From NCBI GenBank assembly GCA_965644295.1, contig CBFFRP010000123.1, forward strand, positions 434,001-498,000: 64,000 nucleotides of DNA, read 5' to 3'. The translations under genes and the position numbers were made by a program. The notes under the pieces were generated by a model. That model ran no database searches. It was not told where the DNA came from and worked only from the letters and a program-made list of their open reading frames with translations. This stretch comes from Paraphysomonas bandaiensis. Its lineage: Eukaryota; Protista; Chrysophyceae. Shown in pieces: positions 1 to 64,000 of this stretch (position 1 is its first letter; each line of letters starts with the position of its first letter).

Positions 1-575
1 TAGAATCGAAATATCATTTCGGCGCTAACAAGACTAAATGATAGAAAAAATGATAGGCTTTTGGTGGATAATATCTATTATGACTGCTGATGAACAATTT
101 TGGGTAGAAGCGTAGAATCATGTATATGAAGACACGTGGCATGTTCACGGTACTTTTAGTTTTTCTCAAAATTACTTCTGTTCTAAAGTTTCGATAGCTA
201 CGCACTTATGGAGATAGCAGATTGTTGTTTCACATTGATATTGTAAGTGAATTTAAGCAATACATCTGAGAAGCGATAGTTGAAGACACAAGAAATCGTC
301 ATCAATAGCAATTCTTGATTCTTGTGAAGTGTAGTGTATAGGTATACACAAGCATACTATGTGCACTATGAAAGTGTAGTAGTCGACACAGCTAAAGACA
401 TTGCTTTGGTGCGTTATGTTTGATAAAAATTATAACGTCCACCAATATATACAAATAACCTTTCATCACATAACTGTAGATGTGAATAACAAACAATACA
501 AATCTATGGATAACAAATTCCACACTGGTAAAACGTCAAATTGCCGTGAACATGAAGTAACTAAACTGATGTGTT

Positions 576-2730
576 CTACAGATCAATATTAGAGCGACGC
601 CCGACAGTGATGCTAACTGGGGTGGCCACAGGTAATTCAATATAAGTCGAGTTGGCTCGAGAGGATGGTATACTGATGTCGCTAACTTCCACAACTGTGC
701 CGGCCGGAGTTGCTGATGAACGAGACTGACTCGGCGTAACCTCAGCAGTACTGACAGCTCTGTCACCTGGCATAAATACCTGAGCGCGGGGTATATAATT
801 AATTCCACGGAAAACAACATCATTATGCCGCTGCTTCCATTTATAAACGCAATGAATTGCTCCCCGTATCGCAATAAGAGTAAAAAACACTGCTAGAACT
901 GATACGAACACAACACCAAAATCAACTTCTGTGTTAGAATCGGACCCACTTCCTCTAACGACTTCTCTAACCCTGGTTGGCACAGAGGTTGGCATCGTTG
1001 GCTGAGGGGTAGGTACAAGAGTTGGGGTTCTTGTCGGCTGAGGTGAGGGCTCGGATATGGGAACATAGGTGGGAATACTACTTGGCGAAGTTGGGCCGAT
1101 TGACGGTGTAGTTGACGGTACAGAAGTTGTTGGAGTGGCGGATGGACTGGTAGGGGCAACAGACGGTGATTCTGTCGGCTGCGACGATATTGTAGGTACG
1201 TTTGTGGGAACCGGTATCAGAGAGTACATGTATGCCGACCCCGAGCTTATCCCATTATCATCCGTACCGTATGCAGTAACAGATATAGTACTTTCGTATA
1301 CCCTTGTGGCGACACCAAAGTAATCTTGGTAAATACCATCCATAGCAACTAGCTTCATGTGCTGTGTCCACTCGCTCTCTTCCCGCCGAAAGACATAAGT
1401 TGATCCTATCGTGTTATTAAAAAACACATCAATCTATATTGCAGCCGCTTCAGTACCTGAATCGAGCCCCTTATCATCGTCAGTAGCAGCGGACACAAGC
1501 GCTGTGTTGCCATAGATTGATACACTTGTTCCTAGAAAATCACCAGATGATGTATCTGCGGATTGAAGCTTAGCAGTACGTGTCCACATCGCCCCGCTGT
1601 ACGTAAATATATACGCAGCACCTTAACATTCAACACATGTAAGATATTTGTATCACCCATTACACAAAGGAGGGAACTATACCTGCATTAGCCCCATAAG
1701 TCTGGTCTCTATAGGCACCACCAATAAAATTTTCTCCGTGCATTTGTAAAGATACTCCAAAATAACTTAAAATTCGTTATACAGAGTAGAATAAGAAAGA
1801 CCATCGCCTCGTACCTGAAACTCTGAGCATCTGTTGGTATTACCATTTGTTGCTGAGACCATTTGGATGCACCGCTGCTGCTTTCTCTAGAAAATGCATA
1901 CACTGCCCCGCGTCGGTTAAAAAATCCATACGCCCCCACCAACAGCTGATCTTCAAAAGTACTTACTGACAGCCCAAAGTAGTTTTCACTTGCACCGTCA
2001 GATGCTATTAGTTTGGATGACTGTGACCAGGCACCCCCAGAGTAGGCGTATACATACACGGAGCCTATATCGTGTTACACATAAAATAATAAACCACAAC
2101 AGCACCTGAGTTTCGGCCTTGATCATCATCGACATATGCTCCGATTACCATTGTGCTTTCATAGATGCTCAGCGATACGCCAAAATGATCAGCTGTTGAT
2201 CCATCACTGGCAAGTATTCGCGCCTGCTGCGACCACATCCCATTTTGTCTCATAAATACATATACAGATCCTTCACAATACATAACTAACACCAGTCATA
2301 GATGGGCACAGAAACATACCAGATGCAGACCCATTGTCGTCATCCCGAACAGCACCCACACCAACCATATCTTTATATATATCAACTGCATAACCAAACG
2401 TATCCTCACTCTGACCGTCTTGTGCAAGCAACTTTGTTGTTTGCGTCCAGAAGTTATCATATTTATTGAATACATACACAGCCCCTACAACAATAATTAA
2501 ATAAATAAAATATATATTACTGTCATACCTGAGAAATAGCCATATGCATCACTACCGTCCGCACCAACTACAGTTGTGTCCTCGTAAATGCTCACAGATA
2601 TCCCGAGATAATCATTAGCGGTTCCATCGCTGGCAATAAGTTTCTCACTGACTTCTTGTATGCTATTAAATTGAGCCAATAACAACGGAGACAAGAGCAT
2701 TATAAGGGCTCCGGAATAAAATGTACTCAT
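576..2730 (-). CDS. Multi-exon FG-GAP repeat (integrin-alpha-like beta-propeller) type I membrane protein with Pro/Thr/Ser stalk
   Basis: Successive short exons each encode a repeat of the form KLxAxDGxxxDxFGxSVSIxxxxxxVGAxxDD...G.VYVF. N-terminal signal-like MSTFYSGALIMLLSPLLLA, PT/PS-rich stalk, TM segment FGVVFVSVLAVFFTLIAI. GT-AG introns such as 2528-2485. Confidence 0.85.
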
Positions 2731-3411
2731 AATGTAGGCACGATTCCAATGAGAGGGCGGGGCGCTGTGGTTTACGACTATTAAATACAGCTACCGTTTC
2801 ATTTACTGCTATTGAATATAAAACTAAAATGCATCACGAGACACTTATACAGCTCATAGATTGAATATGAGCTACTGTATTGAGCTTATTGCTTCTATTG
2901 AGGGTAGTTTAACGCACCACATGAAAGATACAAACAACATAAGTTTATTCTACCCTTCCCGTACCCCGTCCTGCTGACCGTACCGGGCTACTGTACTGCT
3001 ATTCTACTCTGCTGTTGTGGTAAGCAAGAGCAGCAGTTAAAAGCCGTTATCTATTGACTGGAAAAGTCAAAAAGTCATAAATTCTACAAAAACAAGCAAA
3101 AGATATTTAAAAAATTAGCAAAAATGGCAATATTTTGCAAGCCTCACATCTGCTAAAATATATCGAAAATCATGTTTAAAATGCTAAAAGTGCACATTTT
3201 TGGCCTCTATTTTTCCTTTTCCAAGTGAAGTTTTGTATTGTATGGGTTTTATATGGAAAGTATTTCTGCTTTTACTTAACGACATCTTAACATTAATCGA
3301 TTCACTGCATATCAGTTTCTTACAAGCAGTCAGCTTCCTGGTAATGCAATTGGAATTAACTGATACTATGGGGGCATGACCTATATAGAAGACATTCTAT
3401 AGTCAGTAAAC

Positions 3412-6400
3412 ATGAATTTTGGATCGTCAACTTTCAGTGATTCCAGTGATGATTCCCCTGCACATAATTATACAATTAAGTTGAAGGACATTGGAGGGGG
3501 GATTAGGAGTACAAGGCATCATGGAAAGAGTCCTGAACGCTCTGAGGCATCGAAAGAACTTGGCAATGCGCTTCGTCATATCGATGGGCCATCCAAGTTG
3601 CAAGAGGCCGTGAACAAGGAGAAGCTGAAGTCTTTGTTTGAGTCAAAAGGGCGATCAGAGAGTAGAACCAGAAGAGCACCTCCAAAGCCTCCTTCTCATG
3701 CCCAGTTGCCACCCCGCACCTCTTCTATGGGATTAAATAGCAGACGAAGTGCGCCTCCTGTACCGACGCGTAGAGATAGAGACGAGCAAGTGGACTATTC
3801 ACCTCTGACTACACCAGAAAATATTCGCTCGGCAAAGTGAGTAGTTTAGTATCATATATATCATACCTAATACATATATATCGTGTAGAGTCCGGTTGTC
3901 AAGCTTCATACAACAAGACCATGCACAGATGCGTTCACGGGCTGTGTCATTTTCTACTGACACTCCGGTAACTGTAAAGCCAGATATGGTTGCTCGTACT
4001 GAAGATGGTAATGAAAGCAAAGGTGAAACAGAGCATCTAAAAATTAGAATCAACCAACTCGAGCGGTCGATGTCCGCTCCTCCACCGTCCCAGATGTTGG
4101 GAGATATAAAACAACAACCAAAATCGGTTCATGATTTCAGTTCACGTGGACCACTGAAGAGTTCTCTGGGGTCAGACGATCGATCTCACCAGTCTGACTC
4201 TATGGCTGAAGTATTAAAAGACTGCGCTGATGTTCTTGAGAAATTAAAATTGGCTTGCAAAGAGCTACGGTCCTGTGGTGATAAGAGGGCTGCCGCACGG
4301 TGTATCTACGCTGTTTCTCCTGCTCTTCGCACGGCTTTCAATGTGATGTCGACACAGGTGTGGATCCTCAATAAAGATTCTCAGCGCTATGTGTACATAC
4401 CAAACGGAGACAAGGGTCACATTGATTGCAGCTGTAGTGTTGACGATATGGGCCTAGCACTTCGAAATACCGCCTCAAATGATAGAGGCAGTGAAGGAGA
4501 GGGTATTTTACCTGTCAACTCTGAGTCATTTGCCGGCCCACTGAAGAGTGTGATCGAGTCTGCAATACAGAATGATATTAACAATACTGACGAACGCTAC
4601 CCAACTGCTATTGACATTAATTCAATTCGATCTGTTCATTTTTTTGAAATACGAGTTTCTGACGTAGGATCAACTCCACCATCGGCGTATTTGATGCTCT
4701 GTCGTCAAAACCCTGTAACGGAAACTGATTATCCATCAATTAGCACTATGAAATCTTTATTGCTGATGGAAGCGTTACAAAAGGTTTGTTTCGCTTTAGA
4801 GAACACACTGATGAGGCTTGATACTGAATGGGAACGGGTAGAGTCTGCAGCAGCAGCTGAAGTTCAAAGTACCCTCCGAATGATACACGAGGATTGCACC
4901 CTACCTATATTGAGCGGGGAAATAGACAGCATTGTAGCGATAAATAAAGCAGCACTCAAAGTTACTAGTTTGACTGAAGCTTTAATGAAAAGCCCAATTT
5001 CGTGGCTGGTTTTAAGCACATCACAACCGGAACTGTCTGACTCCTCTTTCTGTGTGTACTCCAGTCACGACACCCAGACTTGTTACAATGTATGCGAAAA
5101 TAACTCGACGGGTACTGATTTTAGCACACCATTGAGTGATTTGATCTATAGCGGAGATTATAGTACGGAGTCTCGAAGAGTTTCTGTGGTCTCAACGACA
5201 TTAGATAAGCTGCGTTTGATGGGACTCCTCAAGGAAGAAACAACTCATAGCAGAATTTGGAACAATTGGACACATGGTCCTGGTGCCATCGTAAAGCTCC
5301 TAGTGGTATCATTTTCTATCGGTGATACTAGCTTTGCTTGTCAGAATGCTATTGTTACAGTTATACCATCTCCTTGTGAAATGTCTTGTGACTTTTGTGG
5401 TCAACAATTGCTAAATATTTCAGAGTCATTTTCGAAGCTAGTGAGCAGTATACGAAACTTCTCTAACAGAATACTTGTATCCAATATCAGCAATTCTTAC
5501 ACCTCTGTAATACGAAATATTTCTCCTCAAAATAGCGATAAGAAAGTGATGTCTTGGGTGAAAGTGATGTCGCAGCCCAGTGTTGCACGTACATTGCTTT
5601 CAAGTAAATCATGCTTGGTGGTGTCCTCAAATCTTGCATACTCTAGAGATTCAGTCGGACTAAATGAATCGTTTTTAGGAGAGAACTTAATTTTATACGA
5701 CCCCGATAGCCAAAGTGAGGTTCATATTGAATTGGACGAAGAAAACACCACGTGGTTAGATACTTTGAGTAGAGGGAAGTCCATAGTTCTGCCATCTCTC
5801 ACCCCGAAGTTACACACCAAAGGTCGCCGTGGTTTAGAAGCCTTAATCAAATTTGTGGAAAAAATAGATTTGACCCAAGCGAAATCTGCTATAATTGTCC
5901 CTCTCAAATGCGTACATGGGCTAGCGTTTCTCGTACTAGTCAATATTAACTATTCGCTCTGCAGAGATTCTATTGTAGAATATGAGAATTTGCAGCACTT
6001 TGACCCAACGTTGGAGAGTATAGCGGACGCAATTATATCTAGTGTTGTACCACAGTTATCTGCTATGATAGAACAGGCGTATCAGAGTGATAAAGTTATG
6101 ATTTCAAGTGTGTCGATGGAGCGTACAATTGCTTGTCAGGACACTGCTTTGGATAGAATTATAGCCTTGCACCAGAAGAGTGTATGCTTTGCGAAGTGGA
6201 GAGAAAGAATGAGCTGTACACGTGCAGAACACACATCGACCATGGCGTCTACTTGCTTCGAGGCTGTGAAAACGTTATGCGCAATCAGTGTTCCGCATGA
6301 CGTACAAGAGTATCTTGAAGATTTAGAGAAGTGTATCTCTTTTATGTTCCCTGAAGATGCTGTTTATATCGATATTGATGCCAAAGTACTCTCATCTCGA

Positions 6401-9400
6401 AGAAGAAGCCGGCAGGGACTACTTGCCAGTAATAGTGCGTATGAAATGAACAACACAATACGTCATAGCTACACTGGTGGTGCTATTGCGTATGTTGTGG
6501 TTTTGCGCTCATCGCAAATAAGAAAGGGCTTCTCTGCTATTGATATCGAGACTCTGGATTTCGTATGTCGGGTAGCCGAATTCAATGGGCGGATTCTGTT
6601 TAAACCATCGAATGATGGAAGTGTGCAGACGGATGAAGTGGTTACTCCTACACCTCCTGTTGTATCGTTTCTTTTACAAGTTATTCCGCATCTCTTCAGC
6701 AAGTCTATGCTTCTCCAAGAACACACAGTCTGTTCAACTGATGGAGATGTTCCGAGCTATGTATCATATATAGTTCAGTGGGTAAAAACAATATGCCAGG
6801 CAGATATGGCATTACTTCGATTAAAGTTACCTCAGGAATTTGGAGTTAATGAAGTGCTTGTTTCTTCTGAAGATAAAGAATGTCCTGTCAGTGCACATAT
6901 AGCAGACATAGGTGATTTTGTAGTCGATGCTTCCGAAAATAGTGTATCGGACAAGTTATCGAATCAAATGTGCGTAAAATTTCTTGGATTGAACGGTGAG
7001 TTGAATATTATTCGGTCGGATGACGATTCTTTTCCTCCACATTCGAATGAAATAGTTTTGGTGATGGTATACTTATTGACATCAGCGATATTGGTACAAC
7101 GTCATATTATTGCCTCGACATTAGATCGAGAGTCGGCACAACAAAGGCAGGCCAATCTTGAAGTTCTCATCACAGAGTTGAAGGGCCATTTAGAATCTGA
7201 AAAGAGTACCGTGTGTATGCTTCTCGATGAAAAGAGCTCCATCAAGTATATGATGACTTTCACATTGGATATCGCACACTGCGATACTGTAGAAGAGATA
7301 AGTAATATTCTATGGGAAAAATTTCCTAAATGCATTGGTGCTACATCATGTGCTCTGTACATCAGAGAGTCTGTTGATCAAAATAGTGATTTCTCGCTTG
7401 TAGCCCCAACCTGTGTCCCGGTTGAAACCTTTGGAGCTGATTTTGAACATTGCATGTCGTGGGCACAATTGAAGAAAATATCAAATTATAGCGATACACC
7501 GGGTACCGGGAAGATTGCACCCTATCGAAGTAAGATTTTACTGCAACATCCAAAGTCGAATGAAATATTGGGAGCCATACTCTTTGCGCAAGATACGTCA
7601 CAGCCTACGAATCAGAGTGAACTGTCTTCACTTCAAGGTATACTCTGCGAAACTGTGTCCACCATGGTCGTCAGTATGATGTCTAATATAGAAGAGCGTA
7701 ATTGTATATTGGGTTCCACAATTCCCCTTTCAGAACTCCGAAAGGTGGAAGAACAGAGGAGTTTGTTATCGGATGAGTTGGAATCCGTACGTGGTGAATT
7801 AAGTGCCGCTTTCAAGAATATTGAAGAGATATCTCGTGAAAAATGTGAATTGCAGGCAGCATTGGAAACAAACGCAGAAGAGTATAGTTTGAAGAGGGAT
7901 CAATTGTCAGAAAAATGCAGTCTCCTGGAGCGTAGCCTTGAGCAGCATCAGTCAGCCAGTGAAACCTTAGTGGGTTCATTGAAAGAAGAACTTGCTCATG
8001 TAAGTGACAGTGAGGAGCTTTTGCGTTCCGCAGTGTCGTCACTTGGAGATATGATTCAGTCTTTTTCGGTTGACTCTAAGTGTAATCAAGAGGGAATTGT
8101 GTTGTGGCTCAGAGAAATTGCGACTGATATAGGAGCAAACGTTTATACGACCCATCGAGGTGAAGGTGGAGAGCTAGCCTTAACCTCAATCAGTGGTGGC
8201 AGCAATGAACGTATCTATTCCACAGATGTATATAATGCTGCCAAAATTGCCATCCGCGATTGTAAGCCTCATGAGATAGCAACATCATTAGGTGAAATGC
8301 AATACCCGTCGAAGGGTGTTGCAAATGAAGCCAGAGATATGAGAGCTGCGACTGTCCTGTGCATCCCCAACAGACTCGCCTCAAGTGGCCTACGCTCTCT
8401 ATCTTCAGTGGACATTGGTGAACCATTGTGTTATATCTTTGTGAGGCCTGGTTCTGAACAGTATACGGATTTTGAAAAAACGTATTTAGTTTGCGTTGTC
8501 GGGATTATTTGTAAAGCAATGCTGTTGATGTTTGTTGCGCGGCAGAGAAATCCAGACGACATCGAACAGATTGTTTTGACGTCATCTATTGAGAAGCAAT
8601 ACGCTGAGAGATTGAAGCATGCTGTTTCATATAGTTGCCGACAATGGGCACAATCATTCAATTCGTGGAGTGATTTATACAAAGCCGCTGAAAATGGCGC
8701 AGTATCTCTACTTTCGGGATGTCCCAAATCCGACGGTGAGCATCTTCCTTTTAGTGTTCAGTGTGTGGCTTGGCAACCAGGGGCGCGGGCCACTAACCCA
8801 CTCAGCGGCAGGTACCACCTAGCGAAAGATGCAAAATCGTTGACAAGAGACACATTTGAGCACGATATTATTGCACACAAGGTCGTATCGACCGGACTAT
8901 CTCACCGGAGTGGAAACACTATGTGGATTCCTCTAAAACTGCAGTCTGGAGAGGTTATTGCTGTCCTATGTCTCGAGAGAACAGTGAACTATGCAGTGCG
9001 TGCACCGGAATATGATTCGGATAGAGAAAAATTTGATATTGAAGATCGGTCCGAGCTCCATCACAGTGATAAACGACAGTTAGAACGTGACTCCTTGTTT
9101 ACGGGCCCTGAAGAGGAAATGATGAACATGTATGCGACAATGGCAGTAGGGGCATTAGATCGTATTATTCATCACCAAGAAGCTCTTATTAGTGTTCAAA
9201 AAGCGAGTCGGGCAATACTTGCTCTACAAAATACTCAGGAATCACTGGAGTCCCGTGTCGCAATGGAAGTGGCTCAGAAGCTGAAATTTCAGGAATCTCT
9301 AAAGTTCAGTTCAGATATTCTATCATCGGTGGTTATGAAAAGGTATAATTTGTAAGTTATTATCGTTTAGCTAACAGTTTAGTCAGATTGGATATGCCAA

Positions 9401-12400
9401 TGTTCTTGGACTCTATCAATCGATTAGTATTGACGGTGTCATCAAGTCATGATTGTTTCATCATTGTTCCTTTTATGCCTGGAGAGGAGCATGAAAGTAA
9501 GGCTGAAACTAATCCAAATGCTCTATTTACAATCAATAGAGAAAGTGGGAAATCGGTTGAAGTTCAACTCGAGCCAATGGATATTGAATATATTGCGTTG
9601 AAAACACAACGTGTGTGTCGCATGACGGGAGGCGGTGACTACAACAGTTGGGCAGCGAGGAACGGTGTAATAGATAAAGCGTCCTCAATTACTGCAGGAC
9701 TTAGTGCACTTTCATCGGACGCTACGGAGGCGAAATCGAAAGCTATACATGCTATAGCCGTGCCATGCAGTTTCCGCGACGGGAGTTCTGCTGTGGTAGT
9801 TGTTTTACGAAAATCTTTTGAGTATGACAACTCCGATGAAAGTTGTTTGTGCTGTATGTCCAAAGTTATCAGCTGTGCTATGGACATGATCAGGGATCAA
9901 CTAGCGTATATTAGCCTTCGCAATAGCAACGCTGAATTACAACGGGAATGCGACACTCTCGACAGTGAATTGAAAGCTTCGAAACAACAGACACCGGTTG
10001 GAAGTGAAGGGGACACCGATAGTCACGAAACTATTGATGGGGGTGCATTGCAGGCTGCTGTAGCACTCTTACAACAAGACTTAGTAGAATCGTTGATATC
10101 AAGGCAGAAAAGTTTTCCTTTCGACATAAGCAATGTACAATCAGCTGTCGATATGCTTGTACATTGCACTTCCATAGTATTTCAAAGCTCTGGGGTCGAA
10201 GTCTGGTCAGCAGCTGATACACATCAGCACTCAGAAGACATGGATGCTATGCTTCTGGATAGCAATGAGAGAACGAACAGAGACGCTATTCACTTAGGTC
10301 GGATTAAAGTGGTGATGTGGGAAGAAGCATCTTTAAGTGGTGATGGGCGCATATCATCTTGGTATATCAAAGCTGTATTTACTTTTCCAGATGTGTTCGA
10401 CTCCCCAATGTGGTTGAAAATAAGGAAACACCCAGACGACAATCCTTCTGTGTATAGAATCAAATTTCTTTTCACACTAATGTACTTATTATTTGTGAAT
10501 GGTCACTCCAAGAGCGTCAGACAGCTGCACGAAACTCTAGAATCTCGAAGAGAAGAATATGAATTATCGCATCTTGAAGAAGTTAGTCGTATTCAAAATG
10601 AAATGAGACTAATGCAGGAAACTTTTTCAGTCGAGCGAGCTCAATTTGAAACAGAGAAAGCTGCCCAACAAAAGTCATATGACACAGAAATAGAGAAATT
10701 AAAATTGAGATTGAAGTCAACGCTGCGACATCAAACGAAAGAGAAGAGAGTCGTGTTGAATATGATGGAAACTTTATTTGGCCTTTCCAAATTTGTTGAA
10801 TCGTGTAGTACGATTTCAAAGTCTAATACAATAAAGTCTCCAAAGAAGTTAAACATTACCAAGTTGTTTCGCAAGATATGTGATATTCTGGGAGATGATG
10901 GGTGCGTTGATGTTGCGGCAGCTATTGCCAAGAGTGCGCGAAAAGACATTGAGCGACACAAAGATATAGGTAGTGGACGCCCCGTGATTTCTACTGCTGA
11001 TTTTGGGTCTACATATTTGACATGGATTTCGCCCTCAACACATTGGATTGGTACAAGTAGCCCTATGTCGTCAACAAGTCCAATCGCTGTGGCGTATACT
11101 ACCAAACGCATTATTGTAGTTACGTCATCACAAGAAACTTTGGTAAAACACTCAGCTGAAAGTCCGGACAATCCAAAGCCGTCTATTGGGTCTAATGAAT
11201 GGTCCTGGTCTGTCAATGACAGTTTGCCAGATATGACTATCGTTGTGCCATTTGTGTTTCCATCTCAAGACGAGGAGTACGTACTTGTTGTGAAGCCTCG
11301 AGGTGAGCATGCTGATTACAAAGTACCCATTGCTACGAGTCTAGCATTTTGGTCATTCTTTAGAAGTTTGATGAAGCATACGGTTGCTTTTAATTTGTCG
11401 ATTTATCACAACTTCAGTCAACGTAGGGGTACGGGCTTACAAAATATTTTGTTGAAGAAAGGGAAAAGGGACCTTGCTGCTAGAATTCATCAACTATCCC
11501 GTGCCTTTTCGTTGTTAAAATCGAATTGGATAGTTGACAAGCTATCAGCATACTCTTACAATGAAAGAAAATACATTGCTGCCAAAAAACATATCCGCGT
11601 TCTTGAGCGCTCCGTTGCTGATTGGGCTGAGCTTGTGAGAGGAGTTAATGGGGCATCGAGTGGCATATCTCGTGGCCTCACTGGTCTGTGGGGGCAAGCG
11701 TGTCGGCCGTTGATGTCTATGATTACAAGTCATGTGACGCTACGTGGTTGTGGACTGTTGGTTGCCAGTGAAGATGAAGAAATCATGGATCTTAATGTTG
11801 AAGAATTATCCGCTTTTGATCACACTCCTCAACGCAACTTTGACGGTGAAGGGGCTAGTATCAGTATTCGACCTGCTACTGAGCTTGGGTCAAATGTACA
11901 GTCCTTAGCTTGGAATATATTGAACGGCCAAATGACAGCAACAACAGAGGGAAATGTTCAACGGCTATGGAAACTGTCCCGTTCTAGTAGTATGAGGGTT
12001 GGGGCAGATGAACAGATGTGGCTCGTCCCACTGAGGACTGCTACGGAGGTATTGGGCGTTGTTAGAGTAGCGGTAGATGTTGTGTCTGATGACACTCACA
12101 ACTACACACGCCAAGGAACACGAGAAGTAGCCGAGTATGATGACTACAGTGAAGAAGATAGTACTGACTATGGTTGGGCGGGCGGTGGCCCTGAGAGCGC
12201 TAAAAGGAATATAATTAACTTTGCAGAGATTTTTGCACCCATGGTCACGGCAGCTCGCCAGCTTGAAATTGGCACCCAACGTGAAAAGGAATGTGAAGAT
12301 GAGGTTCGAGAAAGTTTCCACAAACAGACACTGTATAGGAATGAAGTTGATATTATGATGGCAAGGATACGTATGCTAGCTAGTGGTGTGTCGGCGGTCA

Positions 12401-15400
12401 GCCGTGCCTGTGTCACTGAGTCTACCGATGACGATTTTTCTTCCACTACATTTGCTGTTTTATGTAGTCGGATACAAATTCCTCTTGCCATGGCAATGGA
12501 CTTTGAAATTAGTATGCTTTCAACAGAGGAACATGCTCAAAGACAAAATGATACCCAAGTACATTCTAAGCAAATGGTGTATGAGCCAATAACTAACGAG
12601 GACAATGTTGTTGTTGGATACATTTGCGGTGTCGCTTCCAGTACTGATAATGTGGACAAGAGTTCTACTCATCCGGTGGAGCTATACGGTGAGAGCGATG
12701 ATGACGTACATTCGAAAAACTCTGAGAAGCCGGAAACCTACTTCGATTCGACAACGGTGTCTTCGATTCTTCGAATTCTTGCCACAAGCCTATCGGGGTA
12801 TTACATATCGCTTCACAGAGAACTGAGTGCGAAGTTTAATTTCACAACTGCTGTTGCTAGCATGCATAAAATGCAACATGAACTTGAAGACCAGAGTCGT
12901 TTGAGGGAAGAGTGTTCATACAGGGAGGTGTTGTCGAGTGAAACCAGCTCATTTAATAACAAGGTAGCTGATATTATGCGAGAATGTGCGATGTGTGATA
13001 CACAATATTCTTGGAATATTTCGGAACCGAATTACGTATCTCGTGATATATCTTCTAAGTTACAACCAATGCCTGAGTGCGTCGGCCATACAGTGGCAAC
13101 TTTGTTGATGAAACTTTGTAAAACTCTTCCGACTGTATTTAGAGATGAACCTTCATTTATATTTGGCGTACTGTGCAATAGTGTATCATTGATGGATTCG
13201 TCCGAAGAGCGTAAAGAATTTGACCGTGAGGGAAATAATGATCTAATGTGGTATGATTCCGAAGGTGTTAGTGCTGATTTAGAATTACGTTTTCCTGATC
13301 ATATTGGAGTGAGTGAAAGTACTGTTCAGATTGCAGCGAACCTTGCTCGAGCATCTATTTCGAAAGGAACGAAATCATGTGTTGATATTGAAGTGGAAAT
13401 TAAGCATTCAGTAGATACACTACCTGTTGAGACAACAGTAAGAGTTTTGTCCATACCACTAATTGTTCGATCGAATTTATCGAACTCTCGAGATTCTTTT
13501 TTGAGAGTGCCCCACGGTAGTAGTTTTTCAGTTGGGGTATTACAAGTATTCCTACATGCCAATTCTGATAAATCGGAAGTTGAGGCGCTGTGCAGTGATA
13601 TTTCATTGGCTGTGGCTGGTTGTATATACAACGACCGCATGCGCCGGGAAATATTGAGACGTGTGGATGAAGCCGCAGCGACCAATACGATGTTGGCATC
13701 AACTCTTGAAGATAGTTCGAAGGAGAATGAGCTGCTTCGGTATAAGAGTACCCTGTGGAACTCAGTATCACTCTATTTATGTGAGGTAGTCAGGTCTTGT
13801 AGCAATGGTGAAGAACTTGAGAATGCTATGCTTGAAGTTCAAAATATGTTATCCAAAGCAGGGATAACGCTATCTACTAAGAAAGAAAATATCCAACCTG
13901 ACAATTCTGTGTCGGGTCGCAAGACTGTGCATTCTCAGCGGTTGGTGTATTTAGGAAGCCATGGCAGTGAAAAGTCTGAAATTGAACTTGAGTGCACGTT
14001 TTCAGAATTAGGACCACTTTCTGGAGATTTCGATAATATTTGTGGGTTACTAAGTTATTATTTTACAAACCTTAGTTCAATTATTAATTCAAGAGATATA
14101 ATTTCAGAGGATGGAACTAAGAAAGTTAAAGATTTGTCGACGAAATTGCATGCGTTGGAAGAAGAATATTCCGACTCACGTAGTCAGTGTCAGGTTCTAT
14201 CAGAGAAATTGGCAGCGACGACAGCCGTGGTCTCGGCCCAATCTGATCGCATCGTTGCGATGAAGGGTAAACTACCACGAGCGATTGAAGCCGTCCTGAA
14301 ACCCTTGCAAGATAATATTTCTATGTTATTGGCCTCAGATATGATTCCACCTGATGAACATTCTCTGGATTCTATGTTGTTTACAGTGGACGAAACAGAG
14401 AAATTATTCAACCGCTTCGCGAAGTCAGTGTCTGCCGCCGTAAGCAAAGTACTCGGGGGTTCTACACGGCCATATCATGTGGCCGTGTTGGTGCGAAGCC
14501 ACAAATCTAAGGAGTCGAAAGAGGATACTGGACATGCGAATCGTATTGTTGTTTTTGATGGATTGAATTCATCCGGTACTACTCATCTTACTTCGGAAGA
14601 AGAAGAGAATGGAATGGGTAGATCCAGTGTGCATGAATGCTTTTCCACCAAAATTGCCAAAGTAGTAACCGTCAGCGGAAGTGTGTACAGTCTAATGTCA
14701 TCTGATTTGATTGGGCTGAACAACGACCAATTAAATTCGATGAATATAGTGAGCAAGCATGGAGAGCGCCGAAAGAGATATTTTTCCACTGTAATGTCTG
14801 TACCCCTCGTGACTAATATTGCAAACTTGGAGTCAATCGTGCGTATTATATTTTGCGAAGAGGATAAGAATCGGGGTGAGGGTATATCAAGTGCACAATA
14901 TGCTGTTAATTCCCAAGTCCTTATTGTAAAGTATGTAACGGAGTTAATTTGTTCTATGGGCAAATGGGTGTCAAAATATTTATATATACGACACCAAATG
15001 CAGAAGTTTGAAAAAGATAATGTAGTGTTGGGTGAAGAATTCGAGAAGAAAAGCTCACTTGTACAGTCACAGCTTTCGAAATGTCGACGAATGTATAAGT
15101 ATGTATGTCGCGAAGCTATCAATCTGATTGACCCGCCAACCGTTTCTTCTGTACAGCTTGATGGTACAAGCAGAACGGCGACTCATGCAGCTATATTACG
15201 TCCACTCCTTGCGCTGCAAGACAGCTGTTTAAAAACTCTTACTATTGTAAGAAATGTGACTCGCAGTGATGGTCAAGCGATATTGCTTCAGCACTCCGAC
15301 AGGGCATCTAATAGTTATGAACTGATATTTACAGGAAGTGCTTTATCATGGCCGGGAATAGAAGAGGGATCGTTTGGTGTGTTGAGCGCTTCTTCATCTA

Positions 15401-15759
15401 GGAGTTCTCTTGCGGAGACAGTAATTTCATCTCAAAAATCTTGTATTACTAATGATGCTAGCCATGAGCATAATTACATGGCCAGTGTTGATGGCCAGTG
15501 TTCCAAAGGTACACCAATGCTTATTGTGCCTCTTAGAGGGCCACGAAATGCTGTTATTGGAGTTGTAATTGCTGCTCGAAATTCGAACAGACAGTTTTCT
15601 ACCGATGATTCAGTTGCCGTTGAAATGGTAGCATCTTTCTGTGCAATATCTGTACATTGGAGCAATGGCCTGAAATATATACACGAAAAACTGTCGAAAA
15701 GTGTAAAGAAAATGGAAGAGCTCGAAAATTCTGTCAAACAAATGAAGAAAAGTGATTGA
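3412..15759 (+). CDS. Giant (~4,083 aa) multi-GAF-domain / coiled-coil protein, 3 exons
   Basis: Three ORFs join in frame via GT-AG introns 3837-3888 and 9343-9386 (GCTAAC branch-like site in the second). Clear C-terminal GAF (SLAETVI..MLIVPLRGPRNAVIGVVIAARN..FSTDD..VEMVASF), several similar xxPLxxxxxxxGV segments, and heptad-rich stretches. Confidence 0.75.
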
Positions 15760-15893
15760 AATTGCTGAGTATAACTTATTTTCAGTATGTATATGTAAAA
15801 TTTGCTTTCTAATTAAATATTGACTTTTCTTAGCTTCCTTTATATGACTTCTCATCTAAAGTTACCGAGACATCCGCTTTGCTATTCAAACGT

Positions 15894-16504
15894 TGTTGAA
15901 GCTTACCATAGCAGCGCTATATATAGACAACTGTAAAAGCTAAGGGGTACAAGTATTGACTAAGTGGATTGTAAATAATGATTAAAGTTTATAGATGTAA
16001 ATTGTACTAATTGTGTGGATATGCATGCATGTGATATCCATTAATTCAAAGTGCGCCATGCACATGTAGTAAGGAAACTACGGAAGCGAAGTTTTATACT
16101 TCAACTCTCCCCTAAAACTAAGCGTAAGCTTTTAATGATATAGAAATACGTATATATAGACAATACACAACAGCATCACAATGCACAAAGCATTTCAACC
16201 AAAGATAATTGACCTGAAATATCTAAATTCTTTCTTGCGAAGGGGTTTGGTCATAACATTCGCAACATATTGTTGGCTGAGAATCTATGTTATTCTAAAC
16301 AAGTTGTCGGATGAAATGATGACGAATTTCAATATGTTTAAACCGCTTGTGAAATACTGGGTTGACTGATAAATCGATAGTAGATGTGTTGTCTACGTTG
16401 ATATTCAGAGTATCTGGTTGAATCTGTTCAGCACGTGGACGCGGAATGGTCAACTCTGCATATACTGTGTTATGTGAAATGCTTTTCTTGGATGTATCTC
16501 CCAT
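15894..16504 (-). mobile_element. Ty1/copia LTR-retrotransposon 3' remnant (RNase H fragment, PPT, ~213-bp LTR)
   Basis: Copia RNase H motif VDNTSTIDLSVNPVFHKRFKHIEIRHHFIRQLV, then ANVMTKPL after a stop. Polypurine tract AGGGGAG at 16113-16107. LTR 16106-15894 has inverted ends AGTTGAAG...CTTCAACA and an internal TATATATA. Confidence 0.75.
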
Positions 16505-16876
16505 TGAATATAGAATAATACTCGGAATCCATTGTTAAATGGGCTAGAGGTTGTTGAAATTTAGAGAACCATGCAACGCATGGACCAGATAGGATAAATG
16601 CAGCGCCGGACTGGGACCGTCGAGGATCTACATCATAATTTGCCAATTAGCACCAGGAAAAGCTTGAAGGGTGGGTCGAGAGTTTGATAGGCGCCTATAG
16701 GTCAGCTGGAATTCCGCTGAGCCTTTCGAATACATTAGTATCTGTACCACAGCATTCCAGTGTTCTCTGCCGGGATCAGACAGAAAACATGCACAGCATC
16801 AAATAGCAAATGCGATAGCAGAAGGAATGCACTACCATAACATACACGGTGTGGTAGGGAATACTTTCTATGAAGA

Positions 16877-17286
16877 TTTTCGTGGTGTTCTGGGGAATAA
16901 GTATCGGAGATATTTCTCTGGGAAACTAACGTGAGCCGCATAATATATAGTCAGCCGATACTGTTCTGCCCTCTCATAGCCGAATGCTTGTGTGGTACAA
17001 GCGACACTAATAAGTGTCACTTGTGCAAACGTCTTTGGGCATTGACGAATAAACAGGCATCCGGGTATAGGGCCACCTCAAGGGCATCCGGAGTATTTGG
17101 ATGACTGCTGAAGTCAAGCATCCGGGCTGTTCACCTTAAGGACTCAAAAATCCTGAAGTCATCAGATGCCTGGTATATATATCAACATTCTGCTTGCTCA
17201 CTGCGTTTGCTTTGAGTGATAGAGCAAAAGTGGTTGCACCTTGTGGTGCATGCAGTGACGCTCAAGCAGCTTTCGTAGCGTTAAGC
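16877..17286 (+). mobile_element. Ribozyme-headed non-autonomous retroposon, copy A (5'-truncated within the ribozyme)
   Basis: Colinear with 18060-18432 and 63585-63197. Starts at TTTTCGTGGTG (L3) and ends with the family 3' end GCAGCTTTCGTAGCGTTAA. Confidence 0.8.
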
Positions 17287-18059
17287 AGCAGGATATCAGA
17301 GTTAAGCATTTCTACGATATATATCTTAAACGCCTTTTCTAATAAAATAGTATATTTAACCACGGACAATAATAAAAATACTATTTTGTCCGACGCTCAT
17401 AATTTTGAAACGAGGGCCAAAAGCTCGAGTTGTAAAAAAACAAGGGACGATACTTCTTATCCCTAGGTTAAATAAAATAGCTTGTTGTCCTCATTATATT
17501 GAAAACTTAATATTAGATTGTATAATAGCAATTAATAGCTAGTTTTCTGTGAAGGAAGAAATAGGAATCCCTGATTAACACCAAGAAAACAAATGTTTCA
17601 AATCAATCATGGTATGTATTTCGAATCTTAGGGAATAGCAATTACACACTAGATCAACTCAAAACAATAAACTCCAAATTTCTATATATAACAGCTACAA
17701 CAAATGACTCCTGCCACAGAATGATACAAAGGGGATAGCAACTGTGAGGTGTTGAAATTCGAACATAATTATGATGATGAATTTAAACAGTTGTAGTCAC
17801 ACGAGAGGCTTCTTACTTCCTTAATTTTAGTATTAAAATCACATTTATATATAACACGCTTAACCTCTGCTAATCTGATTGAATGATGTGTCTATGATAT
17901 GAGAAACACAATATCCTGATAAGCACAATGTGACCAATCCCTGAAACGACAGAGGATACCACTGCCCTTATAGCCACCTCTACAGAATCAGATATGGCAG
18001 TTAAAACTCTCCTGTCATATGCTTGAAGTTGATTCGAAGTTCAAGTTATGAAGATAATA

Positions 18060-18147
18060 CCCTCAACAAAGTCGGACTCGCACCTTTTCGTGGTGTTCTG
18101 GGGGATAAGTACCGGAGAGATTCTCTCTGGGAAACTAACGTGAGCCG
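18060..18147 (+). ncRNA. Candidate HDV-like (Pr77/L1Tc-type) self-cleaving ribozyme
   Basis: P1 CCCTCAAC / GTT(CT)GGGGG; P2 CGG(A)CTCGC / GTGAGCCG; P3 ACC/GGT with L3 TTTTCGT; P4 CCGGAGAG/CTCTCTGG with AGTA/GAA loop-E-like flanks; J4/2 CTAAC with putative catalytic C at 18135. Confidence 0.7.
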
Positions 18148-18432
18148 CATAATATAGTCAGCAGATACTGTTCTGCCCACTCATAGCCGAATGCTTGTGT
18201 GGTACAAGGGACACCAATAAGTGTCACTTGTGTCGACGTCTTTGGGCCCTGACGAATAAGCAGGCATCAGGGAATGGGCCCACCTCAAGGGCATCCGGGA
18301 CAGGACACCGGGGTATAGGGCTGCCTGCTGAAGTCAAGCATCCGGGATGTTCACCTGAAGAACTCAGAGCGGAAGTGGTCGCACCTTGGTGCTTGCGGCG
18401 ACGCACAAGCAGCTTCCGTAGCGTTAAATAGT
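18060..18432 (+). mobile_element. Ribozyme-headed non-autonomous retroposon, copy B (intact 5' end, internally deleted)
   Basis: First 88 nt identical to the reverse complement of 63498-63585. Ends GCAGCTTCCGTAGCGTTAAATAGTAG. Confidence 0.85.
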
Positions 18433-18785
18433 AGGATAAAGAAAGTGTTCTACTAGTTTGTTTAGCATTCATCTAGCTACTAAGTTGGTGCAGGTTCTTA
18501 ACGCCTATTGCTAATAATAAGACTTTCAATATAGAGGTGGCTTGCACTGACATATTTATGACTTTTTACAGCAGACGAAGGATGGAAGACGACTTGGAGT
18601 GTTTAATGATCTGCTTTCGAAAGTTGGCTCGTCACTGCGGTTTCTCTAGTATAGTGTACTCTAAATAATTTCACATACATATGACAGTGGACGTCCTCCG
18701 GAGTAACCACACATATTGACACTGAAGGACTACACACTTGTGGGGAGCTATCACACTTACTTTTAAAGACGCACAATCCTGACGA

Positions 18786-18875
18786 CAGCAGATGTCTGGT
18801 ATATCAACATTCTGCTTGCTCACTGCGTTTGCTTTGAGTGGTAGAGCAAAAGTGGTTGCACCTTGTGGTGCATGC
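18786..18875 (+). repeat. Fragment (copy C) of the same retroposon family
   Basis: CAGATGTCTGGTATATCAACATTCTGCTTGCTCACTGCGTTTGCTTTGAGTG..GCACCTTGTGGTGCATGC matches copy A 17164-17253. Confidence 0.8.
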
Positions 18876-19415
18876 GTTGATCAGAACATAGTGGTATTGA
18901 CGCTAAATTGTTGTCAGAAGTGTTTTGCAAGAACGAGTAGCATTCATTTTTCATTTCTTCTTTTTGTGTAATATGGATTATCAATACTGTCGGATGTTCA
19001 GCCATGTAAACCACCCGCACTTTATATGATAACAAAACAGACGTAGTATTTAATGCATCATAATTAGTTAAACTCGGAAAAGTAACTTCTATTTTGCACC
19101 GCATGAGTATAGCACCGCATTATAATATATTATCATCAATCATAAAAGCTGGTCGTAAAATTAGCTTACATCTTCTGCCTTTTGCGACCAGGAGATTCAC
19201 TATCACCAAATTCTACATCATTGGAGTTTATATCGGAACTTCGCTTTTTGTTTCTAGAATCACCGTGGTTTTCACCGTCAGCGCGTGAAGATGGTAGTTT
19301 TCTGTCACAAAAATCGACGCCAATTTCAACATCCATACATGTGGATTTATACCTACATAGACAAATGAAACAATACATTGACTGGAAGGATTACATACTC
19401 ATCGGGGGTGCACCG

Positions 19416-22400
19416 TCAGATGTCCAGTATAATAGGAGGCGTAACAGCCTCCACTCCTGGTTCATTTGCGATTTCCAACTGTAATTCAAGTGGAACACAT
19501 CCTTTCGTGCCAAGTGGACCAACACGCGCCTCAAGCAGGTCGCGCATACTAGAATGCATTTTCTTCTTATATTCCTCTCCTTGCATGGCCTTCAACAATT
19601 TCCATCGTCGAGTATAAGTCTGGTTGTTTTTTATATCCTGTGAGCGCATGATAGCCACAGTGGCTTTCTGATCAGTAAGGGTCAATGGGGCAACCTGCAG
19701 CAGAAGCTCTTCGTCTATTGTAGTGTCCACGGGAGGCTCACCGTAAATTTCAACCCCGGTTGTCTTTCCGTTTTCATCTTTCATTGTTACAAGCCAGGAT
19801 ATAATCTTCAAATTATGCTCGTCCCGTAGAAAGCTGATAGCTTGCTCTAAAGACAATGAGGAAGAGATGTGGAGACGGTCCCACTTAGTGTGAGGGTCAG
19901 GGTAAGCTTTCCATCTGTGAACTGGCACCTTATCCCAATCGATGTTTCCTGAGTCGTCAAACATTTCGGGGTTGCGAATGGGATCAGGAGTGTTCCTCTT
20001 CTCCCCGCTTCCTTTGATAACCGTAGCAGGTGTTGGTTCGGACATTTGAAAGGTGTTTACAGCAAAATTACAGGTGCTATCACGATGTTCAGCTACACTC
20101 TTGTCCTGTATCAGCTTCAGCAACTCCACTCCGACAAGAGCAGTCGCACAAGCCGTCGAGGTCGCAATGGCAGCAATAATTTTTCCAGCAATCATTTTTG
20201 TCTTATGGCGAGAGGCTCGAGGGATGCCGTAATTAGAGGCTCTCAAGTTCGAAGCTGCAGTGACGAAGTCGATGTGAAAATTAAGATCTAGATCCTTTTC
20301 AAAATCCGCAGGTTGTGCAACAAGGCCATCAGTACTTACAGATGCCAATTCATCAAGTGCAGAGAGAAGCTTCTCTGTCATTTCTTGCACAGATTCTTCA
20401 GCAGTTGAAGGAGATTCATCGTCCTGCTTTTCCTCCACCTCTATCTTCTTCGAGGAAGGTTTCCAAATAATCTCCTCAGTTGGAAGTGCCGCCTCCAACG
20501 CCGCTACGTCTCTCCAAGTTGAGTTCTCTGGGACGAACGTATCATAGTCCTGACCATTGGCATCAATACCATTGACTGGTAAAGGGTGAAGTCCAAATGC
20601 TACTGCCACTAGATTTGCCACGGATATCAAGAAAGATACAACGAATTCGTCTGACAAATCAAGTTCCATGACAGTTGGGTATCTCTTCGGGGGAGCCCAG
20701 AATGGCTTACCTTTGGTAACAAGATCTTTCGGAAACTGGTGTTGTAGGTCCTTCATTGAATGATTATACTTCGCGACGAATATTTCCTTCGCAATTTTAA
20801 CACATGCAGCGTAGCCTCCATCCTTCACGGCCCTCGCAGCACGCACAGAAGGAAGCAGTCCCATACCTTCTGCATCGCAGATCTTATCTAGCGCACGATG
20901 CAGCTGGTTGCTATCCATCATATATGACTCAGCATCCTCACGAATGTCTGCAATGTATTTGGCTGGAGCTTTAAGATACTCTTGTAAATCTGCGATAGGA
21001 GTCACAAAAAGGTCCTCAAAGAATCCCCTCGCCCACTCAATACAGTGGACGATAGTACTTGGGAAGTTACGTAGTGTGCACATTGGAATAGCCTCTCCCT
21101 CCGGTGCCTCAGCCTCTCCCTCGTCATAACTCACAGTTGCTCCAGGAATTACAACCATGGTGTTGAATTTCGTCCCTTCAGTACCGCTCTCAAGTAAAGG
21201 CTTTTTGTAGAACACGCAACGCGAGTCCACATACTTCCTCGCCTTCACATTGTCCAAGGCGTTTACCACAAAATCAAGACCACCCTGTGCCGATAAGTGT
21301 AGACCAGGCATGGGCTCTCCGGAGCTGTTGGCGCGACCCGACCCAATCCAAAAGTCATCATTAAAAGTATTCTCTGTCTCTCCCATAGCGAGGAGCTCGA
21401 GAGCGTCCACATTAATAGATGGGTTCATTTGTTTAACGGAGTCAGCGGCAGTCAACGATTTCGCTTTCTTGACATGCTGCTTTCGAAACAAGAACTGGCG
21501 GTTTAAATTAGAGACTTCAATTCGATCACCATCAGTAACAGTAATGAGGCCATCGGGACCGCATGCAACACCCATCATAGCGAAGTTTTTGAGCAATTCA
21601 CAGCCCAGGGCACCACAACCAACCATGAATGTCTTTACACCCAGCAGTTTATTCAGCACATCCTCACCAAATACGGATATTATATGGTCATATCTCGAGC
21701 CGCGCGGAGCAGTGATGGCTGGAGGGAGAGGGGTGCGAGGTAAAACTTCAATAAAATCAAAGTGAATCCATTGGTTGACAGGAGTATATTTTCCACAGTG
21801 CTTTACAACCTCCTGAGCGCACACGCCACCTATAAAAACCGCAACAGGTTGCAGTTCCGCTCCAGCAGCAAGAGCCAATCTCCGCATAGCTCCCAAACAC
21901 TTGTAGACATTAACATTAGCTTCTAGAGCTTTCATTCGGTCGTCATCAAAAAGAAGCATCATCGCATCATCTGCGCTCCAATTGCACTCCGCAAGAGCAA
22001 GTAACGCACGTTCCTCTGGGGTACCCATTGATGTTAGCATCTCCAACGCACCCTCTTTTTCCGCATTACCCTTTATTTCTTCCACACTCGGGGGTGCACG
22101 CGGCTCGAGATTGAGATCAAGTGGACAACTGAGAGCAGCACGCTCCCCACAGAACCCCTGGACAGACCGCATGGTTGAGTTGTATTCCTTACAGTAAGCG
22201 ACCACTCGTTCTGCCTCCTCAATATTATTTGGGTACGGAAAACGCCCTTCCATGCTCTGGAATCGGTACAAACCCTGCTTCAGTACATGCAACATCGGGT
22301 ACCACCACCCCAAGCCCTCCTTGTCCCCATCACACGACAGGAGGGTATTTGCATCACTTGCAATAGGCTGCTGCAGAGATTCCGCCAGAGAAACGTGATG

Positions 22401-23538
22401 GTGAGTGACAGGCTGGTAGGTTTGCTGAAGGATACCTCCTCCCTGGTAAGTAGAATATGCGGTGGTATCTCCAATACGAAGCTTGTAGTGCTCCTTCACA
22501 TCAGTCATACGTTGGAGCTTATTTCCGTCCTCATCACGAACAAAATCTTCACTTGGAATGTCCACACATTCATGCGTAAATTTGGCTTCCCAATACAATC
22601 CATCGGGACGGTCAGTATCTTTCTTGTACTCACCTGTCTTCGGATCTCTCACATGAACATAATATTGGTTCGATTTCATTACTCCATCCCCACCCCGGGA
22701 TTTATCCACTAATAGAAAGTCTGGGACACGCTTCCAAACTTCGTGAGCTCTCCACGCACCAGAGGTGTTAAGAGAATGTCCGTGAGAACGAATACCCTGC
22801 TCTTCTTTGCAGTACATTCCCTCGACTTCAGAAAATGTCACAAATCCCTCGTGTTCTGTGTCAGCAATGTCTGCCTGCTTGGCGAGCTCGGATTCAGTGG
22901 GATCAAGTAGTGTCACGATACCCTCCTTATCATTAGAAATGTGGGTAATAACTCTTTGAACAGGAGGTTCCCCGGTCTGGTCAGCCACAGTGAACTCTGG
23001 GCCAAAATCCGAGAATATATACCCCAATGCACCTGCAGCTGCTACAGCAATGAAACGAATGGGTGCAGAGCGCACAACTCTTTTCCCACGAGAGTCTCGT
23101 GCTTCCACAACATTTGCGCGACAGAAGGTGTTCCAGCGTATCAACTCTTCACGATTAGTAGTAGTCATCACTAGCACATCCGCAGAAGAAACTAATTCCT
23201 CCGTTAGCCCACCGGTATGCACCATCACCTTGACTAATGAGTTAAGCTCCTGCAGTTTCGATGCACAAGATGCGGCTCTGCTGTTACCCACATCCTCCTC
23301 ACACAGGAAAAAGTTGCATCCAAGATCCTTCATCTCCGTCGCACCATCATCACAGAGAACAACTGATCCTGGACCAGCGAGAATAAGATTCTTAGCCACT
23401 TCCACTCCTACGCCTTGTAGACCGACTATAATAACCCGCATATTGATAAGCTTTCCCATCGTTTCGATACCATATGCACCAATTTGACGAGAATACAGAT
23501 CCATAAACGCCGCATTCTTGGTGAGATCTGAGTCCATG
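19416..23538 (-). CDS. UBA1: Ubiquitin-activating enzyme E1 (UBA1-like) with inserted UBA-like domain; intronless
   Basis: YSRQIGAYG..., GLQGVGVEVAKNLILAG, ATP-binding GCGALGCE, SNLNRQFLFR, catalytic PMCTLRNFP, FEKDLDLNFHIDF, KMIAGKIIAAIATST. Start placed at MDSDLTKN (23538); the ORF track extends to 23615. Confidence 0.9.
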
Positions 23539-23917
23539 ATACGATCGAAGGATAAACCACTGGTGTTTATAAATGACTTATATATGAGGGTCCCTATACA
23601 ACAATAACGATCCAAACATAAAATGAAGTCCTCAGCTCACTTCTTGATTATTCTTTGCATGCACTTCCACTTCTTTTCACTTCCACTTCTTCGAATAAAA
23701 TTGATTTTTTCTCTACTTTACACACAATCTTTCCTATCGAATCTTGAATGGATATAATGTTTTCAGTTCTACAAATCTGAGGTTGGTGGGGTCAGATTTC
23801 GTGGCTCTAAACATTTGGAACAATAGAGCATTGGGAGATCGAAGAAATTCTTGTCCATCACAATTGGCGTGGCCTAACACTAACTCATTATAATTTTCCA
23901 CCTGAATCGGAGACATC

Positions 23918-26900
23918 ATGGACTCTGAATCTCTGAATAAGGAGAAAACTGAACAAGTTCACGCTGCTGCGGAGGGAGCTGAATGCGAGGAAACAGATGC
24001 CAACCAGGGAAAGCAGGCATACGTTATCGTCGTGGTGGTATCGCCATTGGGTGAACGTATTAATGTCGGGCCTGTTAGCTTGCTCGAGAATACAAATTAT
24101 TTAAAACAGGCTCTGTACGAGCTGTTTGAGACATCGTACTATACCAATTACGCACTGGAGTATCACCCCACCAATGGCTCCAAAGTTGTTCTCAACGACT
24201 TTGCTGAACTCAATGCATACATGAGCGAGGAGGCAGAGAAAACTGTAACGCTTCATATGATAATGCAAAATTACGACATGAAGTCAGCGCGAAGCCACGT
24301 AAAGCGGGCCCGTGAGGTACTCTCTTTCCCCCCGCAGACCAAAGGATCTAACTCTGGGTCTGAAGCCGTCAATGCTGATTCTGCAGTGTCTGAAAGTGTT
24401 CCTGAAACTGAAGAATCTTCTGAAAAGACTCCGGAGGAAGAGGAGAAGCATGCTGCAGAGCTCAGTGCTGTAATCGAAAAGATGGCTGCTTCTTTACCCA
24501 CTGACAAAGATATATTCGGTGGATCTGCTGTTTCCCTAGAGGACTACTATGAAGAGGTTCTGTACCGCGTAAGCAAGAGCGACACACCTGTGTTGTCGAA
24601 ATGTCCCGCAGATGCCATTCGTTGCATTACCTATAGCGGGTGGAACCCTGCTCCTGCTGCCCGCCGACTGCGAGGAGACCTCTTTTATCTGGAGGTTCAT
24701 TTTGCCAATCCCAGCACACCAGTGCTACATGTAACTGCCCAAACCGCGGGATTTTACGTCAATAGAAGTACGATGGCAGTCTTCGACCCCTCCCCTGCTC
24801 CTGCTGCAAATTTCTCGCATGAACTTTTGCACACACTCTTTGCCTCTTCTAATGCTCTCTGCAGAGGCTGGACGGATGCCTCAGATGATATCGACTCTCT
24901 CCGTGTCACGGCTGAGTCTAATTCAACCATTGACAAAATGATGACATCTCCCCCCAATGCATTAGAGAGTGTGGCAGCATTCTATGGACGTGGAAAAGGT
25001 GACACTGTGACACAGGTTCCTCAGTGGACTGTGCAGACTCCTGCGGATATGGTAGCCCTGTCTTCAAAAAAGACGTATAAGGGGGATATTCCGAACACGT
25101 ACGACATGAGTCGTGCTCAAGATGATCTAGCTGACTCCTTTGGAATGGAAGACAAAGGGGCTCCAAGGGAATGGTGAGATTAGTTCAGCCGCAGTAAATG
25201 ATCTGCTAACTGATGCGAACTGTAGGAACGAAGAAATTCAGTCTATTCGAGCCGTTAAAACCAGTAATATGTCGGAGTATCTGATGAAACAGCGATATGC
25301 GCATAGAGTAAGTTACGTTATGTACATTCCCTAGTAGTAATATGGAATAAACCGGTGTCATTATGTTTTGAAGCGCGTGTAATATATATCCGATATGTTG
25401 TAGATTATGCAGGAGTTCCAGGAGTCTTGTCGCGTAGGTACTGTGGCCATTAGTCAGGGCCATGTCACAGCTGTAAACCCAATGGACCCTGAGGAGTCAC
25501 AGGTTTTTGTATTCAACAACATCTTCTTCAGCCGCGCTGTGGATGTACGTGAAACATTCAAAGTGTGTGAAGGCAATGAGGCCTGCAGAAAGTCTGCTGG
25601 ACAGGACCTGAAGTGTCAGAAGTTAATTCAGGACTTAGGTTAGTCCTTTATCCCATGATCACCCTTTTAAACTATTTATATATAGGTGTAACGGGTTTAC
25701 ATACTGTTCTTACTGCTGTGATTGACTACAAGGGTCAAAGATGGTTGGGTCAGAGTGTCATTCCCGGAATATTGCAAACGGTGAGTAAATGCTATTTCTT
25801 GTGGTCGGTTTTCGGCCTGACAGGTGCAAATGGTTAGGGAGAGAGTGCAGCTCGGTTGATGTACGGTATTCTCGAAGATGGAACCAGACTTAAGGTACAA
25901 AGTTTACATGTAATGTATTTTTCTTTCCATTCGAACTTAATATTTCATTCATCGAGTATGATAAAAATGTCATATTGTGAGATGAGTGAAGTCGTTGTTC
26001 GATACAATAGAGACTGACAAAGACCAAAATAGTCTTGTTTGGTGCTAAAGCACTCAGTCTTTGTCTCTTAGTCTATAGCCCACATTCAACGAACTCATTG
26101 TGTGTGTGGTGGAAATGGAGACATACATGTTACTAATATTCTATTTGATACAGTGTAAAGCCGAGGGACTGGAAATAATGAAGGAGCTTGGGGAAAAGCT
26201 TGATTTGGCTGAGCGCACCGTTCCTGCTATTCCGGCTTCCATTCCTGGTTCCAAACTACCCAATAAAGAAGACCCAAACACTGCAATGTTGGGTTTTCTT
26301 GCAAGTGGCGATTCACAGGACAAAGTGATTCGGGTGGATGATAATGACGAAGTATATCCTCTGGACTCCCCGACTATTACGCATATTGGTCCTATCGAAG
26401 GAAAGCTGATTCGAGGCTCTGATGGTAGAGTATATGTTCTTGAGATGGCTCGCCTGACCCCCAGGGATGCAAACTATGTGAAGGTTTATATATTTGTTGG
26501 AATTTTGTTGCAGTAATGATAGTGCACTAGGGACCAAAAGGAACAGGCAACATTAAGGAATCTAGCTTGAATAAAGTAGACGATAACATTTGCATTGTGT
26601 ACACTCTTAGAGACGAGCTGATTCGCACATTCCGGCAGGTACTGTTTTGTTTTATATATTACTGTCCGTCACTATCGAGCAGGATAGCACTATGAAACTC
26701 CGCCAAGCCGAAATGGTTAAACTTCTGGAGAAAATCAATCTCGAAAAGAAAGAAGAAAAGGAATCTGATAATAAAGAATTAGAGAATGGCGATGGAAAAG
26801 AACAACCCGCTGCTGAAGAGACAACTGAAGTAAGTGCAGCCACAAGTGGGACAGACGAAGGTGCCAAAAAGAAAGCGGCTCTTGCAGATGCAGAGTCCAT

Positions 26901-28719
26901 ATTTAACCCAGAGGTTATTCAGAAACTTCAGTCGCTTCAGACAGAGTTTTCTATTAATCCTAATTGCTTCCTTGAGAACCCATGTGATGTGGACGCAACT
27001 GTGGCAGAGGCCGACGAGAAGTTTGCGCGCGAGCTAGCTGACTTTTTGTTTAAAACCATTCTTCCAATGGTGACTGAATTAATCAGAATGGGAGAGGATA
27101 AGCCCCTTGATGGCAAAGCTTTAACTGATTACCTTCATGGTCATGGCATTAACATGCGGTATTTGGGGGAGTTGTGCATGCGTGCCAGGGCTGAAGAAGC
27201 CATTGAAATGGAAAACTTGAAGAATAAGCAAAGACGAAAGAACCCGATGCCACTGTATTGGCTGGAACTTTTGGAAGTGGAGATTATTGCCCGTTGTATG
27301 AAGCATATGGTTAACGATATCCTTGGAGCTGACAATTCTTTACGCGCAGCTCCAGCGAATGTTGTGTCCCATCTACTGAACCTTCTTCTAGGTACTGGTG
27401 AGAGCACAGTTCCACTTTCTGTGACAGAATCTCTCTCTCTGATCGAAAATCAGAAATCCGGAGATAAAAAGAAGAAGTCGAAGAAATCTGCTGGTGGAAA
27501 GGGAAGTGGTGCTGCCTTTGGTGTCACTGATACATTGCCTTTCACCTCTGCATTCAATATGTCTAAGGAGCAGTTTTGGAAGAAATACACTCATTTGGCA
27601 GAGTCAAAATTTTTATACACCCACGCTCTAATTCATAGGCACGAGTCTGGAAGCGATGCCTTCAAGAAGCAAGGACCATTCACGATATCCGCTAGACTCT
27701 CTAAATTGGCTATTCTTCGCCGTGTGTGCCAGATTAGTGGCATTCGCATTGTTTGCAAAAATTACGACTTCTCATCTCCTGCCCCATTCGGCGAATCGGA
27801 CGTTCAGGATATGTTTCCTATCATTAAATCATGTGAGCCCGACAGTCCAGTTCCTGAAGCCAAGTACTTTTTGGAAGAATCTAAGGTCTTCCTGCAGCAA
27901 GGTAATGCTGCAGCTGCCTACGAACGAGCTCAAGATGCTTCGAGATATGTATCTCAGGTATTAATGCATCTCTTTATTGAGGACGATGTCTGAAATATCT
28001 GCTTTCAGGTGGTTGGCCCCATTCATCGTGATTGTAGCCGTGCTCTTGAGATTATGTGCCAAGTTCTTCTTCACATCGGTGATAACAAGGCTGCCGTTAG
28101 CTCTCTGTCAAAGAAGCTCACGATTGATGTTCAACTTCAGGGTCTCGATAGCGCAGACACTATTCAGAATCACTTGAGCCTCAGCAGCGCCTATCAGGAA
28201 CTCGGTAACTATGTTGCTGCTGCTGCTCATGTGCAAACGGCGATGTATATCATGAAGCTGTGCTGCGGCGAAGAGCACCCTGACATATCATCGGTATATC
28301 TTAGACTCTCTGGCATTTTTTATAGTGTAGGAAAGTTTGACACTGCTTTCAAATGTCTGTACACAGCGAAGTTGCTGGTAGACAGAAATGGCGATCAGGG
28401 AACGCACGCTCTGATATGTCAGAGCATGGCAGATATCTACTCGCAACAAGATAACTTCAAGGACGCTATCACACTTCAAAAGCAGTGCTATGTCATTTCC
28501 CGTCAGCTATTCGGCGAAAGTGATCCTCGTACATCTGAGGCAAAGTCGCGCTTTGAGGTTCTGATTCGCAAATCTGCTGAAAAAAATGAAAAGCAGATTA
28601 ATGAGAAAGCAGAACGACAGAAGACTGAAAAAGAGAAAAGCAATTCCATGTGGCTTGAAGATGACTTCGGGTCAAAGCCAAACAAAAAAGGAAAGAGCAA
28701 GAAAGGGAAGAAGAAATAG
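23918..28719 (+). CDS. CLU1: Clustered mitochondria protein / Clueless (CLU1/TIF31), multi-exon
   Basis: SGWNPAPAARRLRGDLFYLEV, GFYVNRST, PREW|NEEIQ, FVFNNIFFS, VIDYKGQRWLGQSVIPGI, GSDGRVYVLE..TPRDANY, LHGHGINMRYLG, C-terminal TPRs. Confidence 0.92.
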
Positions 28720-30831
28720 AAACTGTAGAGAGGATTAGAACTCCTGCACTGATTGTATAACTGGAGTTTCAGTGGGAATCAGATGCACTCTTAGTTAGAA
28801 ATAATCCCTTGTTAATTAATACATTCTTCCGAATCACAACGAAGGCATAGTTATTTTTAATATATTTTTATGCATGTACGTACACAACGATATAGTTATA
28901 TTTAACTACGGGTAAAAGAAAGATATTTTGTCACGCGCTAAAAATTTGAATCGAGGGCTTAAATTCGGACAAGGAGCGATACTCCTATTAATAGGATTAG
29001 CATATGTGAATTATATTGTTCAATGAGCGATATATATCACAAACTGAATTAATGATAGTATCTGTTGAGGATCAAGGATCGTCATCATAATGATCGTCAT
29101 TGTCAGTTATATATGTAATATCTAATTTTTATCCCTAGGTTGCATTGTAGCTTCTTCTCATGATATTGAAAACCTAATATGTATAACTTTCTTGATATTG
29201 GAGGAAATATGTGTTCCCTGATTAACATTAGTAAAAAAGAAAAGTATAGTTTGAAGTTAGTAGTATTTATAAGTATGCTTAGCGAACCTAAACTGGCATT
29301 AGCCAAAAAAATCATAAACTTTCAAAGCTCCTGATGGAAGCAATTGCGATGAATTGAATTTCGCAGACAAATGTAATGATGAATGTATGCTTTACTAGTA
29401 GTGCAACTGACTCGAATGCAGAGTGTATGATATAAATTCAACCTAGAAATCAATGCTACAATTCCTATGTGGTTTTTGGTGGCTGCGTATCCGTTAGTTA
29501 TTTCTCGTGATATAAAGAGTTTATCTACAGCTTCGAATCGCTCTCAAATAGCAGAACTCAACAAGTGCTACAATTTATAAAAGTTCTTTAATAATTTTCA
29601 GCAGATGTGGTATTTGAACACCACTATAATTTTCTTGAAGTAGTGTTTCAAATCCCTGGTTATGAGATAGATCTCTTGCATTCACATCAGACGAAGGATT
29701 GAATAAAACTTGGAATATTCAATATAATGCTTTTGAGAGTTGAGTCGTCCTTGTGGTTTTACTAGAATTGTGTATTATAATGAAACACATGCAAATGACT
29801 GTTAATGCCCTTATCAAAATACCGATTCTTGAAGTTGAATAACTATATATGCGAATATGAGCGTTCTATTCAATGTAATTTATTTTGAAAACGCTTTTTT
29901 GAGACATAATGGATTGCAATTGAGGCCCATCATAACTCGTTTGAATAGAAATATAGGCCGAAATGACTTATATCTTATATCGTACATCAAATATCAATAT
30001 CGGATCAAGAACTCAGCACTTTGATTTGAGAGTAAATCTGACGTGGATTCAAGGGCTATTGAAAAGAATGTTGGCAGAATTTATGTAAAAATGAGATCGC
30101 GAAAGAGCTTAAAAAAGGTTTCTCGTTCATTTGGATTTGAGCATATCATTAAGAATTTGTATACACTTAAGAAGTACTTGTGAACTTCTACATTATATAC
30201 TAGTGTGATCGTTTATCCTATTTGGCCGTTGCAATCTCATTATTGTCACGTGCATTACTTGTGTAGATGCATTCAACATATAATATATAACAGTGCGCTT
30301 GTGAAGAGTAGGTATAATCATCCTTGATTAACTTACTTTCACAGCTACACAAAAATTTAGTTCTTGGAAGAGATATAATACAATATGAAGCCCCTTAGCA
30401 ATAAAATAATACTTCGAAACGCCAGAATATATTATATTTTATGATTCCCCCTGAGCTGCTAATTCACGAGGTCAAATATATTAGCGTATAGATGGCATTT
30501 GTAGTATCTATATCTCCTCCATTATACATACACCTATACAGTATTCTCCACTTCATAAAGTGTATTATAAGTACAGCACTATACTACAGATAGTAAGTTT
30601 CTCAGTAAATACACGATACACACATACCAAAGACGAATCAAGGGCCTCGAAGAGTTTCCTCATAGAATCATATAGCAAAATATCTCCCCTGAACCTCATC
30701 CTGAGGAGGCATTCATTCGAAGACCAGCACTGATAGTATGGAAGACAAGAGTTGATGCTGTATTAACACTCACATATACATGCGCATTCATCACTCTGTC
30801 TGATTTCATTCGAGCAGTTCACTTAGAGTTA

Positions 30832-31335
30832 CAGCGCATTCTCGATATATCGCGATGTATTCCACTAATCTTCTTTCAACTTCAATATAATTGGAAATTT
30901 TCAGTCGCTTAGCATCTGGATTTACAATGACATCGTATTTACCAGCTTCATATGCCTTAAGATAGCCGCGCATGGTAGCGTCTTTAACTCCATTAGCCCT
31001 GCACCATGCTCCAAAATTTCTACGAGAACTTCCAAGCCACTTTTCACATAATTGCTTTTGAACTTCAAGAGTCAGTGATTTCCTTTTTCCTGACATACTG
31101 TAATATTTACTGACACTTTCAATATGTTTGTAATTAAGCAGCAATATTTCCTGTTCAAAATTCCTGACACAGTATTTTCATGTATATATCTACATATATC
31201 TATTAGGGACAATGTTCTTTATTAGTACATTTCAGTTTTCCATTATAATTATGTGTGATGAAGTGTCCTGGACCAAAATCCGCGATATAAAAGGGTATCG
31301 CGATATACATACCGCGATATATCGAGAATGCGCTG
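30832..31335 (-). mobile_element. pogo/Tigger-like (Tc1/mariner superfamily) internally deleted DNA transposon retaining the N-terminal HTH coding region
   Basis: Perfect 23-bp TIR CAGCGCATTCTCGATATATCGCG (30832-30854 / 31313-31335). TA target duplication at 30830-31 and 31336-37. Internal ORF MSGKRKSLTLEVQKQL...KRLKISNYIEVERRLVEYI resembles the CENP-B/pogo double HTH. Confidence 0.85.
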
Positions 31336-31478
31336 TACTGCCTTGCCATGGGCGGCGTGACATGGAATCGAATAGATACAGGCAGCAAGATCAGAGTATA
31401 CCGCCGTATACCCTACACAATACAATATAGAATACTACGTATATACCTCAGTATCCTATCCGAAATACGCTGTAGTTT

Positions 31479-31527
31479 TATCCCAATTGAAAATATTATA
31501 TTTTGGGTAAAACCAAAACTATATAAA
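31479..31527 (+). promoter_or_regulatory. Putative U1 snRNA promoter (TATA box about -30; USE-like TCCCA about -70)
   Basis: TATATAAA at 31520-31527 and TATCCCAATTG near 31480, spaced like plant snRNA USE/TATA promoters. Confidence 0.45.
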
Positions 31528-31551
31528 TGGCTGTAACACCCACTCTCAATC

Positions 31552-31721
31552 ATACTTACCTGTTCGCGGTTTGGGGCCGATCAAGCAAAGCCCTGGCCCC
31601 CCTTTGAGCAGGCCATTGCACTGGCGCAAGCCTGAGGTGCTGTAATTTGGGGTGAACATCCTTCGGGGTGTCTCAGCGGAATAATTTTTGACAGCTGGAG
31701 ACTGCGCTTGTCGCGTCTCCT
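31552..31721 (+). ncRNA. U1: U1 spliceosomal snRNA
   Basis: 5' ATACTTACCTG; loop I GATCAAGCAAAG; loop II CATTGCACT (U1A site); Sm site ATAATTTTTG (31681); terminal stem GGAGAC(T)GCG/CGCGTCTCC. Confidence 0.93.
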
Positions 31722-32677
31722 TCACACACATACATACATTTATACATATATACATACATTCATGCAAGATACATTTTTACATATCCCACACAATATGAGT
31801 GAATCTTTCAGTTGAATTACTTTAATAGAGAATTGATGATACCGCATTTCGTAGTGAAGGTATTAATCAGTTCATGAAATGGGAACTCTCTGTATCGCAA
31901 TCTCAGATATGACTATGGATTTTAGTGTACTGCATAGATTTTTGATGTGATACGAGATTACATGGATGTCTGTCGTAACATTTAGAGCAGTAATAAAAGT
32001 ATGTTGACTAAGTACTGCCAGTATGCTGCAGTTTGTAATATAAGCGAGTTGGGTTGTTCGTTCAATAATTATTATACCTATGCCTAATGTGTTATCATGC
32101 TATCCAAACGCAATCCTTGCATGCTGCGTATACGCAGCACATGGAGCAATTATCACTCCATTATTATCTCACACGCTAATGTTTTGTTCGTCTATGCATA
32201 ACGCTTACATGTTGTAGTGATAGTCGAAGTAGTGCTAGATGCAGAGTGCCGTGAAGTTAAGATTATATACACAATGGCTTCTTACTCTAGTGTGTAGTGT
32301 GTATTCCGATCAATAACTTTTCACGTCTTACTGCGCGTAGCAAGGTGCTTATGTCAAATACCAAAGTACCAGGAAAATATTATGCGCAATACCCAGGTGC
32401 CTGAAATATACATTTAAATTTCGGTAATCGGCACTCTTTCCACAAACATAACATATAAACTGAATATCTGTATGGTAAATTGTAGCTTGGAAAAGCACAC
32501 ATGTGTTACATATTTGCTGTCGAAGTGCTTACTCTTACATAACAGCTCCATGGAAAGAAACTGAAAAGTACGCGCATGAAATACTTGCTACGAACAACTA
32601 CAAAAATGACTGGGCTAGTATCCAATTACAGAGCCAGTACCAACTGAAATGCAGACACGCAATACCATACTCTCCCT

Positions 32678-34159
32678 TTAGATAAATGCATTAGGCAACT
32701 TCTTGTAACGCACCATAACATGATTCTTCGGCCCGACCACCATGGCGGTATAGTCCGGTTCGGGGAACTCTTTGTCAACAGGCTCTATCTTGAAGTTTCT
32801 GAGCAGTACTGACATGATAACTTTCACCTGGAGGAGACCAAACTGTTGGCCCATACAAGCGTGCATTCCACCTCCGAAAGCGAGATAGGCAAACTGCGTC
32901 TTCTGTTCGTTCCTCTCTGGACCGAAGCGCTCCGGTTCAAAGGAGTTAGGATTAGTGAACACAGACTCAAGTCTTGAGGCCGCAGCTGGGGAGGTCACAC
33001 AGATGTCGCCCTTGGGAATGATGTACTTAGTGCCATTAGAAGTTGTCTCGATATCTTGCATCGCCATGCGCATAAGCATGATCAAAGGAGGATGCATGCG
33101 TAGAGCCTCTTTCACACAATTTTGAAGATAATCCATTCTCCCAACCTATAACAAATAAGACACAACGTTGACTATAGTGGGCTATAATACCTCATCAAAA
33201 TCAAGGTTTGCAGAGCGAGAGGGGAGCACTTCATCCTGTTCCTCCATCACTTTATCCAGACACCGCTGGTGGAATATAAGAAACATAAGGGTCCAAGTCG
33301 ACGTAATGGAAGATGTGTGCTGCCCAGCAAAAAGAAGGGCGATGAGAAGCCCCACAATCTCCTCATCAGTAAGCTTGCCACCTTCCTTGTACTCAAGGTC
33401 CATGAAAACCTGTAGAATATCTGTGCGGTCCGACCCATCACCACCCTTGGCACGACGCTCAGCAATAACTTTAGAAAAGATCTTAATCATTTCCTGACGG
33501 GCTCTGTCGCGAATTCTATGTGCCTCAGTGGGAGCATTGGGAAAGAAAAAGGACAATGGGGTGACACCCTTGTCGAGATCGTGGTAAATCCTTGCTACAT
33601 CCTCAAACATACCTTCTCTCACCTCATCACCATGAAGACACCGTGAAGCAGTCAAAATAGTGAGTTCAGACAATGCATCTAAAATGTTGATTTCACCAGA
33701 GTCTCCCCAGCGCTTAAGGTATTGGATAGTCTCCATTTCAATTTTCGGAATGTAAGCCTTTAGACGATTTGAGCGCAAGGCTTGGGCCATGTGTTGCATC
33801 TGCTGCATTCGTTTCTTTGGCTCGGCGTCATAAACAACACCCTTACCAAACACAGGGGTCATAAACCCATAAACTTCAGGTTGACTCATGTAGTCATCGC
33901 TAAGACGAAAGAAAGGGGCTGATGTCTCCGGGCCGACCAAGAACGTAAGTTTTTTATGAAGCATAGGAACAGTGTAGAGTGGTCCAAATTTTTTGCGGCA
34001 TATTTCAATAAAATTGATCGGGTTCTTAGCAAACTCAATGTAGTTTCCAATGAGAGGGGCTCCGACAGATGCCAGTGGAGGGGAGTTGCTAGGCCGGCGG
34101 GAAAAGATAAAATAAGCTATGACAATAGCCACTACAATGGCTACTACTACAGGAAGCAT
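32678..34159 (-). CDS. CYP51: Sterol 14-alpha-demethylase (cytochrome P450 family 51), 2 exons, ~478 aa
   Basis: N-terminal TM anchor, EVYGFMTPVFGKGVVYD, I-helix LIALLFAGQHTSSIT, KEALRMHPP, PERF, heme motif FGGGMHACMG. Intron 33190-33146 joins in frame. Confidence 0.95.
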
Positions 34160-34526
34160 TATGAATATGCCCTTGCAACTGATTCTTCAGTGATAATATA
34201 ATATATATAATACTATCCCACTGCAAGATCAAGTATAGTTGAGATATGAATCACTCTGTTGGTATTGAAGAGGTTTTTTGAACTGAAGGAACCTGTGCTT
34301 GTTTTGTGTGGTTGTTGTTGGTGTTTAGCATGGACTGCTGAGTATGAGGACATGAAACCAAATGATTCCTATTGGAGAAGCTGTAGATACTGGGAGATAT
34401 AGAGCAGTATCATGTGCTATACAGGTTGTATACCCCTGGAATACAGTGGTATGTAAAATGGACAGGAGTTGAGTAGTTGTGATTTAAGGACACTCAGTCG
34501 CTAATATCTCCTCTATTTATGTGAAT

Positions 34527-35721
34527 ATGTCGGAACCAAGTGACCATTGGCCAGATTATGTTGTAGGGCTTACGCTGTTTATGGTCACATCTATTGGTGT
34601 ATCTCGATTTACTAGATCCCTTGTTAAGCGCTCTCAGAAGAACATACATATAGAAGACTTCCGTCGAGATGGTGTGGTTGTCATTCCTAATGTACTTTCC
34701 CCAGCCGAAGTCCAGGAAATTAGGAAATCTTTTCACGACTTTCTGGCAACACGAGGGGTACGTTTCTCATGCTGACACTGCACCATTGTAACCTATCCGA
34801 AAGTGTGATGTAGATAATTTGCCCGATACCGCAGATGCTCTGTCTTCTATGTCTTCGACCGGAGGTGCAGGTGGAATTTTAGATGTTTTCTACGAGCCTT
34901 GGAAGTTAAGAGTTAATGAGCATCCTAAAGTTGTTGATTGGCTTGTGTCCTTGTTGGGTGCATCGTACAGTAAATGTGTTGCTCCATTCAACCACCCGTA
35001 CGGAGTATTTAATGCCCAGCAGGTGTATATGTATATTGATAGAGTGTGCTTTAGGATTCCCAATGCTATTTCCTCTCGTTTTAAAGTTAAAAAAAAGAAA
35101 GGATTGCAGCGGTCTCTAACGCCGCATTTGGATTGTTGCCCCCATCGAATGCATGAAAGCGACAAAAAAACTCCCAAGTGGCGACCAATTCAAGCTTTTA
35201 TTGCTTTAACAGATACATTACATCCTAATGAAGGAGGCTTTGAGGCACATCCTGGGTTTCATATGCAGTTTGATGAGTGGTCGCGAAAAAGGCCTCCAAG
35301 TGAAGGTTATGGTGGCTTGCCTACCCCACCTCCATGCGTTGGGGAGTTTACTCCTATTCGTCCGCAAGAGGATAAGGAAATAATTGCTGGTATGATATGT
35401 TTACATTATAAATTGCTATGTATGATTATTTGGACAGGCATGAAACACATACCATGTCGTGCAGGTGATCTCGTATGCTGGGATTATAGAATTCCACATG
35501 CTAACGCCCGTCGGAATGATAGTTCAACCCCACGGGAGGTCATATATATAGGTGTACTTCCAGGAATAGACATAAATCGACGGTATGCTGAGGAGCAGCT
35601 GAAATCTTTTAGAGAAGGTATTGTACCGACTGATCAATGGCATGAGAGTACAGATAGACAGCCATGTATGCATGAGTTTACTGCGCTTGGTCGAAGAATG
35701 ATGACTATCGATAGTTATTAG
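34527..35721 (+). CDS. Phytanoyl-CoA dioxygenase-like Fe(II)/2OG oxygenase, multi-exon
   Basis: FRRDGVVVIPNVLSPAEV, HxD motif LTPHLD, IQAFIALTD...GGF...PGFH, AGDLVCWDYRIPHAN. Confidence 0.75.
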
Positions 35722-36216
35722 TGTAGAATTTTTAGTGTGTGAAATATATGCTCAATGTAATACGTACGCATTCTATTTAATTGACTCGAATGTCAGTATT
35801 GACTCTCATCTTCCATTCTTTATAGTATTTTACACATCTACTTCGATGAAATACTGAGTGTATTTTCTCTAAACGTTGTAGATGAGAATCTCAGTCTACT
35901 TCAGCTATATCAAGGTTGATATATTAGTATTGCATCATATAGCCTATATATGAATACAGGAGTAGCCAAGCTAATTCATATCCCGCACAACCTATATCAT
36001 ATTACTGTAGTTATTTGTGCCGCTGCACACTGCACAGCGATTAAAATGACGACATGATGATGCTTTAATGCTTTTACACCCAATAATCGCTATTCCTACA
36101 AGACATGGAGTTATCTCTTCTTGATTCAGTAATAGCATCAAATACGAGAACAAGGAAGAAAGCAAACTAGGCAACAATTACTCGTATGCATACAATTCAC
36201 ACATGCCTCAAATATT

Positions 36217-37941
36217 TTATATGTCTTCATATTTTAGTGCCTTCCCTGATGTACTCGGTCTTCGATATGCTACATTATCATTATCATACAGAACGGGTGC
36301 CGAAGACGATCTTGAGCACCGCGTGAACATTTTTCTATCACTACTACTACTGCTGCTGGGGCTCAAAGGAGGGGTCGCCTTTTGCTGACTAGATATCTGG
36401 TGGCTACTGCTTCTTTGATTTCGCACGGGAGATGGGAACACTTCAGAGGAAGGAAGAGCAGATGTGGAATGAGAGGGTCGTAACAGAGTCGTAACCGAGT
36501 TCTGAGACTTGTGCTGTTTTCCATTTCCCCCTTTGCCTCCGTCGCTCTGCACAATTAGTCGATCCTTTGGCTCGAACGCTTGTTTTACCGCTATATATTC
36601 TTTCTCATCAATATTTATGCACGAGACATGCTCAATTAGTTTCTCTGTATCAATACCTGGCGGGAGCTTTGCAAGATATCTTATAATCTCGGATGCATGA
36701 CAAACCTCCAGTATCGCCTCGAACATTTTAAGGATAGCAATCGCGCAGCGAATAACGAAAACCTCACCGTCAATAAGATATGCATCCCACAATCTTGCTG
36801 TGGTATTCATTGGAAGGGCCTTTGAAAACACAGTCATTGACCAATCCATAAGAAATATCTGTGATGACACGCCTTCTTCTTGGAAATGACTATACAATGT
36901 TGGAATGTGAGATTCGAAAAAGTGGTCAAATGTGGATACATAGCCTGCAATGATATCTGGTTTTAGGCGATAGAAATCAAAAGTTATCCGTTTGCAGATC
37001 ATGTTTGCAAACGTTTGAAAGGCTGTATATTCGTCAGCATAGTACACACACATTGCTGCCATGTAGCTCATTCCCTGGACATAACCTAGGTCTGGACGAT
37101 AGCACGAGAATGTTCGCAATAAACTACCCAGACTTGACGACAATGGGCCACTGGAGTGAAATACCTTGCCTGCAGATTGTTCTGCAAAGGTCCTTGGAAG
37201 GTCTTGCTCGATGGATACCATTGTCGCTTCTAGGCCTTGATACATTGTGCATAGATCTGATTGGAGCTATAAGCTAAAATAAAAATGCCACAACGATACA
37301 CCCATACCGTTAATTTCACCCTTATCTTGACTTGTTGATTCAAAGTCTGCTTCTAACGCAGCCAGTTTATCCGCCCGATTCTTAAATATCAGATATAATT
37401 CCTGGTTTATCTGGAGGGGGTTTTCTATCAATAGGCTCCAGGCCTTCCCCCTGACTGCTGCAGGTATTCCCTGGTAACAAAGGTTCCGAAGCGAACTATC
37501 ATCTCTCGATATTGTTTCCCAGCTGTTGATGATTTAAACATTAACTATGCTTTCCATTATATATATTGCAATTCAACCTAAAGAGCATTGTAATCCAGTT
37601 CCTGAGAGACTCCTTTGTCTGTGTCTTACGCTCATCGTCATCATCATCGTCAGCATTTAACATTCTTGATAGGTCGAAGACTATCACCTAGTGAGACAAT
37701 GCAGATGGCATGATTAATATATCCGGTCACACTGTTCGTATGATATGTGGAGGATGCACAGTGTGATACGTGACAAAATACATTGTAGTCCGGGAATGGA
37801 ATACCGCAACAGCAAAGGCTCACAGATAAAATTCCCGGATTTTCCAAGTTTTTGATAAAAAGACCCAAGAATCAAAAACCATATTTCCTGTGTTTTTGTG
37901 TCTTGAATATAGCGTAGGAGTTCCGGATTAGCTCTGTACAT
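36217..37941 (-). CDS. TBC-domain Rab GTPase-activating protein (TBC1D12/14-like); 5' exons uncertain
   Basis: GIPAAVRGKAWSLLI in an upstream exon, IEQDLPRTF, YRPDLGYVQGMSY, RLWDAYLIDGE. Confidence 0.8.
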
Positions 37942-38093
37942 ATGTTAGAGTTCTGCTCATGGACACTGATACATATACTAACCAGCTTAGTTCCATTCAA
38001 TGTCATGAATTTCATTTGAAATATTTGTATATTAACGTGGAAATATTGTGACGCGAACAGTCTGTGAGACTGGGAAGAAATTCATAGTGAAAT

Positions 38094-39788
38094 ATGTTAA
38101 GGTGGGGTCTGTTCATGTGTTTATGGTTAGGTGCTGCACTGGGCGCCATGCAGCCCCGAGAAAAATGGCCCCAGAGTACGTCACGCTGTGACTTATTACT
38201 ATGTAGTCACACTTATCTGTTTTAAGTTATATCACATCGCGGGGCCTGCGGTTATGTTCCCGAACACTCTCTCCATGCGTACAAGTTGGCCATGGATCTG
38301 GGAACTGATTACATTGAACCCGATTTGTGTTTGTCTAAAGATGGTTATGTTTTCGTATCATAAAGATGCTCTTATTTTACGACATACTTCTCGTGTGATG
38401 TTAGGCGTATTTGTTGTGATGCATGATATAACGCTTGATGAAACGACTGACATCATGGACCACACAGAGTTTGCCGATAGATCTAATGAAGGTGTGAGTA
38501 TAGGTAGTGTATATACTGAATTCACCGATTTTATATAGGGCACTTTTATGTTGCCGATTTTACTGTCGATGAGCTGAAAGTATTGCGTTTGAAACAGGTA
38601 GACTAGTTATTACACCAATTGCTACACATAGTAACGATGTCGCAGCGACTTTCATCTCGTACGACTCTCTACGATGGCTTGTTTACTATTCCGACATTCT
38701 CGGAGGTGATAGATCTAGTATGGTCAAATTACAATTCTACAGGATATACTATCGGTATATACCCTGAACTTAAGGTATGTATGCTGTTCAGGTCGACTGC
38801 TCTCCCGGTCGCCTCATTTGGTGATAACTACTTATACTGAATCATTTGTTTTAGCAACCTTCTTACCATAATGCCCTCGGCTTTGAAATGAGTATGGAGG
38901 AGATGCTCGTGGCACAACTTGATGAGGGTGGATACGAGGTTCATGGAGTGTCCAACAACCTGACCATGGTATCACATGACCACACATGTTATTCAGTATA
39001 CGTGAGATAGCAGCGGCCATAATAGTACATTGCAATGTGTGAAACCGATATTCCAGTATACTTGTACTGTAGCACAGCTGCGTAATATTGATGTGAAGCA
39101 GGTGCACCCTGTGGTGATACAATGCTTCGAGGAGGAAAGCCTTATATCTCTAAGCAGTCTTACCGACATTCCCCTCTTGCAGCTCGTCGGTAGCTCTGTG
39201 AAGTGGACGGAAGGTGGGCATGTTTTGCTTTACTATTAAACTAACCACATTGTAATCAGATACCTTGGAGAGTATAGCCGAGTACGCGCACGGTGTGGGG
39301 CCAGATAAGGTATGTGGCATCATGATAATAAGTTCTCCTGGAGTAATTTTCAAGTTTCTTTCCTTCTTTTAGTCGATTTTTACGGATGTACCTCTGGAAG
39401 ATGCTCGGGATATGACCATGCTCGCCCATGAGCTTGAACTTGCTATTCATCCATATACTTTTCGGTATCACTGATTTTTTTGGTTGTTGCGTGCACATTA
39501 ATGTTTTGCTGTCCAGGCAAGAATCTAGCAGTGTTGCATCTCAGTTCAATGGTGATGCACAGGCTGAGGTAAGCCAGCATGATATGACTACAACGAAGTT
39601 ATGATTATATTAGGCCGCGTATTTTTACTGCTGCTTGGGTGTGGATGCCACCTTCGCTGAATTTACTGACCATATGAGAGAGGTATCTACCTGTGATATT
39701 GCTTTTATCTTCTGTTTAACAATATATACAGACTCTTGATGAACTCTTAATGGACCCAACATCTGTATGTGCGATGGCTAGCTGCTGA
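38094..39788 (+). CDS. Secreted glycerophosphodiester phosphodiesterase (GDPD), many small exons
   Basis: Signal peptide [17 protein letters not shown]; spliced [37 protein letters not shown]; [15 protein letters not shown]; IPTFSEVI; GIYPELK; [11 protein letters not shown]; IHPYTFR. Confidence 0.85.
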
Positions 39789-40755
39789 TGCATGCCAACT
39801 ACCTTTGCATGCTTGTTTTTGCTACCATATATGATGGACATATATGCATTACTATACTTTGTTGAAGTTACACTGTTATTGTAGCTTTTTTCATCAGCGA
39901 TATCCAAGTACTCTGTTACCTTTGATATGTGCAGATATGTGAATTTAATATAATCCAAATATGTCTCATTGACGCATAGTTAGGAGTGGCAAGCATTGTA
40001 TGTTTTTTGTTCTTAGCATACGTCCTATATCCACTATCAACGGGATATATCGTACGTCAGGAAAGATGTACATATTATCCCTATTTGATTAAATATAATT
40101 ATAGCTTCATCGTGAATACAGCGGCAGTACAGTATTGCTTTCTAATAAATGATGCTGCATGTAAAAACAAGGTTCAAAATTCCTGATAAACTTTTGGCAT
40201 ATTGCTGAAACCTTAATAACACCAGCAGGAGTATCCTGTAGCTTGTAGAGCCTAACAGAATTCAAATTTCTCAATGCTGCAATACGTACTGCAGTGTACT
40301 ACTAACAATAGGTTCATAAACTTATATAACTTAGCTTTCAGTTGACAAGATTTAGCCGTTTTCTAGAAATATATACAATATACACGTATCAGTATTCAAA
40401 AATAAACGCGTTAAGGTCAGCTTCGGTGTGACAACTATATTCTTTAAAACTGAGTAGCATACTTTCAAGTCTTAAGTGATCGAAATTATTCACGATACAC
40501 TTTCTCCATGACAATTGTAATTGTTCGTCAAAGTATAGTTGAGCACACTTCAAAAATATGGCTAGCACTCAACACATTAATTTATGTCAAAGTATCATAA
40601 ACGTGTTCGTCTAACTATAAATAAAGCAACACAATTCACGAGAACAAGTCTTGCTTTAAATTCACTTGGAGCATCCTTTAAGTTGTAAATGCGTGTATAT
40701 ACGCAATTTAATAGTATGTAACACATTTTACATGCACAGTAATTGTTGATTCATA

Positions 40756-42162
40756 TCAATTAGACTTCTTAGTTGTGTCTGCTCTACTGCTGAAGGCCGG
40801 TCGACGAGTGCGCGCATCTGGGGAGGCGACAGAGCTATCATCGTCACTACTATGGGATGATGCTACGATTCCCCGATCGCGAGGCCTATCCATATGGGGA
40901 TCACTGGCGCTCTTATGCACTTTTTTCCGTCTACTAACTTCTGCAATGCCTCGGAGTCGTTCAATATCCTGAGGTGAAAGATCAATACGGCTCCCTGTCC
41001 AAGATACTCGACTGAATCGACTCTTCCTCTTGTTCGGTTTGAAATTGCCTCCGGAAGTGTCAGAGTAAGAATTTTGAACATACATTACCGACCCTACCGT
41101 CTGAATGAGTACACCTATCCACACGTACAAGTTGGGATACGGAGGGGCGTTGAAATGCAGCATTGATACCAGAAGTACTAGTGTCTTGTTCACAGCGTTC
41201 ACCAATTGGCTGGCTAGGGGGCTGAGGTTTATCGAAAGCTCCATAGTTAAATACCGATTAATTTGGGCGGTTACAGTAGTCCCGACTAAAAGCAAGAGTA
41301 CGATCGGGATGCGGAGACCAAATATATCGAATGTCTGTTCTGCATGTATGAGGCGGTCAAGACATGGAGCGAGTCTGTTCCATTGTACAGCGAAGAGAGG
41401 AAGAGAAAGGAAGTGCTGGAAGAATATCTGCTCCTGTACATCAGCACCATATTTTTGGACGACCATACTACCAGTTGGAATCATTATAGCAATCGATAAG
41501 ATGGCAGCAGTTATAAATACTACTCCGTATACCAGGTCAGCGGCGGTTTTACTACTGGATCCAGACTGCTGTGATGATAGCGTAATGAGTATACAACCAA
41601 GAGTGATGATAATGACGCCCATATATTGCCCAAAGCTAAACAGTTTACTAAAAAGTGTTTTGCCAACTACCAGCCCCAACACAAGTTGCAAGTTGCTACA
41701 TACAATTAGTATCGGCATCGGCAAATACTGCACTGCAAATGATTTCAAGAAAAGGAATGAAAAAGACAGCATCACGATTACAAAATGCCAATATAACGGT
41801 ATTTTAGGAGAAAATATATAACTTGTGCCGTTAGGAATTGATACCACAACAATCCAAACATGCAAAAATAGAGCTGATAGCAATGCAGCGCCAGAATCAA
41901 TCCTGAGGAGCATTTCAAACAACACACTGCTGACAGTTCCACTGACCACAACCAATATAATTTTCCCTATTACAGTAGGATTCCAGTAGCTTTGTGAGAC
42001 ATCATCATTACTATCAACAGGAATGGGTTCCAGTGCCTCTGATTTGGGGACCATATCATCCGTTGAATCATCATAAACATCAGAGTGGAAATCTGACTCT
42101 CCGATGAAGTAGAACTCACCTATGTCACGAGGCAATGAAGCCGAACGTCTCCTTTGCAACAT
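40756..42162 (-). CDS. UAA-family nucleotide-sugar transporter (SLC35B4/YEA4-like)
   Basis: About 8-10 hydrophobic helices; PKIPLYWH, LPMPILIV..., E.IFFQHFLSLPLF, NKTLVLLVS motifs. Confidence 0.7.
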   Translation of the reverse strand: MLQRRRSASLPRDIGEFYFIGESDFHSDVYDDSTDDMVPKSEALEPIPVDSNDDVSQSYWNPTVIGKIILVVVSGTVSSVLFEMLLRIDSGAALLSALFLHVWIVVVSIPNGTSYIFSPKIPLYWHFVIVMLSFSFLFLKSFAVQYLPMPILIVCSNLQLVLGLVVGKTLFSKLFSFGQYMGVIIITLGCILITLSSQQSGSSSKTAADLVYGVVFITAAILSIAIMIPTGSMVVQKYGADVQEQIFFQHFLSLPLFAVQWNRLAPCLDRLIHAEQTFDIFGLRIPIVLLLLVGTTVTAQINRYLTMELSINLSPLASQLVNAVNKTLVLLVSMLHFNAPPYPNLYVWIGVLIQTVGSVMYVQNSYSDTSGGNFKPNKRKSRFSRVSWTGSRIDLSPQDIERLRGIAEVSRRKKVHKSASDPHMDRPRDRGIVASSHSSDDDSSVASPDARTRRPAFSSRADTTKKSN

Positions 42163-42381
42163 CAATCCAATAGAAACAATATCTACGGTCGGGTTGTGGC
42201 TTGCAAGGAGGTGAAGGTGTAGTGATGGTGATGTGAAGGGGCACTTGTCTGTGGTATGGTCCCTTCAAAGCCCATATGACTATATGTATACGCAGCCTCT
42301 GCAGCAGTATACGGTATAGTATACCATGCTGTAGTGCACACGTTCTACACATTGTGCCACATGGTATAATCCATATGCTAA

Positions 42382-42459
42382 GGCCACTAATTATGGTGAA
42401 GACAAAAGACAAAATGTCTTTTGTCTTTTTGTTTTCTGTCTTCACCATAATTAGTGGCC
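42382..42459. mobile_element. 78-bp Tourist/PIF-Harbinger-like MITE (near-perfect hairpin)
   Basis: Perfect 23-bp TIR GGCCACTAATTATGGTGAAGACA, flanked by TAA on both sides (42379-81, 42460-62). Inner stem AAAGACAAAA/TTTTGTCTTT. Confidence 0.75.
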
Positions 42460-42783
42460 TAATACAGAATACATTTCGAGTACAGTGTACCGTGTACTCG
42501 AAAAATATCACATCCTATACGTAGTATTACTATCATACCGTCGATAATACCGTCCCACTATACAGTAGCACCAGAAATAAAAAGACAGGAAAGTTAAAGA
42601 AAAGTCTGCATGTCTGTGAAGAGGACTGAAGAGGAAGTGGCCCGTATGATATGATCCATCCCCATCCCCATCCCGCATATCTCTGTCTATGTCATAATTA
42701 CCACTCTGAGTAATATATTCCACCTGCTACCTCTAACTCTCTTATTTATCTCATTGATATAGTCAGAGAAGTCAAGCATAGTG

Positions 42784-45700
42784 ATGAGCGTATCTGATGA
42801 TATTCCCGAGTGGAAGAAGAGGCCACTGACCTCTATATATGACTGGGAAGTCTCTCAACAGACAGACGCTAATGGTGTTACCACATGTTCAGTATCATCT
42901 AAGACTGAACCTGACTCGGAAGTGTTCTCCTGCAAAGTGTCCTCTCAAACGAAATCAGAGTATTATAAGTCTGTAAAGTTTCGTGACTCGGATGTATTCA
43001 TAGTCACATATGCTGAGGTGAGTTCTCACTAATGAGAAATTATTGTTACTTATGTACTCTTCAATGCCAGTGTGGGGATTCTTGGATAGAACGTTGTATA
43101 TTATTGTTGATGCAGAAAGAAGATATAAAGGATTCCTTGACAGGATATATGGATACCAACACCGCCGATTCTAATAGAACGTGTAATAAATTGTATGAAG
43201 AAAACATTTCTGAAAACACGAACCCGAGTGCCCATATATACAATGAATCTGGAGAAGTCGTCTTAAAAGGTGTATCGTCTCCACGGATATTTAGGGCCCC
43301 CGCTGGCGTTTCACTCCTTCCAGGAACTGATGGACAAGAAGTGTCTCCAATACCGGATGGAGTAAAAGTTATATTTGTTACTCGGAATCCATTAGATGCC
43401 TGTGTCTTAAGCTACAATGCGTGTAGTTCAGTCAATGGTAGGTGGCCATTCACAGCGTGGGCAAGTGCATGGACGCAAGGAGCTGTCCCCCAAGGGTCTT
43501 GGTGGGATTTTACCCGTCTGTGGCAGGAAGAAGCGCTTGCAAATCCATCCAAGGTAGCCTTTTTGTGTATGAGAGTATTTTTTAATACAGCTCTGTTCTT
43601 CTTAGGTATTGTGTATGTACTACGAAGATGTGAATGGGCACTCCCACTCTGCTGTGAAACGTATTGCCTCTTTCCTGGATATAAAGTCGGACGATACGTT
43701 TTTGGAAAAGATAATGGATTCATCGATTGAGATCTGCAAACCTCCTACTGAAAATTGGGTGCAGCACTTTGATTCAAATCTCAAAGATGAGTTCGAAAAT
43801 TTATTCCATTCTACATTTGATGGAAAATGCCCTGAGCTCAGATATATAATACATGATGATGAGACATGGGTTGCCTCCAGAACTTACACAAATAAAGAGC
43901 ACTCTGATAAATCAGTTTCTTACACACAGAGCTTTGAGTGTTTAAAATGTAAATGTGCCGGGACACTGCATCTGCCACGTCATAATACCGATGGTAATAT
44001 TGTCGAACAATTTGACATCAATATAGAGTGCAATTGCTCCTGCTGCCAGCCCGATGAGTGCGTATATTCTAACATCAAACGGTGTATTAGTTGTAGCAAG
44101 GAATTCAGGTTATTTCACGATTTGAGAACAAATAAATATAGGTTTGCATGCCCCAGTAAATGCGTGTATAGTTCTCTCTCTCCCCTGACCCATCGATTTA
44201 TCTCTGCCCGTCTACGTTCTGTAAACACTTGCATTCCACCCTGGAATAGAACTCTTCTTCATTCTGCTGTGCAGGCATTAGATGCTAAGTTAGTCTGGGA
44301 TCTTCTTCAAAAAGGAGCTGACCCCTTTTTGACTGACTGTGATGGCATTTCGCCTGTCGATACTGCACATGCAATGCTAAAATATTTCCCTCCCACTGCC
44401 GAAAAGGATTCACTGTTTCATCGGATAATGTTGATAAACGATATTCTTCCATCGCCTAGAGTGCCTCCTAATCTTTCTCATCGTGTTACTCTCTCCGAAA
44501 GCGCATATAGAAGAAATTGTATAGTTGTGCCATCGTCGTTGCATCTACCTTGTGTTTCTGATAGACCCCTCCCAATCCCTGTTTCTCGACGAGTATCATC
44601 AGCCCCAGTTGAAGCATACTCTGTGTCGCCATTTTACTTGTCGGTCCGACCTTCAATTAGAGCAATAGACACTTCATCTGTGGGTGAGGCACTGAGAAGT
44701 GGTAGGCAACCTTTCACTCCACTTACACTTGCTCGACTCGCCCATGGTAGTGCGCTCCTGTCTGACCCAATCGATAATATTCAGGACGACCATGCGCGCT
44801 TTTATATAGACATTTTCACAGATAAAAGTAAGAACGACGATTTGGACTGGAAGCTTTCAGAGCTAATGGCGTCTGTAGTAGATGACCCGGAGGTAATTGA
44901 TGTGGAAAAGCAGTATAGTGGTGCATACTCTGATACTATAGTGGAACTTAATTGCTCAGCATGTATGGATACTCTTTCTGTGGATACCACTGCGTATACA
45001 TGCAGTAAAATGGGATGTGAAGGAGCGCTATGTACAGATTGCTTACGCACATGCGTAAATGTGACTATTAGAAATGCATTGTATGCTGTTCCAGTGATTC
45101 GCTGTCCCGGTCGGTGCCGAGGCCGAATTCCTACGAAAGTATGGCGCGGTGCTTTAAGAGCAATACCCTTTAAAGAAGGCGGCGACATATCGGAAGGGAA
45201 CGCTGAGAGTTATTTGGTAAATATCTATAGCAACAATGCTAATGCACTGTTAACTATGAGATGTGGTGGGTGTGACCAGTCCACTAGTTTATTTATCTCA
45301 GAAATGAACTGCCACAGGATAAGCTATGACATTGAATCCCGCGAACAGAAATTTAAGGAAATCATTGGCAATTGGACAAAAGACTTGCAAGTAGAGTTTT
45401 TACAACTGTGGTTGAAGTATCAAAATGGAATGGTCCCTGCAGACTTATTTATAAGAACAATGTATGATTTACTGATCCAAGATGTTGATACTGCTGAAAA
45501 GAATACACTTAATTTACAAACGAAGCAAGGGATATTATCTGGGGTTGACGACATGTTTGAGCCTATCCTCGAATTAATGACAGATATGGAGCGAAGATTC
45601 TGTGCCCAGCTTGCATTGTTACGGCAATACCCAAAGATTCTAATGCCTTGTTGCCTGCACGAGCACTGCTTTATGTGCAAAGTAGAAGGATTTCATGAAG

Positions 45701-45852
45701 GAATGACTTGTGAGGAAACACAAGAAGAGCAGATAGGAACAGATGTTCAGTACTGCCCGTTCTGTGGAGTTCCCACACTTCGTACGGATGGTTGTGATGA
45801 TATGTTATGTGTGTGTGGAGAAAGCTGGAGGTGGTGTGGCGAAGAATATTGA
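42784..45852 (+). CDS. Degenerate sulfotransferase domain + ankyrin-like repeat + RBR (RING-IBR-RING) E3-ligase-like fusion, 3 exons
   Basis: In-frame introns 43018-43070 and 43554-43605. SULT signatures FRDSDVFIVTY, KVIFVTRNPLDACV, GSWWDF, YEDV..VKRIASFL. Ankyrin LLHSAV..LLQKGADP..DCDGISP. RING1 CSAC..C..C..C..C..CP..C. RING2 YCPFCGVPTLRTDGCDDMLCVCG. Confidence 0.75.
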
Positions 45853-46603
45853 AATATTATAGCAATGCAGGCGATAAGCTATCGTTACTGTTATAAATCG
45901 CAGACCTATTACGTCACTATAAGTTCTGCCATGTAGTTAGTTATAGACAGTCCTTGCATAGAATCCACGCAGAAAATCTTGTAAAAGTGGTGTAATTTTT
46001 CAGAAGTAAATAAATAGACTGAATCGTCGCAGTTTAGTAATATTGTATTCATTGTTTTAATCCCAGGTATATCACTATGCAGTGTGCATTGTAATATTCA
46101 CTCACATGAGATATCCAATGGCGACTGCCTTATAATTTTCTATTTCTACATTGTAGGGTCAGTAGTGGTGCAAAATCACAGTCCCAGTGTAAGTCATCGC
46201 AAAAAAAGACCAAAATGTGCTTCCTCCCCGTAAGTTCATGTTTATGTTAATTTTAATTCGAACCTGGTGTCGTTATGACAAGGACGTCTCGTTGTAGTAC
46301 TACCTGTCCAGTGGAAACTTAAAATTTAAACTGAAGTCGAATAGAGTAGGGACAAGTAAGCTACCAGCCAATCGCTATTTTTCTTCTAATAGCTACCGAA
46401 TATACCAATTCTAATAATCTATTACCGCAAAGTATACAAAGCAAAAAAGTTCATGACTTCATGACACCAGGGCTAGATATTGACGCTGCATTATTACATA
46501 TATAAACAATAACAGCAGTAGTACTTCACACAGCATTGTATGTCACATATATTACCACAAATATTGTTTACAGGACGTTATGCGTTAAATACAAAAAACT
46601 GCA

Positions 46604-49600
46604 CTACTTTTTCTCAACGCTTTCACCATCATCCGTCGTTTCACGAACTTCAGATAATTTAACTTCTCGAAGTGCTTTCGCCTGAGCCCTAAGCTGCGCA
46701 TCCCGTTTCCTTCTCGCCTCTGCATCACGAGCGTTATCAAGCTTTTGTTGTCTGCGCAGGGCTTTCTCCTCAGCAGAAACAGGTTCGTCGGCACCCCTAC
46801 GCAAACTCTTTTCCAAAAGATCGAATGTTTTGAATTTCGAACATTTCTTGTCTATTTTTTCGTTCTGCTCCTCGCTCACACTGATATTATTCACATTCGG
46901 AGATACAATAGATGAATGTCGATCACGTATCATGAACTTATTTGACTTATCAGGTGTTAGGGGAGGGGTTCCTTTAGAAAGAAAAGAGTTGTCCTGAGAG
47001 TGCTGACGGGACTGCCCAGGCTCCTTAGGCGCACTCGAGAGCACTGGCAGTTTGATTCCTTTTTCTATATACTTCTCTGCCATTTTCTGCATATTGTGCT
47101 CCTTTCTACGCAATTGCGCAACGCTAAGACTTTTCTTTTTGACTTTCAATCCCGGTTGCCGATGAATATTCTTCGACTCATCGATTGCATTCTTAGTGCT
47201 CTTGCTAGCTGACGAAGCATGTGAATCCTCTTCTTCCAAGTGCACTGGGGATTCTTCGGCAACAGGATCGTCTGGGTATGTCTCACCCGAAAAATCTAAT
47301 CCAAGAATACGGCTACTCATTTCAATTCTCTTCCTCAATGATGATCTACTAAATTTGGCTTCGTCCGTCGAATTCAATATATTACCGACGTCTTGGGATG
47401 CATTTTCCTGCTTCGCCAATTCTACGATTTCAGCCAGTATCGCATCCAACTCCCTCTCCTCACGTTCTCGAATCGCAGCAATATCAATTGACAGGTCCCA
47501 GTTCGGAGACCTTACCCCCATTGGAGCACTATGAAGGAGAACACCAACCAATAACCCATCAAATGTCCACATTTTGACCAGAAGGTCTGTGGATGAGGTG
47601 AGTATACCCTTCGGAGTTGCAGAGCAGTAAATAATACTTTCCTGATGGCCCTGCACGGCCCAACAAAATTTAACCCCCATGAATGCAATTTGACCTTTCT
47701 TTCCAAGCATGAAAGGAATTGAATTTCCCGTAATTGGCATCATGGCACAACTATGAGTACGATTAACCTTACGCGATGCCAATTTCGTTCTAACTGATTT
47801 CGCCCCATGAACCATCGACATACCTCCCAGCTCCTCTATCACATGATTCAAATTCCACTTCCGCAGATATCCAAGATCGTCTCCAGTGTAGAACATTCGT
47901 GTATCAGCATCCCAAGATATCGCTGTTGCTGCAGATACTGCTCCCCACTTCTTCTCGCTTTCTCGAGCTTCCTGGTCAATCTTGTCTTGCATACTCTCCA
48001 GTGAATGGTCCACATCAATAGTAGAATGTTCAAGCCCCACAGAGTCGTTATCACTTGTACGGGAGGCGTCGTCTCCACCGCTTGAGTAAGGAAAAACCCT
48101 TTGTGGAGGATCACCATTGGCATCTGGTTTACCCAAAGGTTCCATCTCAGCATCAACAGGGTTAAGGTTAAGAAATCCTGTAATCTTATCACCTTTCCAC
48201 TTACAACCCCGGCAACCCCAAATGATGACATTTCCACGGCTATCAGAAGTGGCGATTAGAGGGTATGGGTCTAGAACCACCATTGCCACAATAGTCTCCC
48301 TTTCGTCACACACCTCTAGTTCCATATCGAGCTTCCCAGTGTCAAAGTCCCATATCTTCAGGGGCTGACCGAACGCCCCTGTGGTGATAACTGATCTATC
48401 AGTATTGCATGTACCCATAAATACGAGTTCGGGATGCATGTTGTATATGTCAAAAGTACGTAGTGTGTGACAGTCGTCGAGTTTAGTCTCATCATATAAT
48501 CGAAGCACTCCGTTTACATAGCCTGCGAGGAATCTCCTACTGTCGTTCAGATAGCACAAGCTAATAACCACGGAATGAACATCATTTGGGCAGGACTTCA
48601 TATAAGTGCCGTTGAGAGGGTTGTATACACTAATATTTCCCTGTACATCGCCGATAATAATCTTCCTCTTGCGATTATCCAAGCAGCAGGCGCTAATCTC
48701 CTCCCCACATATGTTATTATGTCTAAAATTACATGTATACCGTTACAAACACATGCGCAGTGCACAATATATACTTACACGAGCATTTTGCTGCCGAGTA
48801 GAAGATCCCATATTATAAGGTTATGATTAGATGCAGTTATAACGGTCAAACTATCGCTGTTCAACGACAGCCATATCACATTCGTAAAATCTGTAGTTTT
48901 CTCGTGGACAACCTTCTTTTGGTCAAAAGAGTGGATACGCCTGGAACCCGCGTATATCCGTGCTTCCCCACCCTCGTTGTTCATCAAAGCAGAAGATGGA
49001 ATATGCTGGTGAAAGAAGCAAGAAAGATGTTCCGCAGGTTCATTATCTGAAGAGGAGTTGTTGAAAAATGTTTGAACGCACTGAAATGTCCGCACATCCC
49101 ATAGCTTGAAAACACCGTCTTCATCCGCCGTTATTACTTCAGGAGAGTTCTCAATACTTTGGCAACCCACCAGAGACGCGTGATGACCTTTCAGCTTATA
49201 GACGAGAGAATTTACGAACGGTGACCACACGAATGTATCGTGATCAAACCCACAACTGAACAGCAGTCTGTAGTCTGTGTTGTAAGACATATCGAATACG
49301 CCCTTACGATGGCCTCGTAACTTGTGAATGACGGTGTTTGTGTAGGTATCCCAAACCCCAATCGTAGTGTCCAAAGATGCGGACATAAGATTATCCAGTT
49401 GGTCTAATGCCAGAAGTTTCATACATATATCAGAGTGACCCGGCATTGTTGCAGCTAGACTCTTATCTGACATATTCCACGAGTATATATTGCCGTTTAT
49501 TGAACCCGAATAGAGTAGCTCATTCGATGACATCCACGCAAGTGACATCTGAGTTTCCGGAGCCATCCATGAGCTATTAACCTGAAAACGCTTGTTGGCA

Positions 49601-50316
49601 ACCTGATAATATGATACAATTTGGAGATCAGAGCACGCTGCAACAACCTGAGACGAATCACGTACGAAGTCGATTGCCAATGGAACAGACTCAGTTTCAA
49701 TAGTTGTTACATGGCGACCGTTGTATAAATGATAGACATCTATTGCCTTTCTATGATCCTCGAGGACAGCAAAACTTCCAAGCGTGGGAAGAGGAAGCAT
49801 GGCTGACACATTATTTCGTCGGAACTGGCGGATGCCAAGGTCAAGGGTCCAAGTACTATCTTGGTATTCTGGAATTGTGGCCATGACAAACTGCTGGTTC
49901 AGTAAGCTCGCCTTTTCAACGGTAAACTTTGTAAATTCTTCCCACTCCATCAATCCATCACCATTCACATCAACTTCCTTGAACAATTCTTGCATATCCG
50001 ACACAAAGTCGCGTTGTTCTTGCGAGTTTTGTGTAAGCCCCTCCCCGTCCAACTCAAGAAGATGTTTCGACATAATATATATGAACTCTGTTCGAGCAAT
50101 AGAGTCCCCACGAGTATAAAATTCATTTCTGATTGCTGACAGAGCAGCAGGGTCCATGCGCATCATGAGATTAAACGTTGCCTGCTCTCTCTCATTTCGC
50201 AGTTTGCTGTATTCAGTTCGAGGAGAATTTTTAAGTGCTTCAATGGCTTGTGCGGCAGCATCTACATCGGCGCTGTTAGTGCCGAGAAGACTTTGAAATT
50301 CTGATACTGTTGCCAT
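46604..50316 (-). CDS. EF-hand + WD40 repeat protein (WDR49/CFAP337-like), 2 exons
   Basis: EF-hand LFKEVDVNGDGLMEWEEFT; WD40 repeats GH...SASLDTTIGVWD, GHRKGV..SCGFDH, GHHASL..KLWD; basic C-terminal tail. Confidence 0.8.
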
Positions 50317-51003
50317 TTTGTCCACTTGAGTTCAGTAACAACACGGTATCTATCTCATTAACGACATAAGAGACATATGCACTGCAGTACAAAACATAAT
50401 AGTGAATTAAAGTTATTCTAATGGAGTTGAGATACTAGTATATTCAAGGGTTTAATAGATGACAATGTGTTGGTTAGTTACGTCTCGTCTCGTCTCGACT
50501 CTGTTGCCATGACCATTGCAGAGTGCAGTGCAGTTGAGAGAGCAGTGGGGATGTATGTATGTGTATGTATATACGCACAGATCCATACAGAGATAGATAT
50601 AATGAAACTGCCAAAGGATAGATGTAGTCTCCTGTATTCCATTGTATTATGAATACAGCAGGAGTACAGCATGTTTAGTCGTACTACAATCCTATCTGAC
50701 ATCAACTACGAGCATACTGCTGTACACAACAGCCCAGTACATAGTGCGTGCTGCTGTACACATACCATATACTCATATACCCCTGTATGACTGTATGCTT
50801 GTATGCCTGTATGCCATACACGATACAAGTGCCGCCTAAACATTGCCTGCAGTCCCAGTCAACTTATCTCGACATCACACGGGTGGCATCGACGCCTATT
50901 AAGACAATATATCACTCTTGTGCATTGTATTCAACATTACTTAGTGCTGCCGTGTTCATGAGCTGCACATAAGGCTGTTATTATACAGTAAGGCCCCTGT
51001 GAT

Positions 51004-53471
51004 ATGAAGTCGAACGTCAGCAGAGATGCCCAGAAATTTAAAGAAAGAACTGGAAGTGATTGGGTAGATAGTAGTTCAGTGCACTATTGTGCGGAGTGTC
51101 ACGGAAAGTTTACGGTTTTAAACCGCAAGCATCACTGCAGGCAATGCGGACAAGTTGTGTGCAAAAGTTGTAGTCCGGAGACGGTTCTGATTGGACAAGA
51201 TAGGGTTCGCGTATGCGCTAGTTGTTTTGACGACAGTTCATTACATGGTGCGGGAAGTACAGCTTCTTTTGAAACAGAAAAATGTATTTTTTGTCGTGGA
51301 ACTGCTAGGGGGACATCTGGATATGTTCTGAAAAAAGATACCGCTCAGAACAACATATCGGTTACCTGGCACCCAAGCTGCATGAAGTGTTCCGCCTGTA
51401 GCAAGGCCTTAGAATTGCGTGATGCCTATATTAACCCTCCACTTGGAAGTATATTACATACTCTAGACGACGTTCATGTACAGTGCTTCTGTCAGGCCCA
51501 CATTGGGCTGGTAAGCTTATCTCCGAATGAGTCTTTCAGGCAACCACTTCAAAATCCCAGGCTATCAGTCGCAGTTAGTAGAGAATCGTCATCTGGTGAA
51601 GGGGGCGAGTTTGATCCCAGTGATATCTCACCACAGGAATGTGTTCGGGTTCAGTATGGTCCCTCCCCTAGCCAGTATTTCTCCCTGTATATACCTGTCG
51701 AGGTGGCGCGCGACTCATCCCTACACACTCCCTCCAACTCTGTCACGTCCCCGACTGCAAGGAGCTTTTCTGTTCCTCTGGTTGTTGTCATTCATGGGGG
51801 GTTCTGGAAATCGCAGTATGGGGTTGATAATAGTTGTATTGAGTCACTTGTTCCCCGCCTTGTTGGGGCAGGCATGGCGGTGTGTATGGTTGAATATCGC
51901 CGAGTGGGAGCATCCTGTCAGGAAGACGAAGGGGGGTATCCCGATACCAATGAAGACATTTTATTAGCCCTGCGTAGGGTTCACGAAGAGTGCTTATCAC
52001 TTAATGAGGATTCGGAGGGTCTTGAAAGGTCAGAGAGCATATCATCGGCTGCCTACCGAACACGTCCTCGCCGTCTCGCCGTGGTTGACACGGAGCGCAC
52101 AGTGATATTGGGACACTCTGCTGGGGGATACCTCGCGCTTTGGACTTGCTGCGAACTGGAGAAGAGAAACCTGCCAATGAAGCCCTCGCTCTGTGTCGCA
52201 ATAGCACCCGTTTGTGACTTTGCTGAGGCTTGCAGGAGAAAGTAAGTCGACCGTGTGGTGAAATGTGTGGAGCGGAGCTTATTCGTATATTTTGCGTTGC
52301 GAGCTGGAGATTAATAATGTTTTCTTTGTTTGATAGGCTGAGTGATGATGGAGATGCCGTTGAGAAATTTATGCGGATGCCATATGATCTCGCATCTCCA
52401 GAGTGCTTGGAGGCGTATGGATCGGCCTGCCCTTCCAAGGCATTACCACTTCAAGTACCGACCATTTTAGCTATAGGTGACGCCGATGTTGATATTCCGC
52501 CGGATATGGTGGAAGATTTTTACTGGTTGGTATTGCGTGCTTAGGTGAATGAAAAGAGTGCACTTGTCTAACTTGACTGTAGGTATGCGAAAAAAGTTGG
52601 CGGCGAAGCGGCTACCAGGGGTGTTCCAATGGCATCATCCGTTGATAGCGGAGAGGATAATATGGGGCGAATGAAGCGAGGTGACACACTCGACAGCATT
52701 CCAGAAACCTCTCCTGTACAATCGCAGGGTGTTAAGAGAGATCGATGTCGTAAGGTCCTTCAACGCAAGACATCCTGTGTAGTGCCCGTGCCACTGAAGT
52801 TCCTAAAAATCCAGGGGGCAAACCACTTCGATGTCGTGAACTCTAGCACGGATGCATGGGCTAGAATATTCGACGAAATGTTTACGCTGATGCCTAATCT
52901 TGCAGATGTCCCTCCGCTAGAATCTCTCCTTTGCCGGATATCCGATGTAGACACCACTACTACTGACATTCATGATGTATCGGGTGCCGAGCAGAAGTCT
53001 CAACAGCGAATTCCTAAAGGGATGCAAGATAATAATAACCAAGTTATAACTACGGTTAAAGGAATGCAAGTTAATAACCAAGTTATAGCTATGGCTGAGG
53101 ACACTGCCGAGAAGGAGCGTGTGGTAGATCGTTGGGCAGACCAAAATGAAATAACTCATCCAGGGTATATGGAGGAACATGATGACGATGACTCCTCCTT
53201 GTCTTCATCGGACGATGATGACATGCCGGTTAAGAGTTCTCCACTGCTAAAAAAACAATCACGTCTCTCGAGAAGCTCCAGGTCAGGATCATCTCCACCG
53301 AGAGCCACAATAGATGATAATATGAAGGCCCGTGTCGTTGGCAATGGTGCACCAGAAGTGACAACTGGAGATCATGAAAATGCGGCAGAATTTTTTTCAT
53401 TTCCTGCTCCGAAAAGTGAAGCTGGTAAGCGAAATTCTTTTAACTTTAGGTTTCGGAGAAATGATTGGTAA
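51004..53471 (+). CDS. FYVE + LIM + alpha/beta-hydrolase fusion protein, 3 exons
   Basis: FYVE WVD..CAEC..RKHHCRQCG..C..C..RVCASC; LIM CIFC..WHPSCMKCSAC..C..H; hydrolase HGGFW, GHSAGG, GDADVDIP, GANHFD. Introns 52242-52336 and 52526-52582 are in frame. Confidence 0.8.
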
Positions 53472-54789
53472 CAACAGTTTTATATAAGGACTTGCTATGT
53501 TTAGGTAGCGTGCTTTCTATGAAACGTTTTTACTGTAGCTTGCGTCAGCTCACTTGTCTGTAATATACTAATTTTTTACATAACACACTATAACAGCATC
53601 AAGTTATTATGGTGTACGACGCCTAGTTTCACTTTCCTGTTACGTGGCTAGTGTTATAGACATTCAATTTGATGTAGAGGTAAAGACAGATAATCCATTG
53701 CAAGCATGATTCGAAAAGAAGCTCAACAATTTTTAATCTCAATACGAGTAATAAAGTAATTGCTGTTTAACACGAATTCATGTCTATCATAGAAAATATA
53801 TCATCTGCTATGTAAAGGAAGTAGCTGAGCGATGTAATCAGCAAGATCTATCAACTATATTCTTTTAGATCAAACTCGTTTAGATAAACACCAGAAATAG
53901 ACGAAACTTACAGACTACAATACCTAAAGATATTATAAGTCATTGCTCATCGCATTCTCTTAGAGCTTCTCCTCGTAGCTGGCTCATATTCACTACCAGT
54001 GTCACGTCGATTCTCGATCGTATGCAGGAGTGGAGATATCAATTACGCAGATATCTTATCCCCTCTTAGTGCACGCCTATAGATATCATGCAATCCTTGT
54101 TATTTGTTCATTGACTTGTAAATCTGAGTGAATAGACATCTCTTGCTACGTACAGAGTAGATATCAACACGTATGGATAGATAGATACATGCACATGGCT
54201 GTATGTATATCCACATGCATATGTGGACACTGCTATACATATAGGAGTGCAGATGTCCAGACTACACCGTATACCGTACTGCGAAGCAGCAGAATTTCTT
54301 TGCATTTCGTGCGTATTCCGGTATTCCACTTCCGTATTTCATTTTAGGTATTTGAGGTCACATAAACTCCAGAAAGCCCCTATAAAGCATGCATGACTGT
54401 CTAGCTCTAGATACTGTACAGGTACAAAGTGTAGATCCATATAAAAAAACAGCAAAACGGTACAAACAACAGCAAGAATGGGAATCTACTAGAGTGGAGT
54501 AGAGGTATGCTACAGTATACTGCTGTACACCCTCATGTACAGTATATCATATATAAGCAGAGAGGAACGCAGTACGCAGATGTTACTATATCACATCTAA
54601 GAGTGTATATATTCGCTTAGTAGACATTACGGATTGGAACCATCATACTGGCTGATTGTATTCATATCCCTAATCAACGGGAGGGACTATCTTCTTATGG
54701 TCTTTAATTATTTGTTTCCTTTCTATCGATCAGTTCAACGAGAGCTGTAGTAATATATATATAATTGACCGTTATTCGAGCTGTAAGCT

Positions 54790-57700
54790 ATGGCAGGGCT
54801 ACGCTCAGCGCAAGTAGACTCGCTGGATCGTCATAGAAGTCCGCTAGCAACAGAGGTATATGAGGGTGCGGATAGCTCTGACATACTTTAATGTGTTACG
54901 CGGCAGATATATAGCAGCGCCAGGACGTACTTGCGAAAAAACAATGAGCATGTCCTTCATAATAATTCGTCTACTGCTAATGGCACACCCAATGAGTATG
55001 AAAATCAAGAAAAGACTAATGTCTTATCGAGGTGAGCAGTTTTCTTTGTCATTGTGATGTTGAGCTGGTGTAATAGGGTCGAACATCACAATGAATTATA
55101 CGAGGTATCGAGTTCGAGTTATCCTAGTGGGAAAAAATCGTGCAAAGATAAGCACAAGAAAACAGGACGCAAAAGGACTACCTCAGCGGAATCCGCGGAT
55201 GGGCTTGGAATTCCCCAGCCTATACCGGCTGAGAGGTCTCGAAGCCACACTGACTGTATCGTGCCATTAGGACGACTGGAGCGCCATTCGGACTCTTCTA
55301 GGGATTACTCTTCCGATAAAGATGAGCTGTCATCTGCGGGGTACCGTTCTAACTCGGAGAGGGCGCTGTTGCAGCAAGCTGTCCAGCAATCCGCTGGTCG
55401 TTTGATGTCGTTATCCTTGGGGCGGGGTCAAGCTATACCACATCCTCAGCAAGCGACATCGTCGACTTCTAATGCATCTGTTAATGCGAGTGGCAGCTCC
55501 CTTCCAATGACTGTTAGCTCGCCTCCTCTTTCAGGTGACGGTATGGAGGACCCATTTTCAAGGGAGGGTGACGAAGCGTCTATTGAGACATATATAGGCC
55601 AGACGTTTCCTCGTGTGAAAGATATTGACAAAGAAGTCGTGGCGGCATCTACTCAAGTGACATCAGTAGAGAAACGACATAGTCGATCCCAACCTTTGCC
55701 GTCCAAAGTTGCTGACGAATCCCATTCACAATATTCTTTAGCACATATATCAGGTGACTTTGCCAACCATACACCTCCATATGAATATAAAGGACGAAAG
55801 TCTTTCAAAAACAAGAAAATGCTAAAGTCTGCGAGCGCCTCGGTTGTAGGTAGTACAGAGAATGTGAAGGCGCAAGACAGAATCCGCCGCAACAGCGGAA
55901 GTGGGAATCTCGTCACTCCCCCTCGTCGAAGCCACAACATTAGCGGTAAAGAGCCGGCGACTGCTCCTAGAGAGAGGATATCCAACAGGGTCCATAGAGC
56001 TGGGTCGTCGAACAGCCGAAGTAATAGTCCTATGACTTTAGGCAAGGTCAATAGCCGTGGCAACAGTCGTAGCAGTAGCCCATTAGTAGGAGTTAGTCGG
56101 GCGATCAAGTGTACAATGCAACCGAACAGTCGGAGCAATAGCCCCCAACTGTCCTCGAGCAGAGCCCCCACAGCGGAGACTACCATATCTACCCCTACTA
56201 CTGAGCAGATCGTACGGACGTCAGTGGCGCAAGACACCGCTCAAGGTGTGACCGACCGTATGAGAACACCTGATACAGCTAAGGCTACTAGTCTGGATGC
56301 TGTCCTACGTGAACGGCTTCAGGAAGCGAAGGCGGAAAACAGAAAGAATACCAGTGACGGTGCGACAATGTATCAATTCTCCCTGTGGAAGGGGGTAAAA
56401 CGCAGAGACGTACTTGTTGAACAAAGTCCGGATCGTATAGTTGAAGGATCATCTGTACATATGGAGCAGTCGGTAGCCCCTCCAAAGAAGTCCTGTCGCT
56501 TGCGGGGAGTACGTGCTGCTCGCGAGGTATACGAGGAGGCCATTGATGCTACCCCCAGTATGCGCCCAATGCGTGTGAAACCCTTGAGTCATATATCTGT
56601 TAGTGATGGAGTAACTTCAGGAGTAGTGCGCAAGGAAAAGACATATGGTGCGGCGGATGTGTCGAGCCCGCCGAATGACTTCACTCCGTGGAAGCAGAGT
56701 CGTGATTATGATAGAGGATCATTTGAGACAGAAGATAGCGACACGGATGTTGATGACGAGGTACTCAGTGATGAAGTAGTGGCGGACACCAATAGTATTG
56801 GCGGGGGACGAGCGCTTGCTTTTCGTAGCATGGTTGGGAGTTGCAAGATTCACGAGTCCTCAGTGGGCTCTACAGCTGAGAGCATACAGACAGAACGCGG
56901 GGTTGGGGGGTTGCCGCACAATACCCACAGCATGGACTCAGTGTGTAGTAACAACTATCTCAGTGATGATTTCGAGGAGATCGAGGATGAGGCAGCGATA
57001 TTAGGCATCGCAGTGGACGACTATAGTCTGGCCTCGGACGTGGTCGAAGAAGCAGATGAGTGTGACGATTCAATGTACAGCAACGCTGGTGATATATCCA
57101 GTAAACCCACCAACAAGCTAACAGAATCGGACACGTCAACAGAAATTCAGAATTCTGCTAGCGAGCTTAGACTTCTGGTGGCTAGTAATTTAGAAGCAAC
57201 AGACCAGGCTGCTTTTTCTCCCGTTGCAGAATATACTGTCGACGGACCTGTACCTGGACCACCGCCAATACGAAAAGGAGATAAACTCATGCGGTTATTT
57301 GACGATGTTCCAGGTGATGGCAAGGATGTAACTATGTCCATCTCTTCCTTGCCGACTGAGAGATCTCCAATGAGAGAAAGTGGAAAAGGCTCATCAGGGA
57401 GAATGGAAGAAAGACGAAAGCAATTACCCACAACATCTCTCTCATCGCAGAAGCCAGCGGTAAAGAAAGGCAAGGGGAAGAAGCAGAAAGCTGTGAATGT
57501 ACTGAATGAGAGCCTACACAAGCACAGAGACCACAAGCACAGAGACCAGGCTTCTTCGCCCACTCTCTCTGAGGTATCAGATATGGACAACTATCAAACA
57601 GAGGATCCAAGCAAATCGGAGTCTAGGTCTTCTTTGCTACACTCCGCCAAATCAACGGGGTCCCCGTTATCTCACCTTCCCCAACATGCGCAGGAGGAAG

Positions 57701-58681
57701 TATATGTTATCCAAGACTTTGAATGGAAGAAGGGGGTGGATATAATCGGGGAGGGAACATTTGGCCAGGTGTTTAAGGGCATGAACTGCGCTACCGGTGA
57801 ACTGTTGGCTGTGAAACAAATAAGTCTTGTAGATGGCACTGATGAAGAAGTCTCTAGTTTACGGCGGGAGATTGATCTTATGCAGAATCTTTCGCACCCT
57901 AATATAGTTAGATATGTTGGCACATCGGTATCATCGCGTCACCTGTTTATAGTTCTAGAGTATGTTCCTGGCGGGTGTGTGGCAGGGATGCTATCACAGT
58001 TTGGAGCGTTTTCGGAGGTATTAATAAGGTAGGACTAGGGAACAGCATTGTGCATTGTTTAAGTTGACACTGCAGACGGCTGGTGAGCCAAATAATTCAA
58101 GGTGTCGATTACTTGCACCAGAAAGGGATCGTGCACAGGGATGTGAAGGGGGCTAATGTGTTGGTCACTGATGCAGGTGTTGCGAAATTGGCTGATTTCG
58201 GGTGCTCCAAACAACTGGCTGGACTCTGCACTACTTCTCTGGAGGAGAGTATGCGGACGATTCGTGGGTCAGTGCCTTGGATGGCACCAGAGGTAATTAA
58301 ACAAAATGGACATGGGAGATCGGCGGATATATGGAGTGTGGGAGCGACAATCATCGAAATGGGTATACTTATACCATCTACATGCTGTGACTTATTAATT
58401 GTTGTATGTAGCCACTGCCAAGCACCCGTGGCCAGAGTTTTCGAATAACTTAGCTGCACTGTTCCATGTCGCCACTTCGAAACACCCTCCCCCTGTACCT
58501 AGCCACTTAAGTGAGGACTGTGCAGGTTTCATTAACAGGTACGGGTGAATAGGTAATAATATTGTGTGTGACATTTCTCTGTAGGTGCATGAAAATAGAA
58601 CAACAAGAAAGAGCAACGGCCAGGGAGCTATTGACTGACCCATTTCTACTAGCATTGATAGTAACAAGTTCGAACCCCTGA
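54790..58681 (+). CDS. STE11/NPK1-like MAP kinase kinase kinase with long disordered N-terminus, multi-exon
   Basis: WKKG..IGEGTFGQV, LAVKQI, HPNIVRYVG, LEYVPGG, HRDVKGANVL, DFG, GSVPWMAPE, DIWSVG, KHPWPEF. Confidence 0.88.
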
Positions 58682-59197
58682 GTTACTTAATCTCATTCAT
58701 GTCATGCTCTACTTTATTTCAACGCCATAAAATACGTGTGAATATATATTATATGATATGTGTGCATGTGCGATTTGCTTGTTAATAATGTGTCCGCTAA
58801 TTCATGATAGGCTGTAATGTAATACTTCGAACATAGTATGAGGACGAGTTTAATAATATTACGACAACAGATATGTTACATAGTAACTTTTTATTGACCC
58901 ACAATAATTTTTAGGGAGCCTACGGTACTGTGCTAGAGAATTCTGGGTGTTTTAATGAGCGCTGTTAGTTATTGTCCTCAGTGGATTAGAATATTAGATA
59001 CACTAAAAATATCATTTATATTTATATATTTAATATAGTTGTGTTGAACCACATTTCGATAAGGGGGCGAGTAACGGAAATATGTTAGCTACCTACTAAG
59101 ATCCTAGTAGTAAATATCTAATTATTTGCAACAGGGATGCAAGAGTCAGCACTAATGTAGCATTGCAATTTGCAATTTAGCTTAACTCTAATATACT

Positions 59198-59612
59198 ACT
59201 ATTTAATGCTACGAAAGCTGCTTGTGCGTTACGCGTTACCGCAAGCACCAAGGTGCAACCACGTTTTGTTCTATAACTCAAAACAAACGCAGTGAGCAAG
59301 CAGAATGTTTATACACCTGACATCCGCTTGACTTCAGCAAGCAGCCCAATACCCCGGATGCCCTTAAGGTGGGCCTATATCCGGATGCTTGACTTCAGTG
59401 GGCAGCCCAATACCCCGGATGCCCTTGAGGTGGGCCGTGGGCCCATTCCCGGATGCCTGTTATTCATCAAAAGACCCAGAGACGTCTGCACAAGTGAAAC
59501 TTATTTGTCTCCCTTGTACCACACAAGCATTCAGAACAATATCTGCTGACTATATATGTGGCTCGGAGAAATATCTTAAGTACTTATCCCAGAAAACACC
59601 ACAAAAATGCGA
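59198..59612 (-). mobile_element. Ribozyme-headed retroposon, copy D (degraded 5' end, internal tandem duplication)
   Basis: Reverse complement of the family sequence. The ~60-bp unit GCTTGACTTCAG..CCCAATACCCCGGATGCCCTT.AGGTGGGCC occurs twice. TAG-like tail. Confidence 0.8.
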
Positions 59613-60449
59613 TTTAGTGAATGACGATGAACGATATTGATTATTATATTAATTATTGAGTGTGAGTGTATACAACGTTCAGTTGGTGAAGTTTTAAAGC
59701 ATCCAAATATGTCAAATGGTGTTGAAAATTTTCACTCCAATGACGGAAAGAATCCGATACGACAACGATGTCTTTCATAGTCGCGGTTGTCTGGCATACC
59801 AATTAATTAATTAATTATTGTTAATCTCTGTGTCGTGTCATTTATTAAAGAGAGGTCTAGAGGTAAAAACCAGAAAAGTTCTTAGATTGTTATCAGACAC
59901 AATACTTACAGATGAGGTAGGAAATCATGAGAGCTTTTACTAGCTAAAAGTCGGTGTCATACGTCCACCAGTGTGTTCTATTTGGTTTTTGGTGGTTGCG
60001 TATTCGTCAGTTATGTGTCGCAATATGAAGATTTTATCTACAGCTTTGAAATGATAGGGAGTTTTTCTGTTTCTTGTGGGCAATAAAAAGCTGTATTTCT
60101 AATGTATTTGAAGTGTGGCCGCTACTTCTTGAATAATACAGCAGTGGTTCACAGTATTACATAAACTAGTGCTAGTATGATATAGGTTTAAAAGAAGCGA
60201 AAATAGAATATATTTAATATTTTTCTTCTTGCTACTAGGAACACGTTTAAAGTGATATAAATAGATGTATGATATCCAGGTATAATCTAATATCCATAAT
60301 ATTGATTGAATATAATTATACCAGTGAATGATGATACATCATGTTGATCATAATGTTTTAATTGATTATTACGTAAATTTGAGACATTAAACTAGCAATC
60401 ACCGCTCTATTATTGTATATATTATGGCTATTGGAGTATTGATCTATTT

Positions 60450-61042
60450 GGGATCTATTATTGGACCTCTAGTCAAATTGGTGTAATTTCCTAGTCACAC
60501 CAAATTTGGTGTAAAAACCTAGTCAAGCGGTTGAAAAAACTAGTCATTTTTAATAATTTATATTTTTAGTTTGCAATGACTAGGTGTTTATGGTATTCAC
60601 CTAGTCAAAAATAAAAAATTTCATTCAAACATGGGAGCATACTCTAGCCATCAATTAATAAATGTATATATTGTATACATGCAATACATAACATTATAGC
60701 GTTGCATTCCAATGAGAATTGGACAGTTTCTCGTGACCATGTCCGGTGCAGTTCCATAGCTTTTACATCTGTGTTAAGTAGATATGTATATATGAGCTTG
60801 TTGTTATGTTTGAGTGTTTGTTTTGATGCTCTGTAAGCCACTAATATATTGTGTGGTGTGAGATGGTATCTTTTAGACAGTCACAGTGTGTAATCAATGG
60901 ATATAAGAACGACTAGGTTGAATACCAAAGTTGACTAGTAGGTTGAGTCATTTATTACTTTGACTAGGTTATTCCACCAAAAATAGCGTGACTAGGTTAT
61001 TCAACCAATTTGACAATTTGACTAGGTTTAATAATATTTCCC
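60450..61042. mobile_element. MITE-like element with imperfect TIRs and subterminal CTAGTCA repeats
   Basis: Left end GGGATCTATTATTGGACCTCTAGTCAAATTG vs reverse-complemented right end GGGAAATATTATTAAACCTAGTCAAATTG. About 5 CTAGTCA motifs on the left and about 5 TGACTAG on the right. No TSD recognised. Confidence 0.6.
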
Positions 61043-62381
61043 GATTAGTGAATGACGATGAACGATATTGATTATTATATTAATTATTGAGTGTTGAGAA
61101 ATTGGTCTCAAGGTCAAAACACCACTCCGACTTACCACGGTGAAAACAACTGACGGACACATCCTCACAACACCGCAAGACATTCATGAAGGCATTAATG
61201 CGCACTTCCGTGAACATCATGCCAAACCTCCTGGACTTGACCCTGTAGCACAACAGCTCCAGGATGACCCTACATGGTGGAAATCCCTTCTTGATCCGGG
61301 CTCAGCGACATGCCAGGAACCACTCCACCCCCGCTCGAAAATACCTCTTCCCCTGCAACTGGGGTTACGACGGGCCCTTTGTACCAAGACCAATCCGGCC
61401 ATGGCAGCCACACTCAAATCTACTCTTGCAAAAGACATCACCCAGGATGAATTCTACTGCACACTTCACTCTCTCTCCTTCAACCGCGCGCCTGGACCCT
61501 CAATGGTCTCCTCCAACATGGTCAAATCCTGGCCACCGGTAGTTCAGCGAGAGGCTTACATCCTCACCAGATCTCTCTGGAAACATAAACATGTGCCCAT
61601 TTGGTGGAGAGACAGGGTAATGTCTCCCATTCTCAAGAAACCAGGAGAATCCTCCCTCACTAATCTCCGACCGATTGGTCTGCTTGAAGTCAGTAGGAAA
61701 ATATTAACAAGGATAACCACTCATAGAATTCTTACCGTATGGGAGGAACAGAAAGTTTTGCATCCGTCCCAGCATGGTTATCGCTGGAGGAACGGGACGG
61801 ACACAGCGATACTAAGGGTACTCGCGGCTGCAGAAGAAGCAAGACGAAAAGGCGACCAGCATATATGTACACTCTGGGACTTCAAGAAGGCCTTCGACTC
61901 AATTGCGCCTAACCTCATGCGTCTCGCGTGGGCACGACTGGGCGTTCCGGACGATGTAGTTGACTGGTTTGGCAACTTAGATGCCGGCGGTCTAACATTT
62001 CCCTGGACACCATTCATGGCAAACAACATAGAGCCACGTTCTCTCCTTGACCTCCTGTCCGCAGACGGCCACTTCATTGCACTATTCAGTCTGGGTTTCG
62101 AAGCCGAAAGGGGTATCACCCAAGGGGGCACAGAATCCACATGCGCCTGGGTGGCACTCTACGACATCCTTCTCACGTGGCTGGACATTGAACTGTCAAC
62201 AACGAGTCCAACGTTACCAACTATTCAACTCACGACTCCGACTACCGGCGAAATAAAGATCTCCTTCGCGGATGATCTTAACACAATAGCTAAATCCATA
62301 CACGCTGCCCAACTCATTGCCCAACAAATATCTGCGTTCTGCGTACTTTCGGGAATGGAACTCTCTATCCCCAAAGTAATT

Positions 62382-63585
62382 GAAAATCTGATTATTAACG
62401 CGCAAGCTTGTGCGTTGCCGCGACCAACCTAACAACTCGCGCGACACTATGCATAACATGACTCTCATCTAGTTACTATTGCATGCACCGACAAGTGCTC
62501 AACTATACAACACGATTTAGTTAGCTACATGGGCATACGACGAGTTGCGTGTTTAAGCCGGATCATACGCTCCTGCCCAATCTACTTGTCCTAACACAAA
62601 CAACTTGCGGTCGGTGTCTTCGGCATATGTCTCCTGTATATGCGGCAGATCTTTAGGGCCCTCTTCAAGGTGGTGTTCACAGCAGCAGGTGTAGTCTGGA
62701 AGGGAGAATAAAGTAGCTCTATAGCGCCGGGTCCTCCCACGGTCACGAAGCGGTCTCACTGGTGCAATTTTGCACACTGACGCATGAAACAGACATCTAC
62801 CAAAATCTGTTACAAATTCAAGCTGACTCCAATGTCTTCCCTCCATTGTGTGCACTCGTCCAGCACATGCATCCACCTTGCACTCTTCTCCCGAGTGACT
62901 TACACTAGTAGGAAACCGTGCACCTTCCCCGCTCGGATGAAAACCTACTAAGCAAGAATAACATAAAAGCACCACAAATGTACCTGACACTGCTTGGAGA
63001 ACAGTGCCAGAGCCTTGATATAATCTCAATGACCTGGGTCAGGAGAAACCAAGACTAGGCAGTAGACGTGTGAGAAGACATGACAGGTCTAATCACATCA
63101 TTGCCATTGCCATGCATCCATGAGGAAAGTTTGACGCATTACCTCGGTCATTGGCCACACAGATACCGAATAATGTGAACTCATACTCAGCATCAATCAC
63201 TCAAAGCAAACGCAGGGAGCAAGCAGAATGTTGATATACCTGACATCTGCTGACTTCAGGTGTTTTGAGTTCTTAAGGTGAACATCCCGGATGCTTAACT
63301 TCAGCAGGCAGCCCAATACCCCGGTTACCCTTCTGGTGGGCCCTGTCCCGGATGCCCTTGAGGTGGGCCCATTCCCGGATGCCTGTTTATTCGTCAGGGC
63401 CCAAAGACGTCTACACAAGTGACACTTATTAGTGTCCCTTGTACCACACAAGCATTTGGCTATGAGTGGGCAGAACAATATCTGCTGACTATGTTTGCGG
63501 CTCACGTTAGTTTCCCAGAGAGAATCTCTCCGGTACTTATCCCCCAGAACACCACGAAAAGGTGCGAGTCCGACTTTGTTGAGGG
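62382..63585 (-). mobile_element. Ribozyme-headed retroposon, copy E (1,204 bp, with ~750-bp extra internal segment), with 16-bp TSD
   Basis: Flanked by the perfect direct repeat TATCCCCAAAGTAATT (62366-62381 and 63586-63601). 5' end CCCTCAAC abuts the TSD. 3' end GCGGCAACGCACAAGC..GCGTTAATA resembles the other copies. Confidence 0.88.
63498..63585 (-). ncRNA. Second identical copy of the candidate HDV-like ribozyme
   Basis: 88/88 identical by eye to 18060-18147. Its +1 C coincides with the TSD boundary. Confidence 0.7.
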
Positions 63586-64000
63586 TATCCCCAAAGTAAT
63601 TTGCACAGTGTTTCCGATCCTACAAGATTCCAACAAGTCCTCCGACCCCATTGGCTACATCATTCTCTACGACTGGTCGTGGCGTCCACACCCAGTCCCT
63701 ATCCAAACATCACTAGAGTCGATACATTACCTCGGAGCAGACCTTCCTCTCACAATCACAGACAAGGCCTCCCATGACTGGTGTCTAAAATACCTGAAAG
63801 TCGTGACCACACACCTAGGGATTAAACAGGCCTCAGCCGGCTGTAAAGTCATGGTTATCGAGACCCAAATCATACCGACTTTGCTCTATAGAGCCACCAA
63901 AGCTTCATGGCCGCTACACTGGTACAGAGAAATTGACGCTGCTTGCGCAACCCTCTACAGAAAGGCCCTCAGTCTAGGCCCTGGATACCCCACGGAACTG

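Follow-up and report, generated by a model that had tools for sequence, protein, structure and literature searches.

Two repeats on opposite strands of one contig begin with the same 88 nt, and the question raised by this locus is what such a constant head does at the start of elements that otherwise differ. The window, i.e., the whole 64-kb stretch of DNA analysed here, has been the subject of an earlier reading, made from its letters, in which the head was taken for a self-cleaving ribozyme resembling the hepatitis delta virus (HDV) ribozyme and of the Pr77 type. HDV-like ribozymes are well documented at the 5′ ends of R2, L1Tc and a small number of other retrotransposons, and the Pr77 signature has so far been treated as a trypanosomatid hallmark. 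Here, we find that the head forms the 5′ part of a highly abundant non-coding retroposon lineage comprising type A elements, type B elements and variants. From its sequence and that of its relatives, the head is probably (we estimate about 0.7) an HDV-like ribozyme of the Pr77/L1TcRz type that would define the 5′ end of the element RNA.

The head and the retroposons that carry it

Direct comparison of the two heads confirmed the claimed identity of the opposite-strand copies over all 88 nt (Table 1). The first 25 nt of the head match twice in the window, compared with zero matches expected from 100 shuffles. The two copies, denoted A and B, had also been described as diverging after nt 88. This point needs correction, as they remain ~95% identical up to nt ~320, with one 14-nt indel within the shared part; the divergence itself is real, since beyond nt ~320 the copies are unrelated and split into type A (~510 nt) and type B (1207 nt). 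Copy A carries internal deletions and has no clear target-site duplication (TSD). Copy B ends with ...AATCAGATTTTCAAT and is flanked by the TSD given in Table 1. The earlier list of copies was short by two, namely the 5′-truncated and the old decayed copy of Table 1.

Table 1. Features of the window and elements of the predicted fold. Base numbers with a letter prefix below 100 count from the first base of the head.
Feature	Position	Strand	Remarks
Predicted HDV-like (Pr77-type) ribozyme head, copy A	18060–18147	+	88 nt
Predicted ribozyme head, copy B	63498–63585	-	88 nt; identical to copy A head
Type A non-coding retroposon (copy A)	18060–18531	+	older copy; 88% identical to young copy
Type B non-coding retroposon (copy B)	62379–63585	-	1207 nt; 99.5% identical to other copies
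TSD of copy B	62366–62378	-	TACTTTGGGGATA; second copy at 63586–63598
Older 5′-truncated copy	16877–17295	+	begins at head position 26
Old decayed copy	59192–59612	-	~70–71% identity; begins at about head position 19
P1	18060–18067 with 18095–18104	+	C1-G45 to A6-U40; U38 and C39 unpaired; A7-U37, C8-G36
P2	18073–18081 with 18140–18147	+	G21-U82, C20-G83, U19-A84, C18-G85, A17 bulged, G16-C86, G15-C87, C14-G88
P3 (ACC/GGT)	18082–18084 with 18092–18094	+	A23-U35, C24-G34, C25-G33
L3	18085–18091	+	UUUUCGU (TTTTCGT)
P1.1	U18087 with A18105	+	U28-A46
P4	18112–18130	+	8 bp, C53-G71 to G60-C64
J4/2	first base C18135	+	C76-U-A-A, within CTAAC
Predicted catalytic cytosine (C75 equivalent)	18135; in copy B 63510	+; copy B -	in J4/2 CUAA
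LINE ORF interrupted by copy B	61098–64000	+	reverse transcriptase domain PF00078; pieces 61098–62365 and 63586–64000
U1 snRNA	31552–31722	+	canonical, 166 nt; Rfam RF00003, 79.8 bits
Protein kinase gene	55054–58448	+	Pkinase N-lobe 55054–58032, C-lobe 58083–58448

When the first 320 nt were used to query the assembly to which the window belongs (62.6 Mb in 669 contigs), 2,494 preliminary candidates were obtained; 40 of them were scored, with 91–92% identity. At least 786 heads were counted in the genome (first 36 nt, at most 2 mismatches), compared with none for the reversed control. Copies of type B are 99.3–99.5% alike, and TSDs of 10–16 bp abut C1 in 40 of 44 distinct copies. The expectation that the 5′ ends of the family cluster at CCCTCAAC holds for all of the ~50 copies examined, which begin there, have unrelated upstream flanks and are directly abutted by their TSDs. 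Types A and B end in a related tail, ...GCGGCRACGCACAAGC...TAATAAT-AGA-TTTCAAT, and carry no poly(A).

Pfam assigned no family to the 157-aa ORF of type B, nor did it reveal any recognisable ORF in the elements. No matches to Pol III A or B boxes were found in the elements, and no Rfam match to tRNA, 7SL or 5S overlaps them in the window scan. T4 runs occur inside the elements, one of them in L3. The dispersed copies, the fixed ends, the TSDs of variable length, the 5′ truncations and the lack of coding capacity therefore identify the elements as non-autonomous retroposons that spread through target-primed reverse transcription; they are not SINEs of the classical Pol III kind. Accordingly, the SINE-type family of the original prediction stands with respect to its exact 5′ end, its TSDs and its non-coding nature, but not as a SINE of the Pol III type.

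Two older copies (16877–17295 in the window and L013:509-1025) combine a B-like middle segment with an A-type tail, so the families evolved by module swapping behind a constant head.

Some observations concern other repeats and the sites of insertion. At L036:2046-2297 (G000:C428), and also in L045, a 191-nt type A tail is preceded by a different 61-nt stretch. This combination has 239 candidates in the genome, all starting at the same base, and may represent a third short family that has the same tail and no ribozyme head. The 61-nt stretch was considered as a LINE UTR and rejected, as it is another short repeat and no link was found; likewise, a '220-aa ORF' adjoining a tail proved to be a SINE copy read in antisense. 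Furthermore, 2 of the 44 copies (L005 and L034, with TSDs CGTAGTGTTCT and TTCGTGGTGATCTGG, respectively) are inserted in L3/P1 of the head of another copy, which could be due to chance or to a preferred target.

Predicted fold and covarying relatives

All pairings listed in the original prediction are present in the sequence by inspection (P1, P2, P3, L3, P4 and J4/2). A nested double pseudoknot can be written on the head, in which P1 crosses P2, P3 lies inside both, P4 lies inside P2 and P1.1 sits between L3 and J1/4. The strands of P1 are CCCTCAAC and GTT[CT]GGGGG, and those of P2 are CGG[A]CTCGC and GTGAGCCG. The cytosine of J4/2 stands in a CNRA context as in HDV, and the column of C18135 is nearly invariant in both alignments described below (A3 and A5). 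In comparison with all 40 relatives, P1 of the window head is irregular, as it has either 8 bp interrupted by a 2-nt bulge or no more than 6 bp in a row. The relatives possess a plain 7-bp P1 and a 3-nt J1/2, whereas J1/2 is longer in the window head and its P2 contains a bulged A. For P1 of the window head, cmsearch gave two near-equal alignments, each with insertions. The nested minimum free energy (MFE) fold is no better than that of shuffled sequences (z = -0.36), a null result that is expected for a pseudoknot.

Two head subfamilies are abundant in the genome, one of 88 nt with the P4 sequence CCGGAGAG-AUU-CUCUCUGG (281 copies) and one of 87 nt with CCGGAGA-UAUU-UCUCCGG (225 copies). P4 thus differs between them while the stem is kept. 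The core is intact in both recently active families, including the CGU of L3, the P3 pairs, C-U-A-A in J4/2 and the P1.1 pair.

The L1TcRz/Pr77 ribozyme is known from trypanosomatid elements of the L1Tc/ingi clade (L1Tc, NARTc, L1Tco, RIME and SIDER1/2; PMC3185411, PMC4035085, PMC3383444, PMC4748587). For comparison with the window head, nt ~27–77 of L1Tc are given by primer sequences (PMC3185411), and the head sequences of L1Tco, LmSIDER2A, TvSIDER1 and ingi are found in the supplement of PMC4035085. The Pr77 features listed in the original prediction (the CCCT start, CACC-N7-GGTG, GGG, AGTAC and GAAGCTAA) are indeed present in the published sequences. Co-transcriptional cleavage in vitro has been published for L1Tco(78)Rz, LmSIDER2A(81)Rz and TvSIDER1(94)Rz. 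The trypanosomatid sequences were compared by inspection and by a shared descriptor, CACCTYWWCGTGG-N(9-17)-AGTAC-N(10-40)-GGAARYYAA. This single descriptor fits the window head in a scan and, by inspection, both L1Tco(78)Rz and LmSIDER2A(81)Rz, which are active in vitro, in support of the claimed likeness to Pr77 of L1Tc. In the window it matches the two heads only, with 0 matches expected from 100 shuffles. Approximately 27 of 31 core positions are common to the window head and the trypanosomatid sequences, with fixed spacing and at the 5′ end of a retroposon.

A descriptor scan of metagenome contigs, with P1, P2, P4 and P1.1 left unconstrained, yielded 104 stretches (L091–L194) with 45 distinct cores. 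Chance hits account for a few of these matches, among them L115, L167, L189 and L190. The remaining stretches form at least 10 families with wholly different P1, P2 and P4, which are nevertheless complementary. Examples are CTCGGTC/GACCGGG with GAGCTCA/TGAGCTC, CCCCAGC/GCTGGGG, CCTTCCC/GGGAAGG with GGGTGTC/GACACCC, and GGGCGAC/GTCGCCT. In alignment A3, which contains 20 metagenome sequences picked for good P1 and P2 and excludes the window, 95.8% of the cells are paired in the full HDV topology with both pseudoknots, compared with 69% after shuffling and 40–47% after sliding. Compensatory change was observed in 19 of 23 pairs, and the covariation score is 0.726 against 0.204. Alignment A5, which is model-based and covers 43 hits, unfiltered rows and the window heads among them, still gave 90.3% paired cells and a covariation score of 0.676 against 0.19. 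P1.1 joins L3 position 3 to the base directly following P1; 37 rows of A5 have U-A here and 4 have A-U, and by eye the trypanosomatid sequences have A-U. The U-A pair that had been guessed for P1.1 is therefore borne out by a U-A/A-U swap across families.

A covariance model of P1, P3 and P4 (R1) was built from A3 without window sequence. R1 matches both window heads over all 82 positions with 39 bits and an E-value of ~5e-8, which is not fully independent because the conserved core was fixed by the collecting descriptor; the independent parts of the match are the helices and the spacing. Elsewhere in the window, R1 finds only the truncated copy. Among the true members, the window head scores lowest (39 bits versus 51–96), owing to its irregular P1, the bulged A of P2 and the longer J1/2. 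Over the whole genome, the best match reaches 47 bits, and among the 150 R1 candidates scored the matches are 82–90 nt long and all belong to the same lineage. These 150 candidates include neither a class with a regular P1 nor a LINE with this head, the best model matches all being of the SINE lineage.

The search with HDV models suggested in the original prediction gave no support. Rfam 15 reports no HDV-type match in the window at the gathering threshold, and the HDV, CPEB3 and drz models (RF00094, RF00622, RF01787, RF01788 and RF02682) give none at E <= 10 around the head. Since Rfam likewise returns nothing at E <= 1 for 12 metagenome relatives, which do covary, this negative result is weak and the class is absent from the library.

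Covariation among the copies of the genome, also put forward earlier as a check, offered nothing usable, and 19 copies mutated at P1 position 5 are mostly uncompensated. One copy (L009) appeared compensatory and was rejected, as compensation arises only in a shifted register. The near absence of informative covariation in the genome is explained by the near-identity of the heads and by the neutral decay of dead copies. In individual decayed copies, pairs are lost and no compensating change is seen; given the neutral decay of insertions, this is no evidence against the fold, and pair-breaking substitutions, which had been named as a refutation, do not constitute a valid test. The comparison of head and body between families A and B gave 0 versus 5 fixed differences, which is not significant in a sample biased to perfect heads.

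The metagenome families share the core, the topology and the single-pair P1.1 with the window head. They differ from it in their regular 7-bp P1, their 3-nt J1/2 and an L3 that is mostly UCUACGU. At least one of them, a family of 54 loci with P1 CTCGGTC, resembles the window element in being a short dispersed repeat whose first base is base 1 of P1, where the information falls from 2.0 to ~0.1 bit. Eukaryotic genes (ERGIC, HET domain) lie on contigs that belong to other families.

Two of these families show further peculiarities. The 54-locus repeat occurs in soil-type metagenomes and varies mainly by C>T and G>A, a RIP-like pattern. The family with P1 CCCCAGC lies on long contigs (L097, L100, L104, L112, L113, L120, L124, L160 and L170) and is probably fungal, as one contig bears an ORF with a HET domain. 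Its members have a conserved GC-rich hairpin just upstream that overlaps the 5′ strand of P1 and could serve as a switch between alternative folds.

Expression, proposed mobilization and alternative readings

The window contains a canonical U1 snRNA, and therefore the host is not a kinetoplastid, in line with the original prediction. The element was found in marine or seawater metagenomes and metatranscriptomes from 13 studies; at least 3 studies have it in contigs assembled from poly(A) metatranscriptomes. One contig of a poly(A) metatranscriptome joins 62365 to 63586 and thus represents the empty site of copy B. Some contigs from RNA runs extend from the head into upstream flanks (loose ends at 63585), which means that uncleaved transcripts or DNA carry-over exist.

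Copy B interrupts the otherwise intact ORF of a LINE, whose frame is open across the excised copy. This LINE has at least 30 copies at 98–99% amino-acid identity, with subfamilies at ~74% and ~46% and open frames of up to 3021 aa. It is context for copy B, not an established partner.

The protein kinase gene of the window spans at least two ORFs (Table 1). This split is consistent with an intron.

The repeat family, its ends and TSDs, its fit to a covariation-supported class and its presence in RNA libraries are observed, and we infer the cleavage, the polymerase and the identity of the LINE in the following model. As the elements have no Pol III boxes, they would be transcribed by Pol II, either from an internal promoter or as a portion of a longer transcript, be it a host RNA or a read-through product. 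The head would then fold into the nested double pseudoknot with P1, P1.1, P2, P3 and P4, in which C18135 of J4/2 would act as the general acid/base, and the RNA would cut itself immediately 5′ of C18060. The first base of the released RNA would thereby be the first base of the element. A LINE reverse transcriptase may recognise the conserved 3′ tail (...GCGGCRACGCACAAGC...TAATAAT-AGA-TTTCAAT), and target-primed reverse transcription would copy the RNA to new sites, creating the 10–16 bp duplications.

An unlikely alternative, yet the one that deserves most attention, is that the head is mainly or only an internal Pol II promoter, with C1 as the transcription start and the fold as a relic or as a back-up for read-through. 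For L1Tc, the same 77 nt have been published as a Pol II promoter with an essential DPE, CGTG, at +25 to +28. The window head contains CGTG at +30 to +33 and the metagenome relatives contain it at +26 to +29, an internal promoter would account for the continued mobility of hundreds of copies at whatever site they inserted, and the irregular P1 might mean weak catalysis. On the other hand, a DNA promoter needs no covariation of P1, P2, P4 and P1.1, yet the class covaries, and both abundant subfamilies have preserved the P4 stem. In addition, the usual initiator is a pyrimidine-purine step, which a C start after arbitrary flanks does not match. Because both functions coexist in L1Tc, the promoter seems more a complement of the ribozyme than an alternative to it.

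We consider it improbable that the head is a conserved, ribozyme-derived RNA structure that lacks catalysis and serves, e.g., as a binding site for the LINE protein or as an export or stability element. The irregular P1 and P2 and the weakest score with R1 would agree with such a role, as would the published finding that several trypanosomatid Pr77 copies with an adequate fold are inactive in vitro. However, all positions of the catalytic core are intact in both recently active families, and the 5′ end of the elements lies exactly at the predicted scissile bond. Finally, a chance resemblance, i.e., a conserved repeat start that happens to be foldable, is hardly credible in spite of the MFE result and the missing Rfam match, given the absence of descriptor matches in 100 shuffles, the R1 match over the full model and the core positions in common with trypanosomatids at a retroposon 5′ end.

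With an HDV-like ribozyme as the preferred reading of the head, a Pr77-class member would stand at the start of young elements flanked by TSDs, numbering roughly a thousand or more, in a marine protist of stramenopile type, with strongly covarying relatives in soil, litter, moss and other metagenomes. This host and the metagenome occurrence suggest an old module, or one mobile among eukaryotes, that has been missed by current family libraries. The relatives also provide a natural series on what the HDV-like core tolerates, such as a regular or a bulged P1 and U-A or A-U at P1.1. Moreover, the locus bears on how a non-coding element that has no Pol III promoter can acquire a fixed 5′ end.

A wider reading can be proposed tentatively, about as readily doubted as believed. 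Pr77 might be one branch of a pan-eukaryotic HDV-like class missing from Rfam, and act as a portable 5′-end module that was captured in a stramenopile by non-coding elements borrowing the tails of ribozyme-less LINEs. The same proposal would define the class by a C-start P1, a single U-A or A-U pair as P1.1 and the core CACC-UYWWCGU-GGU...AGUAC...GGAAR-C-Y-AA. If true, this would constitute a promoter-less, ribozyme-headed alternative to Pol III SINEs, from which several families (A, B and hybrids) arose by tail swap.

Comparison with known ribozyme-headed elements

The HDV, CPEB3 and drz ribozymes are like the window head in their nested double pseudoknot and in the catalytic cytosine in J4/2. 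R2 and HDV have a P1 starting with G and a P1.1 of two G-C base pairs, whereas P1 of the window head starts with C and P1.1 is a single pair.

Among mobile elements, R2 sets its 5′ end by self-cleavage out of a co-transcript, and R2 SIDEs, e.g., R2Dwi_SIDE, combine an HDV-like ribozyme at the 5′ end with the LINE 3′ end recognised by the reverse transcriptase (PMC3414825). The window elements resemble R2 SIDEs in being non-autonomous, with a ribozyme head that is predicted and a LINE-recognised 3′ end that is proposed here. However, R2 is site-specific in 28S rDNA and co-transcribed by Pol I, while the window elements are dispersed with variable TSDs. Furthermore, R2 SIDEs are internal deletions of their own LINE, whereas the window head is seen on no LINE.

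The closest likeness is to L1TcRz. Both start with CCCT, have a P1 with C as its first base and a run of G as its partner strand, and possess a single-pair P1.1, which is one base pair in L1TcRz as well (PMC3185411). Also in common are P3 ACC/GGU, a 7-nt L3 ending in CGU, C-Y-A-A in J4/2, the AGUAC...GGAAR frame around P4 and CGTG at about 25–33 nt from the start. In contrast to L1TcRz, the window head has UUUUCGU as its L3 and the reversed pair U-A as its P1.1, together with a 2-nt bulge in P1, a bulged A in P2 and a longer J1/2. At the level of the elements, the Pr77-like sequence of the window forms the exact 5′ end of retroposons, as in trypanosomatids, where these are LINE-dependent and include short non-coding ones. 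The window elements end with ...TTTCAAT without poly(A), unlike the L1Tc/ingi elements with their poly(A) tail. The L1Tc/ingi LINE clade is of the APE-RT-RNase H type and trypanosomatid, whereas the host of the window is a marine non-kinetoplastid. In the literature, of which coverage was incomplete, no paper was found that links HDV-like ribozymes with stramenopiles. The strategy as such is already known from L1Tc/NARTc/SIDER and from R2 SIDEs (PMC3414825). New in this case are the host lineage, a link to Pr77 at the sequence level outside trypanosomatids, a larger family of covarying relatives and the exchange of tails between types A and B.
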